Shown here: positions 1-64,000 of the stretch, one piece after another | Layout of the letters: each line of letters begins with the position of its first letter | Numbering within the stretch: position 1 is the first letter of the stretch | DNA from: Rhodosorus marinus CCMP1338 | Lineage: Eukaryota; Plantae; Rhodophyta | Direction of reading: 5' to 3' | DNA: 64,000 bases | NCBI GenBank assembly: GCA_029953675.1 | Contig: JAMWBK010000013.1 | Coordinates: 372,001 to 436,000 of the forward strand | Program-made: the position numbers and the translations under genes | The notes under the pieces: model-generated | What the model saw: only the letters and a program-made list of their open reading frames with translations | Databases searched by the model: none | What the model was told of the DNA's origin: nothing

Positions 1-1841
1 GATCGGAAGCAAACCCACTTCGGAATTTGATGAGCACATAGACTAGCTTCCCCGAAAACGAATCGAGGTGCTAATCGTACTGGCTCAAGACTCCTGACGG
101 TTCTTTTGGAATGCGCTCCCGGAGTGCGCGTGTCCCAACACGCACGGGGTTTGGAAGTCTGCTACGGTTTTTTGGGGGTTGGACTGTTAAGCAAAAAAGA
201 AATTGCATCTCTCAGAGCAATATTAACGACTGTATCCTTGAACTGGGTATTTTAAGGTACCAAACTGAAAATACATTGAATAATATAAAATAATTGTCGT
301 TTCGGAACGATAGATTTTGCCCCTCGGCACGTAGAAACGCAAGTATTGACTCAAGATATGACAACCATCCTTCTCCCCGCAGAATAAATTCTGATAGAAA
401 TTGGATATAGCACGTGTCCGATTATAATTTGACTAAATAGAAAACGAAACTTAAATAAGAGTTATATTTGGATTTTCATCGCTCTTATCAGGATTCTATT
501 GGTTTAAAAGAAAACCATGTCCAATTATCTGCGAGTATATTGATAGCTAATTGAAGACCATTTCTTCATGAAAGCAATCGAGGATATCATGTCCGCTTTC
601 ACTCTGCCCAATCCTCCCCCCTTCATAAACCGAATTGAGCCGACCTATGATGGCTATAAATTTACTCAAAATTGACAACAGATATGAGAGCTGAATATCT
701 TCACCCCCTCTCTACCGTCTCGTCTTTGAGATCTGCAACACGATTGTTGACTCGCTTCTTCACACTTGTACTGACGGGGGTATCCACATCGGGCGGAACA
801 GGGTCAAAACCCAAAAATCCGATCTAAAATCAGTGTATGTTGAGAGCAGGATAGAAAGATACATAAGGGGTAAACAAATTCGGAATAACCAACACGCGTC
901 AAAACATAATTGGTAGTAAAGAGCAATATATTTAATGATAATAATAATTTTACACATCATATTACTCATATTCAGATTGAATTTCGGGGGATTTCGGGAT
1001 CTTCGTTATCCACGTCTTTTTCCAGGTTATTGTTGTGAACGCACCGTATAGGGTGGAGATGAACATTTTCACGATATTCCTGTGCATGTAATCTTGAATG
1101 CGAGGAGGCGACGTTGGTTCTAGCAGAAATTGGGGAGTTGGGGGGGGGGGGGGGTTGGGAGGCAGATGTAGATGAACAGAAGTGAAACTAGAGGTTGTTT
1201 TTCAAGATTGTTTTGATTTGTTTTTGCCTTTTTGTGTTTTCTTCACCAAGAACAAAAGACCAACACGAAAAAAAAGCCACGAAAAAGCCCTGAAAAAAAA
1301 AGGCGAGCGCTTGAACGCTCGTTTTCCTTTGTAGACAGGAGGAGAACAAGGGGAGGCCGGGAGCGGGAGAGTCTTGTCGAAGACTTTATTAGACAAGCAA
1401 AGAAAGAAAACAAAAACAAGTTCACTCTTCTTTTTGGTAACCCGCATAGAGCTTAACTTTGCCGAGTAGAGATCGCCTCAACTCCGACGCGGGAGGTTTG
1501 AATACGTTGGAGCAGCAATCTTCTCAGCATAGAGATTCCTTCGCGTGGAATTTACTTACAGTCTTGAAGCTGGGATCCACGAGGAAGACCAAAAGCAAGA
1601 ATTGAGTGAGACGCGGTTAGATGCGTGGGTCGGAGTGGGACGGTGTAACCGTGCTGCTGAGGAACGAGAATTGGGGCAAGGAGACGCTGCTAGGTTTTTT
1701 TTTGGTTTTAAGTTGTGGAGGGATGAAGTTCGTCGTCGCGGAGAGGATGGAGGTTCAATTATCGGTGTCCATTGCTCGGAAATGAGACAATAGTTAGCTG
1801 AAATTGGAATTCGTTTCAAATCGAGCGGCGGACGGTGGGAC

Positions 1842-4800
1842 ATGACTCAAGGTGCACAAGTCAAAGTTCAAGAGGAAGAAAAACACAAAGTACTTGAGCA
1901 ACCAAAGAATACCTCACAACTTTTCAATACAGACCAAGAAACCGAAGGCGATAAAAGAAAGCAACAAGCCGTATCGTTGCGTGAGAGAATGTCATCGGAG
2001 GTCCTGCCCTCCTTACAGACGGGGGGTACACACGGCCTTTGCCTGCCCAAGTTTACGAAATGAACTCTCTGACAAGCGACTTCTCTATCCATCCACTGTT
2101 TTAGGCAGCTCTGTTGCTCCCGAGCAGCCACCTGATCCCGGGAACGCCGCAAACGCGGGTGCTACGGTAGCTCCGCAGAAGTCCGAGTCGGGTGACAAAG
2201 CCGTTGCTAAGCGGGTTCGCCTGACCAGAAAAGAAATAGTCGTGAGAACTTTTCGAGAGAGCTTGCTTGACCAGCTTTTGAGCAACTACTTCGTCGATGA
2301 GAAGGGAACATCTGTCGATGCCGTGAATCCTGAAAACATAGAGACGCCTGTACAGACGATTATAGCTGGGCTGGAGAGTGCCAGCGCGGATCAGTTCAAG
2401 AAGACATGGGTTGGTCATCATTTTGAGAAGCTATTTGAATCAACGTTTACGAAGAATGGAGTGCGCGGTGGGGTTGATGCTCTGGTTAAGCTCGTATGTT
2501 CCCTATCGGCCGAAAAAAGTAAGCTCACTGCTCGAAACCGCGTCTCCCCAATGATTGGAAGTCCTGATAGCGATTGTCGATTGTGTTTATCAGCGGTGAA
2601 TGAGAAGGTTAGGAACGGTCGGCTGCGCGCTGTTGAGCAGCTTCAGGTGTGTTCGGGAATGAAGGATTCGGCGATTGGAGAATTGGTTTCGCGACCTCAG
2701 CTTAGCTCCATAGGAAGTTGGATGGACGATTTCGTTGAGACGAACAACTGGAAGGGAGTTAACCATATTCTGTTGCTGCTGGATAGCATGGAAGTGTCAA
2801 AGGTAAAAACTTTTTCGTGCGAATGTGGAAAGGACACCCGCTTTATGAGTGAGGCTGTTGTAGTTTTTGTAGCATTTCGTCTTCCAGGCGCTCGGCTCAC
2901 ATATATGAGATTCATGTCCGTAGGAGTGGTTGAAACTGAACAAGGAAGTCGCGAGACGAGTAAAGGTGGTGGCTAAGGTTTCAAAGAAAGCCGAATCCGT
3001 GGTGAACGTTGAGGAGACGGAGTCACGGGCAAACGCGAAGAGGCTCTACACAAAATGGGTACAGTATCTCAAAAGCGAGGACAAACCTGCTCCGAGCGGA
3101 GACCCGCCGAAGAAAGCGTCCTCAAAGGGGGACGAAGGGAAACACACGACGAAGCCCAAAGAGAACACGCCTGTAAATCCTAATGAGCCAGCACCACCAT
3201 CTAAGGCCCGACCTGCTGCGAGTATTGCCCAATCGGGAGAAAGGTGAGCAACTCCGATAGACACGCTGGACGCGGTGAACGGGTTGACCCCTTGCCCTGC
3301 ATGTTGTCTGGACCGAGTTTGGGTTGATAAATGTGAACCTGGCGTGCAACTTGACCGATACGATGCAGAATTCTAATTTTGCTGTTTCTGGTTTGTTTCG
3401 TAGGGAGAAAACTAGCACCAAGGATATAAGACAGAAACGACCTCTACCATCATCAACTTCGCTGCCGGAAAGCACCCCCGCAGTGAAGAAAGCAAAGGCA
3501 CTTAACGACGACGAATTGTTCGGAAGCCCTCCCGCGCCCAAGAAGAGAATGGTAAATTGGTTTTACATTCAACACAATGAGTTTTTATTTCATTTGCTTT
3601 TCGGTGCCACCCACGTGGTTGGGACTCCGGTCCTTCCATCGCTCTTTATGAAAGACAAGGTCAATCGCCCGCGTTGTATCCCCAGGGCAACCGCTTTTTG
3701 CTATAGTCCTACCAAACACACAGAGTTGTAAGCAACTATTGGACTGAAAACTGGCCTTCAAGTTTGCAAAACGGAAACTCGTGCTGACATGTTGCAACAA
3801 GCAACCGTGCTGCTCCCTCCGCGCACAGCATTTTTCTAGAGCATGGCACTGGTTTTCCGATGGTTCTGGATGGCACTGCTGTCCGTGGCCTTTAAGAAAC
3901 TGCAAAAAACTGCCCATCTGACTACGAGTACTTGAACCTCTCCGAGAGATGCATCAAGAAGCCGGTGTCGTGATCTAGAGAAATGCTGGGAACGGAGTGG
4001 ATCGCTTCATGATCTCCGCCAAGTTCTTCCCAATAATGTCCGCGCTTGCTTTGCTGTGCACGCAAAATGCCTTTGGTTTTGAGGGATTAAGGATGGGAGT
4101 CTTCCCCATCTGGGCTCCGGAAAACTAGTCTTATGCACGTGCGCGTGATTGTTGTCCAGTTTTCGTTTGTTTACTTGCATGGCAGTTTGCCCAACCCTAT
4201 GTCGTTCTTACAGAACTTCGTTTGAATTCATATAGGCTCCTGCTGAAGCCTTGAAGAGCGGCAAACTCCGCGACGATGATATTCCCGCGCCAAAGAAGTT
4301 GGAGGTTGATCGAAAACCACCAACCGGAATGCACGGAAAGGACCGCGTTGAGCAAGCTGCCGGACATCCCTCGAAGCTGAAGCGAAGCAGTGGCGAGAAG
4401 AAGCGCGGATCTGAGAACGTTGAGAGGACTGCAAAACCGCCGGTGAAGGCCAAAAAGCGAGTCACATGGGCTCCAGGTGACAAGCTTCTTGACGTTGAGT
4501 ACATTGAGACGAAAGAGGAGTTGGCTCGCATCTTCTGGCATGAGGCACCTCCCACAACAGCGGACACCCGAGAGCAGACGGTAAGTGGTTTGCAGAATGC
4601 TTCGAATTAACCTGATTGCAGTCCATTTTGGACTAAGAGCACACTGCGACTTTTGCTATCTGTGGATATCTAGGGCCCTCCGGAGGAGCAAGCAAGCGAT
4701 CCGCACAGCATGGCTGCTCGGACTGGAAAGCATGACATGGATGTTGAGCGTCACAGATTGCAGAAGGTGGCAATGTACAAGAAATTGGATATGATGCGCG

Positions 4801-5934
4801 ACGAACTAGTTTGGCGTTATCCAGCGAAGATCATGACAGGGCTAGAGAAACCCAAGTACGAGGGCGACGAAGCCAACATGAGAGCGACCCTTGTCTCGTT
4901 TTCTGCTGAAGAGTTCCCAAACCCCAAACAAGTCACAAGTCCTGTCGAAGCACCTTTCGCAAGCTATCCATCGAACAGCCCTGCGATCATACCACTGGAA
5001 GCTGAAGGTGATGAGACCATGGACGCAACCGACCAAGCAGACAGCACGAGCGCCTCGGATAAGGGGCAGGAACTCTCTGGCGAACAGCTTAAGATTCTCA
5101 CGTCGATGAGTGAGGCACTTGTCTGGAGGACGCCATCGCGACTTCCTTTATTGCCAGCAATTGCACAGTATGGAGGCGAAGCGAGCGGTGAATTTGAGAA
5201 CTCGCTCATGAACACGGCGGAGGTTTATCCAGGGGAGTCAGTAGATGCTCCAGATGAGACCGGTGTGGAGGTCGTGAATGGTGAGACTTCGTTGAGAGTG
5301 ATCCCACTCGGTGATGTGGAGCCAAGTGCCGAAGCGGAATCACAGGTGAGTATTCTAAGCAGAGCAACACCCATATCCGTTCTTCTTTATGCGTTAGGTT
5401 CTCACTCTTATATCTTATGGCTTGCATGAGTAGGAGCCGGGAGGGAGTGGAAATCAGGCGATTGCCCTCGCTTCCATTTTGAGTTCTGCATTGAATCCGT
5501 CTGCCCAAGGGCCAGCCCGCAATGACGATACTGCCAAACCTCAGTTCATACCGCCTGAACCAGTTGTCTCAAACGTTCAAGCGCCTGCAGCGGGACTGGG
5601 GCCTCAAGTGACCCTTAACTACCTGTCCCAATTTGCGTCCGACCTGCCCCAAAATGGGTCTCTACTCCCTGTAGTCTCACAGACTCAAGCGTTCACACCG
5701 CCTATTATGTATGCACCACTCCCTACGCCTCAGATGCCTCAAGGCCCAGCACCAAATCCATTGTCACAGCCAATGGACAGTGGAAGCGGCAAGGGCTCGA
5801 GAGGAAAGTCGAAGACTGGGTCTCGTGGCGGGGGAAGTGGTAGCGGTCTTGCGTCTGTGCCTTGTAAATTTTATAGCAGTCGAGGGGGTTGCAAGAACGG
5901 CGAAAATTGTAAGTTTCTGCATAGTGACCCTTGA
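1842..5934 (+). CDS. PPP1R10: PNUTS/PPP1R10-like PP1 nuclear regulatory subunit (TFIIS-N domain, RVxW motif, C-terminal CCCH zinc finger), multi-exon
   Basis: The ORF pieces join through GT-AG introns (e.g. 2026-2104, ~2803-2923, ~3552-4234). They give a TFIIS-N-like segment (LLLLDSMEVSK|EWLKLNKEVARRVKVVAK...RANAKRLYTKW), the PP1-docking motif KKRVTWAPGDKLLDVEYIE (~4452-4505) and a terminal CKFYSSRGGCKNGENCKFLH zinc finger. This domain order is the PNUTS/Ref2/Ppn1 architecture. The start codon and some internal exon limits are uncertain. Confidence 0.75.
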
Positions 5935-6683
5935 GTGCGCTAGGTGAAAACCCTTACGATTACCCTTGAAGAACATGTTTATTTTGTATATACGCTCGAG
6001 AACGCGCTAATCTGATAAATATGATTGCCGGTGTATTATTAAGACCGCCCCGGGAAAGGGGCTGCAGAGATGAATCAAACCAGACCTCTGCAAGCTGGTG
6101 TGCTGGTTTTCTTCAAGTAGACTGCTAAAATTTGCTCTGGTAACCGACAACCGTTCTGAAATTTCAGAATCGCCGTGGTGGGGTCTCGACCACGCGGCGT
6201 GTTGTCTGAGAGTCCGAATTTTTCATGGTCCTTCAGAGAATTGTGAGGATGCGTCGGACTTTGTCCTGTACGCTGCCAAAGAGGCCCTGACGGGATTGGT
6301 CAAGAGTCTAAATGACGAACAGGAATAAACGCATTTTCTTTCAACAATCCGAGGGCGGTTTTCCCCTTCTTTTCGTTTGGCTGATAGGAATGTCCTTGAT
6401 AGCTTCCCCTCGGGATGAACCGACGTTGGCCTGCTGAAGGAGTGTTTTCTTGTTAAGAGGAAACTTGAGAGATTCCGCGATAGGAAGGTTCCAGCGATCC
6501 TAGCTACTTGGTCGGTTTCTGGTCCGGGATGCCGGGAGCCATCTTTTCTGTACTTTCATGTTTTTCTTTTCCATTTTCTGTTCTTAGTATATACATACCA
6601 GCTTCTTAGCAGAGCACCGACCGCAACACTGCTGATAAGCGGTTCTTTCCGTAACAGGGCCACTCATCAAGTCCGCAGTATTC

Positions 6684-8981
6684 CTAGAATCCCCATTCAT
6701 CGAACTCGTCCGAATCCATTCTCTTCAACTCCCCGCCCGCGCTGGCTTTCGTATTCACGTTTGCCTGTTGCGAACTCGCCTCCATCGTACCTTGGAATGT
6801 GTTCTGAACAGCAGGCGCCGCTTGAACAGGCTGCTGCTGATAGTTGGCGTAATTTTGGTCATTAAACGTTGGTGCTGCACCGGCTGCAGCTGTGTTCTGC
6901 ATGGCCGGCGCCGGTTGACTGGGCTGCTGCTGATAGTTGGCGTAATTTTGGTTATTGAACGTTGGTGCTCCGCCAGCTGCAGCTGTGTTCTGCACGGCCG
7001 GCGCCGGTTGATTGAGCTGCTGCTGATAATTGGCGTAGTTCTGGTTGTCAAACGTTGGTGCTGCGGCAGCAGCAGCTCCTCCAGCTCCCCAGAAATCGTC
7101 ATCACCCGAGTCATCCGAATCATTCTGCGGCGGCGGGGGGGGAGGGGTAGGGTAGTCTGGGGGCATCGATGGCGGGGGAGGCTGATTCGCGACGAAATGC
7201 TGCTGGTCATACGCCGCCATCTGCACGGCTTGACCAGCCATTTGGCCTGAGAATCCTCCTTGCATGGCAGCTCCCGGGGGAGCGAGCGGCTCCTGTTCTT
7301 GAGCTGGGCCCTTCTTATGTCTTCGCGGTGCTGCTGCGGCTCCTTGAAGCGGTTGAATAGATTGCACCATCTCCGGCTGTGCCATACCTGGCATTGGTTG
7401 TTGCAAAGGTACTTGCGCTTGGGCATTAGGGTGCATTTGCACCGCCATTTGCATCTGTTGCTGCTGCATTGGGTCCTGAATCTGTTGCAGTTGTTGTGCT
7501 GGTTGTTGCATCGCCTGTTGCATCGCTTGCTGCTGCAAGTGTAATGTGGTCGAGTCGTGCACCGGCGGTGCCATTGCCGGTTGCAGTCCTTGAGGCACAA
7601 CCACCTGTTGAACACCTTGAGCCATAGGAGGTTGCTGCACCTGCTGCTGCTGTAGTCCCGGCTGCAGTGGGTTCTGCGCAACGGCTTGCATCGGCAACTG
7701 TGCCTGGTCCTGCGGTGCCATTTGCGCGGTATTCTGGGGAGCTTGAAATTGCTGGTTGTTTGCCAAGGTCATTCCATTCATTGCCTCCTGCGCCTGCAGC
7801 AGCTGTTCGTTATTGGCATTTTCAGCTGGTGTCTGCGCATAACTCTCCGGCTCCGCATGTCCTTCCCCTGTTGAAGCAGCTGACTTTGGTGGGAACTCTA
7901 TTTCCCTGGCCGTCGGGGGGAGGTGAATGCCACTAGCATCTGATGATGCCTCTTCGCCCGCAACCCGAAGCCAATTCAAGCCAGACGGATCGAGTTTCGT
8001 GGGTAGAGCATCTGGTCTTATCCGCTTTTCCCGTAGTAACTTGATCAAATGCACCGCGTTCTTGAACTCGTGGACATCCAGCCGTCCATCGGCGGTCACG
8101 TCGCAGAGGTTCCACACTTGTCGCAGGAGCTGACGCGGCAAACCTGATTTGTTAAATAGTTCCGCTGCCCGAGGTCCATTGACATAACCAGAGTCCGCCG
8201 GATCCGAAGCTGCAAACATTTCCTGATACCTTGCGTTCTGCGCTGGTAGTACTGTCCAAAGGGATGTAGTCTGCGCGGCATTCGCCCCCGCCGTCCCGAC
8301 CATAGCCGCAGGTGCTGGTTGCGACGGTGCCGATCGCGCAGGCTGCTGAGGCCTCTGCTGCGCTTGTGGAGGCGCGTTCATCTTAGGAATGAGTTGAATT
8401 CCTACAAAGTTTCTCAATCCACCCACAGTAGGTTCTGCTCCTCTCTGGGCTAGAGCGATCAGGCGCAGCGCGATGTAGAACTCTTCCTTCTTCAGGAATC
8501 CTTTTCGCATGTGGTCCGCAGTGTCCCAGATCATTCGAAGCTGGTTGCGGCTGAGATTCTCAGCACAACTCAACACCGCGCCTGCAGTCTTTGCCGACGC
8601 TTTCTCGTTCCCACCGCTCGCCCTCTGCCATAATTGCATATATACTGCCTCCTCTTGTGGATTCATCTTTAGATACTGCGAGCCCTCTAAGCAATCGAAG
8701 AAAATGGCAACGGTAGATCCAAGAGTTAGGACTTCGATCGGATTGAAGTATTGACGAACATTCGCGGGAAAAAAGTCCATACCATGAGGTTTATCCGCTG
8801 GAGTTTCCGGTGCCAACAGCAATCCATTCGCACCAACTCGTGCGGCGCCTCCACTTGGTCCATATCCGTAGGCTTCAACGTACCCAACCGTACGGTTTTC
8901 GGGAACCCCTGCAAATGGTTGTTGCTGTCCATATCCAGGTGGATACCCACCTCCATAACCTCCCCCTTGACCAAAACTCAT
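6684..8981 (-). CDS. EH (Eps15-homology) domain protein with two EH domains and a Q/P-rich tail (Eps15/synergin-gamma/Pan1-like adaptor)
   Basis: Single 765-aa ORF with LSRNQLRMIWDTAD...EFYIALRLIALAQ and SGLPRQLLRQVWNLCD...GRLDVHEF, both EH-domain signatures. The C-terminus is low-complexity and ends DSDEFDEWGF. Confidence 0.85.
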   Translation of the reverse strand: MSFGQGGGYGGGYPPGYGQQQPFAGVPENRTVGYVEAYGYGPSGGAARVGANGLLLAPETPADKPHGMDFFPANVRQYFNPIEVLTLGSTVAIFFDCLEGSQYLKMNPQEEAVYMQLWQRASGGNEKASAKTAGAVLSCAENLSRNQLRMIWDTADHMRKGFLKKEEFYIALRLIALAQRGAEPTVGGLRNFVGIQLIPKMNAPPQAQQRPQQPARSAPSQPAPAAMVGTAGANAAQTTSLWTVLPAQNARYQEMFAASDPADSGYVNGPRAAELFNKSGLPRQLLRQVWNLCDVTADGRLDVHEFKNAVHLIKLLREKRIRPDALPTKLDPSGLNWLRVAGEEASSDASGIHLPPTAREIEFPPKSAASTGEGHAEPESYAQTPAENANNEQLLQAQEAMNGMTLANNQQFQAPQNTAQMAPQDQAQLPMQAVAQNPLQPGLQQQQVQQPPMAQGVQQVVVPQGLQPAMAPPVHDSTTLHLQQQAMQQAMQQPAQQLQQIQDPMQQQQMQMAVQMHPNAQAQVPLQQPMPGMAQPEMVQSIQPLQGAAAAPRRHKKGPAQEQEPLAPPGAAMQGGFSGQMAGQAVQMAAYDQQHFVANQPPPPSMPPDYPTPPPPPPQNDSDDSGDDDFWGAGGAAAAAAPTFDNQNYANYQQQLNQPAPAVQNTAAAGGAPTFNNQNYANYQQQPSQPAPAMQNTAAAGAAPTFNDQNYANYQQQPVQAAPAVQNTFQGTMEASSQQANVNTKASAGGELKRMDSDEFDEWGF
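6800..7075 (-). repeat. Three tandem 93-bp (31-aa) coding repeats in the EH protein
   Basis: CTGCTGCTGATARTTGGCG recurs at 6831, 6924 and 7017. The unit translates as APTF[DN][ND]QNYANYQQQxxQPAPAxQNTAAAGx. Confidence 0.9.
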
Positions 8982-9261
8982 CTCGTCAAAACACTCCCAA
9001 ATCGCTCAAAGCTAAGCATCTAAGTTACAAATCAGAAACAACTCCAACACTCCTCCACACCCGCGCCCAAAAAAAAAGAAAACACCCACACACATCCAAA
9101 TCCAAATCCGAATCGGTCTATTCACTATGATACCCAAACTCCCCCTCCTCACCTGGCTGCTGTCCCTCCAAGCTCAAGTGTTCACCTTCAAGTGTTCACC
9201 TTCAAAAAAAAAAAAAGCCAACTCCTCAATCTACAAAAAAATAAGATCAAATCAAACACAA

Positions 9262-9300
9262 TACATATATATATATATATCTCTCTCTCTCTCTCTCTCT
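9262..9300. repeat. Compound (AT)n(CT)n microsatellite
   Basis: Directly visible in the leader region upstream of the EH gene. Confidence 0.9.
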
Positions 9301-10462
9301 CACCTCTTCATACATCCAATCTTCCTCTCCACCATCTCCCTTCCCCTCTTCAGTCCTCTAAAGGCTTTTTACCTCTTTCGTTCCAAATTTCCTTCTAAGG
9401 GAAAAAAAAAAGGCCCAGCGAAAAAAAAAGAAAAAAAGGATAACAAGCTGGTCCTCCTCCCTCACCCGCCCGAAAGCCAAAAACAGGACGTTCCAATGTG
9501 TTTCCAATTTCCCAACATCTTGTCCTATCCGCCCCCGGAGAAATGACTCTACCCCTTAATTTTGTTTTTCAAGAACACCGTTACTTTTGTACAAAACCAA
9601 CCCCCTACTTCTTCAAAAAATCAATTATATGTTCAAATATATTTTCTAAAAATCATTTTTATCATATCCACTATATGGTTGAGAGGGGGGTAGAGGATCA
9701 TCATTTTGCAAACGTATCGTTAGGCTTTTTTGGGGGGGGGGGAGGGAATGGTTCAGGGGCAGTTTGTTGTTTTTGTATTTCGGAACAAAATAATTGGGAT
9801 TGGCTCTTTTTTCATCTAAATTACTTTTGTCCATGGTTTTATTGGATGATGTATATTGTATAATTGTTATTTTAGAGCCATCATTGTTATATATTGATTG
9901 AAGCAACTTTGGAGGGTGGTTGGGGATAAGAATGGGACTGCTGTTGTCCTGCAGCGATTGGAGAGACGAGAAGTTGAAAACGATGCGCGGCGCGTATGAA
10001 TTGGAAACTGATTGAAATAAACAGTGGCTCTGGAAGGAAAGATTTAGCCCTGCTCGTCGGTCATCCCCCTTCTGCGAGGAAAGCCGGTCTTTGTGGGAGG
10101 GACCGCCTTGAGAGACTGGTCACTCAACAGGGCGAAGCAACACCTTGTTGCAGTTGCGGGCATCTCCTATCTTTCTGCATCGACTACCTCTGTGAAACAT
10201 TTATCGGGTTCGTCATCGTCAATCTGAGGGTGACACAACCATTTTCGCAGAGTCCCCTGATGATGTAGCCAGCGGCGCCGCACCGGTTTTTCTGTTCGCG
10301 GGAAGGAAGTCAGCATTGCTGCGTCGGTGCTAGAGCATTGTCCATGCGCTCAAGCCCTAGAATCTGTCGCGCTTCCCCTGGTGTGGGCTTTGCATTTTTC
10401 AATCTTCTGTCGGACGCATAATAACGCGCTTGGGCACGCCTTCTCTCGGATACAAACACTCT

Positions 10463-11533
10463 TCAACTTCTAACGATTGGACCGTTTCTTGAAACGTAGT
10501 CCACCCATGATCCATCGTATATGGCGGAGCTTACTCCTAACTCGAAGAGGGCGAGTGAGGCAATAGCGCCAGTTACACCCGTCCCACAGCTGGTGACGAT
10601 GGGCTTTGGAGATTTCAAGTCGATACCTTGATCCTCCATAAGTTTCTGCAGGTCAGCAGGTTCTTTCATCCTCCCGTTGTTGTCTTGGGATAGGTCAGTA
10701 AAGGGAAGCGAGACTGAGCCAGGCGCATGACCCGATGGCATGCCTGAATAAGAGTTTTATCATGAGCCTTGAGCGCCTTGATGAATTGAACGCCTGCGCG
10801 GGTGCATGCAAGCAATCTAAGCTGCATAATCTATCGCTTTGCATCTCACCTGCACGGGGCTCCGGCGTACTCCCATGGAACCTTCCCCCAGGACTCCGCG
10901 CATCAACAAGAAGCTCTTTCTGCGTATCAACGTTTTTTACAATGTCCTCGAAAGACCTTACAAAGCTCTCTCGAAGGCGCATAGGCGGCACCTCGGTTTC
11001 GGCACCAGGCTCAGCTTCATCCTGTGCATATAACACGGGCATGGATAAGTTCGGTTTCAGAAAGGCTGTTACGTAGTCCCATGAGCATTTCTCAGGAATT
11101 GACAAGCTCTTGCCTCAGTCACATCCAACGGAAAACCAGCAGCGATCCATGCTTCCATACCACCGTCAAGCACGAAGACGTCCTCAAGTCCGAACGATCT
11201 GAAAGTCCACCACGCCCTAGCGGAGCCGACGAATCCGTTTGCACTGTAGAATACAACCGGCCTCTTTACATCAATTCTCAAAGCCTGAAGAGATTCTCTG
11301 AAGAATTCGGCGCTAGGAAGCATGTGCGGTAGGCCCGTTTCCAGGTTCGCAACCTTGTCGATATCAAAGAAGATGGATCCAGGTATTCGTTTTGTTCTGT
11401 GCTCCTTTGCGGCATCTCTATTCTCATGAGGCAGATGCCACGTTGAGTCAACTACTCCAACAGAGGATCTGTTCTCATTCAACCACGCTGCGGAAACCAG
11501 CGCCCGTCCGTTCACATCGGCCTTCAGGGCCAT
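10463..11533 (-). CDS. MPST: Thiosulfate/3-mercaptopyruvate sulfurtransferase (two-rhodanese-domain, SseA/MPST type), at least 3 exons
   Basis: Motifs are RIPGSIFFDID, LPHMLPS, SARAWWTF, VLDGGMEAW, LLVDARS..RFHG..PEPR, SGHAPGSVSLPF, active-site loop CGTGVT and YDGSW. Introns fall at ~11110-11022 and ~10850-10744. An upstream exon or targeting peptide is possible. Confidence 0.92.
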
Positions 11534-12119
11534 CCTCGTTCCTCTCCTTTCCGGGTCAACAAAAAAAAAAAAAATCACGAGCAAACCTCTATTCAACCTT
11601 GTTTCAATCTCTCAAAAGAGAATTAGTTCCTTCAGCTTACCTGCTAAAGCCCAACCCAATGGATGAATAAAATGCCACGGCCATGACGAGTCTTGCGGTT
11701 CAGAGCAAGCTCGATTACAACCGATCTATGAAGGAATATCAATCTATCCCAATCGCTTCTCACGCAGCCTCCCTCTTTCGTCCCTTGTTGGACCGCAGGT
11801 CAGCTTAGCCTCGCTCTCAGACAAATCTGGAGCGGTCAGTTTTCGAGTGAACAGCGTCCAGTCCAATCTTCATGTTTCCAGCAAGACTACGTCTTCCTCA
11901 CCCGAGCTGTAAGAGACATTGTTCATATGGAAGGTATATCTACTCTTCTATCTAATTCCGTGCCGGGGGGGGGGTTGGTGGCGGGGGTGCCAGAGCGCCA
12001 AAGCCGCTCTGGTTTAAGATGGTGTTCTCTCGGTTGGTGTAGTTTTCACTCTTTCAGGGTTGTTGCCTGTGATTAAACGATCAAGGACTACTATGGGGAT
12101 TGGTGGGGCAGGGTGAATC

Positions 12120-12540
12120 GCAAGCAGTGGAGGATTAAACTGGGGATGGCAACTAAGGCCGTCAGTCGCTTCATAGAGCGGCTGAAGGTAAGTAATCAGC
12201 TCGTCCTCCACCCAGGACGCTTGCGCACAGGACAACAACAACTTCCAGGGTTTCTACCCACAGATCCTCAAAACCCCGGTCGATTTTGAGAATCGTCTCT
12301 TCTCCAAGGGCCTCGCTGTTCACGAGGTCAGGAGGGACATGGGTGGAGCGCTAGCTTCTTGTTTATGATCTGTTCTAGGCACTCCACAGCTTCCCTCTTG
12401 AAAATTTCTTCGATATCTGCCTGCGTCTCTCTGTCCGCCTTCACCTCTATGCCATCCAGCACGAAGAGCGTTGCTTAGCCGCGGTGCGAAGCGACTGACG
12501 GCCTTATTGCCATCCCCAGTTTAATCCCCCTCTGCTTGGC
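12120..12540. repeat. Imperfect inverted repeat (~55-65-bp arms) within a degenerate, possibly transposon-derived segment
   Basis: The reverse complement of 12130-12172 (GAAGCGACTGACGGCCTTAGTTGCCATCCCCAGTTTAATCC) matches 12488-12529 with one indel. Similarity extends to about 12120-12187 versus 12475-12540. Confidence 0.8.
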
Positions 12541-13248
12541 TTCCTTTGCTACCCTTGCATTTACCTCCGTGGTCTGCAACATCCTCCCCTGCTCGGCTTT
12601 CCTTTTCTTTACCTAAGCAGAGGGCCAACCCTCTCCCACTTCGCAAGACACCTGTATCTATGCACCGTTTCTTAAAAATTCCATGTCGTCTGCTCGGGTT
12701 TTACTGTGCGATGATCAACGGTCTTGTTTACCTCTCTCGCGGAAACCTCCAAATCTGCATCGGTCGAGTTGATTAGTCCATTGCTGGTCATTTTCTTAGT
12801 TAATACGTTCGCTCCGGTTTCGTTTGGTGGATTGGCATGGTTTTAAAGTGTGTGCACCACGAAAGACAAACATTCGAATGTCTCTCAGCGTGCGGGGACA
12901 GAACCCATCCCACCTCGGCTTATTGTTGTTGACATACGGCATTTGGGATTTTGGAGCGACTGTGCTTGGATTCTTAGGTTCTTTTTTTATTCGATGAGTA
13001 TCCGAAAAGGAGCGGAAAGAGAGCTTGGGAACTGAAGCGAAAACTGCCCAAGCGCTTCAAGTTCTACCCAATCGACATCGAGTCATGAAAAACACTTGAA
13101 GAATCCATAGATAGATACAAAATATACATATTACATATACAACACCTTCCAAAATGAATTGACCTAAGGGCGTCGTCGGCTTTACCATCAAGCTCATTCC
13201 CGTCTAAGCATCTTCAATCTGCCTGTAGAGGTCTTGTGGCCCAACTCT

Positions 13249-14175
13249 TCAAAACTGCAGTCCCAGCTCGTACTGGGCGGGGGGCTCAGGTAGGCTCTGT
13301 TCTTGTTTGTGGACGGCTGCCATGTGTTTACTCAGGGCCGCAGGCCATCCGAAAGCGCGATCACAGATTTTGCATTTGTTTGCCTTGGTTTTCTCATGAA
13401 CGTTAATTTTGTGCATCTTGAGGTGGCATTTTTGCTGAAACGCAGAGCCGCAGGTATCGCAGACAAAAGCTCTTTTGTTCTCATGAACAATACGCATATG
13501 CTTGTTCAGGTTGAACCGAGCGGTGAACCTGGACGGGCAACGGTCACAGGCGACGATTTTCGGCCTGGTGGAGGGTAGTCTCTTGGCTGTTGATCGGCTT
13601 GACGGCTGCTTCTTTCTTCTTTGGGTCCTTCGCGGCTTCTCGTATGAACTCGATTCCGTAGCTTCCTCTTGCGTTAACGACTCAAGATTGGACGAACAAG
13701 ATTCTGAAAGAATCATACTAAGCGGGCTTGACACTTCCTCCGGTTTCACCATCCCGTCGCTTGTCTCGATGAGCCTCCCCATGTCACTAGTGTCTTCAGA
13801 GGGAAACAGTACCACAGAATTCTCCCAAAATTTCATCGGGAACGACGTCTGGGCTGGCTCGACTCTTCCCAGTGCAGGAAAATCCTTCCTCCTGGAGCTC
13901 AGCAGCGTACTTTGGTATTCGCCGATGTTCAAAACGTCGAAGCCGACTCCCTCCGTTACATTTTCTTTCGAGATCGAGCTCATCGTTGAAAGCTCCACTT
14001 CTTCCGTCTCCTGACTTATAAGCTCGGTCCACCCATCCGCGAAGGCTCCGGGAGGCGAAGTTGGTTGCCAACCCTCAAGGAGGTTGGAGAACTCTCCATC
14101 CCAGCAATATGGGGTGGGGTTTTCCATAATAGCATCGACGATAACGCCTTCCTCCTTTACTGCGAAGAAATCCAT
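13249..14175 (-). CDS. C2H2 zinc-finger transcription factor (three C-terminal fingers)
   Basis: Intronless 308-aa ORF with CDRC..F....NL.KH...VH, CDTC...F..K.HL..H...VH and CKIC...F.....L.KH...VH. The N-terminus is acidic and Ser-rich. Confidence 0.9.
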   Translation of the reverse strand: MDFFAVKEEGVIVDAIMENPTPYCWDGEFSNLLEGWQPTSPPGAFADGWTELISQETEEVELSTMSSISKENVTEGVGFDVLNIGEYQSTLLSSRRKDFPALGRVEPAQTSFPMKFWENSVVLFPSEDTSDMGRLIETSDGMVKPEEVSSPLSMILSESCSSNLESLTQEEATESSSYEKPRRTQRRKKQPSSRSTAKRLPSTRPKIVACDRCPSRFTARFNLNKHMRIVHENKRAFVCDTCGSAFQQKCHLKMHKINVHEKTKANKCKICDRAFGWPAALSKHMAAVHKQEQSLPEPPAQYELGLQF

Positions 14176-16509
14176 TTGTATTCTTTCCTCTCATCAGCTT
14201 CTAGCTTCCATCAACTTGTGAGGATCCCTGCAAGATCCCCGCCAACGGAAACACCAGAGGAGTAGTTATATAATCATAAACAAGAGACAAGTTCGTGGTG
14301 GGGTATCTTGAGACCAGGAATTTGCATCTGTCCCTTCCCGTTTCCAGGCATATTCAATGCTGGAAGTTTCAAACCAGCTAGGCCAAGCCTGCTGCACAAG
14401 AAGCCACTGAAGGATCGGCTGCGAATTCTGTGGAATACGCACTTCACGCACGAGGAACCATGTAGAGAGAGCCAGTAGCCAATAAGTGAGTAGAAAACAA
14501 AAGTCACACCCGCGTGGTCTAATTAGTTACCTCAAACGTTCAGGACACTATCCACGTTGCATCTCGAAACCGTTGCTGACCAGGAATAACCGAACAAGAA
14601 AAAAGCATTTCGATCGACCCTCTTTCGGTTTCACACCCCTCCTTTTGGGAGGGGTGATGGGATCGTTCCAAAGCACATCTTTCTTGCCGCATAAGTTACA
14701 ACCGGGTTCCCTTCGCTCTCCTTCAAAGTCGCCTTCCAAACAGCTCCACATCGCCATGCAGACCATTTCTCTACTACCAAAAAAAAAAATTCAAAAAAAG
14801 TCTCCGTTTCTATAAATATCTATCAATTCCGCCAGAGCCTTCACGACCTTTCAAAATAATCTCCAAAATAATATTTCATCCAGTATTATTGTTTATATAA
14901 TTTGTTTACTTTTGCAAACATTAGGACCTTTCGAGGGACTTTTCGCGACATTCGATCTGTTTTGTAGCAAAATACATTGTTTGGTTTCTCAACGCTTAGG
15001 TTTTCGATTGGCGATGTCTTGGTCAACGGGTTAGGGCTGGTAAGTCCACTGCAACGGCATTGCCTTTCGTTGAGGGGTGGATTGGTTGCAGCAGATGCTT
15101 TTAGATAACCTCTCTGAAAAAACCTTACAAGTACATGTGGATTTGTTGCTGATTTTCGATATCCTGAGAGCACCATTTCCGTTGGCTTCGGCTTTGTGGA
15201 GCTTGTGGGATCGGTAGAGGGGGTTTGTTTGTTTGGGCTGCTAGTTGCTGCGGCCGGCCATTGCGGTTGCCGATTTTATTTTTCGTTCCGACTGAATCCC
15301 AAGCTTTGCTGGGGGTTTCTTTATTCTATTAATAGAGTTCCACCAGACATCGCTAGGCACAAACGCTTACAAAAGAGGGCCCAGACAGCACCCCTTCGCC
15401 GACTCGAACAGTCCACATGATCTTTCCGAGTAAGAGAACTTACCCAATGAATCACTAATGAATAATCACTACTGCTTGTTTGGTAAACCGCTGGGGTTCG
15501 TCTCCCCAGGGTGATTACCTCTGACAGATTCGTTATTTTCTCTTTGTGAGCTCCATTCGGGAGCTCTAATAAAGCGTTCACGGTGCCGCATTGCCATTTA
15601 TAGAAACACCGCGTTCAAAGGAGTTTGATTCGGTATTTATAGAGAAGAACCCTCTTCTCACGAGTTCCGTGCACCTAGTTTCTTGAGAATAGCCTCCCTT
15701 CCACTACGAGCCACCAAAACAAAACATAACTGACGAACCACCAGAACGACAGGTTCCCCGGCACCAAGCGCGATGGGCAAGCGCCACATACTTATCCTAG
15801 AGCACCCACTTGACAACTCTGTATTTTTTCCAAAACATCTCCTTACATTGATCATTATCCATTTAAATCATCGCAAGGCACTTCCAAAATGGCTACGAGC
15901 ACCAAAATCGAATGATACTCTAAAACGAATCCTCCCAACCTCCCCCCCCCGGGCTCTCCCCCTGCCTCCCCTACTAGACAGCCACACCCACACTCTAATT
16001 CCTTAAAACTTACCAACTTCAAAGTATGAAGAATAAAATAAAGCTAAAAATATGATGAATTTAAATATTCCAATACATCCTTTCCTTAAATTATATTATT
16101 TATGGATGCAATTCTTCTATCTTATAAATTAGATATTTTATTAATTATTGTTCCATTCCATCCAATTAAAAAGCCGTTGTTTGTCTTATTGGTCTAAAAA
16201 TGGAATCTCCAAGTCGGGTTGTTTTTTTGATGTGGGGATCTATCTTTTTTCTTCTTGTTTTTGTAAAGGTCGCTTGAAGGTGTTTTGGGGGATAGTCACT
16301 TGGTCTGCTGGGTTCTTCAAGTCAACGAGTTAGTAGTGGAGGTGAGAGGGAGGAGTTGGGGATTCTATGTATGATTTGAGTGAGCTACAGGTTCAGAAGA
16401 ATAGAGCACGCGTTGTTTAGGGATTGTAAAAATTCAGTTGAATTGGTCCGGGAAAGCGCGGCCGCCGAATTCTTGCGGCGTTTTTTGTTTTTGCTTTCAA
16501 GTTGGCGGC

Positions 16510-17321
16510 GATGTCGGATGTTTTCTTTTTTGCTCAAGGTTGTGAATGGCTAACAGAGGTGACCATTGGGAAACTTTCCGCCTTTGGTTTGCTCCTCGCG
16601 CTTTTCGATCCTCCCGAATCGTTTTTTTTTGGCTTTGGCGTTCAATTCGAGCACGACCAGGAGCACAACGAAAATAGAACCTTCGCCTCTGATTTTTCGT
16701 ACAAATTCGTCCACTTTAGGTCTCATATATCACTACTTGCACAAGCTCCCCCGACTCCACATCGATGGGATCCGCCTTGACACGCAAAATCTCACTGCAA
16801 ATCAAACGGGGGAAGGAGTACATTGTCAAATTCTCTTTCATGATCCCACGCTGGAGTCTTATCAGGGCGTTACCATTCGCTGTTGTCTGTGCCCGATGCG
16901 CAAGTTGGAACTGTCAGGTTCACCGCTATTGATCTGCTTTTTAGCAATCCTTCACAGCCACATCGAATCATTTCTCGATTCTCCAGGAACCAAAAATAAC
17001 CACACCAGGCTCCATTCCCGGTTAGCCTATCTCAGATTATCTGTGGAAGAACAGACCCAACGGTCAGAGGGTCTCAGCTCGAAACACTTGTCCGGTCTGT
17101 CCATCAACATGAGATGGGCTCTACCTTGGAATGAACGAATTAGTCAGCTCATCGTCACGGACTGCGCCAACCCAAACGATTGTCGCGGAGCACCTGGCCT
17201 CGAACGGCCATCAGTTTTTCCTAGGACAGCAACCGTTTCTGCGCAATGGCCTCCTGCCGAGCTCTCCACAGCCCATCCATTCGCAGCCGAGAACAACGCA
17301 ATGGTTTACTGTTCAAGGTGA
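16510..17321 (+). CDS. Hypothetical protein, probably spliced; exon structure unresolved
   Basis: A 251-codon open frame with protein-like stretches (LIYHYLHKLPRLHIDGIRLD, ILHSHIESFLD...LAYLRLSVEEQ), candidate acceptors at ~16720 and ~16942, and a G-rich leader at ~16330. No family recognised. Confidence 0.35.
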
Positions 17322-17326
17322 CATCC

Positions 17327-19227
17327 CTAAGACTTGGATGGGACAAATGCAATTTCTGGTTCGGAGCATGTGAACACTTTTACCACTTTCTCGGCCAACA
17401 CTGGTCCCAGTTTCCTGTGGCAAAGGAGAACGTGAGCTAGAATCCTGAGCGACTTAAAACTCGGGCACGGCAACGCCGTACCTCTTCCGAGAACCATCAC
17501 GACTTTGTACATCGATCTCCTTGAGGTAGTCGGTCACAGTTTCTGGCCCTTGAGTCGCAAGCGCACTGGCGAGAGAGGCGATCGAAGGGAATCGACGTGC
17601 AATGGCATTCGCAGAGTCCCATGATAACCCCGGGATCTGAATCAGCATCCCTTGGTAGGTGGTAGTCAGAAGGGCACCATCAGATTCGTGATCAGCGTCC
17701 CGGACTGCTTTCTTCTTCGTCCTGGTCGTCGCGTCCAATAGACAGCTTGGACGCAATCTGTTTAAGCCGTTGGCAGAAAGAGTAAGCAACGCGGCGGCAA
17801 ACGAACACGGGAGGAAAAAGGCTAGCACACCGTTTCGGCTCTTCTTGCAGGCATTCTGTGAAGTGAACAAGAAACTTGGCGCATGCCTTGAGGTCCTGAG
17901 CACAATGAGTGCTGATTCCTTTCTCAACTAGAAGCCACGTCCGAGAGTCCTGAGCAAGACCAGAGATAAAGTCACAGCACAGCGATCAGGATGATGGGTA
18001 CGCTCCCAAATGAGCTTTATGATTGTCTTTGGGTTCCTCAGTACCGACACTGCATCCAGGGAAACAACCGGTTCTGAGTCGATTCCAGCGCCTGCTGAAT
18101 TCTGGTTCAGGGCCTTTTTGCAGAAGGAATCAACTCCATACAGGACAATGGTTATTCTCTTCATCGGGAAGCTCGCCCGGAGATCAGCGATCAGATTGAC
18201 CAGCGTACAGTTCTTAATATGGTTTGTGATATCCGACCCGTCCAAACAAAGAACGCAGTTCTTGTCTTGGACTTTGCCCTAGGCACGGTTGAGTTGGTCT
18301 TGCGATGAGTTCAAATTCATATGCCACGGTCATCCCGGTTTGCTGAGGAGAGCTAATTCGTACCGATTCGGAGGTTTCCGAGTCCCATAGGACAAGTTTG
18401 TCGAACTGGTTATGTCTTTTTGGGCTTATAAACTCGACCTTAAGATCCAAGCACGCAGACACGAGCTTTTCTTCTGAACGCTCTGAGAAGACCATGATCG
18501 GTGATGATGCTTTGACAGTTTCTTCTCCAGTGGCGCGTCTTCTAGATACAACGGCTGCCTGTTGCTTGCTGAGTCTATTTTTCGGAGGAGCTCCTCGTCC
18601 TTCTCCCGTCCTCGGGGACGGGTCCTAACCGATATTTGGCGCGGAGTAAAACTATCAGAAAATTCGCCTATACAGTCTCCAGTCAACCACGTCTGTGTTG
18701 ATCAAGCTCAAACTTCATACCAGCGTCGTTTCAATAGGTGTTGTAGTGTTCCCCCGAGCTCTGCTCGAGCGGTTTTGCCCTCTTCTAGGAACGAGATTCG
18801 CTTTGCCCGTTGAACTAGTGCTGAGACCGGTTGCAGTCGGTGAGAATTCTCTATCCGAAGTCCTGGTACTGTTGCCAGTCTCCAATTCATTGCTACAAGT
18901 CATGGCCTTCCGGGCCGCAGGTTTTCTGGTTTTCTGCGGCGTATTTTCCCAATATCCTCCCGTTTCAATGTCATACTTGCTTTCAATATTCAAAACCGCG
19001 CTGTCTAGATCCCATGCAGCCCCTTCCAGAGCGCGTAGCAAGTTCGGCAAAGGGACGTTCGGAAATAACGCGCGCATCTCCTCTTCAGCAGACCTCCCAA
19101 CTGCTCTGGCGCTTGAGGCGTGGTCAGTGCTCGGCTGGACACCATCCTCTTCACAAACAGCCACAACAACGCAGTCAGAATCACTGCTGTCGTGGACTTC
19201 TTCAACTGTTATTATTTGCTCGTTCAT
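17327..19227 (-). CDS. EME1: Crossover-junction endonuclease non-catalytic subunit EME1/Mms4, with an N-terminal CUE-like segment, multi-exon
   Basis: The spliced product has an inactive ERCC4-like domain (GKVQDKNCVLCLDG...RITIVLYGVDSF; WLLVEKGISTHCAQDLKACAKFLVHFTECL), an HhH region (YQGMLIQIPGLSWDSANAIARRFPSIASL) and the terminal exon R|KLGPVLAEKVVKVF. The last intron is 17481-17415. Confidence 0.8.
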
Positions 19228-20872
19228 CGAATAGCCTCTCTCTTATCGACGCCCGGAGCCAGCTGCACAACAGACTCAATAGCTGCTCATCACGAGCCTA
19301 CTCGACATCGTTGTACACACGATTACCGAGGCAGTTCAACGGCACCGAAATGCTCCCAGTAAAACGTCAAAATTGACGGGGGCCGACCACCTCCCTCCTC
19401 CCCATGATTCTTAAGACCAATCAATCAGCAAACAACTCATCGGCTGGAGGCACACAACAATCGCATATCGAACAAAGGGTCGAAGACTCATAATGATCGC
19501 CTAACTCAACACGGTCGATGAGCGACAAAGAATAAGATTATCCAGACACGGTGGACAACCGCCCGGGCAGAAGATCTCTCGACATAGCTCGATTCGATCT
19601 CTTTGAATGCTCCCATCCCAAGAACAAAATGGGTGATCGAAAACTTCAGTTGGTGCTTGCAAGCGTGGACTAAAACTGGTCGGTTTGCTGTCGATAACTA
19701 GACTATTCACCAGAGGGCTTCGATTTCCAGGGTATTGAAAGAAGTATGGCAGTGCAGTCTGGCTCTCTTAGGTCGTGGTCTATCAAGAAACAGTTTGCTA
19801 TGACTCGTGCTACCTGCGCTGTTCAGCATTGCCCATCTCACCGTTGAGATTCTTTCCAAACCAAGAACACCACCGTAGATATTTTCAAAAACAATTCTTT
19901 CAAATTTTGAAAACTATTTAAACTAAAATAGAATGATTTGTCCCACTTTTGTTCCCCAGCTGACATTTTTGTAGCCAAAATTAACTGTCTTCATAATATA
20001 GAAATAAATGTGCTTAATCATAGACCGACTGAATTTTTTAACGGAACTTGTTTCGGCGGAACCTCCCAAAAAGTGCGGTCCTAGCGCAGAAGACCGAACG
20101 TTTGGGTTGTCGACAAGCGCTCCAGATATCTTCAGTATGGCCTCTATACTGACTTGACTTTGGGAAAGAAGCCCGTTGTAGAGAACACTTTACTGGGAGC
20201 GCGCAAGGTGTGAGCTCGTGTATTGAGTGGAGACCTTGGAAAGAAGACCATCCATGGATCCTTTTAGCCGAAACGACGTCTACATCTCCAGGCAATGTTC
20301 CGCTACCGTTGCTAGGACACTCTCTTGGCGTTCACAGAAATGTCAAACTCATTTCCCACCGAGATCAGGAGAAGCCATGTGTCTCTCGCATTGCCCGAGC
20401 CGGAAACGCTGAAGAACACTAGAACAGTACAATAACAAAAAAAAAATTAGTACACGCCGAAATGTACTACTACAACGACAACAAGGTTATCGTATACATT
20501 AGAATAAAAATATTTTAAATATAATTATCAGCTTTTATTACTGTTGAATACAATTTAGTGATCAACAATACTGGATTTGAAAACACGTTGGAGACTTCCG
20601 CGATCTCTCTCGGGCGGTTCGGGCTTTGGGAAGCGAAGCTCGCGGTTGGGAACATGTTTTTTTTTCTTGTTGCCGGAGTTGTTGGGGAGGGAGTGAGCTT
20701 TGTGCGGGTGAGTGAGCGACGGTAAGGAGAGCCTTTAAGGGGGGACTCGGTGGCTAGTTGTTTGTTATACATATTGTGTTTCCGGTTTCTGCTTTTTTGT
20801 CGTTTGGTTTGTCGAGGGTGGAGGGAGAGCGTTTGAAGATGTGAGCTTTTTTTTTTCATTCTTGGGGATGGA

Positions 20873-22450
20873 ATGCAGTGGGGAGTTTATGCTTTATTTA
20901 GACCTCGGAGAAGAGGCTCCTTAGGTTTGAATGGAGCTTTTGTTAGTTTGCGGTGTTTTGCTGGGTATGGAGATCGACCGCGTCCAAGAGGCTCGGACGA
21001 ATTTCTTAAGCTCGCGAAGCGCGTACGAGATTATTCAAAGCGCGGAAACATCAATGGAGCGATCTCAACGCTTAAGCATATTAAGAAGATCGGGTACTCG
21101 TGGAACAGCCACTTGTTCCTGCACCTCATGGAGGCCTACGGGTACCACAAACGATGGAAGGATGCCTTGCACGTTTTCAGGCATATTCCTAATCCAAACA
21201 TGTACCATTATACTTATATGCTCGCCCTTTACGGTCGACTGGGGAAAACAAAAGAAGGAATGGGCCTCTTCAAAGAAATGGTGAACAACGGCATTGAACC
21301 AGGAATAATCGCTTACAACTCACTTCTGCTGGGCATTGCGAAAGCTGGGGAGGTTGATAAGGTTGACATGATCTTCAGGGAGATTAGGAAGAGCGGACTT
21401 GCGCCAACAGGAATCACGTACAACACGTTAGTTCACCTTCATGCCCGTAGAGGCGATAGCCAGGGTAGGTTCAACAGTTTGTAAACTCTTGCATCGCGGC
21501 GGTCCGTGATCCTTTCCCCAGCCTAACCCCCCTTTTTTGGTCTTGATCTGGTCACAGCCGCAATGGAAATAGTCGGGCAGATGCGTGCTAAGGGCGTTGA
21601 CGTCACTGGCACAACGCTCAACTCGCTTCTGCACGCGTTTGTAAACGACGGCAACTTGGACGCCGCGGTGTCCCTTTTCAGGACACTGTTAGGTAGCAAC
21701 CAAGAAGGTGTAGTGGAGGATGTTGCTGACATTGTGCGAATAGAGGCCATCGTGGAGGCGGTATCTTCGAGTTCCCTCGAAAGCTCGTCTCTGCATACGT
21801 TCGCTATGATTATGACGGCCTTTGCAAGGGCGCGTATGGTCGACCACGCGGAGGCCCTGTTCATGCGCCTCAAAGAGAGCGGCCTGATATTTAATCGAGT
21901 TGTGTATAACGCCCTTATCGATGCGAACGTCAAGTCTAACAGAATGGACAGGGCACTCGAGGTCATGGAGGAAATGCGAATTTGTGGGCTTGGTCCTAAT
22001 GCTACTTCCTACGCCAACGTTATGCTGGGTTACGCCGTGTTTGGAGATATCAAAGTTGTCCAGCACTTGTTAGATGAGATGACGTCGCGAGATTCTGTAC
22101 AGCCCAACATAAGCAACTACAATGCCCTGGCGCTTGCGCATGTACGAAGAGGCGAATTTGAGGAGGCAAGGGAGGTCATTGAAAACCTGAAAATGCCTGG
22201 GAATCAGCACACCGATAAGCTCCGGCGGACGTCCGGGTGCAGGGGGATATCTGAACAGATTGTTGCGCTTTGCGAAAAACGTATGTATAGACTTGCCGTC
22301 GAAGTTTTCAAAAACGCCCGGGAGAAAGGCCAGGAAGTATCTGATGAAGGGGCCAGACATGTTGCAGAGGCGCTGGCGAAGATTGAAGCAGGAGAACTGG
22401 AAGCATTCCCAATTTCCGCGGGACGCGCTCTTGAAGGCGGTGGGAAGTGA
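20873..22450 (+). CDS. Pentatricopeptide repeat (PPR) protein, 2 exons
   Basis: Repeated 35-aa PPR units (PNMYHYTYMLALYGRLGKTKEGMGLFKEMVNNGIEP, GIIAYNSLLLGIAKAGEVDKVDMIFREIRKSGLAP, VVYNALIDANVKSNRMDRALEVMEEM). The intron 21465-21557 joins the two ORFs in frame. Confidence 0.92.
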
Positions 22451-23784
22451 GATGAGGTGATTGATTGTTTTTCAACTAAGATCTATTAACAGTAAATAAC
22501 ACTAGAGGAGAAGCATCGAACACAGAAAATGATGCACTGCACATCAGTCGCACTATATGCACTTTCTTCTTTGTATTAAGGACCTGTGCATGATGTCAAC
22601 GAGCTTTGAGGCTTCCATTCTTTCAGATAAGCGCTACCAAGTATGGTAAAAGCCAAAGAGCTGCTCTGGGGGTGCGAACGAGGCATTCCCGAGCCGGTCT
22701 TTTGCATAAAGCAGGCGGTCCTTTTTCAGGCAAAATTATGTTCGCGTTTCTGTCTTGCTATCGGTGCAGTACGAATGCTTCATGCACTCCTCTTCACCCT
22801 CAGCAACCCTCTCGATGAATGAGGGAGTGCTAGCCTCCGAGCCACTTGTCACGGTGAGAAACGGCAGGAGCATAAAGATTGAATTATTTTTCTGTAAAAA
22901 AACTAGTAGGATATTCTCTAGAGAAACAGTGGAGCAACACGTGTTGACTTCGTCTTCAATGGTTAGATAGTTTCATTTAATCCAATTAACATATACCACG
23001 CGTCTTGTATCATCATGCAGATGCTAAATAGTCCAATGAAAATAGCCTTATCATATCTTTCTGTTGCGAGAAACCTAATATAAAAGATATCTCAGCAGAT
23101 CCTATCATAAACAAATGTAATTCAATATATTTTGTGCAACCAGCTCGCAATATTTTCATTTGTATTCGTACAAAATTCCGCGGTCGGAGCTTCGAGACCT
23201 AACGCAATATCTTTTCATCCTCTTGTTTTTCTTCTCTTTTTTAGAAGACAGACTGTCTATATTCATAATCCGAAATAATTTTATCCCCCCAGCTGACATC
23301 GAAAATTTGGATAAAATAGGCCGGTTTGTCAAACAAGGAATTTGTCATATTTTTGAACGCTTTTCGTCTTCTGAGAGAGATTTCTCTGCAACTAGTGAGA
23401 GCCTCCGTTTTGGGGGATAAGCTGTGCAAAACTAGCTAGTGAGGACTGAGTTTTAAGAGAGCACTCAGTGAAGTAGCGCTCTACTATAAAGTTTAGTAGG
23501 AACGGTGTATCAATTTTGTTTCCTTTCCCCCAAAGCCCTTTTCCCCAACCCCGTTCACGACCACATTCCCGTGGACTGAAGAGAGCTCTCAAGGTGGAAA
23601 GAGATATCTCTGGCTGGAAGACCATGTGATAAAAATCCAAGAGGAGCTTCCGGAGCGGCAGCTGAGGACTTGGGGTGGTGGGGAACTATGGGTGGCATGA
23701 TAGGGAGGGGTGTTGAAAAGCAAGCATCTGAATACCTGCTTTGAGGTTTGTTTTTCAGGAGAGCGAAGACCTGTTGTAGCAGGC

Positions 23785-24316
23785 ATGAGGGGTACGTGAT
23801 ATGGGACATGTGCCGAACGCGTTTGGTTGGTCTGCGTCTGACTCTTTTCTGTTTTTTATTGCTTTGGTAGGAGGACTCGCGAGCATGATTGCTGGAAGCA
23901 AGCTCTTGAGAAAATATTTTTGGTATGGCTTCGAGGTCCAGAAACCAGTGAATGCTGTGGGCAATACCGCGCGCCGGCTGAAGGCTGCTTCACAGAAAGA
24001 AACGCGAGAACGTCAACTGAGTGCGAAGGAGGAGCTTGAACTTCGCGCTGAGGCTGAGTATTATGCTGCATGGGCGACAAACTGCATGTTACCTTGGGAA
24101 AGAGCTCAAATGAACGAGAACAAAACTCCGCTAAGACTTTGGGAGAAGGTGTACTGGGCAGTTTTTCCCGTGTTGGGAGTCTCCGGCTTCATCTACGAGA
24201 TGAGGGGCTCGAACAACAAGTTGAGACACTTCTTTAGGAAAGACCAAGACATTGATCCGGAAATTCGAGCTTTGCACAAACACTCGGAATTCGATAGGCT
24301 TTGGCGATTTTTTTGA
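23785..24316 (+). CDS. Small hypothetical membrane protein (possibly mitochondrial)
   Basis: Likely model is ATGAGGG, intron 23792-23870, then GGLASMIAGSKLLRKYF... It has a basic amphipathic N-terminus and one hydrophobic helix (VYWAVFPVLGVSGFIY). No family recognised. Confidence 0.55.
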
Positions 24317-25467
24317 TCGCCAAAGTCGTAGGGCGCGTTGAGAAATTTGTAAATATGTCGCAGTTTCAGAGAAAGAGATAGGTCAGTGTGCCAATTGTAG
24401 AGCCGTTTGTAATGCCTCATGACTTTTCGAAGATTAGAGTTGAGCTTTTTGTTCTGAGAATCGATGCCGGTCCAGATTACCATATCCTACAGGACGTGTG
24501 CATAAATTCCCAGGATAGAAGATGGTGCGCCTTGCGGATCGAAGGCGGGTTCCAATAGTAAATGAAGATAATGTGGGTTCAAGAATTTGATGCCCAGTTC
24601 TTTGGTGGAGCTGAAGCCCATAAGTGCCTACTCGGCTCTGGAATGCTCGTCGTCCTCGTCTCACTGCCTTCGTACGAGGTTTTCTTTCTGGCCAGGCCGC
24701 TGTAACCAATCTTCCCTTGTATCAAGAGCTCGCTTTCCTGCATCGTTCAAACGATCATGTCAGTGAAGGGCTAGCAGTGAACAATCCCATATAGTCTGCG
24801 CAATGTGAAATAGACGAGATACATTTTTTCTGCGCCACCCATACGTTTTCGTACATATTAGTAGCTTAACTTTCGTACTAACTTTCCTTAGGAGGAGGAG
24901 GGTCGCTGCATGACTTGCTTGCAGCCGGATTCTTCCTGAGCAGTATGTTCACAGTGTGTTGAGGATATCTGGGCGCTGAAGAGCGTAATAGGACTGAGCA
25001 TGGACACAACCAAGCCTAGAGGCTTTCCAGGTCACAACAGATCAACTTGCAGAAATGCGGTCCTACCAGAATACCATGAAAAGAAGGTTTTCATTTATAC
25101 ATCTGGTATAAAAATTCACATTTTTGTAGGGGTTCCGGTCTCAGGGTCTCGATTTTGACCTGACACCAGGTGGCCGCCGCTTCTGCCAGAGCGCCTTTAC
25201 AAGGACTTCGACTAATCGAAAAGAACTGGATTGCTCATGTCCCGTGAACCGCAGAGTGGGTGCACCCATACCGACTCCGTGATTCATTAGGCTCTTTAGC
25301 CAAGAGTCAGCTGATCAATGGTACGGGATATGCTGGGTCTCCGAAATCCGGGAACGATTGAGCACATACTCAGCGGAAAAGTATGCGGCAAGGTCGAAGC
25401 TTCTTGCGAGGCTGATGAGATCTCAGATCTTTTGTTCAAGCTGTAGAATTAACCCTTACAAAGCAAA

Positions 25468-25950
25468 TTAATCCGCGAAAGGATTTGCGTGTATCGTTGT
25501 GCTCTTCAAAACAATGTCTGCGACTGGTCGATCCTTCGCACCCACAGGAACAGCTTCCATTTTGTCAAGAACCTCATCTCCATGGATAACTTTGCCAAAC
25601 ACTGTGCAGGTCTGGTTCAGATGCGGAGCTTCTGCGTATGTTATGAAAAACTGAGACCCGTTCGTATTCGCTTGAGAAGTTGCCATCGCAAGCTGTCCGC
25701 GGGAAACAAACTTTGCTTCGGGATCGATTTCATCCTCAAACTTGCCACCCCACATTGACTTGCTCTTCCTGCCCGTACCAGAAGGATCGCCTCCTTGAAT
25801 CATGAACCCTTTCATATTACGATGAAATATCGTACCATCGTAGCTCCCTGAAGCAGACAAGCCAAGAAAGTTCTCCGAAGCCTTGGGAGCTTCGTCACAA
25901 AATAATTCCAACTTGATATCTCCCAGAGATGTATGTAGTGTTACCGACAT
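25468..25950 (-). CDS. PPIL3: Cyclophilin-type peptidyl-prolyl isomerase, PPIL3 subfamily
   Basis: 160 aa: MSVTLHTSLGDIKLELFC, FHRNMKGFMIQGGDP, NTNGSQFFITY, VFGKVIHG and the C-terminal IHANPFAD typical of PPIL3. Confidence 0.92.
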   Translation of the reverse strand: MSVTLHTSLGDIKLELFCDEAPKASENFLGLSASGSYDGTIFHRNMKGFMIQGGDPSGTGRKSKSMWGGKFEDEIDPEAKFVSRGQLAMATSQANTNGSQFFITYAEAPHLNQTCTVFGKVIHGDEVLDKMEAVPVGAKDRPVADIVLKSTTIHANPFAD

Positions 25951-26549
25951 CTTTCATCTTCAATACTGAACACACACAATAAGGATTCTCATCTTCCTCC
26001 CCTCCACCCTCTCTCCATCACCGCCATCCCAAACCAATCCAAAACCCTAGTAACAAACCTCATCCAGCTCGCGAAGGTGACTCTTAACCAATCCTTCACC
26101 ATCGATTACGATTATCAAAACCGCCATTTATATTAACTAAATTCAGATCTCACGCATCTGGAACAATACACCACAATCTTTTATCTGTCACTGGCCTTCA
26201 GTCAATTTAAATCGACTGATTCAATCAATTAGTGGATATATTGGGGGGGGGGTAGTTAGTCGATTTCATCCTAGCCAAAATAGTATCCAAAAATGTCTTA
26301 AAAACAATCTTTAGGTTGCAAATGAGAAGGTGGAAAGGGGTTGTATAAATTGCGTCGATTCTGCTTGTTTCTTTTTTTTGTCGTCGGTCGCGAAGGAGGG
26401 AAATTTTGTTTGTGGGTTTTTGGTAGAGGGAGGTGAGAGGGAGAGGGTTGGCATTGGAAGAGAAGGCGTAGCTTTGTAAAGAGCGGTTTTGGTGTCGTTT
26501 TGGAAGTTTTGGAAAGGTTTTTGGATTATTTCTGGAATATTATACAACT

Positions 26550-27272
26550 ATGGGTTCAAGCCTGCAGGATGAGGTTGAGGGACTTCTGCAGAGTCAGCGG
26601 TACGATCCGTCAATCATTCCGAAACTGGAGGAGTATGTTCAGCATCAAGTGACGATTGGTTCTTATGATTCGGATGCGAATCTGGCGTTGCTTAAGTTGT
26701 ACCAGTTTTATCCCGAGTTGTACAACGCGGGTGTGGTTGCGAAGGTTCTCATGCTGGCGCTCACGGCGTTGCCGTCGACGGACTTCTTGTGTTCTCAGTA
26801 CCTTATATCGAGCAAATTTCAAAACCAGGAACCGGTACCAAAGCTCGTGAATCTGCTGGAATTACTTGAAGGCGGAAAGTATATTGAGTTCTGGGCTAGT
26901 AAGGAGTCTTACAAGGACCGCGTCCCCGCCGTCAAGGACTTTGATAAGTCCATTAGAAGATTTATGTTCGGAGTGATCAAGCGGACTTATATCGCAGTTG
27001 CGAGGGAGGAGCTCATGGTGAGTTGCATCGCCGCGTTCAGTTCTGCCCTCGGGATCCCATACTTATACGACGAATCGCCCCGGTTTCAATTGTAGGGACT
27101 CCTTAACCTCAAGGATGAAGAATTAACAGCGTTCATCAGCGATGAACAGCTTACTGAAGCTGATGGGCTTATTAAGCTCCCGCCGACGAAGGAGAATCAA
27201 CCGAAGCCCGTAAAAGTTACGGAGGCAATCAGCTTCCGTGAAGTCGCCCCTACACTGTTCAAGGTGATGTGA
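26550..27272 (+). CDS. EIF3K: Eukaryotic translation initiation factor 3 subunit K, 2 exons
   Basis: RYDPSIIPKLEEYV, YDSDANLALLKLYQFYP, LMLALTALPSTDF, LE.GKY.EFW. The phase-0 intron 27018-27095 leads to a final exon ending ...KENQPKPVKVTEAISFREVAPTLFKVM*. Confidence 0.92.
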
Positions 27273-27832
27273 CCTGTCCATAGCAGGAAGATGAACTACC
27301 ACAACGGCTACAGAGCTACAGATCTTCGAGTTTTCTTTGTACTTTAGCCCTCATGGACCAGGATTTGTGGCCTGGACGCGCCCTCGTCGACGAGCTACGT
27401 TTCTTGACGTCCCTTGCAGCGATGGCCTCGCACTGGACACGTAGGCACGCCAAGTCCATTAATTAGAAATAACTTCTCCGTTCAGATTCGTAGTCCTCAG
27501 CAACGCTTTCATCGCTCCTGGAGGAGATTAGGAAGGGGCAATCCCACATGGTACAGCAAATAAAAACTAACGGAAGCCGCGACTGGCGAGGTCGTGCAAC
27601 TCACGGAAAGTCTGTTGGTAGGGAGCACCGGCACTTGAATACAAATCCATACTGCGAAATACGTCCAGCACAGTTCCTAGACTAGTATTTCAGCAGCGCA
27701 AACGCAAGCTCCAGCCGCCTTTGCATTCGTGGCCTGTGGCAAAGACAGCCTTCGGCGAACACTTCCGTCAGATCGCGTCGCAATTCCACACAAGCTTGCT
27801 CTCATTAACCCTCGCAGTTATCAAGCTGCGGT

Positions 27833-30784
27833 TCAATTGTTAGTCCGTAGGCTGTATTCTCTTCCGTTGACCTGGATTTTCTCTTCAACGACCAGCTCAT
27901 CCAACAACGACACAAGCTGCTCCTTGGTCTTATCGAAAGGTGGATTTTGGCAGAACATCTGTGCCAATGTGAGTCCTAGTCAGTTCCAAGCTGTAGCGAC
28001 CGCTTTTTGCGCGCTAGAGAACGCATCCTGCTACGTACCTTCAACATGTTGTGAATTCGCTCTACCGGGAGCGATCCCAGGTTGGTCAACATTCCGAGCA
28101 AGAAGGTTTCATACACCTTCATTTCATCTCGGGTATTGTTTACTGCGAGGTCCTCCTTATCGTCAGCGGCAGTCGCGCCTTCGAGGCCTTCGGCAAGAGC
28201 CGCATCGCTGCTAAAGTCCTCTACAAGTTGCAGGCTATCTTCGTCCACCTCCTTTAGCAAACCCCGCTGCAGCCATCTCCGCGCGTTCTTTTCTACATCC
28301 TCCTTGGAGAGCTTAAGCTCCTCTGCGAGATCGTCCACCTTCCACTTCCCGACTTTCTCGAAGCATTTAAACAGAGCTGCTTGGTTTGGGCTCACTGTCA
28401 TGCTCAGCTCCTTCCCGCTCTCCATCTCGATCCGAACCAAGACGACTAAGGTGAAACAAATGGGGAGGGGCAAGGCGCTGACTTCAGAGGCGAAAAAAAA
28501 AGGTTCAGCAGAGTTTTGAATCTTAACGGCTTCAATCTTACTTCCGAGATCAGGTTGCCACTTGAGTTTCCTAGGAGCTTTGGTTTCCTCAAAGTGTTTC
28601 TGGAGCAGCATGGCATCCTCCCGGAAGGGATCTGGCAGCTCGCCATCTTGCTCTTTCGTTTCCGGCCAGAAGTGCTGTTGGACACACACACACACACAAC
28701 ACAATCCCGCGAAACATCAGGGTTCGCTATGCTCTGCCATTGCACAGTTTAATGGGAACGAATGTGCTTACCTTGGACATGATGATAAACTCAAGATCTT
28801 GATTCAGATCGCTGTGTTCCTTAGCAGTTGCGGCCATGATCCTCTTGGTGTCCGCGTAGTCCTTGAGCATTACAGAGCAATCCTGCATTGCTTCGCTACC
28901 AAACCTTGCCTTGAACATCTCAACGTTCCAGATTTCCCTCTCAACATCCGCTCCTCGTTCCTGGCTGGTCAGCAGTTTGTGCCCCAGCATTTTGCGGTAC
29001 TCATTCGCGTACGCCTCTCTGGATCCATAGACATCGAACAATCTCGCCAAGGGATCGTTCTGTTCAATCATGTCCTCCTCGTCCTCAGCGCGAACTGAAG
29101 CGTCTGCAGGGTCAGGCTGCCACGCATCGAACGTTTCATCTGTGTACGGGCGAAACACAATGAGCCACACTATAATAATCCAAGTGCGCCTGTGAAGGCT
29201 AATCTTAGGCCTGCTTTACCTCGTGCGACTGAATCGTCGTCGTCTTGGACCGCGTCCTCTAAAACTTCAAGCAGTTCTCCCTCGTATTCGGTAACATCGG
29301 TTACAATACAGCGAATCGTGTCCGGTCTAGTCCGAAGGTATGCGCGGATAGGTTCGCAGACCTGTTCTACGATGACTCGCCGAGGATCGATGTGGCGTAA
29401 AGCTTTCACAAGGTGGACGTACTGCAGTATGATGTCCGCCGTATGGGCTCCTTGATGAAGAAGCCTTAGCTCCAATTGTTTCCTTAGACTTGAAGCGACT
29501 TCCAAGGCCTATAAACGGTAGCCACGAGGCATTCATCAGCAAAATAAGAAGGTACGAAAAGCAGAAGCATAGCGACGTACAAGATCAGTCTGGACTAAAC
29601 CAATGTTGATGTCTCCCAAGACCGGCTCACTGTGCGGAAAGTCTAGAATGATGTCAAACAGTTGACGGATTCGAGCCTGAGACAGAGAATAACACATCTG
29701 AAACTCTAGCCTGGCTCTCCAGTAGCTCAAATCATCGTTAACATCGGCTTCCATTTGGCTGAGAATACACTGCAGCACTGGTATCGCGTGATCTTCCAGC
29801 CACTCACGAAGACCACCCAGTGCAGCCTCTTCAAAGTCATTATGACATCGCTCCTCAATCTAAAGACCCGCAAAAAGAGCTCAGAATGCAGGCAAGCAAC
29901 ATGTTTGAAAGGTCGAAAACTGTATTCCTGATCCGATGGGGTCAGCGTACCTCGCGATCGAGGGCCTTTGACAGCGACTCCCAAGCGATGTCGAGAATGG
30001 ACGCCTTCAGGCCCAGTGTCTTCCAGGCTGCACAAAATTCCTGGAAGCCGTCGAGGTCTGCTGCAATCCTATCCCGTAGAATCTTGCTGAGAATTGGTTC
30101 CGTGCATTCAGGCAGAGACTTCTCGGTGACCTTTCTCCCGGCCAAGAGCAATGAACAAGGAACCAGGAAGGCGAATCTTTCGTCTCAGCGATGCTTTGTT
30201 TTGACTCGGATAGAAGCTTTTGTGGATCTCTCACGGCTTGGATGTGGTTGGCCAGGAAGACATTCACGTAGGCCGCTTCGTTCCCGAGGAGCGTTGATAG
30301 GGCCTCGAGATTTCCTCGTGAGCTGTATGGGCAGAATAGGTGAATGAAATTTGTCGAGAAAATTAGCTCGCCAAAGTCTTCTGTGTGCTCCGTTGGAAAG
30401 GATAAAAGTTGTTTTACCTCATGATTTGGTCTCCCAGCTGGCGTAGAACCGGCGTCAGCTGCTTCTCCATCTACGATCGATTAGAAACAAAAAGGTTCAG
30501 ATACTCTGGAGTAGCTTTTCGAAGCTTTCAATAGCACTCACGTTTCTGCCAGATTGCGAAGATAGGTGGACTTGGAAGATTGCCGCAGGAAGCTGCTCTT
30601 CAATTAGGGTTTTCAGCTTCTCCTCGTGTGAAATCAAGGCAATATCAGCCAGAGCCTTTGTGAGCACGAGCCTTTCCACTACTCCAGCTCGGTTGATCTC
30701 CTCTGACAATGTCCAGTCGCGCTGCTTGTCAGGCAAGCTCCAGATCGTCGTCGAAGACTCACACAGTCGCCACACTCGTTCCAT
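27833..30784 (-). CDS. ANAPC2: Anaphase-promoting complex subunit 2 (cullin-like), multi-exon
   Basis: RLLHQGAHTADIILQY, EPIRAYLRTRPDTIRCIV, WQPDPADA, YANEYRKMLGHKLL, EMFKARFG...CSVMLKD, SK|HFWP, RKLKWQPDLG and the C-terminal winged helix LGMLTNLGSLPVERIHNMLK|MF. Confidence 0.92.
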
Positions 30785-30966
30785 TGTGAAAGTTGTCTGG
30801 TTTCTCAGCTCAACTCATTCAACTTGATTGCTTTAGCCAAACCCTGGGCATTAGATACTCCTTTACTCATGTCACATCTCACAATCCCATAACGGCCCAA
30901 AAGCTTGAAACTAAACCCCCCGCCCCCCCCCTCCAAGTCCTCTTCGAATGATTATCCGGTAGGCAT

Positions 30967-31367
30967 TTAGCAGTTGAAATCCACTGGCTCACTGGTTTGC
31001 AGTTGCTCTAAGCGAGGTCCTCTTTCAAGGTCTAGCGTCATCGCGCCATAGTGGCTCCCTCGAGATGTGCGGTTCCGAAACTTCCGCTTTATTGACATCG
31101 TTCTGAAAACGGCGGGGAAGATCAACCCGGAATGTAAAATGGAATCGTGAAACTGAGCTCTGCTCTACCACCAGGTCAGGTAGCTTACGGAATCAGATCT
31201 GCACTGAAGAGGGAGCGTCGGGGATGTGCGACGAGGTTGGCGAATTTTGGTGATTGGCTAGAGAAAAGATCCCATGTCGGCAGCGAGGAATAGTTCGGAT
31301 GGCCAAAACAGGCTTGTTGAGGGCTGGGGACGTCGATTGGATGAAGAGTGATGCAGCAAGTGACCAT
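30967..31367 (-). CDS. Possible small two-exon hypothetical protein (~104 aa)
   Basis: MVTCCITLHP...SADLIP is followed by a GTAAGC donor. A TTTCAG acceptor near 31100 continues in the correct phase to ...EPVDFNC*. There is a C-rich (minus-sense G-rich) leader at ~31680. No homology recognised. Confidence 0.3.
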
Positions 31368-32549
31368 CTGGTCTGGTTTTACGGCTTGGGTTCGCAACGG
31401 CGTCCAGCATCGTCACACCGCAGGACCGTAAACCGCGCGCGCCAGAGACAGCGACGTTTTCAGATGTTTTGCCTGCGGTTTACCAGACTCTTACAGCAGG
31501 GAAGCCGGCATTTGATATTCATAGCCGCGAAAACTTAACCTCCTCACTCCAAGGAGGTAGGGGAAAACTTCTCGTCCATTGAACAGAAAAGCTGGCATAG
31601 CATGCTCCCTCCCTTAAACTTGGTCCTCAAGATCATTCTACGCTCCGTAAGAATCCGTATTCCCCCGCATTCCTTTCTCTGTCCCGCCCCGCTTCACGAC
31701 CCCACCCCAACTCAGGAATTCAACCCCAGACTAACGTAACCCCAGAGCAAAAGAAAACATTCGACTTTCGAATACCACAAATTATTTCCGATTGTCTTGT
31801 CCCATTTTCCCTCAGATCTTCAAAACCAATCTAAACGGCATCTCCAGCCGGGCCAAATCTAATGACCAAATTTCTCCTTCACATCAATGTTCCCCCCCTC
31901 TTACGCAATAACAAAATAAAGGAAAATATTAGGTTTTAAATTTACGTTTACAGAACTGATTGAATAACTTCAAATTCGTTTTCCTTTTGATCACAAAAAT
32001 TTGTTTTTAAGCTCTTTTTTCGTCCGTCATTTTTTCTTTACAAATTCTTCTTTATTCTATTCGAAGTAGTTTTGCAGAGTGGATGTCAGGCAGCGTCAAA
32101 AACAGGAAGAAAACAACCGTTTGGTCGCAATCAGCTGCTGATTAATCATGACCGAAGACTAGGGTTGTCATATTTAGTCCAAAATCAACTTTAGTACCGT
32201 TTTTAGTACATGTACTATGTAATAAAAGAAGAAACTTCGGATGTACTTGTGATGAAAATCTTTGAGAAAAGGGGACTAGCCAGTACATTTTAATTGGACA
32301 GGTTTTTAGAATATTTTAGATGTATAAAGTTGAATTATCTTTTTTTATTGGTTATCATTGGACCTCATGTTTTATCGGACATTTTATGACAGTCCGACGG
32401 AATGGAAAGATGTTGGGCTAACGTTTTTTAGAGAGCGGGGGAGGGGAAAGAGATGGAGTGAAATGAAATGTAAAAAGTGGAAGTCAGGTGGGGAATGAGT
32501 GTGGGTACAGGAAGTAGGTGGGTGGGTGTGATGTGTGTGCGGTGGTTTT

Positions 32550-32579
32550 GGGGTGGGGTGGGGTGGGGTGGGGTGGGGG
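32550..32579 (+). repeat. (GGGGT)n tract with G-quadruplex-forming potential in the GT71 gene leader
   Basis: Five perfect GGGGT units followed by GGGGG, directly visible. Confidence 0.8.
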
Positions 32580-32908
32580 AGGGAGGAGGAGGGTAGTAGT
32601 AAAGCAGGTTGAGCTGTGTTTATTTAGTAAAGGTTTTTGGGGGGCTGCTTGGTGTTTTGTTTTGTGTTTTTGGACGAGGGTTGATACAGCTGCAATGTGG
32701 AAGGCGGTTGGATGAAGGGTTGGCTACAGACTGACTGAGGAGGCTGTTAACTGCTTTGTTTTTTTTGTGAACGGCCGTACTCGTATTCGAAGGTCTTGGG
32801 ATTCCCTGGAGGATCTCGTCGGTCCAGGTTTTGTTTTTAGGTGTGGGAGAAACGGGAGCTTTGCGTGTTTGTTCAGGGACTGTCTCCGGAGTCTCACGGT
32901 TTTAGGCA

Positions 32909-34650
32909 GTGATGGGGGTAAATTCTCGGCGGTGGAGTAGTTTTGCCCAAGTGCGGGTTGATCGGACGCTTAGGGCGCTCAGGAGTAGGCCCCGCTTCGA
33001 AAGATTCAAGGCCATAAAGAAGCATCAGTATGACCCTAGATTGCTCCGAAGCTCTTTGGCGCTGGTTCTTCTGGTTGGATTGGTGTATACTATGGCATCT
33101 CTCAACGCACGCAGGCTTTGGTATAATCGAGTCGAGCCGTATGCGAGTACCATTCCGGTGGACTATCCCTACGACTCGATATACAGGACTCCGCAAGACA
33201 TGGAATGTCTGGCATGGAAATCACAAAGTGGTTTAAAACCTTGTGCGCATGTGGTCAAATCATCTGAGACAGGGTATTGCATTGTAAAGGATCTGATCAG
33301 CAATTCTGTATTCAAGGTATGTTCTTCGTGCACGACGCAGACGCAGTACCAGCTTCCGTACCCCGGACGCTTTCCCGGTATCAATACTTTCGGGGCCCTT
33401 TCCTGAAAACAATTCATGTCCGTTTGAAGTAGGTGATGAGCACTTCTCCGGGGACGTTCGGTCAGAGGCCCAGCTTTTCTTGCCAAGGCCACTTTCTCGA
33501 CTTTATAAACTTTCGAGTAGGGGCCCAGATACACGTACAGGAGCTTGAAAGAGAACCAGATCCAGTTGTGGAGCAGGAAGGTCGGGAGTCATCGAGGGGT
33601 ATTGTCATGGCAGTGAACGACAGAAATTTCCCGTCAATGTTTGCGGTTGTTCGAAGACTTCGGGATGAAGGATGCGAGTTGCCTGTGGAGCTCTGGCATC
33701 TAGCAGATGAGCTCGCGACAGTAGGTAGCGCCCTAGACGATTTGGTAGACAACTACAACGTTCTTCTGATGAAGGTCGAAGACCCGAAGATTAGAGGATT
33801 TCTGGTCAAGGTCTACGCCGTGGAGATGAGCAAGTTCGATCAGCTCCTGTTCCTCGATTCAGACAACTTTCCGCTCAAGGATCCGACGTACCTCTTCGAC
33901 ACGCCCGAGTTTCAGAAGACTGGAGCCATTTTCTGGCCGGATTTCTGGCATCCATCGTTCTCTATATTCGACACCGGTCCGGGGGGGCTGGCGTGGGAGT
34001 TGTTCGGGGTGAAATGCGATAACGAAATGGAGCAGGAAAGTGGACAGCTGCTTGTGGACCGAAAGAGACATTCGAAGGCGTTGTCCCTGACGGCATGGTA
34101 TGGACACAATAACAGCATCGTTCAGGAGCTTCGGGCGGTTTGGGGAGACAAGGACCTATTCCGGTTGGCTTTCAAGAGACTCTCGGTGGAGTATCACATG
34201 ATTCAGACCTTGCCAGGACTTGCTGGACGCAATCTTGCTAGAAAAAAAGACGACCTCGGGGAGGGCTCCAATTTTTGCGGGCAGACAATGGTCCAACACG
34301 ACCCAAAGGGGGAGGTCGTTTTCTTGCACCGAAATACGGCGAAACTGGACAGCGTCAGCGGGAAGGCGATGACGTGGGAGACGATCCAACGTTACGGCGG
34401 CATCAATGTCGCCAACTACACGGTGCTCATGAACCAATTTAGGATGGCCGACACTTGTTGGTATTTTCCAAACATGGACGACCCAGAGCTGAACCCTAAA
34501 TACGAGGAAGTCACTTTCGGACATGTCGAGGCGATAGCCATTTCGCGGGTCACTGCACTCGAGACGCGCATCAGGAAAGAGTCACTTGCGAAAAAGTCGC
34601 ATAACCGGGTTACCAAATCTTTACTGAAGATTTTCCATGGGTGGACATAG
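32909..34650 (+). CDS. Alpha-mannosyltransferase, GT71 (Mnn2/Mnn5, Mannosyl_trans3) family, type II membrane protein
   Basis: N-terminal TM helix (SLALVLLVGLVYTMA) and intron 33317-33432, then RGIVM, LPVELW, LLFLDSDN, TYLFDTPEF.KTGAIFWPDFW, EQESGQLLVD, WGDKDLFRLA and MVQHDP.G...FLHRN. The true start may lie in an upstream exon. Confidence 0.85.
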
Positions 34651-35084
34651 TAATCAAGCGAGATGCTCGGCTTGAACTGGAGAATCTGCACCCCAGTTGA
34701 CAGGGTCAGTGGTTCACTCAACACGATGCTCCGGTCGAGTTTTTTGAGCGTCTATCGATGACTCACCTTCACGGCGAGGAGCAAAACCGGGCGAATTTTT
34801 TTTAAATCGTTTTATTTCGCGCCTCAGTGCACGAGACTTTTTTGCGAGCAGAACGAAGCGGGGAAACACACGCGGTGAGCGAGGTGACGTCGATTCTGCT
34901 CACAAAACGCCGCCAACGGAGCGGCAAGGACAGGGTATGTTTCATCAATTAGTTATCCATCGATTTAGGTTTTGGCAGGTGCGCCCAAACGTTCTTATTT
35001 AGCTCAAGACTGGAGGGCTTTGCCGTGAAGGGGTCCAAGCGGTCCCTCCTTTCATCTGCAAATGGATTGACCGAGTTTTGGGCC

Positions 35085-35893
35085 TCATCCGTTCTGTCCT
35101 TGGTTGTTTTGTGTCGGCTTTTCCGGATCCTTTTCAGAATCCTCGGACGGCTGACTTTCTAGCTTTCCCTCCTTCGAGTCTATAATCTCAGTAACGAAGT
35201 TGTGATTGGTATAAACACACATATTTGCAGCGATCTCCATGGATTTTCTTGCTATGGTTTCTGCGTCGTATCCATCCACGTCCAATAGTGCGAGAGCCGC
35301 TGCGGATGCATAGGGACCGCCGGATCCGACAGCCACTACGCCCTCATTTGGCTCGATCACATCACCTCCACCATTCACCATCAGAGACACATTTGCATCG
35401 CAAACAACGAGCATCGAGTCCAATCGTCTCAAAAACTTGTCCATTCGCCAGTCCTAGGTCGGAGCCGTACGAAAAGGAGAAACATAAGCGTTTCTGCGAC
35501 TGAACATTGTTCCTAGGTCTTGTACCTGCGTCTGCGAAGGAAATAATTGCTCACCTTTGCCAAGCTGACACAAGCTCTGAGGAGCTGCCCAGGGTGTTCC
35601 TCGATTTTCGTCTCGAGCCGCTCAAGAAGAGTGAACGCATCAGCAGTCGCGCCAGCGAACCCGGCCACGATCTTACCATCCGGACCAATCCGCCGCACCT
35701 TCTTAGCCGTCGGCTTGATCACAATCGAGCCCATTGTACACTGTCCATCTCCGATCACTACAACCTTCTCCCCTTTCCTAACCGACAAAATCGTCGTCCC
35801 GTGCATCGTTGCGCCCGATGCCATCTGCCTGATCCCTCCCACCAAGCCACCACCCCCACCCACTCGCCGACATTCTCTCAGAACTCGTAACAT
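35085..35893 (-). CDS. hslV: Mitochondrial ATP-dependent protease subunit HslV (ClpQ), 2 exons
   Basis: An Arg-rich presequence precedes HG|TTILSVRK (catalytic Thr1), followed by [39 protein letters not shown] and CVYTNHN. The intron is 35554-35454. Confidence 0.95.
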
Positions 35894-36229
35894 TTTCGCC
35901 AAAACAACACCCTCCAATCCAACTCTATCCAAGCACCCCACCCCTAAAATCTCATCCGTAATATCCTACCTCCAGATCAACCCTGTCCAAACTTTCAAGC
36001 TTGCCCCCATGCCTATCTCGACGCCACCACCAGCTGGAGGCAGCGCTCTCTTCTACTCTGGCTAGCCATCGTTTTCCCAATCCGTTTTCTACGAATGACT
36101 ATATCTTCCGTTTTTCAATACAAAATTCACCGTGACCGGTAATTTTTTGGCTTTTGACATTCCAAGTGGACTTTTCTATATTTGACGGGGTTTGCACTTG
36201 TTGAGGGCCATAAATCTGGTACCTTTGCA

Positions 36230-36830
36230 AGTTCTGGAGGGCCAAACGGAGGTGGCCCCTGTTAGTTTTTAAAGCTCAAGGGGCTGAAAAGCGGAGGAGG
36301 CCACTGTTAGTTTTCGAAGCTCGAGAGGCCTAAAGCGGAGGAGACCACTGTTATGTTTCGAAGCTCAGGGGGCTAAAATTTGAGGAGGCCACTGTTCCCT
36401 TTTCGAAGCTCGTTGGGCCAAAAACCGGAGGAGACCACTGTTACTTTTCAAAGCTCGAGGTGCCAAAAAACGGAGGAGGCCGCCAGCCACTGTTACCTTT
36501 TTTTCAAAGCTCGAGAGGCCAAAAACGGAGGAGGCCATTGTTACTTTTCAAAGCTCGAGGTGCCAAAAAACGGAGGAGGCCACCGTCATTTTTCAAAGCT
36601 CGAGACTCCAAAAGCGGAGGAGGCCATTGTTACTTTTCAAAGCTCGAGGTGCCAAAAAACGGAGGAGGCCACTGTTACTTTTCAAAGCTCGAGAGGCCAA
36701 AAACGGAGGAGGCCATTGTTACTTTTCAATGCTCGAAGTGCCAAAAAACGGAGGAGGCCACTGTTACTTATCAAAGAGCCGAGAGGCCGAAAACGGAGGT
36801 GGCCATGGCTACTTTTCAAAGCTTGTCGAC
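36230..36830. repeat. Minisatellite of ~13 units of 44/45 bp with an alternating 89-bp higher-order structure
   Basis: GGAGGAGGCC starts recur at about 36293, 36337, 36427, 36472, 36527, 36572, 36616, 36661, 36705, 36750 and 36795. The consensus is GGAGGAGGCCAYTGTTACTTTTCAAAGCTCGAGRKGCCAAAAA(A)C. Confidence 0.95.
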
Positions 36831-37396
36831 TAGGTGGGGGGGTCAGGAAATTTCGCCCTCATCCTATGATGACCATTGCTAGCTTCGTACGGCATCTGAT
36901 GCATGTGGCGTCCAGTACAATGCAAGTAATCAGCGCCTAAATCTTCTTGCCCGCGGGTTCAGTTCTTCGCTTAGAATAGTTCTCGTTTATTCGTCCCGTA
37001 CTATCTAAAATATTGCAAGCAGCCAGCTGTTCAAGCTTCAGATTCCTTTGAAAGGCTTAAAGAAGAGGCCTCCCTTCTTTTTTTTTGGTGCTATAACTGT
37101 AGCTCTCCTGAAAAGTTGAATCAAGTTTTACACCTTCTATACGCTTGAAGTGTACGATCCTGTTATGTTATTCTCGGTTAACGAACAATGATTAATCTAT
37201 GTGCACGGTGCCTTTTTGGTTGGATGGCTTCCTTCCCCAGTAGATTGATGGAAGCGCACTTGAAAAAAGAAAACAAATCACTGCGTTCCTCTCCGCCAGA
37301 GGCAAAAGTTCAGCTGCCACGCGACGCGGGATCTATCACCGCAAGCATCAATCTTGGAATACTCGATGAAATCGACACCCGCGGACTGCAAGTAGA

Positions 37397-39502
37397 TCAC
37401 GCTTTCTTGTGCTTGTTGTGCAATGTCCGGAGGAAGACGTAAGCAAGTAGTCTGAGGCCGGCTATCCATGCTATCATGATTCCCCAGTTTCCCCATACGC
37501 CAAGGTTGAAGGTCAGGTCGTACGTCTCGTACACATACACATCCTCAATTGGGCAACCCAACTGGAACTCGGTCGGTGGGTCCGGGGGCGTGTTGCAGGT
37601 GTAGGTCTGCCCATTGAACTCGTTCAGCATCAATGCCGCAAATGAGTAGACGACGAAAGACAGGTACTGCACCCAGCGAATCCAGGAAGGCAGGTTCTCC
37701 GTGGCAACATAGAAGCCAGCAACCATCAGCGAGGCGAGCATTACCACAGATGCAAGAACGGTCGCCTTCTGGACATTCATCACGGCAACTGAAATCGCTA
37801 GCCCAAACGATTGCGCCACTAGTACGTTTGTAACCAACAGCAACAGGTAAACAAAGAACCGGTCGATGTTGGGATTCAGTCCCACCAGCCAGTAAACGAT
37901 GGAGCCCCAAACGATCGGATATATTACGTCGAGAGGAACCTCAGCAGTTGACTTGGCCAAGAAATAAGCGGAGAGCCGGTACGCTCCCGAGGAGCGATCC
38001 TTTCGAATGACCGCCTTCTCGGTAGGGAACGCATACGTCGCTGAGAGCATTGTGAAAAAGCCCCAGAAGATACACGCGAAGAACAGGTTCCCGACTCGGT
38101 CATTGATGGTTGCTTCAGTCTCGGGCATACGAAACCAAACGATTCCAACCAACACGAGCGTGCAGCATAGGTGGATGATAGGCCAAATCTCCGTGACCTG
38201 TCCACGCTTCTGTCGAAAGGCCCGCTGCGATAAATTGCGGAACTGCGTGTTCCAGGAGGTCGCATATTTTCGATCGTCATCCCAGCTGACGTCTTCAACG
38301 GGTTCTGAGCGGCCCATAGACTCCATGAAATTGGACGGCAAGCTTCGAACTGATTTTACCACGCTGTGGAAGGAACTCACGACGCTGTCGGTAAAAAATC
38401 GACGAGTGCTCGACTTCTCGTTGTCAAACTCTGTGTGATCCAGGAACAGTCCCTTCTCCTCCTCCTTCCAAGCCTCAACGAGCTTCGCCTTGAGCGGTTG
38501 AGTACCGTGCAGGTCTTCGTCAGTAAGCAGCTGCATATAGAAATCCGCTAGATTGTATCCAAATGGACACTCCATGCCCAGTTTCGAAAAATATTTGAAG
38601 GCGTCTTTGGCATCTCCGAAGAATACGGAGTTTCCCTCGCTTAGCAGCAGCAGCTTGTCAAATTCCTGGAACATCTGGCTGCTTGGCTGGTGGATCGTAG
38701 TCACCACTGTCTTTCCGTCGAGGGAGAGCCTCTTAAGAATCTTGACAACAGTAAGGGCGGTGTTTGAGTCCAGCCCGGAAGTGGGTTCGTCCAAGAGTAT
38801 CACATACGGGTCAGTAAGCAGCTCGTTTGCGATACCCACCCGCTTGCGCTCGCCACCAGAAATACCCTTGTTGAAGAGCCCATCGCCAATTTTCGTGTTC
38901 GCCGTTTTCTGAAGGTTGAGTTTGTCCAGGACAACATCAACGCGCGCGTCCTTCTCAGGAACGGTCATGCTGTCGGGCAAGCGCACGTGAGCGGTAAAAG
39001 TCAAAACCTCATTGACCGTCAAGTTGGAGAAGAACAAATCCTCCTGAGTTACATAAGCCACCTTCCTCCTTGTCCTCTTATCCCTCTGCTTTCCACCAAA
39101 CAGGAGTTCCCCTTCGGACGGCTGACCCAACCTCCCCGCCAATATGTTCAATAGAGTTGTCTTGCCGCTGCCACTTGGCCCCATTACGGCCAGCATTTCA
39201 CCTGGCCGTACATAGCCACTAATTCCATGTAAAATCTCCTTGCTGTTGGAACCTTTCTTCCTCATCCAACGCAGACATCCTTCACTACCCGTATTTACAT
39301 CTACATTCACCTCATACTTAACATCTTTGAAATACAAGCTCACCCCCTTCTTCTTGCTGACGGCCTCATACGAATCTTCCGCAAGGCTCTCCACGTCAAG
39401 TGCAATATCTCCTTCAGAATCACTCAACTCCAGCTCAGGATTCACAGGAGGCGAATCCTTGGAAACCGTTGAGTCGTTAACCGACTCGGTCCCAACCGCC
39501 AT
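37397..39502 (-). CDS. ABC transporter G family (White-type half transporter)
   Basis: Intronless 701 aa in NBD-TMD order: Walker A GPSGSGKTT, signature ISGGERKRV, LLDEPTSGLD, TIHQPSS, then six TM helices. Confidence 0.95.
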   Translation of the reverse strand: MAVGTESVNDSTVSKDSPPVNPELELSDSEGDIALDVESLAEDSYEAVSKKKGVSLYFKDVKYEVNVDVNTGSEGCLRWMRKKGSNSKEILHGISGYVRPGEMLAVMGPSGSGKTTLLNILAGRLGQPSEGELLFGGKQRDKRTRRKVAYVTQEDLFFSNLTVNEVLTFTAHVRLPDSMTVPEKDARVDVVLDKLNLQKTANTKIGDGLFNKGISGGERKRVGIANELLTDPYVILLDEPTSGLDSNTALTVVKILKRLSLDGKTVVTTIHQPSSQMFQEFDKLLLLSEGNSVFFGDAKDAFKYFSKLGMECPFGYNLADFYMQLLTDEDLHGTQPLKAKLVEAWKEEEKGLFLDHTEFDNEKSSTRRFFTDSVVSSFHSVVKSVRSLPSNFMESMGRSEPVEDVSWDDDRKYATSWNTQFRNLSQRAFRQKRGQVTEIWPIIHLCCTLVLVGIVWFRMPETEATINDRVGNLFFACIFWGFFTMLSATYAFPTEKAVIRKDRSSGAYRLSAYFLAKSTAEVPLDVIYPIVWGSIVYWLVGLNPNIDRFFVYLLLLVTNVLVAQSFGLAISVAVMNVQKATVLASVVMLASLMVAGFYVATENLPSWIRWVQYLSFVVYSFAALMLNEFNGQTYTCNTPPDPPTEFQLGCPIEDVYVYETYDLTFNLGVWGNWGIMIAWIAGLRLLAYVFLRTLHNKHKKA

Positions 39503-39716
39503 CCTCAGCTTTCACACCAAGCCCACTACAAAAAAAAACCAAGCCCCCCACCAAGAAGAAAAACCACCCAAAACTCTCCTCTTCTATCCTCTAACAACCA
39601 CAAACTTCTATACCTTCCAAATTTCCCTCACCCCTCGGTACCATCCCTTCCTTCCCGCTCCTCCCTCTCCTCCCTCTCCTCCAACTCCCCCCCCAGGTGA
39701 CTAAGTACACCCCATC

Positions 39717-39759
<43 letters not shown>
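39717..39759. repeat. Compound (CA)n(TA)n microsatellite
   Basis: Directly visible upstream of the ABCG start. Confidence 0.9.
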
Positions 39760-39764
<5 letters not shown>

Positions 39765-41183
39765 TAATAATATATGAAAGTACAGAAACTATCCCTGCAA
39801 GACACTCCAAAACGACCTTGAAAATCGTTCCGCTTTCTCGAAGAGCAAAAAATCAAAAAAAATCATGTTGAAAAGAACTGTATCTAAATACAAAGAGAAA
39901 ACAAAACTCCGTTTTATCGTTCGATTTGATTGATTGGTTGAAATCTATTTCCAACAGGGAGAATTTTTTTCTATAGGTCCAAAAGAGTCCTCAAAATATC
40001 GTTTTTTTCTCGTAAAATAGAATGGGAGGTAAATTTTTTTCTAAACGCGAACCCTGTTTAATTTTTGTGAAGGGCCTATGGCAATCTAGCGTTCTGGTGT
40101 AGTATTCATAAATACGTATATTTATAGGCTGGAATTTTTTTGTGTTCCGCCAAGGATCGAGATGTGAATAACGGCATGTAGTTGCTGTACCAATAGGATA
40201 CTTTAATTAGACAAAGTTTTGCTCATTTAGTAATTGTTTTTGGTATAAGCGGGATTCGCAGTTCTTTACGTTTTGATATTTTTTTCGTCAATTTTTGATT
40301 CTCCCCATGTTGAGCGAATAGTTTCCATCTATATTTATTTAGATTTAGATGTGTTTTCTTGGTGAGCGGAAACTTTTGGAGGCCTTTTGTGGGAATCATT
40401 GGTGTGGGGGTGGGTTCGGGATGAGGTTGAGGTCTCGAGTCTGGTGAGCGAGCTACTCCAGCTCGTGCCTTTGATGCGTATAGAGGAAAAAGCTCTTGGT
40501 ATGTTCTTGGAGGCGGTTGAAATTCATGCTGCTCAGGGCTTTGTGCAACTTTGTCGCAAGTTTTGGAATCAACCCTCCGCCAGCAGTTCCTTTTCCAACC
40601 TCTGGTCTCGCTGGGGTTGACAAAAGTGGTCTTTACGTACTTTTGAGCTGGCCACGGCTCGAAACCCACTGACTTCAGCTTATCTTGAACCTCGGTAAAT
40701 TTTATGGGGCGGCGTTGTTACGTCTATCCCAACCGAGCGACGACCCGTAATCTTTTTGGTCACGCCGCTGTCCAACCCTAACAGAATTTCCTACGCCCAG
40801 ATCCTGTACGGAATTTGATGCTACTTCCAAAGACGTCTGCTCCATTTGTTTTTTCCTCCTGCCCCGTGTTTTAGGTTCTAGAATACGTTGCCTGCTCTCG
40901 AGGAGCATGGCAACACCGGAACTTCTTCGTCCTGTTGCTGCTGTGCTGGAAGATCTCCGCAGTATCAAAACTACAGCTGCTGAGGAGTGTTTTCGGAGGT
41001 AGGACAACGTTTGGAACTTCGCTCTGCTCGGTGGCCGAGTAGGTCAAGTGAATAACATTCCAAGGACCACGTATGGTCCAGAAACTCGTTGACGTTGAGG
41101 TCGAGGGACATGGGTAGTGACGACGTGAGATTTTCGCCTGCATCACTAGGAGCTCAATAGTTGTTGCTATCCTAGGACACAGC

Positions 41184-42558
41184 ATGACTTCTCGCCTTCC
41201 ACAACCGCTGCGCAATGCCCTGCAGAAGCGGCTCTGTCTTGACGGTGGCCTGTCTACGACACTTGAAAATCTCGGAGCTGACCTGTCTCAAGGGTCCCTA
41301 TGGTCTGCACGGCTAATACGGGACAATCCAGATCTGATAGTGAGGGTCCATCAGAGCTTTCTGGAAGCAGGAGCAGATATTATTGGTTCGGCAACCTACC
41401 AGGTTAGCCAGGCGGTCCTGGTCCTCCCCAACAGGCATGTGGGTGAACAGGATATTCATCACCTGCAGTTTTTATTGATTTCCGTTTGCAGTGCTCACTG
41501 GAGAAAATGATGGAAGAGTTCGGCGTGGACAGGCCTCAAGCCGAAGAGTATATACGCCTTGGAGTTCGTCTCGCCAAACAGGCCGTGAGCGAATATAGCA
41601 GAAAGTCCGGAAGGGAAGCATTTGTTGCTGCTGCTCTGGGTTCATATGGTGCGATCCTCGCCGATGGGTCGGAATATCGAGGCAACTACGGGGTGTCTTC
41701 TGGTACGTAGAACCGTCCAACGCAACGCGTCCGTTCTTCGAAGCACATTTCGGAAAGTCTCTAGAGACGTAGTCCTGTCCACAGCAACCGATCCCGTCCT
41801 CACCGCCCCGCTCCGTCCTCCGCAGAGCAACTTGAGAGAATCCATACAGAGCGCGTGAGATGCGCACTGTTGGAGTCGCCCGATCTGGTGGCCTTCGAAA
41901 CGATTCCTGATAATGAGGAAGTCAGAACCATTCTACGGTTAATGGAAGCAAATTTCTCGGATACGCCTTTCTGGGTCTCTTTACAATGCCAAAGCGAATC
42001 GCAGTTAGCGGATGGGTGAGGCCTGCCCGATCAACCCCAGACCAGAGATGGCTTGCATCAATCGAGCTTGAAAGCATGTCCCCACCAGAAAGACTGTAGT
42101 CCTTTTCTTATCTTGGACTGAAATCGAACGAGCACGTAAATCGTCCAGGAGCAATTTGGATACGATATCGGCATACATCAAGCAGCTGCCGCCGAGGTCT
42201 ATGGTTGCTATAGGTGTGAACTGCGTCCAGCCGGAGTTGGTTCGTCCGGTCATAGAGCGAATCCGATCGGGCTTGGGTGGCAACACGCAGATCTTGACAG
42301 TGTGCTACCCGAATTCTGGCGAAGTTTGGGAAGAGGTGGACGCCTCCAACCTGACACCGCAGTTTAAGCTGTTTTCGGGTCACTCACAGTATCCGCGTTT
42401 TATTCGGCGCCACTGAATAGGGATGGAAGCACGCTGACGGCAAGACACCATCGCCAGAGGAGTGGTCCAACATGGTCGCGCAGAGCGGAGCAGATATTGT
42501 TGGAGGCTGCTGTAGGACTGCAACAAGTCATATTCGGTTCCTGAGAGAGCTCCTCTAG
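41184..42558 (+). CDS. Homocysteine S-methyltransferase (HMT/MmuM), multi-exon
   Basis: LDGGLSTTLE, LWSARL, VHQSFLEAGADII.SATYQ, GSYGAILADGSEYRGNY, DLVAFETIP, IGVNC, YPNSGE and the final exon GADIVGGCCRT (Zn ligands), ending TAG at 42556-42558. Confidence 0.92.
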
Positions 42559-42744
42559 CAGCACCTCCGGGAGCACTCTGTTTGGAATACCAATTCCTCT
42601 GATCAGCACAATAGATGAAAAACGCAGATCAAGCCAGCCTTGACGAAAATATTATCTCGCTTTATTTATTTACGCGAATGCGCTCCACAGTCAGCCCGTA
42701 TCACACATTTTGAGGGTTCAGTAACCGGAGCACCCTTAAAATAC

Positions 42745-43171
42745 TTAGCGGTAGGACTCTACGTTTGTGTGAAACATTGATACTTGAGCACCGACTTGCT
42801 CAAACACCTTCTTGCCGCCTTTGTGGAAGTGGAAAGTGGGCATCGCGGATATTTCCGCTTTTCTAGCAACGTCCGTGAGCTCGTCGACATCTACTTGATA
42901 GAACTTCACCCCTTTCCTCAAATTCTCCGGGTCCTCGGACGCCTTTTCCACCTCCGGACTCATCACCTTGCACGGTCCACACCATACGGCATAAAAATCA
43001 ATCACCGTCTAGAGATCATGGAAAAAAAAAAAAAAGCGCGCCGCGTCAGCAAACAACCACAAGACCACAAAACCGATCCGCAGGGGGGAAAAATCCCTCT
43101 CTTCATAATTGCTCCTCTGTCCGCCTCGAATCCAATACACTTACCAGATTCTCCGAATCAATCGCAGCCAT
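42745..43171 (-). CDS. Thioredoxin (WCGPC), spliced; 3' end unresolved
   Basis: Exon 1 is MAAIDSENL (43171-43145, GTAAGT donor), then TVIDFYAVWCGPCK...VDVDE...ISAMPTFHFHKGGKK...VGAQ. A further GTATCA donor suggests a short last exon. Confidence 0.88.
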
Positions 43172-44076
43172 GTACTCCTCCATACTCGTAATCTTCTGTA
43201 CGCCCATTCTGGTTATAGTGCTTCTGAACGATCTTACAAAACAACTTCCTCTTGTCAATACGGATCGTGATCCCATAAAATTCTTTCACTTACACTCGCT
43301 TCTCTCGAGCCCTGCCCTACCACAACTTCTACTCTCGCTACTCTCTTTATATACTGACCGGCCCACCAGCCCAGCCCTCCCGAAGCCCATACTCCCGGAC
43401 TACTAGTACACACTCATCGATCAAGCGAAAACGCCTCAATCGGCATCGAATTCATAGGACAGCTGGATATCTCCTAAAATAAATAAATTTCAATAACATC
43501 GTGCGCTTCCGGAGCACAACTGTATCGTGATTTTATAATATACCATACAGAATATTCAATAAGTTTACTTTTAGGAGGTAATTTTAATGTACTCGTTAAA
43601 GCTTAGCTCTTTTTATTAATTTTGAGAAATGCGATAGGGTACAACGATTTATTCTAAAGGTATTTGGTTAAAGTATTGCATTTTCGTATATTTTTTGCTC
43701 TCCACTTGTTCTTATGGTTATCCGAAGGGGGGGTTGAGAAGAAGTTTCTAGTCTACCTTTTAGTTTGCTCAGGACTTGATTTGAAGGAATTCGGGATTCG
43801 GGAAGGTTCCTGTAAAGGGTAGAAAATGTTATTTTCTTAATGTGCACGAGGTTTGATATGGTTTTGTGAAAATTTCTGCCGCTGTTCTTAATTTTTTTAA
43901 AATAGGGGGGAGCAGGTTGGTCGTGGAGGCTCTCGCTCGTCTGGCGTTTCCTTTCGTAGTGAGTTTTCATCGCTCGTACAATGACTGATGTCATTCGACT
44001 GGCACGCTGCTTACGAACGAAACGAATGGGCAGGATCGTCGGACGTGCATGTTTGGACGTAGAGCAAGATCGTGAT

Positions 44077-44481
44077 CTAGGATGATCCATTCGTTTCCTT
44101 GTACGCGTCGAAGAATCCTTTCCCCCTCTCACTGGTGGGCTTGCAACTACGTGCAAACCATCTCTTTCGGTCAACGTCGAGAGGTGAAGCAGGTTTCGTG
44201 AAATCCTCAGATGCAAAGTTAACAAAGGAAGCATCATGGCTCTCCCGTAAATCTCTGGATAGCAGTACTGTCCATCCAACAGTCCAGACCAACTCGGACC
44301 GAGTAAAAGTCAGCCCAGGAGGCAGAACCGGACACCGCTGATTGAACTGGCTCCACCACACCTGACTCTGCAAAAAAAAATTTGTCTATATACCCCTACC
44401 CCTAACCTTTAGTGCCTATTTCTCTAGCCGCGGTTTGCACCCTCCCTACACCCATGCACATACTCTTCCGTATTTCTTCAT
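44077..44481 (-). CDS. Possible small two-exon hypothetical protein (~102 aa)
   Basis: ATG at 44481 (MKKYGR), GTATGT donor at 44463 and a T-rich CAG acceptor at 44368 join in frame to the 44077-44373 ORF. No homology recognised. Confidence 0.35.
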
Positions 44482-44853
44482 TTTATGAGGAAAACGGACA
44501 TATAAGAAAACAACTCCAGCCCCTTATGTAAAAGCTCACATTACGAACAGTTGTTGTTAAGGGGGAGTGGAAGTAGAAAACCCCTTGTATCGCTCATTTT
44601 GCTCGGGATTCAAAAATATTTTTGCATTCAAAACAAAGTTTTGGAAAAAATTGAAATATGTGGACAACCAACGACGACTCGGGTTTTCAGGGTTTTTTAG
44701 GTGTTGTTAATAGCTATGTTCAGGGAGAGGAGGGGATGGGGTTGGAGAAGGGGGGGGAAGGGGAAATGAGATGAGAGCAGGGGAGTTTTGGGACTTGGCG
44801 TTGGAGGAAAGGAAGATTGAGAGGACAAATTCTGGTAGGTATATTCAGGACAA

Positions 44854-45990
44854 GTGGCAAGTGTATTGGTGAGTTTGTGTGGGATCGTTGTCGCTACCAC
44901 TGTTTTCCGGCTGCTTAGAGTTTTGTCAAGAAGCTGTGAATCGGAAGAGGTTGAGTTGGACAGGACTGCAGCGAAGATGGACAGACGTGGTCCCAGGTAC
45001 GATTTTGGTGGCGTAGATACTAATGGTTCTCTGGACACAGCGGGCCCAACATTCACCGTCAGTGGTATTGATGATTACACTGGATATGACGATTACAGTG
45101 GTGTGAACCAAGTAGTCAAGGATGTAGAGAATGATAAAGATACTACGGCAGCAACCAATGGCAGCATGGAAAATGGCGGTGGGGAGCTTGTTGAGCGTCT
45201 AGAGGCGCTTGATCTGCAGGCGTCGAACCTGGAGGACCTGCAACTGGCTGGTGTGGTGACCAGAAAGGCGTGTGCAATTGTGCTTAGGGATTACAACTCC
45301 GACGAAGACGATTCAGATGAGGATGAAGAAGATGGACGTTTGATCAGCGAGAAGTATTATCACGACAACGGAAATCCAAAGTTTTACAAGACGTTCCAGA
45401 AGCTGTATTCCAGAGGCGAGCCGTGGGATCGCGTTGTTGAGGAGAAGCATTTCGACGTCGACGGAGTTTGTCGAATGGATGTACATTTCGCCCTGGGCCA
45501 GCCGTATTTGTACAGGAAGCACTACTATCCGAACCAGCGCCTCAAGTCAGAGTCCGTTTTTTGGGTTGAGGATGAGAAGTCCCTCAAATGCAGAAAGATC
45601 GGATGGTGGAGGACCTACTACGATACTGGAAACGTAAAGTCCGAGATTCAGTACAATGACAAGGGGGTTAGAATCGGATTTGCAAAGCGCTATGGCCACG
45701 ATGGTACCATCGAATGGGTGAGGGACTACACTAAGGACTACGAGGATAAGCTATGGTCGTTTAATGATCGAAAGGGCAAACTGGTCTTCAGCGAAGTGGA
45801 CGCTGCGCAGATGCTTGGCTTTGAGGGGATACCGAAGACTATGTCTGAGGTTAACTCAAGATACCGTCAGCTCTGTGCTCCTTTGCATCCTGATAAGAAG
45901 CCCGAGCCGGAGTCGACGGAGCAGTTCATTCGCCTTTCACGAGCGCGGGATGTTCTGAAAGAGTATTTTGAGAAGAAGGGAGAATACTGA
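44854..45990 (+). CDS. Membrane-anchored MORN-variant repeat protein with a C-terminal J-domain
   Basis: Intronless 378 aa. It has an N-terminal hydrophobic anchor, an acidic stretch, YYxNG/YYDTG-type repeats (EKYYHDNGNPK, KHYYPNQRLKSE, RTYYDTGNVKSEIQY, KRYGHDG) and a J-domain (AAQMLGF...EVNSRYRQLCAPLHPDK...EQFIRLSRARDVL) with an intact HPD. Confidence 0.85.
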   Translation: MASVLVSLCGIVVATTVFRLLRVLSRSCESEEVELDRTAAKMDRRGPRYDFGGVDTNGSLDTAGPTFTVSGIDDYTGYDDYSGVNQVVKDVENDKDTTAATNGSMENGGGELVERLEALDLQASNLEDLQLAGVVTRKACAIVLRDYNSDEDDSDEDEEDGRLISEKYYHDNGNPKFYKTFQKLYSRGEPWDRVVEEKHFDVDGVCRMDVHFALGQPYLYRKHYYPNQRLKSESVFWVEDEKSLKCRKIGWWRTYYDTGNVKSEIQYNDKGVRIGFAKRYGHDGTIEWVRDYTKDYEDKLWSFNDRKGKLVFSEVDAAQMLGFEGIPKTMSEVNSRYRQLCAPLHPDKKPEPESTEQFIRLSRARDVLKEYFEKKGEY

Positions 45991-46416
45991 TTCAGTCATC
46001 CATTCACGTATCCGGTTTTGGTTATGCTCCTTCGACGATTGACAATAAGAAGAATTTGGGTATCCTCGTAGCAACTCGTTGCGCAAGGCGAGGGCAGCGG
46101 AAGAAACTTGGCGAGCTGATCAAAGGCCTGGTACATACGTCCGCAACTTCTAGAGGTGTATTATCGTCTTTGCAAAAGCTCTCGCTTGAACCCTTGACTA
46201 CGTTTGCTGAGTATTTATGATTAATACGATACGTGACGCTGAGATCGCTTCCTAGCAGTTTTTCGGTGAGGAGAGCAAGTGAGACGATCTCGCGGGATAT
46301 GATCAGAAAAGGTAATTTTTTTTTCTTTTTTCGAGCAGCCGGAGTTGACTACTCAGGCTTCCCCTTTGCTCGGATCTTGAGCGGGTTCCACATGTTCTCT
46401 CGCCTCCTACCCTTTC

Positions 46417-47329
46417 CTAAGCGGTGATCGCGTGCTCCTTCCAGTACTCGACAGACTTCATATAATCCTCACGTGAAATAGGAACTCCGCTGCCACCCTG
46501 CGATATTAGCTCGTTTCTCATGACAGTTATAGGTGACATTGGCAGCTCGAAGGGCACCTCCTGGGCTTTGATACTTATAAGACCCCAGGGCGCATCCTGA
46601 GGAAGAAGGCGGTTCGCTTAACGGCTCAATCCATAGCTTGCAGTAGAGTTGAGGCTCTGGGCTCCGCATGATATTCATGCTGGCCGAAACGAACGCACCG
46701 ACTTTGGCTTGTCCTTTCCCATAGCCACACTTTCCTTGTTTATCTGCTCTCGTGAGTACAGGATAAGGTCAAAATAGCTTGCCGGAGGTGGGGAGACGGA
46801 ACCCTTGGGGAAGTATCGGACCAGTACAGGCAATTCCTTCTCAGACCTGCTCTCATATCTCGTCCTCAGCAAGTGCTCGTTGTCCTTTGTGATCGCAACA
46901 GCCCCTGCATACCAACCACTGAAAGAGTCAGACTTGGGGCAGGGGCAATCGAACATACGCGCTCGACTTACCGCATGTAATCGAATCGCCTACAAAGTTG
47001 GGCATGAATAAATGTTTGCAAAATGGCGCATATCCATCCACCAGCACTGGTCGGTCCTGAAATTCCTGAAGATGAGGTCACGTTCGAGAGAAGCAGTGAG
47101 GGCTAGACATAATGGAAGCCCTGCTCGTTGAGGATGGCTATTAGAGTTTGACATCGATTGTCAGCTGATCCCACTTGGAAGAACCTACTTGCTGTACTTT
47201 CACCCGTTCGGTGTAATAGTCGTTGACCTTCTCCTCGAAGTCCTTTTTGTCGTAGCTGATCCTTGTTCCCGCATATGTCGGGTCGTCAAACTGGCGAAAT
47301 GCAAATTCATCAAGTTCGATCTCCACCAT
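46417..47329 (-). CDS. DUF3228 family protein, multi-exon
   Basis: LDEFAFRQFDD, GYAPFCKHLFMPNF, LLRTRYESRSEKELPVLVRYF, DLILYSREQINKE, APWGLISIKAQ and PMSPITVMRN...GGSGVPISREDYMKSVEYW match my recollection of this family. The assignment is not database-verified. Confidence 0.75.
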
Positions 47330-48061
47330 GCTTCGTATCTTACGATATGTAGCGAGACGGCGCACTCCCCCTCGCATTTCCGAACGCTTTCCAATCCTGC
47401 TCAGATGCATGCCATGGGCTCCATTACCTCTCAAGGATTCCTGCTCATGAACTATCTCTCCGACCAGGCAGCAACGAGAGCCGGATGAGAAGGGGGTTTG
47501 AGAACTTAGGACCAGTCTAGCCTCGATCGGATAGGGATAAGCGCAGAGCGAATTAGCACTATATCTACTAGGATGGATGGGTATCCACCCTACGGTGTCG
47601 GTGCTCGTTCCCGATTCATCGCCTTCGTTGAATTCACTATTTTAAATAGAATTTTTGACGTATTTGTGATTCTACAAATGATATTTCGTTAGAACTTTCC
47701 CGAAACGTGATAATTGGATGACTGCATCCAGTTTTTCTAGTATTTTTCTCAGTGCCCCCTTGATTGGTGATTGACTTCAGCACTACAGTGGGACTGTTGG
47801 GATTGTGGGACGTGACCGAAGCAAACTGGTGAAGCTCGCCAGCACCCTAGCTAGAAAGATGCTTCTGAGAAGCTTTTCTGCCCGAGCTATCGTACCCTAT
47901 TCAATCTCAAACTGGCTGTTTTAGTCAGATTCGGTTGGTGTCTCTGAAGGTCGGCAGTACAACGTTTTTTGAGGCCTTCTTAAGAGCGTGTGGGAAGGGC
48001 AAGTGTCTGGGGGACGAGTTGGTCTGTTCCTCATTCGTTTGTATCTTTGTAGTCCGGGGAA

Positions 48062-49610
48062 ATGGAAGCGGTCAATGGTGAAGAGCATGATATGGAGCGC
48101 CGTCTTTCCAAGCTTCTAGAGGAGAGCGTTGTATCGAGACCGCAATCAGAAGAGATCACCTCGAAATGCTGCGGGGGAAAAGGTAAAGACAAGGGCCAAG
48201 GCCAACCTGAGCGTAGCGCAGGTGAGGTAGCCGTTGCAAAGACCAAAGCTTCTTGCTGTAGTGGTGCTACGAATGGTCGCAAATCAGACGACGAGTTGAG
48301 GGAGGATATCAAGGAGTACTATGGGAAAATCATCCAAAAGAAGGAAGATTTGCAGACGAGTGCGTGCTGCACCGAAGAGAAGTTTCCCTCGTACGTGAAG
48401 CCGTTGGCTGGAATGGTGGCGGATGAGGTGAGGGCGAGTCTAACGTAAGGAGTTGGTTGGCCTGTCCTGTTTGACGCTTTCTCCGCTGACACTGTGCCTC
48501 ATGTTTTGTTTCAGGTGGCCAGCAAATTTTTCGGATGCGATTTCTGCGTACCCGATGTTCTGGAGAACACCAGTGTGCTGGATCTGGGATCGGGCTCGGG
48601 CTTCGATTGCTTTATCATCTCCCAGCTCGTTGGGGAAACAGGTCAGGTGGTGGGAGTTGACATGACGGACAGTCAGGTGGAGCTTGCGAACAAATATACT
48701 CAATGGCATGCGGACAGGTTTGGTTTCGAGAAATCCAACGTTACCTTCCACAAAGGCTACATAGAGAAGCTGGATGAAATCGGTCTAGATGACGCTTCCT
48801 TTGATGTAGTTGTGTCCAACTGCGTTCTTAACCTTAGCCCGGATAAGGAGGTAAGTTTTTTGATCAAACCGATGACAGACTGGAGCAGTCTCCGCGGTGT
48901 GGCTCATTGTCTGATGGTTGCGCTGGATATCAGGCTGTGCTGAAGGAGGCGTACAGGGTTCTCCGGACAGGTGGAGAGATGTACTTTTCCGACGTGTACG
49001 CACTCAGGCGAGTCCCTGAAAAGCTCAAAGATGATCCAGTCCTTAGAGGAGAATGCATTAGCGGTGCTCTGTATTGGAACGACTTTATTACTCTTGCACG
49101 CAAGGTCGGGTTTACGGACCCTCGCGTAGTTCAGTCAGAACCGTACATTGTGAACGATTCGGTAAGAGGCCAAGCGAATTGAGACTCCCGTTCCAGTCCA
49201 CAAGAGGGGACGTCTCAAGATGGTTGCCTGCGCATGAAATCCGCAGGATCATGTACTAAATGTGTTCCCGCTCTTGTTCTTTTTTTCACCTCCACAATTA
49301 GCTCAAGGACAAGCTAGACGGTACGACATTCGTCTCAACAACGTTTCGACTTTTCAAGGTCTCAAATCTGGAGGCAACCATTGAGGACTATGGTCAAGCT
49401 GTGAAGTACAAAGGAAAGATATTTTCTGCCCCGTCGCGGCTGGTGTTTGACAGGGACAACATCTTTGAAGCTGGCGCAGTGGTCCCAGTCTCCCGCAATA
49501 CCTTCCGAACGCTGAGAGCGTCTCGGTTCCGCTCGCATTTTGACTTCTACGGATGCTGTTCGAAGAAACACCTTGGGCCTTTTGCACGTTCCCAGCCACT
49601 GACAATCTGA
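48062..49610 (+). CDS. AS3MT: Arsenite S-adenosylmethionine methyltransferase (AS3MT/ArsM), multi-exon
   Basis: IKEYYGK...DLQTSACC, FFGC, VLDLGSGSGFDC, GVDMT, SNVTFHKGYIEKL, SNCVLNLSPDK, YRVL..GGEMYFSDVY, GECISGALYWNDF and GFTDPR are present, including all four catalytic Cys positions. Confidence 0.95.
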
Positions 49611-49616
49611 GCCCAA

Positions 49617-49685
49617 TTCCAGTTTCCCGCGAAAACGATTTCCAATTTCCCGCGAAAACGATTTCCAATTTCCCGCGAAAACGAT
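49617..49685. promoter_or_regulatory. Three tandem 23-bp repeats, each carrying a double E2F-type site (TTTCCCGCGAAA)
   Basis: The unit TTTCCCGCGAAAACGATTTCCAA starts at 49623, 49646 and 49669. It matches TTTSSCGS on both strands and lies ~780 bp upstream of the SMC6 ATG. The repeat itself is certain; the function is inferred. Confidence 0.55.
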
Positions 49686-50465
49686 CCCTCTCTTTCCCCT
49701 TCAATTTCAAAGAAACAGTAGTATAGATATACAATAATAAATAAAACTATCAATCTCTCGTGCTTCGATATAGTCAACCGTAGAACGTTAAATTTCATTC
49801 TATCAATCAATTTTTAATGACTGAATAGATACAGTCTTGCATCTCCAAGAGTGTTTGTACTGAACTTCATTTCTCTCCATATTTCTGGGAATGAGGTCTC
49901 TCTGATTGTGTTCTGTGTGGAGTGGGATTATGATAGAGTGTCGGTTGAGCAGGTAGCGGTGTAGGGGGATGAAAGCCGTCGGTTAGGTTGCCCATATGCT
50001 GTAGTTAAAGTTTGGATGTCCGGTTTTTTGTTTTTGGACGACGAGGGTTGTTGGTTGGGGAGCGGATTCCTCCTTTGCACCGGTTCGGGGGCGCTTGGGT
50101 TTTTTGGTTGTCGAGCGGTCGGAGCAGGACTTCGTGTGGGATCGTTTTGTGCGGCCCCTGCTGTTTACTAAGTCGAATCGCAGAAGGAAAAGACTGGTAG
50201 CTACTGTAGCTCGTCAATGACGGTGCTTGGTTCTCGAGGGTTGGAGTTCCGCTGAGCACGTAGAGGTTTTTCGCGTGGTGTTTGAGATGAAACAAATTAA
50301 CGCGGATTTTTTTAATTAATAATTGGATTTTCTAACTTGCATCCGGGAAAAAAAGGCTTTTTGGTTTGGTGGTTTGCTGAGAGAGTGGTTGAAGGTGTGG
50401 TCTCATTGAGGTGAAAAAGTGGGGTGGGAGGGTATCTAGAGCTTGTATTTTGTTGCTGCAAAGCA

Positions 50466-53400
50466 ATGGCATGTGGAGGGAAGGTTGCTGAGGAGACCAT
50501 AATGGAGGATGTTTCGAATGAGGAAGATGAGGAGTCCACAGGTGAGGTTTCGTGTGGTTGTTGATGGCTTCTTCTGGTTTCCGGGGCTGGACATAATTAA
50601 GCTGAAGCGTACATTCTTGTCCGAATTTTTTCCCCGCGTTTTGTTTTACCGTGGATTTGGGTCTGCTAGGAGTCGAAGACGAATCTGAGGTCTTTGCGGA
50701 TCAGAATGAACATGTTGATTCCCGAAGCGCGTACGAGGCGGATGTGGGAATCTTCGAGAAAATTCGGCTGGAAAATTTTATGAGCCATCACCTTTTCGAA
50801 TTTGTCTTTGGTAGGTCTCGAAAGCCTCAAACTTGTGCTGTCCGAGAGCCTTTCACGAAGACCTTTATCCTTCCGGCTCAAACGCGTTCGGTTTTTCCGC
50901 TTTTGTCAGGTTCCAACGTGAACATCATATGCGGTCAGAATGGTTCAGGAAAGTCTGCTATTATTGCGGCTCTGCAGATTGGGCTTGGTGCCCGTACTTC
51001 GTCGGCTGATCGAGGAAAATCGGTGTCCTCGTACGTCAGGAACGGTGCAACCTTTGGTACAATAAAAATCCAAATCAGAAACCGGAAAGTGGTAGGTTTC
51101 TTTCAGCGCTGCTTGCCTTCGCTATTCCGTCCGGAACATTTTGGTTTATTTTGTTAGTCTACGGCTGAGGAAGCGGTTTGGTGTTGGGTTTGGTACAGGG
51201 AGAAGTCGATAATAGGTACAATCCGCATCTGTACGGGGATGCAATCATTGTCGAACGTAAGCTCGTAAGAACAGGCAGCGGTGGAGGGTGGACATTCCGG
51301 GACCGCAACGACCGCAAAGTGAAGCTAGGAGGAATCGCTCCGAGAGAAGAGCTCACGAGAATTTTGGACCACTTCAACTTGAGAGTATGTGCTCCTCGTA
51401 GACTTGTGTCGAGGCCCAACCACGCAGAGCACTTTGCTAAAACCACTCCCGGAACATTCTCTGGATGCCAGGTTGAAAATCCAATCGCTGTTCTTACTCA
51501 ACAGAAGAGCAAACAATTCCTGTCCTCCGGTAAGGACACGGATAGGTACAAGTTCTTCATGGAGGCTACTGGACTGCAGCAAGTGCGTTCCCACCATCGT
51601 CGGTTTCGAGTTATCGTCTTCGCCTTCGTGGGGATGGAAACGTTTTTGTGAGAGTTTGACATTGACGCGAATCTGGTCTCTGACGCTAACCCCCTTTTTT
51701 TTATATCCGGCAGGTTAAATCCGAACTCATCGCCATCGCACGGGTGAAGACTGAGATCTCACAGATTCTGGATAAGAAGAAGTCGTTTGTGGAGGATATT
51801 GAGAAAGGGTTGGCCGTGCTCAAGAAACGGTATGATGTCGCGCAGGAGATGAGTACCCTTGAGGGAAGAATCGAGGAGCTCGAGTCTCTCTGGGCCTGGA
51901 CTTTAGTTGCGGAAGAAGAGGATACTCTGGAGAAATACAAGGAACAAGTGAAGGTCTTCGAAGAGAGAATTCAGGAGCATCAAAACAATGCTGAGATCTG
52001 TGAACAAGAAGTCCAGGTCCGATTGACCGCAGGCAACTAATTTTCGCCTTCTCAATTGAGTTTTCTACCGCCTTACCTACTCGTCCTCGGACTTTTTTTT
52101 GCTCCACAGAGGTCCAGAGCCCAGGTGGACAGCCTGAACGAGGAAATAAACACCGCTACACAAAAAATACGAGCCCAAACTCAAAAAGTGAACAGTACCA
52201 GGACGGAGTTGAGGAGTCTCAAGCAGCAAATCAGCATCCAGGGAAAAGAGAAGAATGCGTGTGACTCGGCTATTAGGGATGCCGCGCGAAGAGCATCCAA
52301 ACTCGAGGATGACCTGCGCGCTGCACGCGCCAAACACGAGCAAGGGTAATTAGAAAGCCGCCGCATCGATCATCCAGTGCTGAGATTTGATGCTCAACGT
52401 GGCCTCTCTTGAAATGGATTCAAACAGAAACTCTGCCCTGGACGATATCGAGAAGGATCTGGAGGAAAAACAAGCAGAGAAGCGAAGGTCTGAGGCAAAT
52501 GTTGAAGCATTGGAGGCTGAACTGGGTAAACTCGTGGAACAACTGCACAGAGTTCGGGATGACATGCAAGGAGTGGATCGAGAAAGCCAAAAATGCAAAA
52601 TCCATGAAGAGTAGGGTCATCGCCTCCAGATAGCGGAAAGCTGTGCCACTTTAGTCCCATATTTCTAACCTGGTTCCTTGGTTTTATCCCGGTCCCTGCA
52701 TTCTGCTCATAGTCGCGCCAGATCCGAGGCGCAGCAGTACCAGAAATCCCAGGGCAACAGCCTTTCCAAGTGGGGCCGACACATACCGGAGCTTCAAAAC
52801 AGAATTGACAAGGTACGACGTCGATGGTTTGGCTTGTTCACCTCGCCCAGAAACGCGAAACCGAAGAGTCCGCCACGGATCAGCAGTGGTGTGAAGAAAG
52901 CCTCGCCTTGAAGTACTGACATCGATTTGTGCGACTTTCTTAGGCCTTTGCCGAGGGGAAGTTCAAGAAGAAGCCCATAGGACCTGTAGGAGCGTACGTC
53001 AACGTGAAAGAAGAAGAGTGGGCACGAGCAATACAGCACTGCCTCGGCTCTACATTGTCAGCGTACTTGGTTGACAACAGCCACGATCAAGGGGTAACCG
53101 TTGGCAAAGAGCAACTACGATACCGATGGCGTACGTGACCCCAGACTCTAATTTTACATGTATGTTGATCTTCGTTGATCCCCAGGTTCTGCGCAAGCTT
53201 GTGCCCCAGAGAAGCTACCAAGCGATCATCCAGACTCAATTCGATTCTCGTTACCATATTCCAAGGAGTGCCACGGCTCCGCACGGGTAATCTACGTTCA
53301 GTGTGCAGCTTCTCTTCTCATTACGAAGGCTATCGATTAACCAGAACTCTCATTGTCGTACACCTCGTAGGCTCTACGCGGTCATGGATGCCATCACCGT

Positions 53401-55798
53401 TTCTGAGGATCCCGTTTTCAACGTCTTGGTCGACCAAGGAGAAATCGAGAAGCAAATTCTGGTTAAGTCTCCTTCTGAAGCTACCATGTACACAGAGCGC
53501 GAGCATCCGAACATCCGGAAATGTTGGCTACCGGATGGCTCACAGATGTATACCAGGAATTCAGCAGCCGTAAGTACTGGGGCCAACTTAGTTGCATGAG
53601 TGCTCATCCCACATCCTGCACTGTTGTTGGAGAGGCCGGACGGTTTTGCAGGAATATCATTTGGTCAACAGTTTTTCACAAGCGCCCACTCATGTCACTT
53701 GCACAGGTCTATCGGAGCGGTGAGAGGCACCTGCCCGTGTTGCTTGCACAGGACATGACGGATCAGATTAATGCCTTACTATCTCGAGCAGAAGATCTTG
53801 CCCGGGAAGGGAACGAGGTACAAAAACACGGTTCAAGTTAGTGCTCGTTGGAACTGCTCGTAGTTGGGCTGAAACCATCAAAACCTTCTCTACGAAAATC
53901 AGCTTCGTGCGAGGAAGTCGTCTATTCAACGAGAAAGAGATGAACTCTCGCAGAAAGAGTTGACCCTGACTCGAGGGAGTCGGGACACTCGCAAACGCAT
54001 ATCGCAACTGGACTTTGACATTAGCCGGCTTCAGAGTGCTATCGAGGAGCGGGCGTCAGAGTAAGAATGCGAAGAATATATGGACCCCACTCGAGCGCTG
54101 CCATAGTGCTGTGTTGTGTGTTGTCCGGTACGGGCTCTCGGTTTTCTCAGTCTTCGACTTCGCCCTGTCCAGGTTCGACTCTAGTTCGTGGGATGCGCAG
54201 ATCGCGCAGACTCGAGAGGACACAGAAGAGCAGAAACGGAAGAAGGAAGACATGGCCAAGAAAATTGACGACTTGAAGGAGGCGATGTCTGAGGTAGAGT
54301 CTTGGCATTCAATCTTTGTTTTCGCCGCAAAACAAAAAAAAAATTCTCGTGGAGAGTATTGAAACGCATGTCTTGACAATGCTCTTCGCTTCCCACCATC
54401 GTGTATTCCAGACAAACCACACCCTGGATAATGATAAGGACCTTCTTGAAAACCTCGGCGGCGAGCTGGAGGATCTAAAGAAGAACTTGGATGAATCCTC
54501 GGACGCGTACCGAAAAGCTGTGGCTTCTTCGTCCCAGGGCAAGGCAAGGATGGAGAAACTAAAGACAATGAAGGAGGATGCAATGCAGGCGCTGCAGAAC
54601 TTCGAGGAAAAGCTGCAAAAGGTAAATGATGTGAACGTTCAGCAGAGTACAAAGCCGGCTTTCCCTCTGAACTGTTTCGGATGCGATTTCAGGAAATTGA
54701 CAGCGCGATGCAGCTTGCTCCGGAGCGCATTTACCGCGGACAGAAAAACTCTTCCCAGTTAGAGTCAGATATTAAGAAGCTCAAAGCAAAGTAGGAATAT
54801 TTCCTTGAGACCTGTCTGTTTGTGCTTCAGCTCGATGCCTAATACGAATTCTGCTGATATGACAGATTGCGAGGTGAACAAGAGAGGCACGCTGGCCGAT
54901 CTCTGCTGGAGATCGAGAAGGAATACATAGAGGCCAAGCAGAGGAAGGCAAAGAACGATCACGACCTTAGGAAAATGGACGAGCATCTCCGCCGTGTGCA
55001 TACTGGGTACTCGGCGCGGAAGAAAAAGTATCTTCGAATGAGACATCAGACGAAGGTCGAGACGAACGTGCACTTCAAGTACTTCATGGCAAAGCGGAGA
55101 CATATGGGAGAGCTAATTTTCGATGACAAAGGTGGAGAAAACGGTGGTAAGAACTTGGCAGCCTGTGAGCAATCTACTCAAATCTGTGCTTGCCTTACCT
55201 TTCAATCTTCCTGTGTTCACATTTGCAGAGGGAACCCTGCGTCTGAACGTCGCAATGTCCAACCACAAGAAGAAGGACGGCGGCAGGTACCGGACAGGCG
55301 AAATGACAGGCCTATCTGGAGGAGAGAGGAACTACACAACGTTTTGCTTTATGCTTGCACTAGGTGAATCAATCAATGTCCCGGTTCGAATAATGGTAGG
55401 AACCAGAAACAGACCACAGACCCTTTCCGAGCACATGACTTGCGCCAGACTGAGGTTCTAACGAGGACTATGTGCTGTTCTCTTGTAGGACGAGTTTGAT
55501 GTGTTTATGGATGCCCAGAACAGAAGAAGCTGTTACGAAACCTTGATAGATGTGTCCAAGGATATGCCAGGACGACAGTTCGTTTTCGTCTCCCCTCTCG
55601 AGCTCCCAAACGTGCAGGCTAGCCTGCGAGTGAAAATTCAGAAACTGGCACCGCCTGGTACGTAGCGACGGAGGTTTGCATTTTCAATTGCTTTGATTAC
55701 AAATTGACCGGTTCTTGCCGGATTCTTTTCGCGTTTGTACAGAACGCCCAGGCGTGAGACAGCAGTACCTGGAGGAATTCGTGAATGTCAGCACGTGA
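50466..55798 (+). CDS. SMC6: Structural maintenance of chromosomes protein 6, highly intron-rich
   Basis: IRLENFMSH, Walker A GQNGSGKSAI, QVENP..VLTQ..SK.FL, coiled coils, hinge PIGPVGAYV, VLVDQ.EIEK.ILV, signature LSGGER and D-loop DEFDVFMD (SMC6 type; SMC5 has DEINQGMD). The final exon is ERPGVRQQYLEEFVNVST*. Confidence 0.93.
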
Positions 55799-56118
55799 AG
55801 CTCTGCAAAAGAAGAAACCAGCCAATCCTTCCTGTGCTATGCCAGACAAGAGGGGCGTTCGATTTTTCCGACGTTGATGGCTTCAGACGAATTTGTTTTA
55901 ATCCAATCGTTCTTCCGATGAAATTATATATTTTTCTTAAAGTTTATCACCTTGTATCTTATCCACAGCCCAGAAAAAACTCAACACGCTGACACTCTCA
56001 ACAGTGCTGGTTTCCACGCTGATTTGCGCAAGCGGGAGACGGGAACGTCGACGATTCCTAGGGGGAGCAGCAAGATCAAGGTTATATTTTGATCATCACA
56101 GCCCCGGCCACTCACGAT

Positions 56119-59100
56119 CTAGAGCTCCTCGTCCCCCACCGTTGCTTCTTCAACATCGTCGCCTTCGTTAGCGTCCTCATCAAGGTCTTCATCAAAATCT
56201 TCGCCAATATCTTCGTATTCGTAGTAGTATTCATCATCTGATGACTCCTCCTCATCCAATGCTTCAAAGGGAATATCTTCGTCAAGCACCATCTTTTCAG
56301 TGGTGTCAATCATAGCTTGCAGGTCATCCGAAAGCTCTAGGGGTGATGATTCCGCAGATGGCTGAAAACAACACGGATTGAAAGACTAAGCGAACGAAAT
56401 CGAAATATACCTGGAGTGATCAATTTCGTACCATGCTGACCAAAACCTTTTCTAGGCTCGACCTCTCGAATGATATGTCCCCTTCGAAGAGAACCTGACC
56501 ATTTTTAAAACCAAAAAAGAGGCAGGCGTAACGCGTGAATATAAGATACGTGCACATGGAGGGCGTTGTTCATGCTACTCACATTCTCAAACTTAACGTC
56601 TTTGCCGCCCTTTGTAAAGTCCCAGGAGACGGAGTCCTTGAAAGTACACTGTCATGAAGCACGCAATCATAGAAAGAAGTAAAGTTAGGCAGGAACCCAT
56701 TGCATACGTGTACGCGAACAACCTACGTCAACAAATCTAACTGCTGTCAAAGTTGCTCCACCAAAGTTGACTTTGCCGACGAACGTAACCTGATAATCAA
56801 AGAAGAATTGAACAGTGAACCGTCTAGCTACGAAAACGAGGGAAGCAAAACCAGGCTCCAGGCTGAAGCAAAAAGTTGTACCATGAGAAACTGCGTACCT
56901 TGCTGAACGTGACTTTGTGCAGATTAGCGCGATCGAAGCAAGCTTCGCCCATGAACACCGTCTGCGAATTGACGAGGTAAATATTAGATGAATTTAAGCA
57001 TTAATGACAGAAGCATCCCCCCACCTCAGCCACGGTCACTTCTTGAATTTTCGCCCTGCAAAACCGTGAATTGTCTCCGACGACAACTGTAGTTAGAATC
57101 ATCCGGCTCAGTTTGGAATCCATTGCTACTACACCACCTTTCACAGATACCTGAAACAAAATTATCACATTGTCAGGTGCCGAGAATCCATAAGTTTATA
57201 CCCAAACCCCTGACTCTAGTCTGAGTTTATGCTACCAGCTTCCATTCTTGAGACTTACTTCGCTTAGAGCAGTCTTCCAAATCGAAGAAGAGCTCAACAC
57301 CAAGTCTTCCAATATTGTTAGCTGGGCGACGTCAAAGTAGATACAGAGTCAGATGCATATCCCACATTCTACAGTCAAGTGCTGCTTGAAAAAATTTTTT
57401 CGCGGATGTCCTACGGAATCAAAGGAGCATTCCCCAATTCTGGAAGTGGGCGCCAGCAATGAACCGTACACTTGGACGTCGCTAACGCGAAGCTGCAGCG
57501 CTTTCATTTTTCTCGATATTAGTCCCTCCCCCAAGGCGACCTGAGAATTCAAAGGAGTTTGAATTAAATCAGGGTGCGTAGGGAAATACACCCCAGAAAA
57601 CGGCTGGGGGCAGGACCCTCTCACCCTATTGATAGAACCCTTTCGCAAGAATATGTTTTCAAGGTACACGGAACCTGCCACCAGCAACTGCAAAGAAAAA
57701 GAGAAGCTTAACATTTGTCTTGTTCAACAATGGTGAGGCGCATCGGCAGCCTGCCTACCTCGGTGAAGGAGAACTTATCGAGACGAGCTACAGACTCAAT
57801 AGAGACTGATGCAGCAACTGAAACCTGTACGGGCCAATGGAGACAGTCTGGTAAGTCCACGAGCAGTAACTAGTAATCTAGTGCCTTGGCCAACCTTTTG
57901 GAATTCGACACGGCTGGCCTTAAAAGATGTAGCTAGCAAGCGTCCGACGATCTCCACCTGTTTTGCACATGCCTCATCGTTAGATGAACCAGTACACAAT
58001 CATCTATTCTGTGCAACATGCCGCATGTATCTACCTGTGAGACCTTGCTCTTGTGCATTCGACTATTCTCAATAACAACCTCGCTGTTAACGGTGATCTG
58101 GACGAACAAAAGATCCAAAGTTTGAACCAGCTCGGTGAAGCTGTCTGTGGGCTTGTAATGCGCAATCACTTACGTTCGATGCGGATGACTCCTTCATGAA
58201 CGGCTTCTCCAATCGCAGTGAGAGTTCCACTTTCAACTTCGTAAGAGCAACACAGACGAGATGATTAGTCAGAGTTGTTCAAGTTGTGTCCTGAGCGAAG
58301 CACGAAACTCCAAGTTGAGCACGCGGATGGCTTACGTTCTCTACGACTGCCTTTCTGAACGTCGGCGAAGCGAGTTTAAGCAGTCCACCAACAAATATCT
58401 ATGATACACCAGAGCCACAATACTAGCATAAGCTCAAAAGCAGTAAGCAATATTTCAAAAACACCGTACCTCAGAGATTGAGACGCGTTTGAAGAACGGC
58501 TTCTGGATCACCACGGTCCTGTTCATGTGCACCTATTGCAGATAGCGATTCTATGAGCTGGTGCGATGACTTCGATCCCCTAAATAAACTCATTTCCTTT
58601 GTATCACCAACAGGGAATGAACCCAGTACTGCCTCATCCACATATTCAAGAGCTGGTCGTGTACGTACCATGCCAATCAAGCTATTCATGGCTCTCATGT
58701 TTTCGAGGCTCAAGAATGCCGGAAACTTGATCTACAGATTCCCGGCAATAAAGAAAAGTGACAAAAGTGGACCAGTACACAGGTTAGCTATTTTGGAACC
58801 CAGCGAATCACTGCAGTCAAAATTCGAGTGAACTTCTCACATTTCTAGCGATTGAGCCTACTAGCTGAAGCGCATTCATGCGTGAAGGTCCCCCAAAGCT
58901 AATCTACGTAATCGCAACGAAACTTTCTCGTTAAATGCTTCCCGCGCGAGTTAAGCTTCACCAGTGGAGTCAAGCGAGGGATTAATGCTCGTACCGACGA
59001 AAGAATCGAATTGGAGTAGCTTGCCTTCACCATTGTAGTAACGCCAGTAAAAGTTACCTGGTAGTTCCACAGCACAGACGAGATGTGAGATGCGTGAATG

Positions 59101-59921
59101 ACGTTCATGCACGTTGCTTGCGCTGAGTACACCGCAGATGCTGTTACGTACCTGATCAAAGTAGGAATTCAAGTAGTTCCTGTGTGCGACAGTTGTGCCT
59201 CCTGTGACGTAAGTTACCTGCAACAACGAAGCAGATCCCAGGCGGAAAGTCAGCCTACAAATGCGCAGTGAGGTATCTCTGACAATTCACGGACGCACAT
59301 TCTGCCACATCGTGTGCCTTGTCGGAAAGATACTCCTTTTGCTCTGTCGAGAAGCCTGTCACGTACACACTAGCTCGGTCAGACAGTAGCACAGCCTAGC
59401 ATTTGGGGTAGGCGAAAGGATACAGCGCAACTTACGAGCACGGCCACATCCTCAATTTTTTCTTTGTGCAGACATCTGTATTTGTGGCCATCGCTCATAT
59501 CGAGGTTCTTGTAGGTCGCGTCTGGGTTCATCCATTCAGTTTTGCTCACAATCTGTAAAAACAAGCGGACACCTTTCTTCAGATCTGACGAGAAAAAAGA
59601 AAAGTATGCGTGTCAAGAAAGTAATAGTCTCTACCTTAGGAACGCATGATTTCAGTCCGACGTGAATCAAAAAGCCGCCAAGCGCCACCGAGCCAAGAAA
59701 GATCACCCCAAGGAAAATGGAGAAGACGATGAGGAGCTTCCTAAGACTTCCGGAGGGTTTTCCAGACGCCGCTGGAGGAGAGGTTTCCTGGAGGGTCTAT
59801 TAAGAAAAAAAAAAAAGAAGAGAGAATATCCAAACCATCAGAAGCTGATCCACTTCCGGACAGACCAAAGAAAGAGCTTTCGATTTCCACTGCAGCATAC
59901 CTCGACTACTTGCGTCGCCAT
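56119..59921 (-). CDS. Type II membrane protein with ~20 pentapeptide-type (Rfr) beta-helix coils and an acidic tail; 23 exons, all introns phase 0 (~622 aa)
   Basis: Exons read by hand, all with GT..AG borders: 59921-59901, 59796-59635 (TM), 59552-59436, 59355-59299, 59217-59152, 59057-58995, 58903-58841, 58731-58669, 58532-58470, 58398-58336, 58236-58174, 58097-58035, 57957-57895, 57824-57759, 57687-57625, 57540-57415, 57321-57259, 57150-57025, 56961-56899, 56789-56727, 56648-56583, 56494-56432, 56361-56119. They join into one open frame. Confidence 0.85.
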
Positions 59922-60885
59922 TTTACGCTCGAGTATCTCCAAAAACCCGCTACAAAATTATTACATTCACAACAACTTGCCTCAGCCGTTCTCACCCCTG
60001 CGCTACACACGACCTTCTACTCTGCCCCAGTCGTATGATCGCCAACAGCCTGTTTTAAGCTCTGTTTCCCCACCGAAGCAGCAAATCGGAAGCCAAACGG
60101 CCAAAAACGATCCTCTATTACTTGATCCGCGTCCTAATACCAAAAAAACGGGTTTCACCCTTTTTCGCAAACTTTTATGTGGCCAAAACAACCTCATCAA
60201 CAATGTCGAATGATCCCGCCCCACTCCCCACAAGAGAAATCTAATATCATTAAAATTTTGGACAGTACCTGAGTTAAATTTCCTTCAGAGTAAATTTTTT
60301 CTTCGTACATCTCCAGAAAATTCCAAAATAGCTGTCTTTTTAAATTCAGTTATATATTTTAATTGGTCAATAATTATTTAATTGTTAAAATAATAAGAGG
60401 GTCATATCCAAATCTCCTCCTGTTTTGTATGGAAAACGTGAAAACCCGTTTCCGCAGGATTTCAATTTCTCTCCGAAACACACAAAAGAGGCGCAAGTTT
60501 ACAATAATGCCATAATAGATCTGATATTTTATTAAGGTAAGCTTTTTCAATAGGCTGTTTTGTTTTAAGTTTTCCAAATTATGGTGCGTTGAAACTCCGT
60601 TTGAAAATGTCTAAAAAAACGAAGGTCTATTCAAACTTGGGCAATAATGGTTGGCTACATCTTATTGTTGAATTTTGAGAATAAGATGGATCATTTGAGG
60701 GTACTGATAATACTGATATCCTTACGGTTTTAACGGATACTCAACACGAAAAAACGGTTTACTTAATACCAGTAAGTTTGACCTCTCGAACTGTGCTTGT
60801 GGCCTTTTTAGAGGCACAGTCTCTGCCGTTGGGTGGTCTGCGATATCCGGCAGCGGGAGCGGGTCACGGCTCATTTGAGATCACT

Positions 60886-62232
60886 ATGGTGAGTCCCAAG
60901 CTGAGCTATAGGAAGGCTCCGAATTGGAGGATGCAGTCGTCCGCGGGCCTGTTCGGATGGAAGAGTTTCGTCATTGCGTGTGTTGCTCTTTCTTTGATTG
61001 CGCTCGGCGTGTACAGAGGAAGGCTGGTGCAGAAAGACAAAATCTCTACGACTCTGTTTATAGCGATCGGATCCAAGCCCTCGAACTTTCATCTTCGAGA
61101 ATCTGCGCGAAGATCCTGGCTGCAATGGACCTCTCCTGGGAACACTGAATATAAGTTTTTCAGTGACCACCCTCAGTATGCGGAGGACAGTGATAAGGAG
61201 CACGCCGAGAAACTGCTCTTTGAAGCTAAAGCTGTACGCGTAGATGAATCCAAGAGCCGTACCTCTTCCCCTGGGGTATCCAATATCGTTGTCATCTAAA
61301 ACTGCGTTTGTCACTCTCTTACAGGAAAAGGATATGGTGCTTATGAACATAGAAGGTGGCTACGGGACAAAAGAGGACAACAACTTCCTGGACAGAGCGC
61401 TCTATCAGTTTGAATACGCTTCCAGGAACTACGACTTTGACTACTTCCTTCGCGTGGACGACGACTCCTTTCTTTGTTTACACAGACTAATGTTTGAATT
61501 GAAATCCTATCCCAGTCAGCAATTCTTCATGGGAAGGTATGTACCAACGGGAGCACTGCGCACTGTAATCACATCCGATCACTTGCTTGTGTTGATCTGA
61601 TCAGACTTCTCGCTCAGGTTTTGGTGCAAACCTGGAAGGCATCGCGCGGACGAGAACTTTATGCTGTTCTCTTCCGACCTTGCTGAATTCATCGTCGGCC
61701 GAACGTCCTTAGTACCGATGGATCCCAGCGTCACGTTCGCTTGGAATTTTGGGCTACTCGCATACACGCTGAACCTAACCATTTTCGACGATCAGAAACG
61801 TATCGACGCGCAACAAGGATACCTAACAGACTACATGCACGCGAATTCATCGTCGAGAGCAAACTCTGATGGATATAAGGAGTTTTGTGAAAAGTCAGTA
61901 CTTCACTGGACATCGTATCTGACCGCGCTAGGAAGAGTACCCTTGTGGGCCCTGAACTCCAGCTTCAGGGGTCCCAAATGAATTAACTCTAACAAGCCCT
62001 TTCCGCGCTTACAAACTCACGACTGCTCAGGTACATCTACGCACATCACGTAAGACACGGCGATATCATGAAGAAGGTATACTCCTCGACACAGATACAT
62101 CTGCTGTACGATGCACCGGAAATGAGCAGTCATCGTGAATCCTGCAAAGCGACAGAACAGAGCTTCATCCCAGCGAGGCATTCGAAAACACTGCCTGACA
62201 TCATTGTGGGAACCAACAACGCCGCCGTTTAG
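60886..62232 (+). CDS. Galactosyltransferase, GT31 family, type II membrane protein, multi-exon
   Basis: TM helix (FVIACVALSLIALGVY), LFIAIGS...LRESARRSW, YKFF, DMVL, YDFDYFLRVDDDSFLCL.RL (DxD motif), then further exons to TAG at 62230-62232. Confidence 0.85.
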
Positions 62233-63362
62233 CTCCTAGGGGGGGTGTTGTGAGCGTGTAGAACGATTCGAGAATGTACAGGACTTCCATGTCCCGCTTG
62301 TCGGCGAAATTGAACAACTTAGCCCTCTGCCTTGCCGAACCGTCGACGTCCGGGATCGGTCGTTCGTGCGTGTTGTGAACGCCGATGTCAACTGCTTGAC
62401 ACTTCTGACTGTAGATACTGACAAGATTGTCGCTTAAAGAAATTGTAAATAGGCAGGAATATTTGATTGAGGAACACCAGCCTTTCCGGAAGTTAAAAGA
62501 ACGTAAAACAACTCGGGCGCTATGCTCGACCTACTCAGTCTGAGTGATTGTAGTTTTCATGAAGTAGAATGGAACTACACCCTAAGCTAAGCCCTTCTTG
62601 TGCCACCCAGCAGTGCCTACCATCCTTAGTTGTGGATTGCAAATAATATATAACGAAAATTGCGACGTCGTTGTGGACAGGCCTCTCACAAGCAGTCGGC
62701 CCACGTCTTGATAGGCCCCAGCCGCAAGTCTTCAACTGGGCATGTCGTATCCGATACCCTCGGCTTTTTATAGGCCTAATTCCAGCGCACTGCTCAAGCA
62801 CTAAGCGATTGCAGTGCACGTACCTAGGACTGCTCACTTTAGCCTTTCTAAGATGGAATTAGCTGGCAACTTGTCGAGGTAACGCTTAAGGATCTCTGGC
62901 ACTGAGCCATATTTTCTCTATGAGCCCGGTTGCAGTGCCTAAGAAAACCTCCGTACCTGAATACTCTGCATTTGAGAGGTCGGTGAGTAAACTTGTAACC
63001 GAACTGTTTGCAGGATCCTAAAAGCCAATTCTGGACTCAAACCTCTAAGAGTCTGTGATTTGTTTCTCCCCACCTACTCCTGCCATGTACGAATTCTGCA
63101 AGAGATGAGAGTAAAACCAGTACGCACCGCACCTACTACATCCTCCCTTTTCCTTGTGAGCTGGAAGATCTCCCAAGTTGAGTGGAATGATACGACATGC
63201 TAAATCCGGAATTTGATGAAATGATTGGTTACGATCGATGAATGTGTCAGCACCAGAGCTTCCGGCAATGCGTTTGCTTGATACGTCCAGGTTGATTGAC
63301 TTTTGCAAATGCCCGAAATAGCATTTGGACATGGAGCGGAGAAGGCTGCCGAGGCTCTTCAT
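62201..63362 (-). CDS. Probable multi-exon hypothetical protein; exon model unresolved
   Basis: Protein-like segments flanked by splice signals: MKSLGSLLRSMSK...INLD|, HVVSFHSTWEIFQLTRKREDVV, RKYGSVPEILKRYLDKLPANSILERL and KCQAVDIGVHNTHERPIPDVDGSARQRAKLFNFADKRDMEVLYILESFY. Confidence 0.35.
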
Positions 63363-63468
63363 GAATTTTGTGAGAAGGCGAAGGTTTTTAATTGTGTTGC
63401 AGTGTATCAATGATGGCGCTACAATCTACTTACTGAAGCTGTCTGCTGTGCGGGGCTTGTTGGAGGGG

Positions 63469-64000
63469 ATGGGTAACCTGGGCGGAAGCAAGTTTCTTGT
63501 AGTTGACGCTCTGGGATGGGCTGATGCTAAGGATGACCTGTTCGCCACGGCCTTGTCCAGGATTGATCCCTTAGAAAGTGGAGAAACGTATGAGGTTGTG
63601 AAGCCAAAGACTGGGGAGCACCTGCCGGAAACAGTTGAGGAGATTAAGCAGTATGACGGCATCGTAATTTCTGGTTCGGCAACATCAGCAAACGATGAAC
63701 TGGAATGGATCGACAAATTATCTGAGATGATAAGGATGATTGCAAGCCAAGATAAGACAAGGCTTGTTGGAATTTGTTTCGGTCATCAGCTTGTTGCCAA
63801 AGCGCTTGGTGGTAGTGTATTGAAGCAGGATACGTTCATATTGCAACCTGAGAGAATTGAACCTCTGAGCAGGTTGTGGACTGACAACGTGAGCGGCGCG
63901 TCACAGCTACTGCTGGAATCTCACGGAGACCAGGTTTCGTTAGCTCCGCCGGGTGCTGAGGTGTGACCAAGGCTTCGCCTCAGGCTGCCCCGATGAAATG
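63469..64000 (+). CDS. Class I glutamine amidotransferase-like protein (gamma-glutamyl peptidase/GMP-synthase-like), truncated at the window end
   Basis: YDGIVISGS, WI.KL, nucleophile elbow GICFGHQLVAKALGG and ESHGDQV..APPGAEV. A probable intron begins at 63961. The likely start is MGNLGG at 63469. Confidence 0.88.

Follow-up and report, generated by a model that had tools for sequence, protein, structure and literature searches.

On the minus strand of JAMWBK010000013.1, a nuclear contig of Rhodosorus marinus CCMP1338, a 23-exon gene was predicted at 59921..56119 of the window (the whole 64,000-nt stretch of DNA that was analysed), corresponding to about 428119–431921 of the contig, and 18 of its exons are short and nearly uniform in length. 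The locus raises the question of whether this exon run belongs to a real gene, what kind of protein it encodes, and whether the exon pattern serves to vary that protein. An earlier note on this DNA had proposed a membrane-anchored β-helix of pentapeptide type with one coil per exon. The reading that best explains the present results is a genuine nuclear gene for a transmembrane (TM)-anchored, degenerate pentapeptide solenoid of about 20 coils, which grew by duplication of exon units. We hold this reading with considerable confidence.

Gene Model and Coding Potential

The predicted spliced product had 622 aa (Table 1). The exon lengths given in the earlier note for exons 5–22 (66, 63 × 8, 66, 63, 126, 63, 126, 63, 63, 66, and 63 nt) were reproduced exactly, and all of these exons were open, in phase 0, and bounded by AG and GT. 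Each 63/66-nt exon encoded one repeat unit of 21/22 aa in fixed register, also as proposed. The ATG of exon 1 was the sole in-frame ATG 5′ of exon 2, and its context was A(−3)/G(+4). There was no single-exon neighbour gene within 10 kb of the locus.

Table 1. Features of the predicted gene (window coordinates).
Feature	Position	Strand	Description
Exon 1	59901..59921	−	ATG plus 6 codons (MATQVVE); donor GTATGC
Exon 2	59635..59796	−	162 nt; short N-terminal segment and single TM helix (about aa 28–50)
Exon 3	59436..59552	−	117 nt; juxtamembrane linker of 39 aa; donor GTAAGT; in-frame codon usage +7.8 bits
Candidate exon 4 interval	59291..59395	−	Two competing models; outside the 18-exon run
Exons 5–22	56432..59217	−	18 phase-0 exons of 63/66/126 nt with 17 introns between (63–136 nt); 20 coils of 21–22 aa each
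Exons 5–10	59217-59152, 59057-58995, 58903-58841, 58731-58669, 58532-58470, 58398-58336	−	AG before, GT after
Exons 11–16	58236-58174, 58097-58035, 57957-57895, 57824-57759, 57687-57625, 57540-57415	−	AG before, GT after
Exons 17–22	57321-57259, 57150-57025, 56961-56899, 56789-56727, 56648-56583, 56494-56432	−	AG before, GT after
Exon 16	57415..57540	−	126 nt; 2 coils without an intervening intron
Exon 18	57025..57150	−	126 nt; 2 coils without an intervening intron
Exons 19–22	56432..56961	−	Four coils of canonical pentapeptide type; junctions backed by the relative's transcript P0004
Exon 23	56119..56361	−	Acidic tail of 80 aa (36 D/E, 1 K/R) and stop codon

Two models competed for exon 4. 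In the model of the earlier note (59355-59299, 57 nt), the acceptor was CAG, the donor was GTGCGT, and the introns had 80/81 nt; its codon usage was −0.09 bits per codon. The alternative (59395-59291, 105 nt, ..VYVTGFSTEQKEYLSDKAHD..) reached +0.17 bits per codon, had 'YVTG' in common with exon 5, and implied a 40-nt intron. Splice signals and intron lengths were better in the 57-nt model, whereas codon usage was better in the 105-nt model.

Chains of AG-[63/66/126 open]-GT units with gaps of 60–140 nt were searched for in the locus, in 300 shuffles of it, and in the remainder of the window. The longest chain had 18 units and lay exactly at 59217..56432. The longest chain was 5 across the shuffles and 8 in the remainder of the window, the latter within a long ORF. 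The 18-exon chain is far beyond chance expectation.

All splice dinucleotides were intact (42/42), and the extended consensus was conserved. At positions not used in selecting the exons, donor +5 was G in 19/21, donor +3 was A in 16/21, and acceptor −3 was C or T in 20/21. The 18 exons contained 423 codons and zero stops. Codon usage was +67.5 bits in the assigned frame versus about −300 in each other frame; it fell within the range of neighbouring genes, and the introns scored −0.34 bits per codon. The gene model was thus supported by codon usage, by the unselected splice-site positions, and by the 21-residue repeat. A search of protein collections for an R. marinus CCMP1338 protein with this exon content gave none; the gene is real and probably unannotated.

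Protein Architecture and Coil Pattern

From a short N-terminal segment, the product ran through a single TM helix and about 20 coils, each of 21 aa, to an acidic tail of 80 aa. The membrane anchor of the earlier note was strongly predicted, with a 19-residue Kyte–Doolittle maximum of 2.78 at aa 28–46. Three K/R flanked the TM segment on either side, which makes the membrane topology ambiguous. The acidic tail is probably disordered. The rod was net basic, and its coil positions 11, 13, and 16 were rich in K/R.

Coil positions 1, 3, 7, 9, 14, and 19 were hydrophobic in 14–17 of 17 units, and position 5 was Gly in 10/17. The inward pattern was 3/9/14/19 (i) and 1/7/12/17 (i−2). The earlier placement of inward-type residues at 3/9/14/19 was correct, and positions 1 and 7 were conserved too. 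The autocorrelation had peaks at 21, 42, and 63. The hydrophobic Fourier spectrum peaked at 5.25 aa (21/4), with a power of 4.18; none of 2000 shuffles exceeded 3.09. The same peak was present in exons 5–18, the coils of which gave no Pfam match. Leave-one-out coil scores were weak for about half of the units, and the N-terminal coils were strongly degenerate.

Transcript from a Close Relative

A coil profile built from an alignment of the exon translations was searched against 1.84 billion representatives. One true relative was obtained, P0004, a TransDecoder ORF from MMETSP. P0004 was collinear with exons 19–23, with 133/160 residues identical (83%), and its tail was 80% identical to exon 23. 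P0004 represents the orthologous transcript of a close relative. The tblastn segments of exons 22 and 23 ended exactly on the predicted exon borders; those of exons 19–21 slightly overran a border, with mismatches or a gap across the intron. An in-frame indel of 2 aa was found in exon 21 between P0004 and the R. marinus gene.

The collinearity of P0004 over the last four predicted junctions means that the corresponding introns are spliced in the close relative. This transcript support covers 4/22 junctions and comes from a relative, a different strain than CCMP1338. The first residue of P0004 was an internal Met of exon 19, so the transcript is either 5′-incomplete or retains an unspliced upstream intron. 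Among the inward sites of exons 19–22, 1/24 was changed in P0004, and this was a conservative V-to-I change (alignment read by eye). The 18-exon chain, the codon usage, and this collinear transcript ORF together bore out the earlier claim of a real spliced gene.

Homologue searches with the 622-aa model, a neighbouring ORF, and a two-coil alignment gave zero matches; these are weak negatives because the same search missed P0004, which was present in its collection. No relative was found in the metagenome contigs searched for related loci. Only generic pentapeptide proteins matched in bacterial and archaeal genomes, at 26–39% identity. The 10-mer RFVDCTFKDS was common to the gene product and bacterial pentapeptide proteins (up to 39% identity). 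For the 121-aa genomic ORF and for P0004, exact look-up in assemblies found none on record.

Origin of the Exon Grid

Red algae are believed to have shed the majority of their introns. The R. marinus genome has 8392 genes and 24,821 introns, or about 3 introns per gene (PMC10250338). With 22 introns, the present gene is a clear outlier.

We infer that the most likely history of the gene is growth through repeated tandem duplication of a unit made up of a 63-nt phase-0 exon and its intron. Because exon and intron would have been duplicated as a unit, the intron would fall at the same corner in every coil. Two introns may later have been lost, or may never have been there, which would leave the two 126-nt exons. 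The copies would have diverged past recognition at the DNA level, with the inward hydrophobic ladder retained. An all-versus-all comparison by blastn-short found no DNA similarity among the exons or among the 22 introns; the best exon–exon match was 11 nt and the best intron–intron match was 13 nt. The duplications would therefore be old. If so, the gene is a clean record of the growth of a solenoid protein by duplication of exon-plus-intron units.

As an alternative to exon-unit duplication, introns could have been gained periodically wherever an AG|GT site recurred: 9/21 exons ended in AG, and 9/21 began with GT. The introns resembled neither each other nor anything else in the window, so an origin from introner-like elements or repeats was rejected. 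No intron copies were found elsewhere in the 64-kb window.

Exon Modularity and Diversification

Exons 5–22 are in phase 0 and are multiples of 3 nt, so the loss or doubling of any of them stays in frame. The earlier note was right on this point, which is arithmetic only. It had gone on to suggest that exon skipping, duplication, or shuffling gives isoforms or paralogues that differ in coil number, so that a surface or recognition protein could be tuned in length or diversified. The symmetry of 18/18 exons, the brown-algal precedent (PMC3341825, PMC11378527), and the in-frame 2-aa length change in exon 21 of the orthologue are in keeping with this suggestion. However, exons and introns were without DNA similarity, which argues against recent duplication or shuffling, and no other coil exons, paralogous or otherwise, were found in the 64-kb window. 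The one true relative among the 1.84 billion representatives kept exons 20, 21, and 22 in order, and the protein had no signalling domain. The suggestion of a tunable or diversifiable protein found no support in these results and is unlikely. Exon shuffling or skipping was without support here, and growth by exon duplication is the most likely course.

It is also doubtful, and slightly more so, that there is a hidden, largely unannotated Stylonematophyceae gene set in which the coil number varies by paralogue, strain, or isoform and the product is a membrane-anchored adjustable rod bearing a conserved basic stripe. If true, this exon-modular gene set would be an exon-cassette diversification system on a β-helix, not on LRR or TPR.

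Family Membership and Predicted Fold

The spliced product matched Pfam PF13576 (Pentapeptide_3) with 48.2 bits versus a cut-off of 27. The match covered aa 457–501, corresponding to exons 19–21, and spanned exon junctions. P0004 passed both PF13576 (47.9 bits) and PF00805 (22.0 bits versus a cut-off of 20.2). The best PDB sequence matches were weak, and nearly all were pentapeptide-repeat proteins, mostly AlbG, the SV2C luminal domain, TL15, Qnr, and MfpA; the exceptions were ribosomal protein S9 and one uncharacterised protein. These results supported the earlier claim that the repeat is of pentapeptide type, and the last coils are members of the pentapeptide-repeat family.

About the last four coils alone contributed to the Pfam pentapeptide score, and exons 5–18 (16/20 coils) gave no match in Pfam. 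An HMM built from exons 5–18 only scored exons 19–22 at 11.1 bits, which was reached by 0/200 shuffles. No alignment was obtained by hhalign between the profile of the 16 Pfam-silent N-terminal coils and a bacterial pentapeptide protein, and the 21-column coil profile had no match in the PDB.

The Pfam-silent coils have the same register and the same 5.25-aa period, which fits a four-faced 6+5+5+5 β-helix. In the proposal of a four-faced 6-5-5-5 helix, the register and the period therefore stand; the fold, with 16/20 coils Pfam-silent, is a prediction from sequence. In the canonical pentapeptide coil of 20 residues, each of the four 5-residue units points its central L/F (i) and its i−2 residue inward. 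The 21-residue coil, with large residues at positions 1 and 7, is thus a variant of the canonical coil. The large C-terminal part of the protein would be a pentapeptide-repeat solenoid with four faces per coil and Gly in the long face. We infer that a quadrilateral β-helix may extend across all 20 coils; at 4.8 Å per coil, the rod would be roughly 10 nm long. Its role may, speculatively, be that of a rigid spacer or polyanion-binding surface which keeps the acidic tail at a distance from the membrane. AlphaFold2 gave an unusable model for P0004 as a single sequence (pLDDT 46). In a pseudo-alignment of the coil exons for structure prediction, all units fell onto one and the same coil, and this alignment was rejected.

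A three-faced or LRR-like solenoid with 21–23-aa repeats (BspA/TpLRR type), pentapeptide-like at its C-terminal end only, is improbable. The 21–22-aa repeat is within the range of BspA-type LRRs, 16 coils are Pfam-silent, and LRR_5 (PF13306) gave a weak match (E 0.017). However, this match stayed at 15.4 bits versus a cut-off of 27.7, whereas the pentapeptide models exceeded theirs. The dominant 5.25-aa period corresponds to four equal faces per 21 residues, silent coils included, and the HMM of the silent coils recognised the pentapeptide-positive ones. There was no conserved Asn ladder, as no column was conserved for Asn. The pentapeptide solenoid is preferred.

A relic that is decaying or has lost its function, or an artefact of gene modelling, with an exon pattern no longer in use, is a very unlikely reading of the locus: the strong degeneration of the N-terminal coils and the missing strain protein stand against the stop-free exons, the intact splice sites, the neighbour-like codon usage, the conserved hydrophobic ladder, and a relative's transcript whose substitutions are mostly outside the inward positions.

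Comparison with Known Systems

The predicted protein is unusual as a lineage-restricted, membrane-anchored pentapeptide helix with 21 residues per coil and an acidic tail. Literature searches found no report of a pentapeptide-repeat β-helix encoded one coil per exon. Genes of 63-nt exons are missed by ORF-based annotation and probably also by some pipelines, so similar algal genes may be systematically overlooked.

Pentapeptide-repeat proteins (AlbG/McbG-like, Qnr, MfpA, and thylakoid-lumen TL15) form an Rfr-type right-handed quadrilateral β-helix. The R. marinus protein resembles them in its C-terminal coils, which pass the PF13576 cut-off, in the pattern of its inward-type i and i−2 residues, and in its predicted four faces per coil. 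It differs from them in having 21 residues per coil (6+5+5+5 with Gly) instead of 20, large V/I/L instead of Ala at the i−2 positions 1 and 7, and mostly coils too degenerate for Pfam. It is also eukaryotic and membrane-anchored, carries an acidic tail, and is encoded by a gene split coil by coil. Qnr and MfpA are DNA mimics. The rod of the R. marinus protein is net basic and is therefore not a DNA mimic of this kind.

The luminal domain of SV2A/B/C (PF23894) is also a eukaryotic, membrane-attached helix of pentapeptide type. Its Pfam model reached 16.3 bits, below the cut-off of 29 (E 0.013), and the SV2 matches in the PDB (6es1/5jmc) were weak (E 0.05–0.1). SV2 is a transporter with 12 TM segments, and its luminal pentapeptide helix is short, at about 5 coils, whereas the R. 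marinus protein combines a single TM segment with about 20 coils.

The ROCO-LRR and NB-ARC-TPR genes of Ectocarpus have one repeat per phase-0 exon (PMC3341825; PMC11378527), and their LRR/TPR exons were recently shuffled (PMC3341825). The R. marinus gene showed no sign that exons had recently been duplicated or shuffled. Neither a ROC-COR nor an NB-ARC signalling module was present, and Pfam gave pentapeptide models only. As to a gene family like that of Ectocarpus, there was no paralogue in the 64-kb window and one relative among the 1.84 billion representatives. In both algae, runs of equal-length phase-0 exons encode one solenoid repeat each; in R. marinus, the repeat is a pentapeptide helix rather than an LRR or TPR, and the host belongs to a different, intron-poor lineage.

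Exon Grid and Gene Model

All minus-strand segments at 56050-60000 consisting of an open stretch, a multiple of three in length, between AG and GT were enumerated. For exons E5-E22 of the 23-exon target gene (59921..56119), the enumeration gave lengths of 66, 63, 63, 63, 63, 63, 63, 63, 63, 66, 63, 126, 63, 126, 63, 63, 66, and 63 nt, all in phase 0 and identical to those listed in the earlier note. The introns between these exons were 63-136 nt. When such units were chained by dynamic programming, with gaps of 60-140 nt allowed, the maximum was 18 units, spanning exactly 59217..56432. Shuffling the locus 300 times gave chains of up to 5; elsewhere in the window the maximum was 8, within a long ORF where all segments are open. 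The proposal of one coil (a repeat unit of 21-22 aa) per exon was confirmed, with two coils in each 126-nt exon (E16 and E18).

Splice-site positions not required by the search were also inspected. Donor position +5 was G in 19/21 and +3 was A in 16/21; acceptor position −3 was C or T in 20/21, with a T-rich stretch upstream. The SMC-type neighbour had three visible introns (donors GTAAGA, GTAGGA, and GTACGT), similar in donors and lengths to those of the target gene. With codon usage learned from 11 long ORFs in the window, the assigned frame scored +67.5 bits, versus −303 and −298 in the other frames. The training genes scored 0.06-0.26 bits per codon, a range that includes the target CDS (0.11) but not the target introns (−0.34). 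Two versions of E4 give a product of 622 or 638 aa; the alternative version requires a 40-nt intron, shorter than every other in the gene. Intron 15 (57541-57624) is 84 nt, a multiple of three without an in-frame stop, and its retention would add 28 aa between two coils rather than truncate the protein. The other five introns with a length divisible by three all contain stops.

Exons outside the coil grid and other genes of the window
Feature	Position	Strand	Remarks
E1	59921-59901	minus	encodes MATQVVE
E2	59796-59635	minus	holds TM helix
E3	59552-59436	minus	
E4, version of the earlier note	59355-59299	minus	57 nt; CAG acceptor, GTGCGT donor; introns 80 and 81 nt; −0.09 bits per codon
E4, alternative	59395-59291	minus	reads ..VYVTGFSTEQKEYLSDKAHD...; YVTG in common with E5; +0.17 bits per codon
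E23	56361-56119	minus	
EH-domain protein	6684-8981	minus	765 aa, single exon; long Q/P/N-rich tail
Cyclophilin gene	25468-25950	minus	single exon; exact match found once in public assemblies, on JAMWBK010000013.1 of GCA_029953675.1
ABCG transporter	in window		701 aa, single ORF
Mannosyltransferase gene	in window		
SMC-type gene	intergenic 55797-56119		convergent with target; stop-to-stop distance ~320 nt
Membrane-protein gene	ORF 60778-61299		divergent; ~960 nt from target start (interval 59922-60886)

R. marinus CCMP1338, a unicellular red alga, has a nuclear genome of 31 Mb with 8392 genes and 24,821 introns, or about 3 introns per gene (PMC10250338). The remaining genes of the window were ordinary, most with long exons. 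The target gene is packed tightly between its two neighbours, and the membrane-protein gene had no match in Pfam or in the protein collection. The tail of the EH-domain protein contains three 93-nt (31-aa) tandem repeats of 86% identity at 6798-7077. At 36244-36823, a 45-nt unit is repeated in tandem (12.7 copies, with a second scoring at a period of 89 nt; 78-82% matches) within an open 186-aa ORF (36380-36940) with 'KTEEATVTFQSSR'-like units; the array may encode a repeat protein or be a non-coding minisatellite.

Coil Pattern of the Product

The product has a strong TM segment, with a Kyte-Doolittle 19-residue maximum of 2.78 at aa 28-46; three K/R on either side do not pick a topology by charge. 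Residues 120-542 divide into 20 units of 21-22 aa, of which the 17 with exactly 21 aa were stacked. Positions 3, 9, 14, and 19, read as inward-pointing in the earlier note, were hydrophobic in 17/17, 16/17, 17/17, and 17/17 units, as were positions 1 (16/17) and 7 (14/17). Positions 12 and 17 were small or hydrophobic, and position 5 was Gly in 10/17. Positions 11, 13, and 16 were K/R-rich and position 10 was frequently Glu. This appears to be the i/i−2 arrangement of inward residues in a four-faced pentapeptide coil whose first face is one residue longer (6+5+5+5). In the hydrophobicity spectrum, the peak lay at 5.25 aa (21/4) with a power of 4.18, whereas 2000 shuffles reached 3.09 at most, and the autocorrelation peaked at 21, 42, and 63. 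The coil domain is net basic (52 K/R versus 37 D/E); the counts in the 80-aa tail are 36 D/E and 1 K/R. The structural interpretation of the earlier note is largely supported at the level of sequence, from which we infer the beta-helix fold itself.

Family Assignment

The spliced product passed the gathering score of Pentapeptide_3 (PF13576) with 48.2 bits versus 27, in line with the repeat type named in the earlier note, and the Pfam scan found no other domain in it. The best stretch, aa 457-501, spans junctions E18/19, E19/20, and E20/21. Matches to solved structures were weak (E 0.004-0.9). Apart from archaeal ribosomal protein S9 and an uncharacterised protein, all were pentapeptide-repeat proteins, including AlbG (2xt2), the SV2C luminal domain, TL15, Qnr, and MfpA. 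The bacterial genome scan returned ordinary pentapeptide proteins with identity up to 39%. The closest non-algal sequence seen was a 190-aa pentapeptide-repeat protein of an uncultured Saprospiraceae MAG (L002 608-1180), with the exact 10-mer RFVDCTFKDS in common with E20/E21, probably by convergence within a constrained repeat.

E5-E18 (16 coils) had no Pfam match, and hhalign gave no alignment between their profile and one bacterial pentapeptide protein. What links them to the C-terminal coils is a common exon and coil register, the 5.25-aa peak, and a cross-scoring HMM. In E5-E18 alone, the peak had a power of 4.0 versus a shuffle maximum of 3.35, and in E5-E13 and E14-E18 taken separately it was also above the 99th percentile of shuffles. 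An HMM built from E5-E18 only gave 11.1 bits for E19-E22 and 10.1 bits for the coil part of P0004, the relative described below; 0/200 shuffles reached either. Leave-one-out coil scores were positive in all units and significant in only about half. The repeats are genuine, though old and degenerate.

Transcript of a Relative

A coil profile, aligned from the exon translations, was used in a full HMMER search of 1.84 billion representative proteins. Four proteins had E ≤ 0.001; three were unrelated low-complexity repeat proteins, and P0004 was the one true relative. P0004 is a 160-aa TransDecoder ORF from an MMETSP transcriptome ('Transcript_14403/g.21004'); MMETSP includes Rhodosorus strains. 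It passed both PF13576 (47.9 bits) and PF00805 (22.0 versus 20.2), and its single-sequence structure model had a pLDDT of 46. A word-indexed protein search missed P0004, present in the same collection, despite queries sharing long exact stretches with it, so negatives of that search are not to be taken as absence.

P0004 aligned end to end with predicted E19 (from an internal Met)-E20-E21-E22-E23, with 133/160 residues identical (83%); the sole length difference was an in-frame 2-aa deletion in E21. In tblastn, the E22 and E23 segments stopped exactly at the exon borders, and the E19-E21 segments overran the border slightly, with mismatches or a gap spanning the intron. Because P0004 aligns collinearly across E19-E23, the last four introns are removed as predicted in this close relative; transcript support covers these four of the 22 junctions. 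Since P0004 starts at an internal Met, its transcript is either 5'-incomplete or retains an upstream intron. In the coil part, as read by eye, substitutions spared the inward sites: there was 1 conservative V-to-I change at 24 of these versus about 10 substitutions at outward sites.

No CCMP1338 protein with at least two target coil exons appeared in the exhaustive profile search. Any such protein would score very high, so the target gene probably lacks an annotation, or has a quite different one, in the data from which the collection derives.

Origin and Use of the Exon Layout

Each of the 17 introns separating coil exons is in phase 0 and falls where position 21 of one coil meets position 1 of the next. 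Most simply, the layout would have arisen by serial tandem duplication of an exon-plus-intron unit, with the two 126-nt exons produced by intron loss. The copies are old, because the best all-against-all blastn-short match was 13 nt among introns and 11 nt among exons. Periodic intron gain at a recurring AG/GT site is possible; 9/21 exons end in AG and 9/21 start with GT. Recent introner-type insertion and recent shuffling are both disfavoured by the DNA dissimilarity of the copies and by the lack of copies of the target introns elsewhere in the window.

The anatomy allows a low-confidence guess: a rigid rod of about 10 nm, held by one TM helix, would carry a flexible acidic tail at its far end, and its conserved basic stripe at positions 11, 13, and 16 could bind polyanions. 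Qnr and MfpA are DNA mimics; the target rod differs in its net positive coil domain, which argues against DNA mimicry.

The earlier note also proposed a length-tunable, diversifiable rod. By arithmetic, any of E5-E22 can indeed be skipped or doubled in frame, and one-repeat-per-exon diversification has a real brown-algal precedent in Ectocarpus (PMC3341825, PMC11378527). Use of the layout for diversification is nevertheless improbable and unsupported: exons and introns lack similarity, the window holds no further coil exons (best non-member 6.0 bits versus 7.8-19.4 for members), the one relative keeps the coil order, and no second domain accompanies the coils. What makes the Ectocarpus case a diversification system is exon paralogy of recent date, the existence of multigene families, and the joining of repeats to signalling modules, none of which was seen for the target gene in these searches. 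Pentapeptide-repeat helices and one-repeat-per-exon architectures are each known already; their combination, in an intron-poor red alga, is new.
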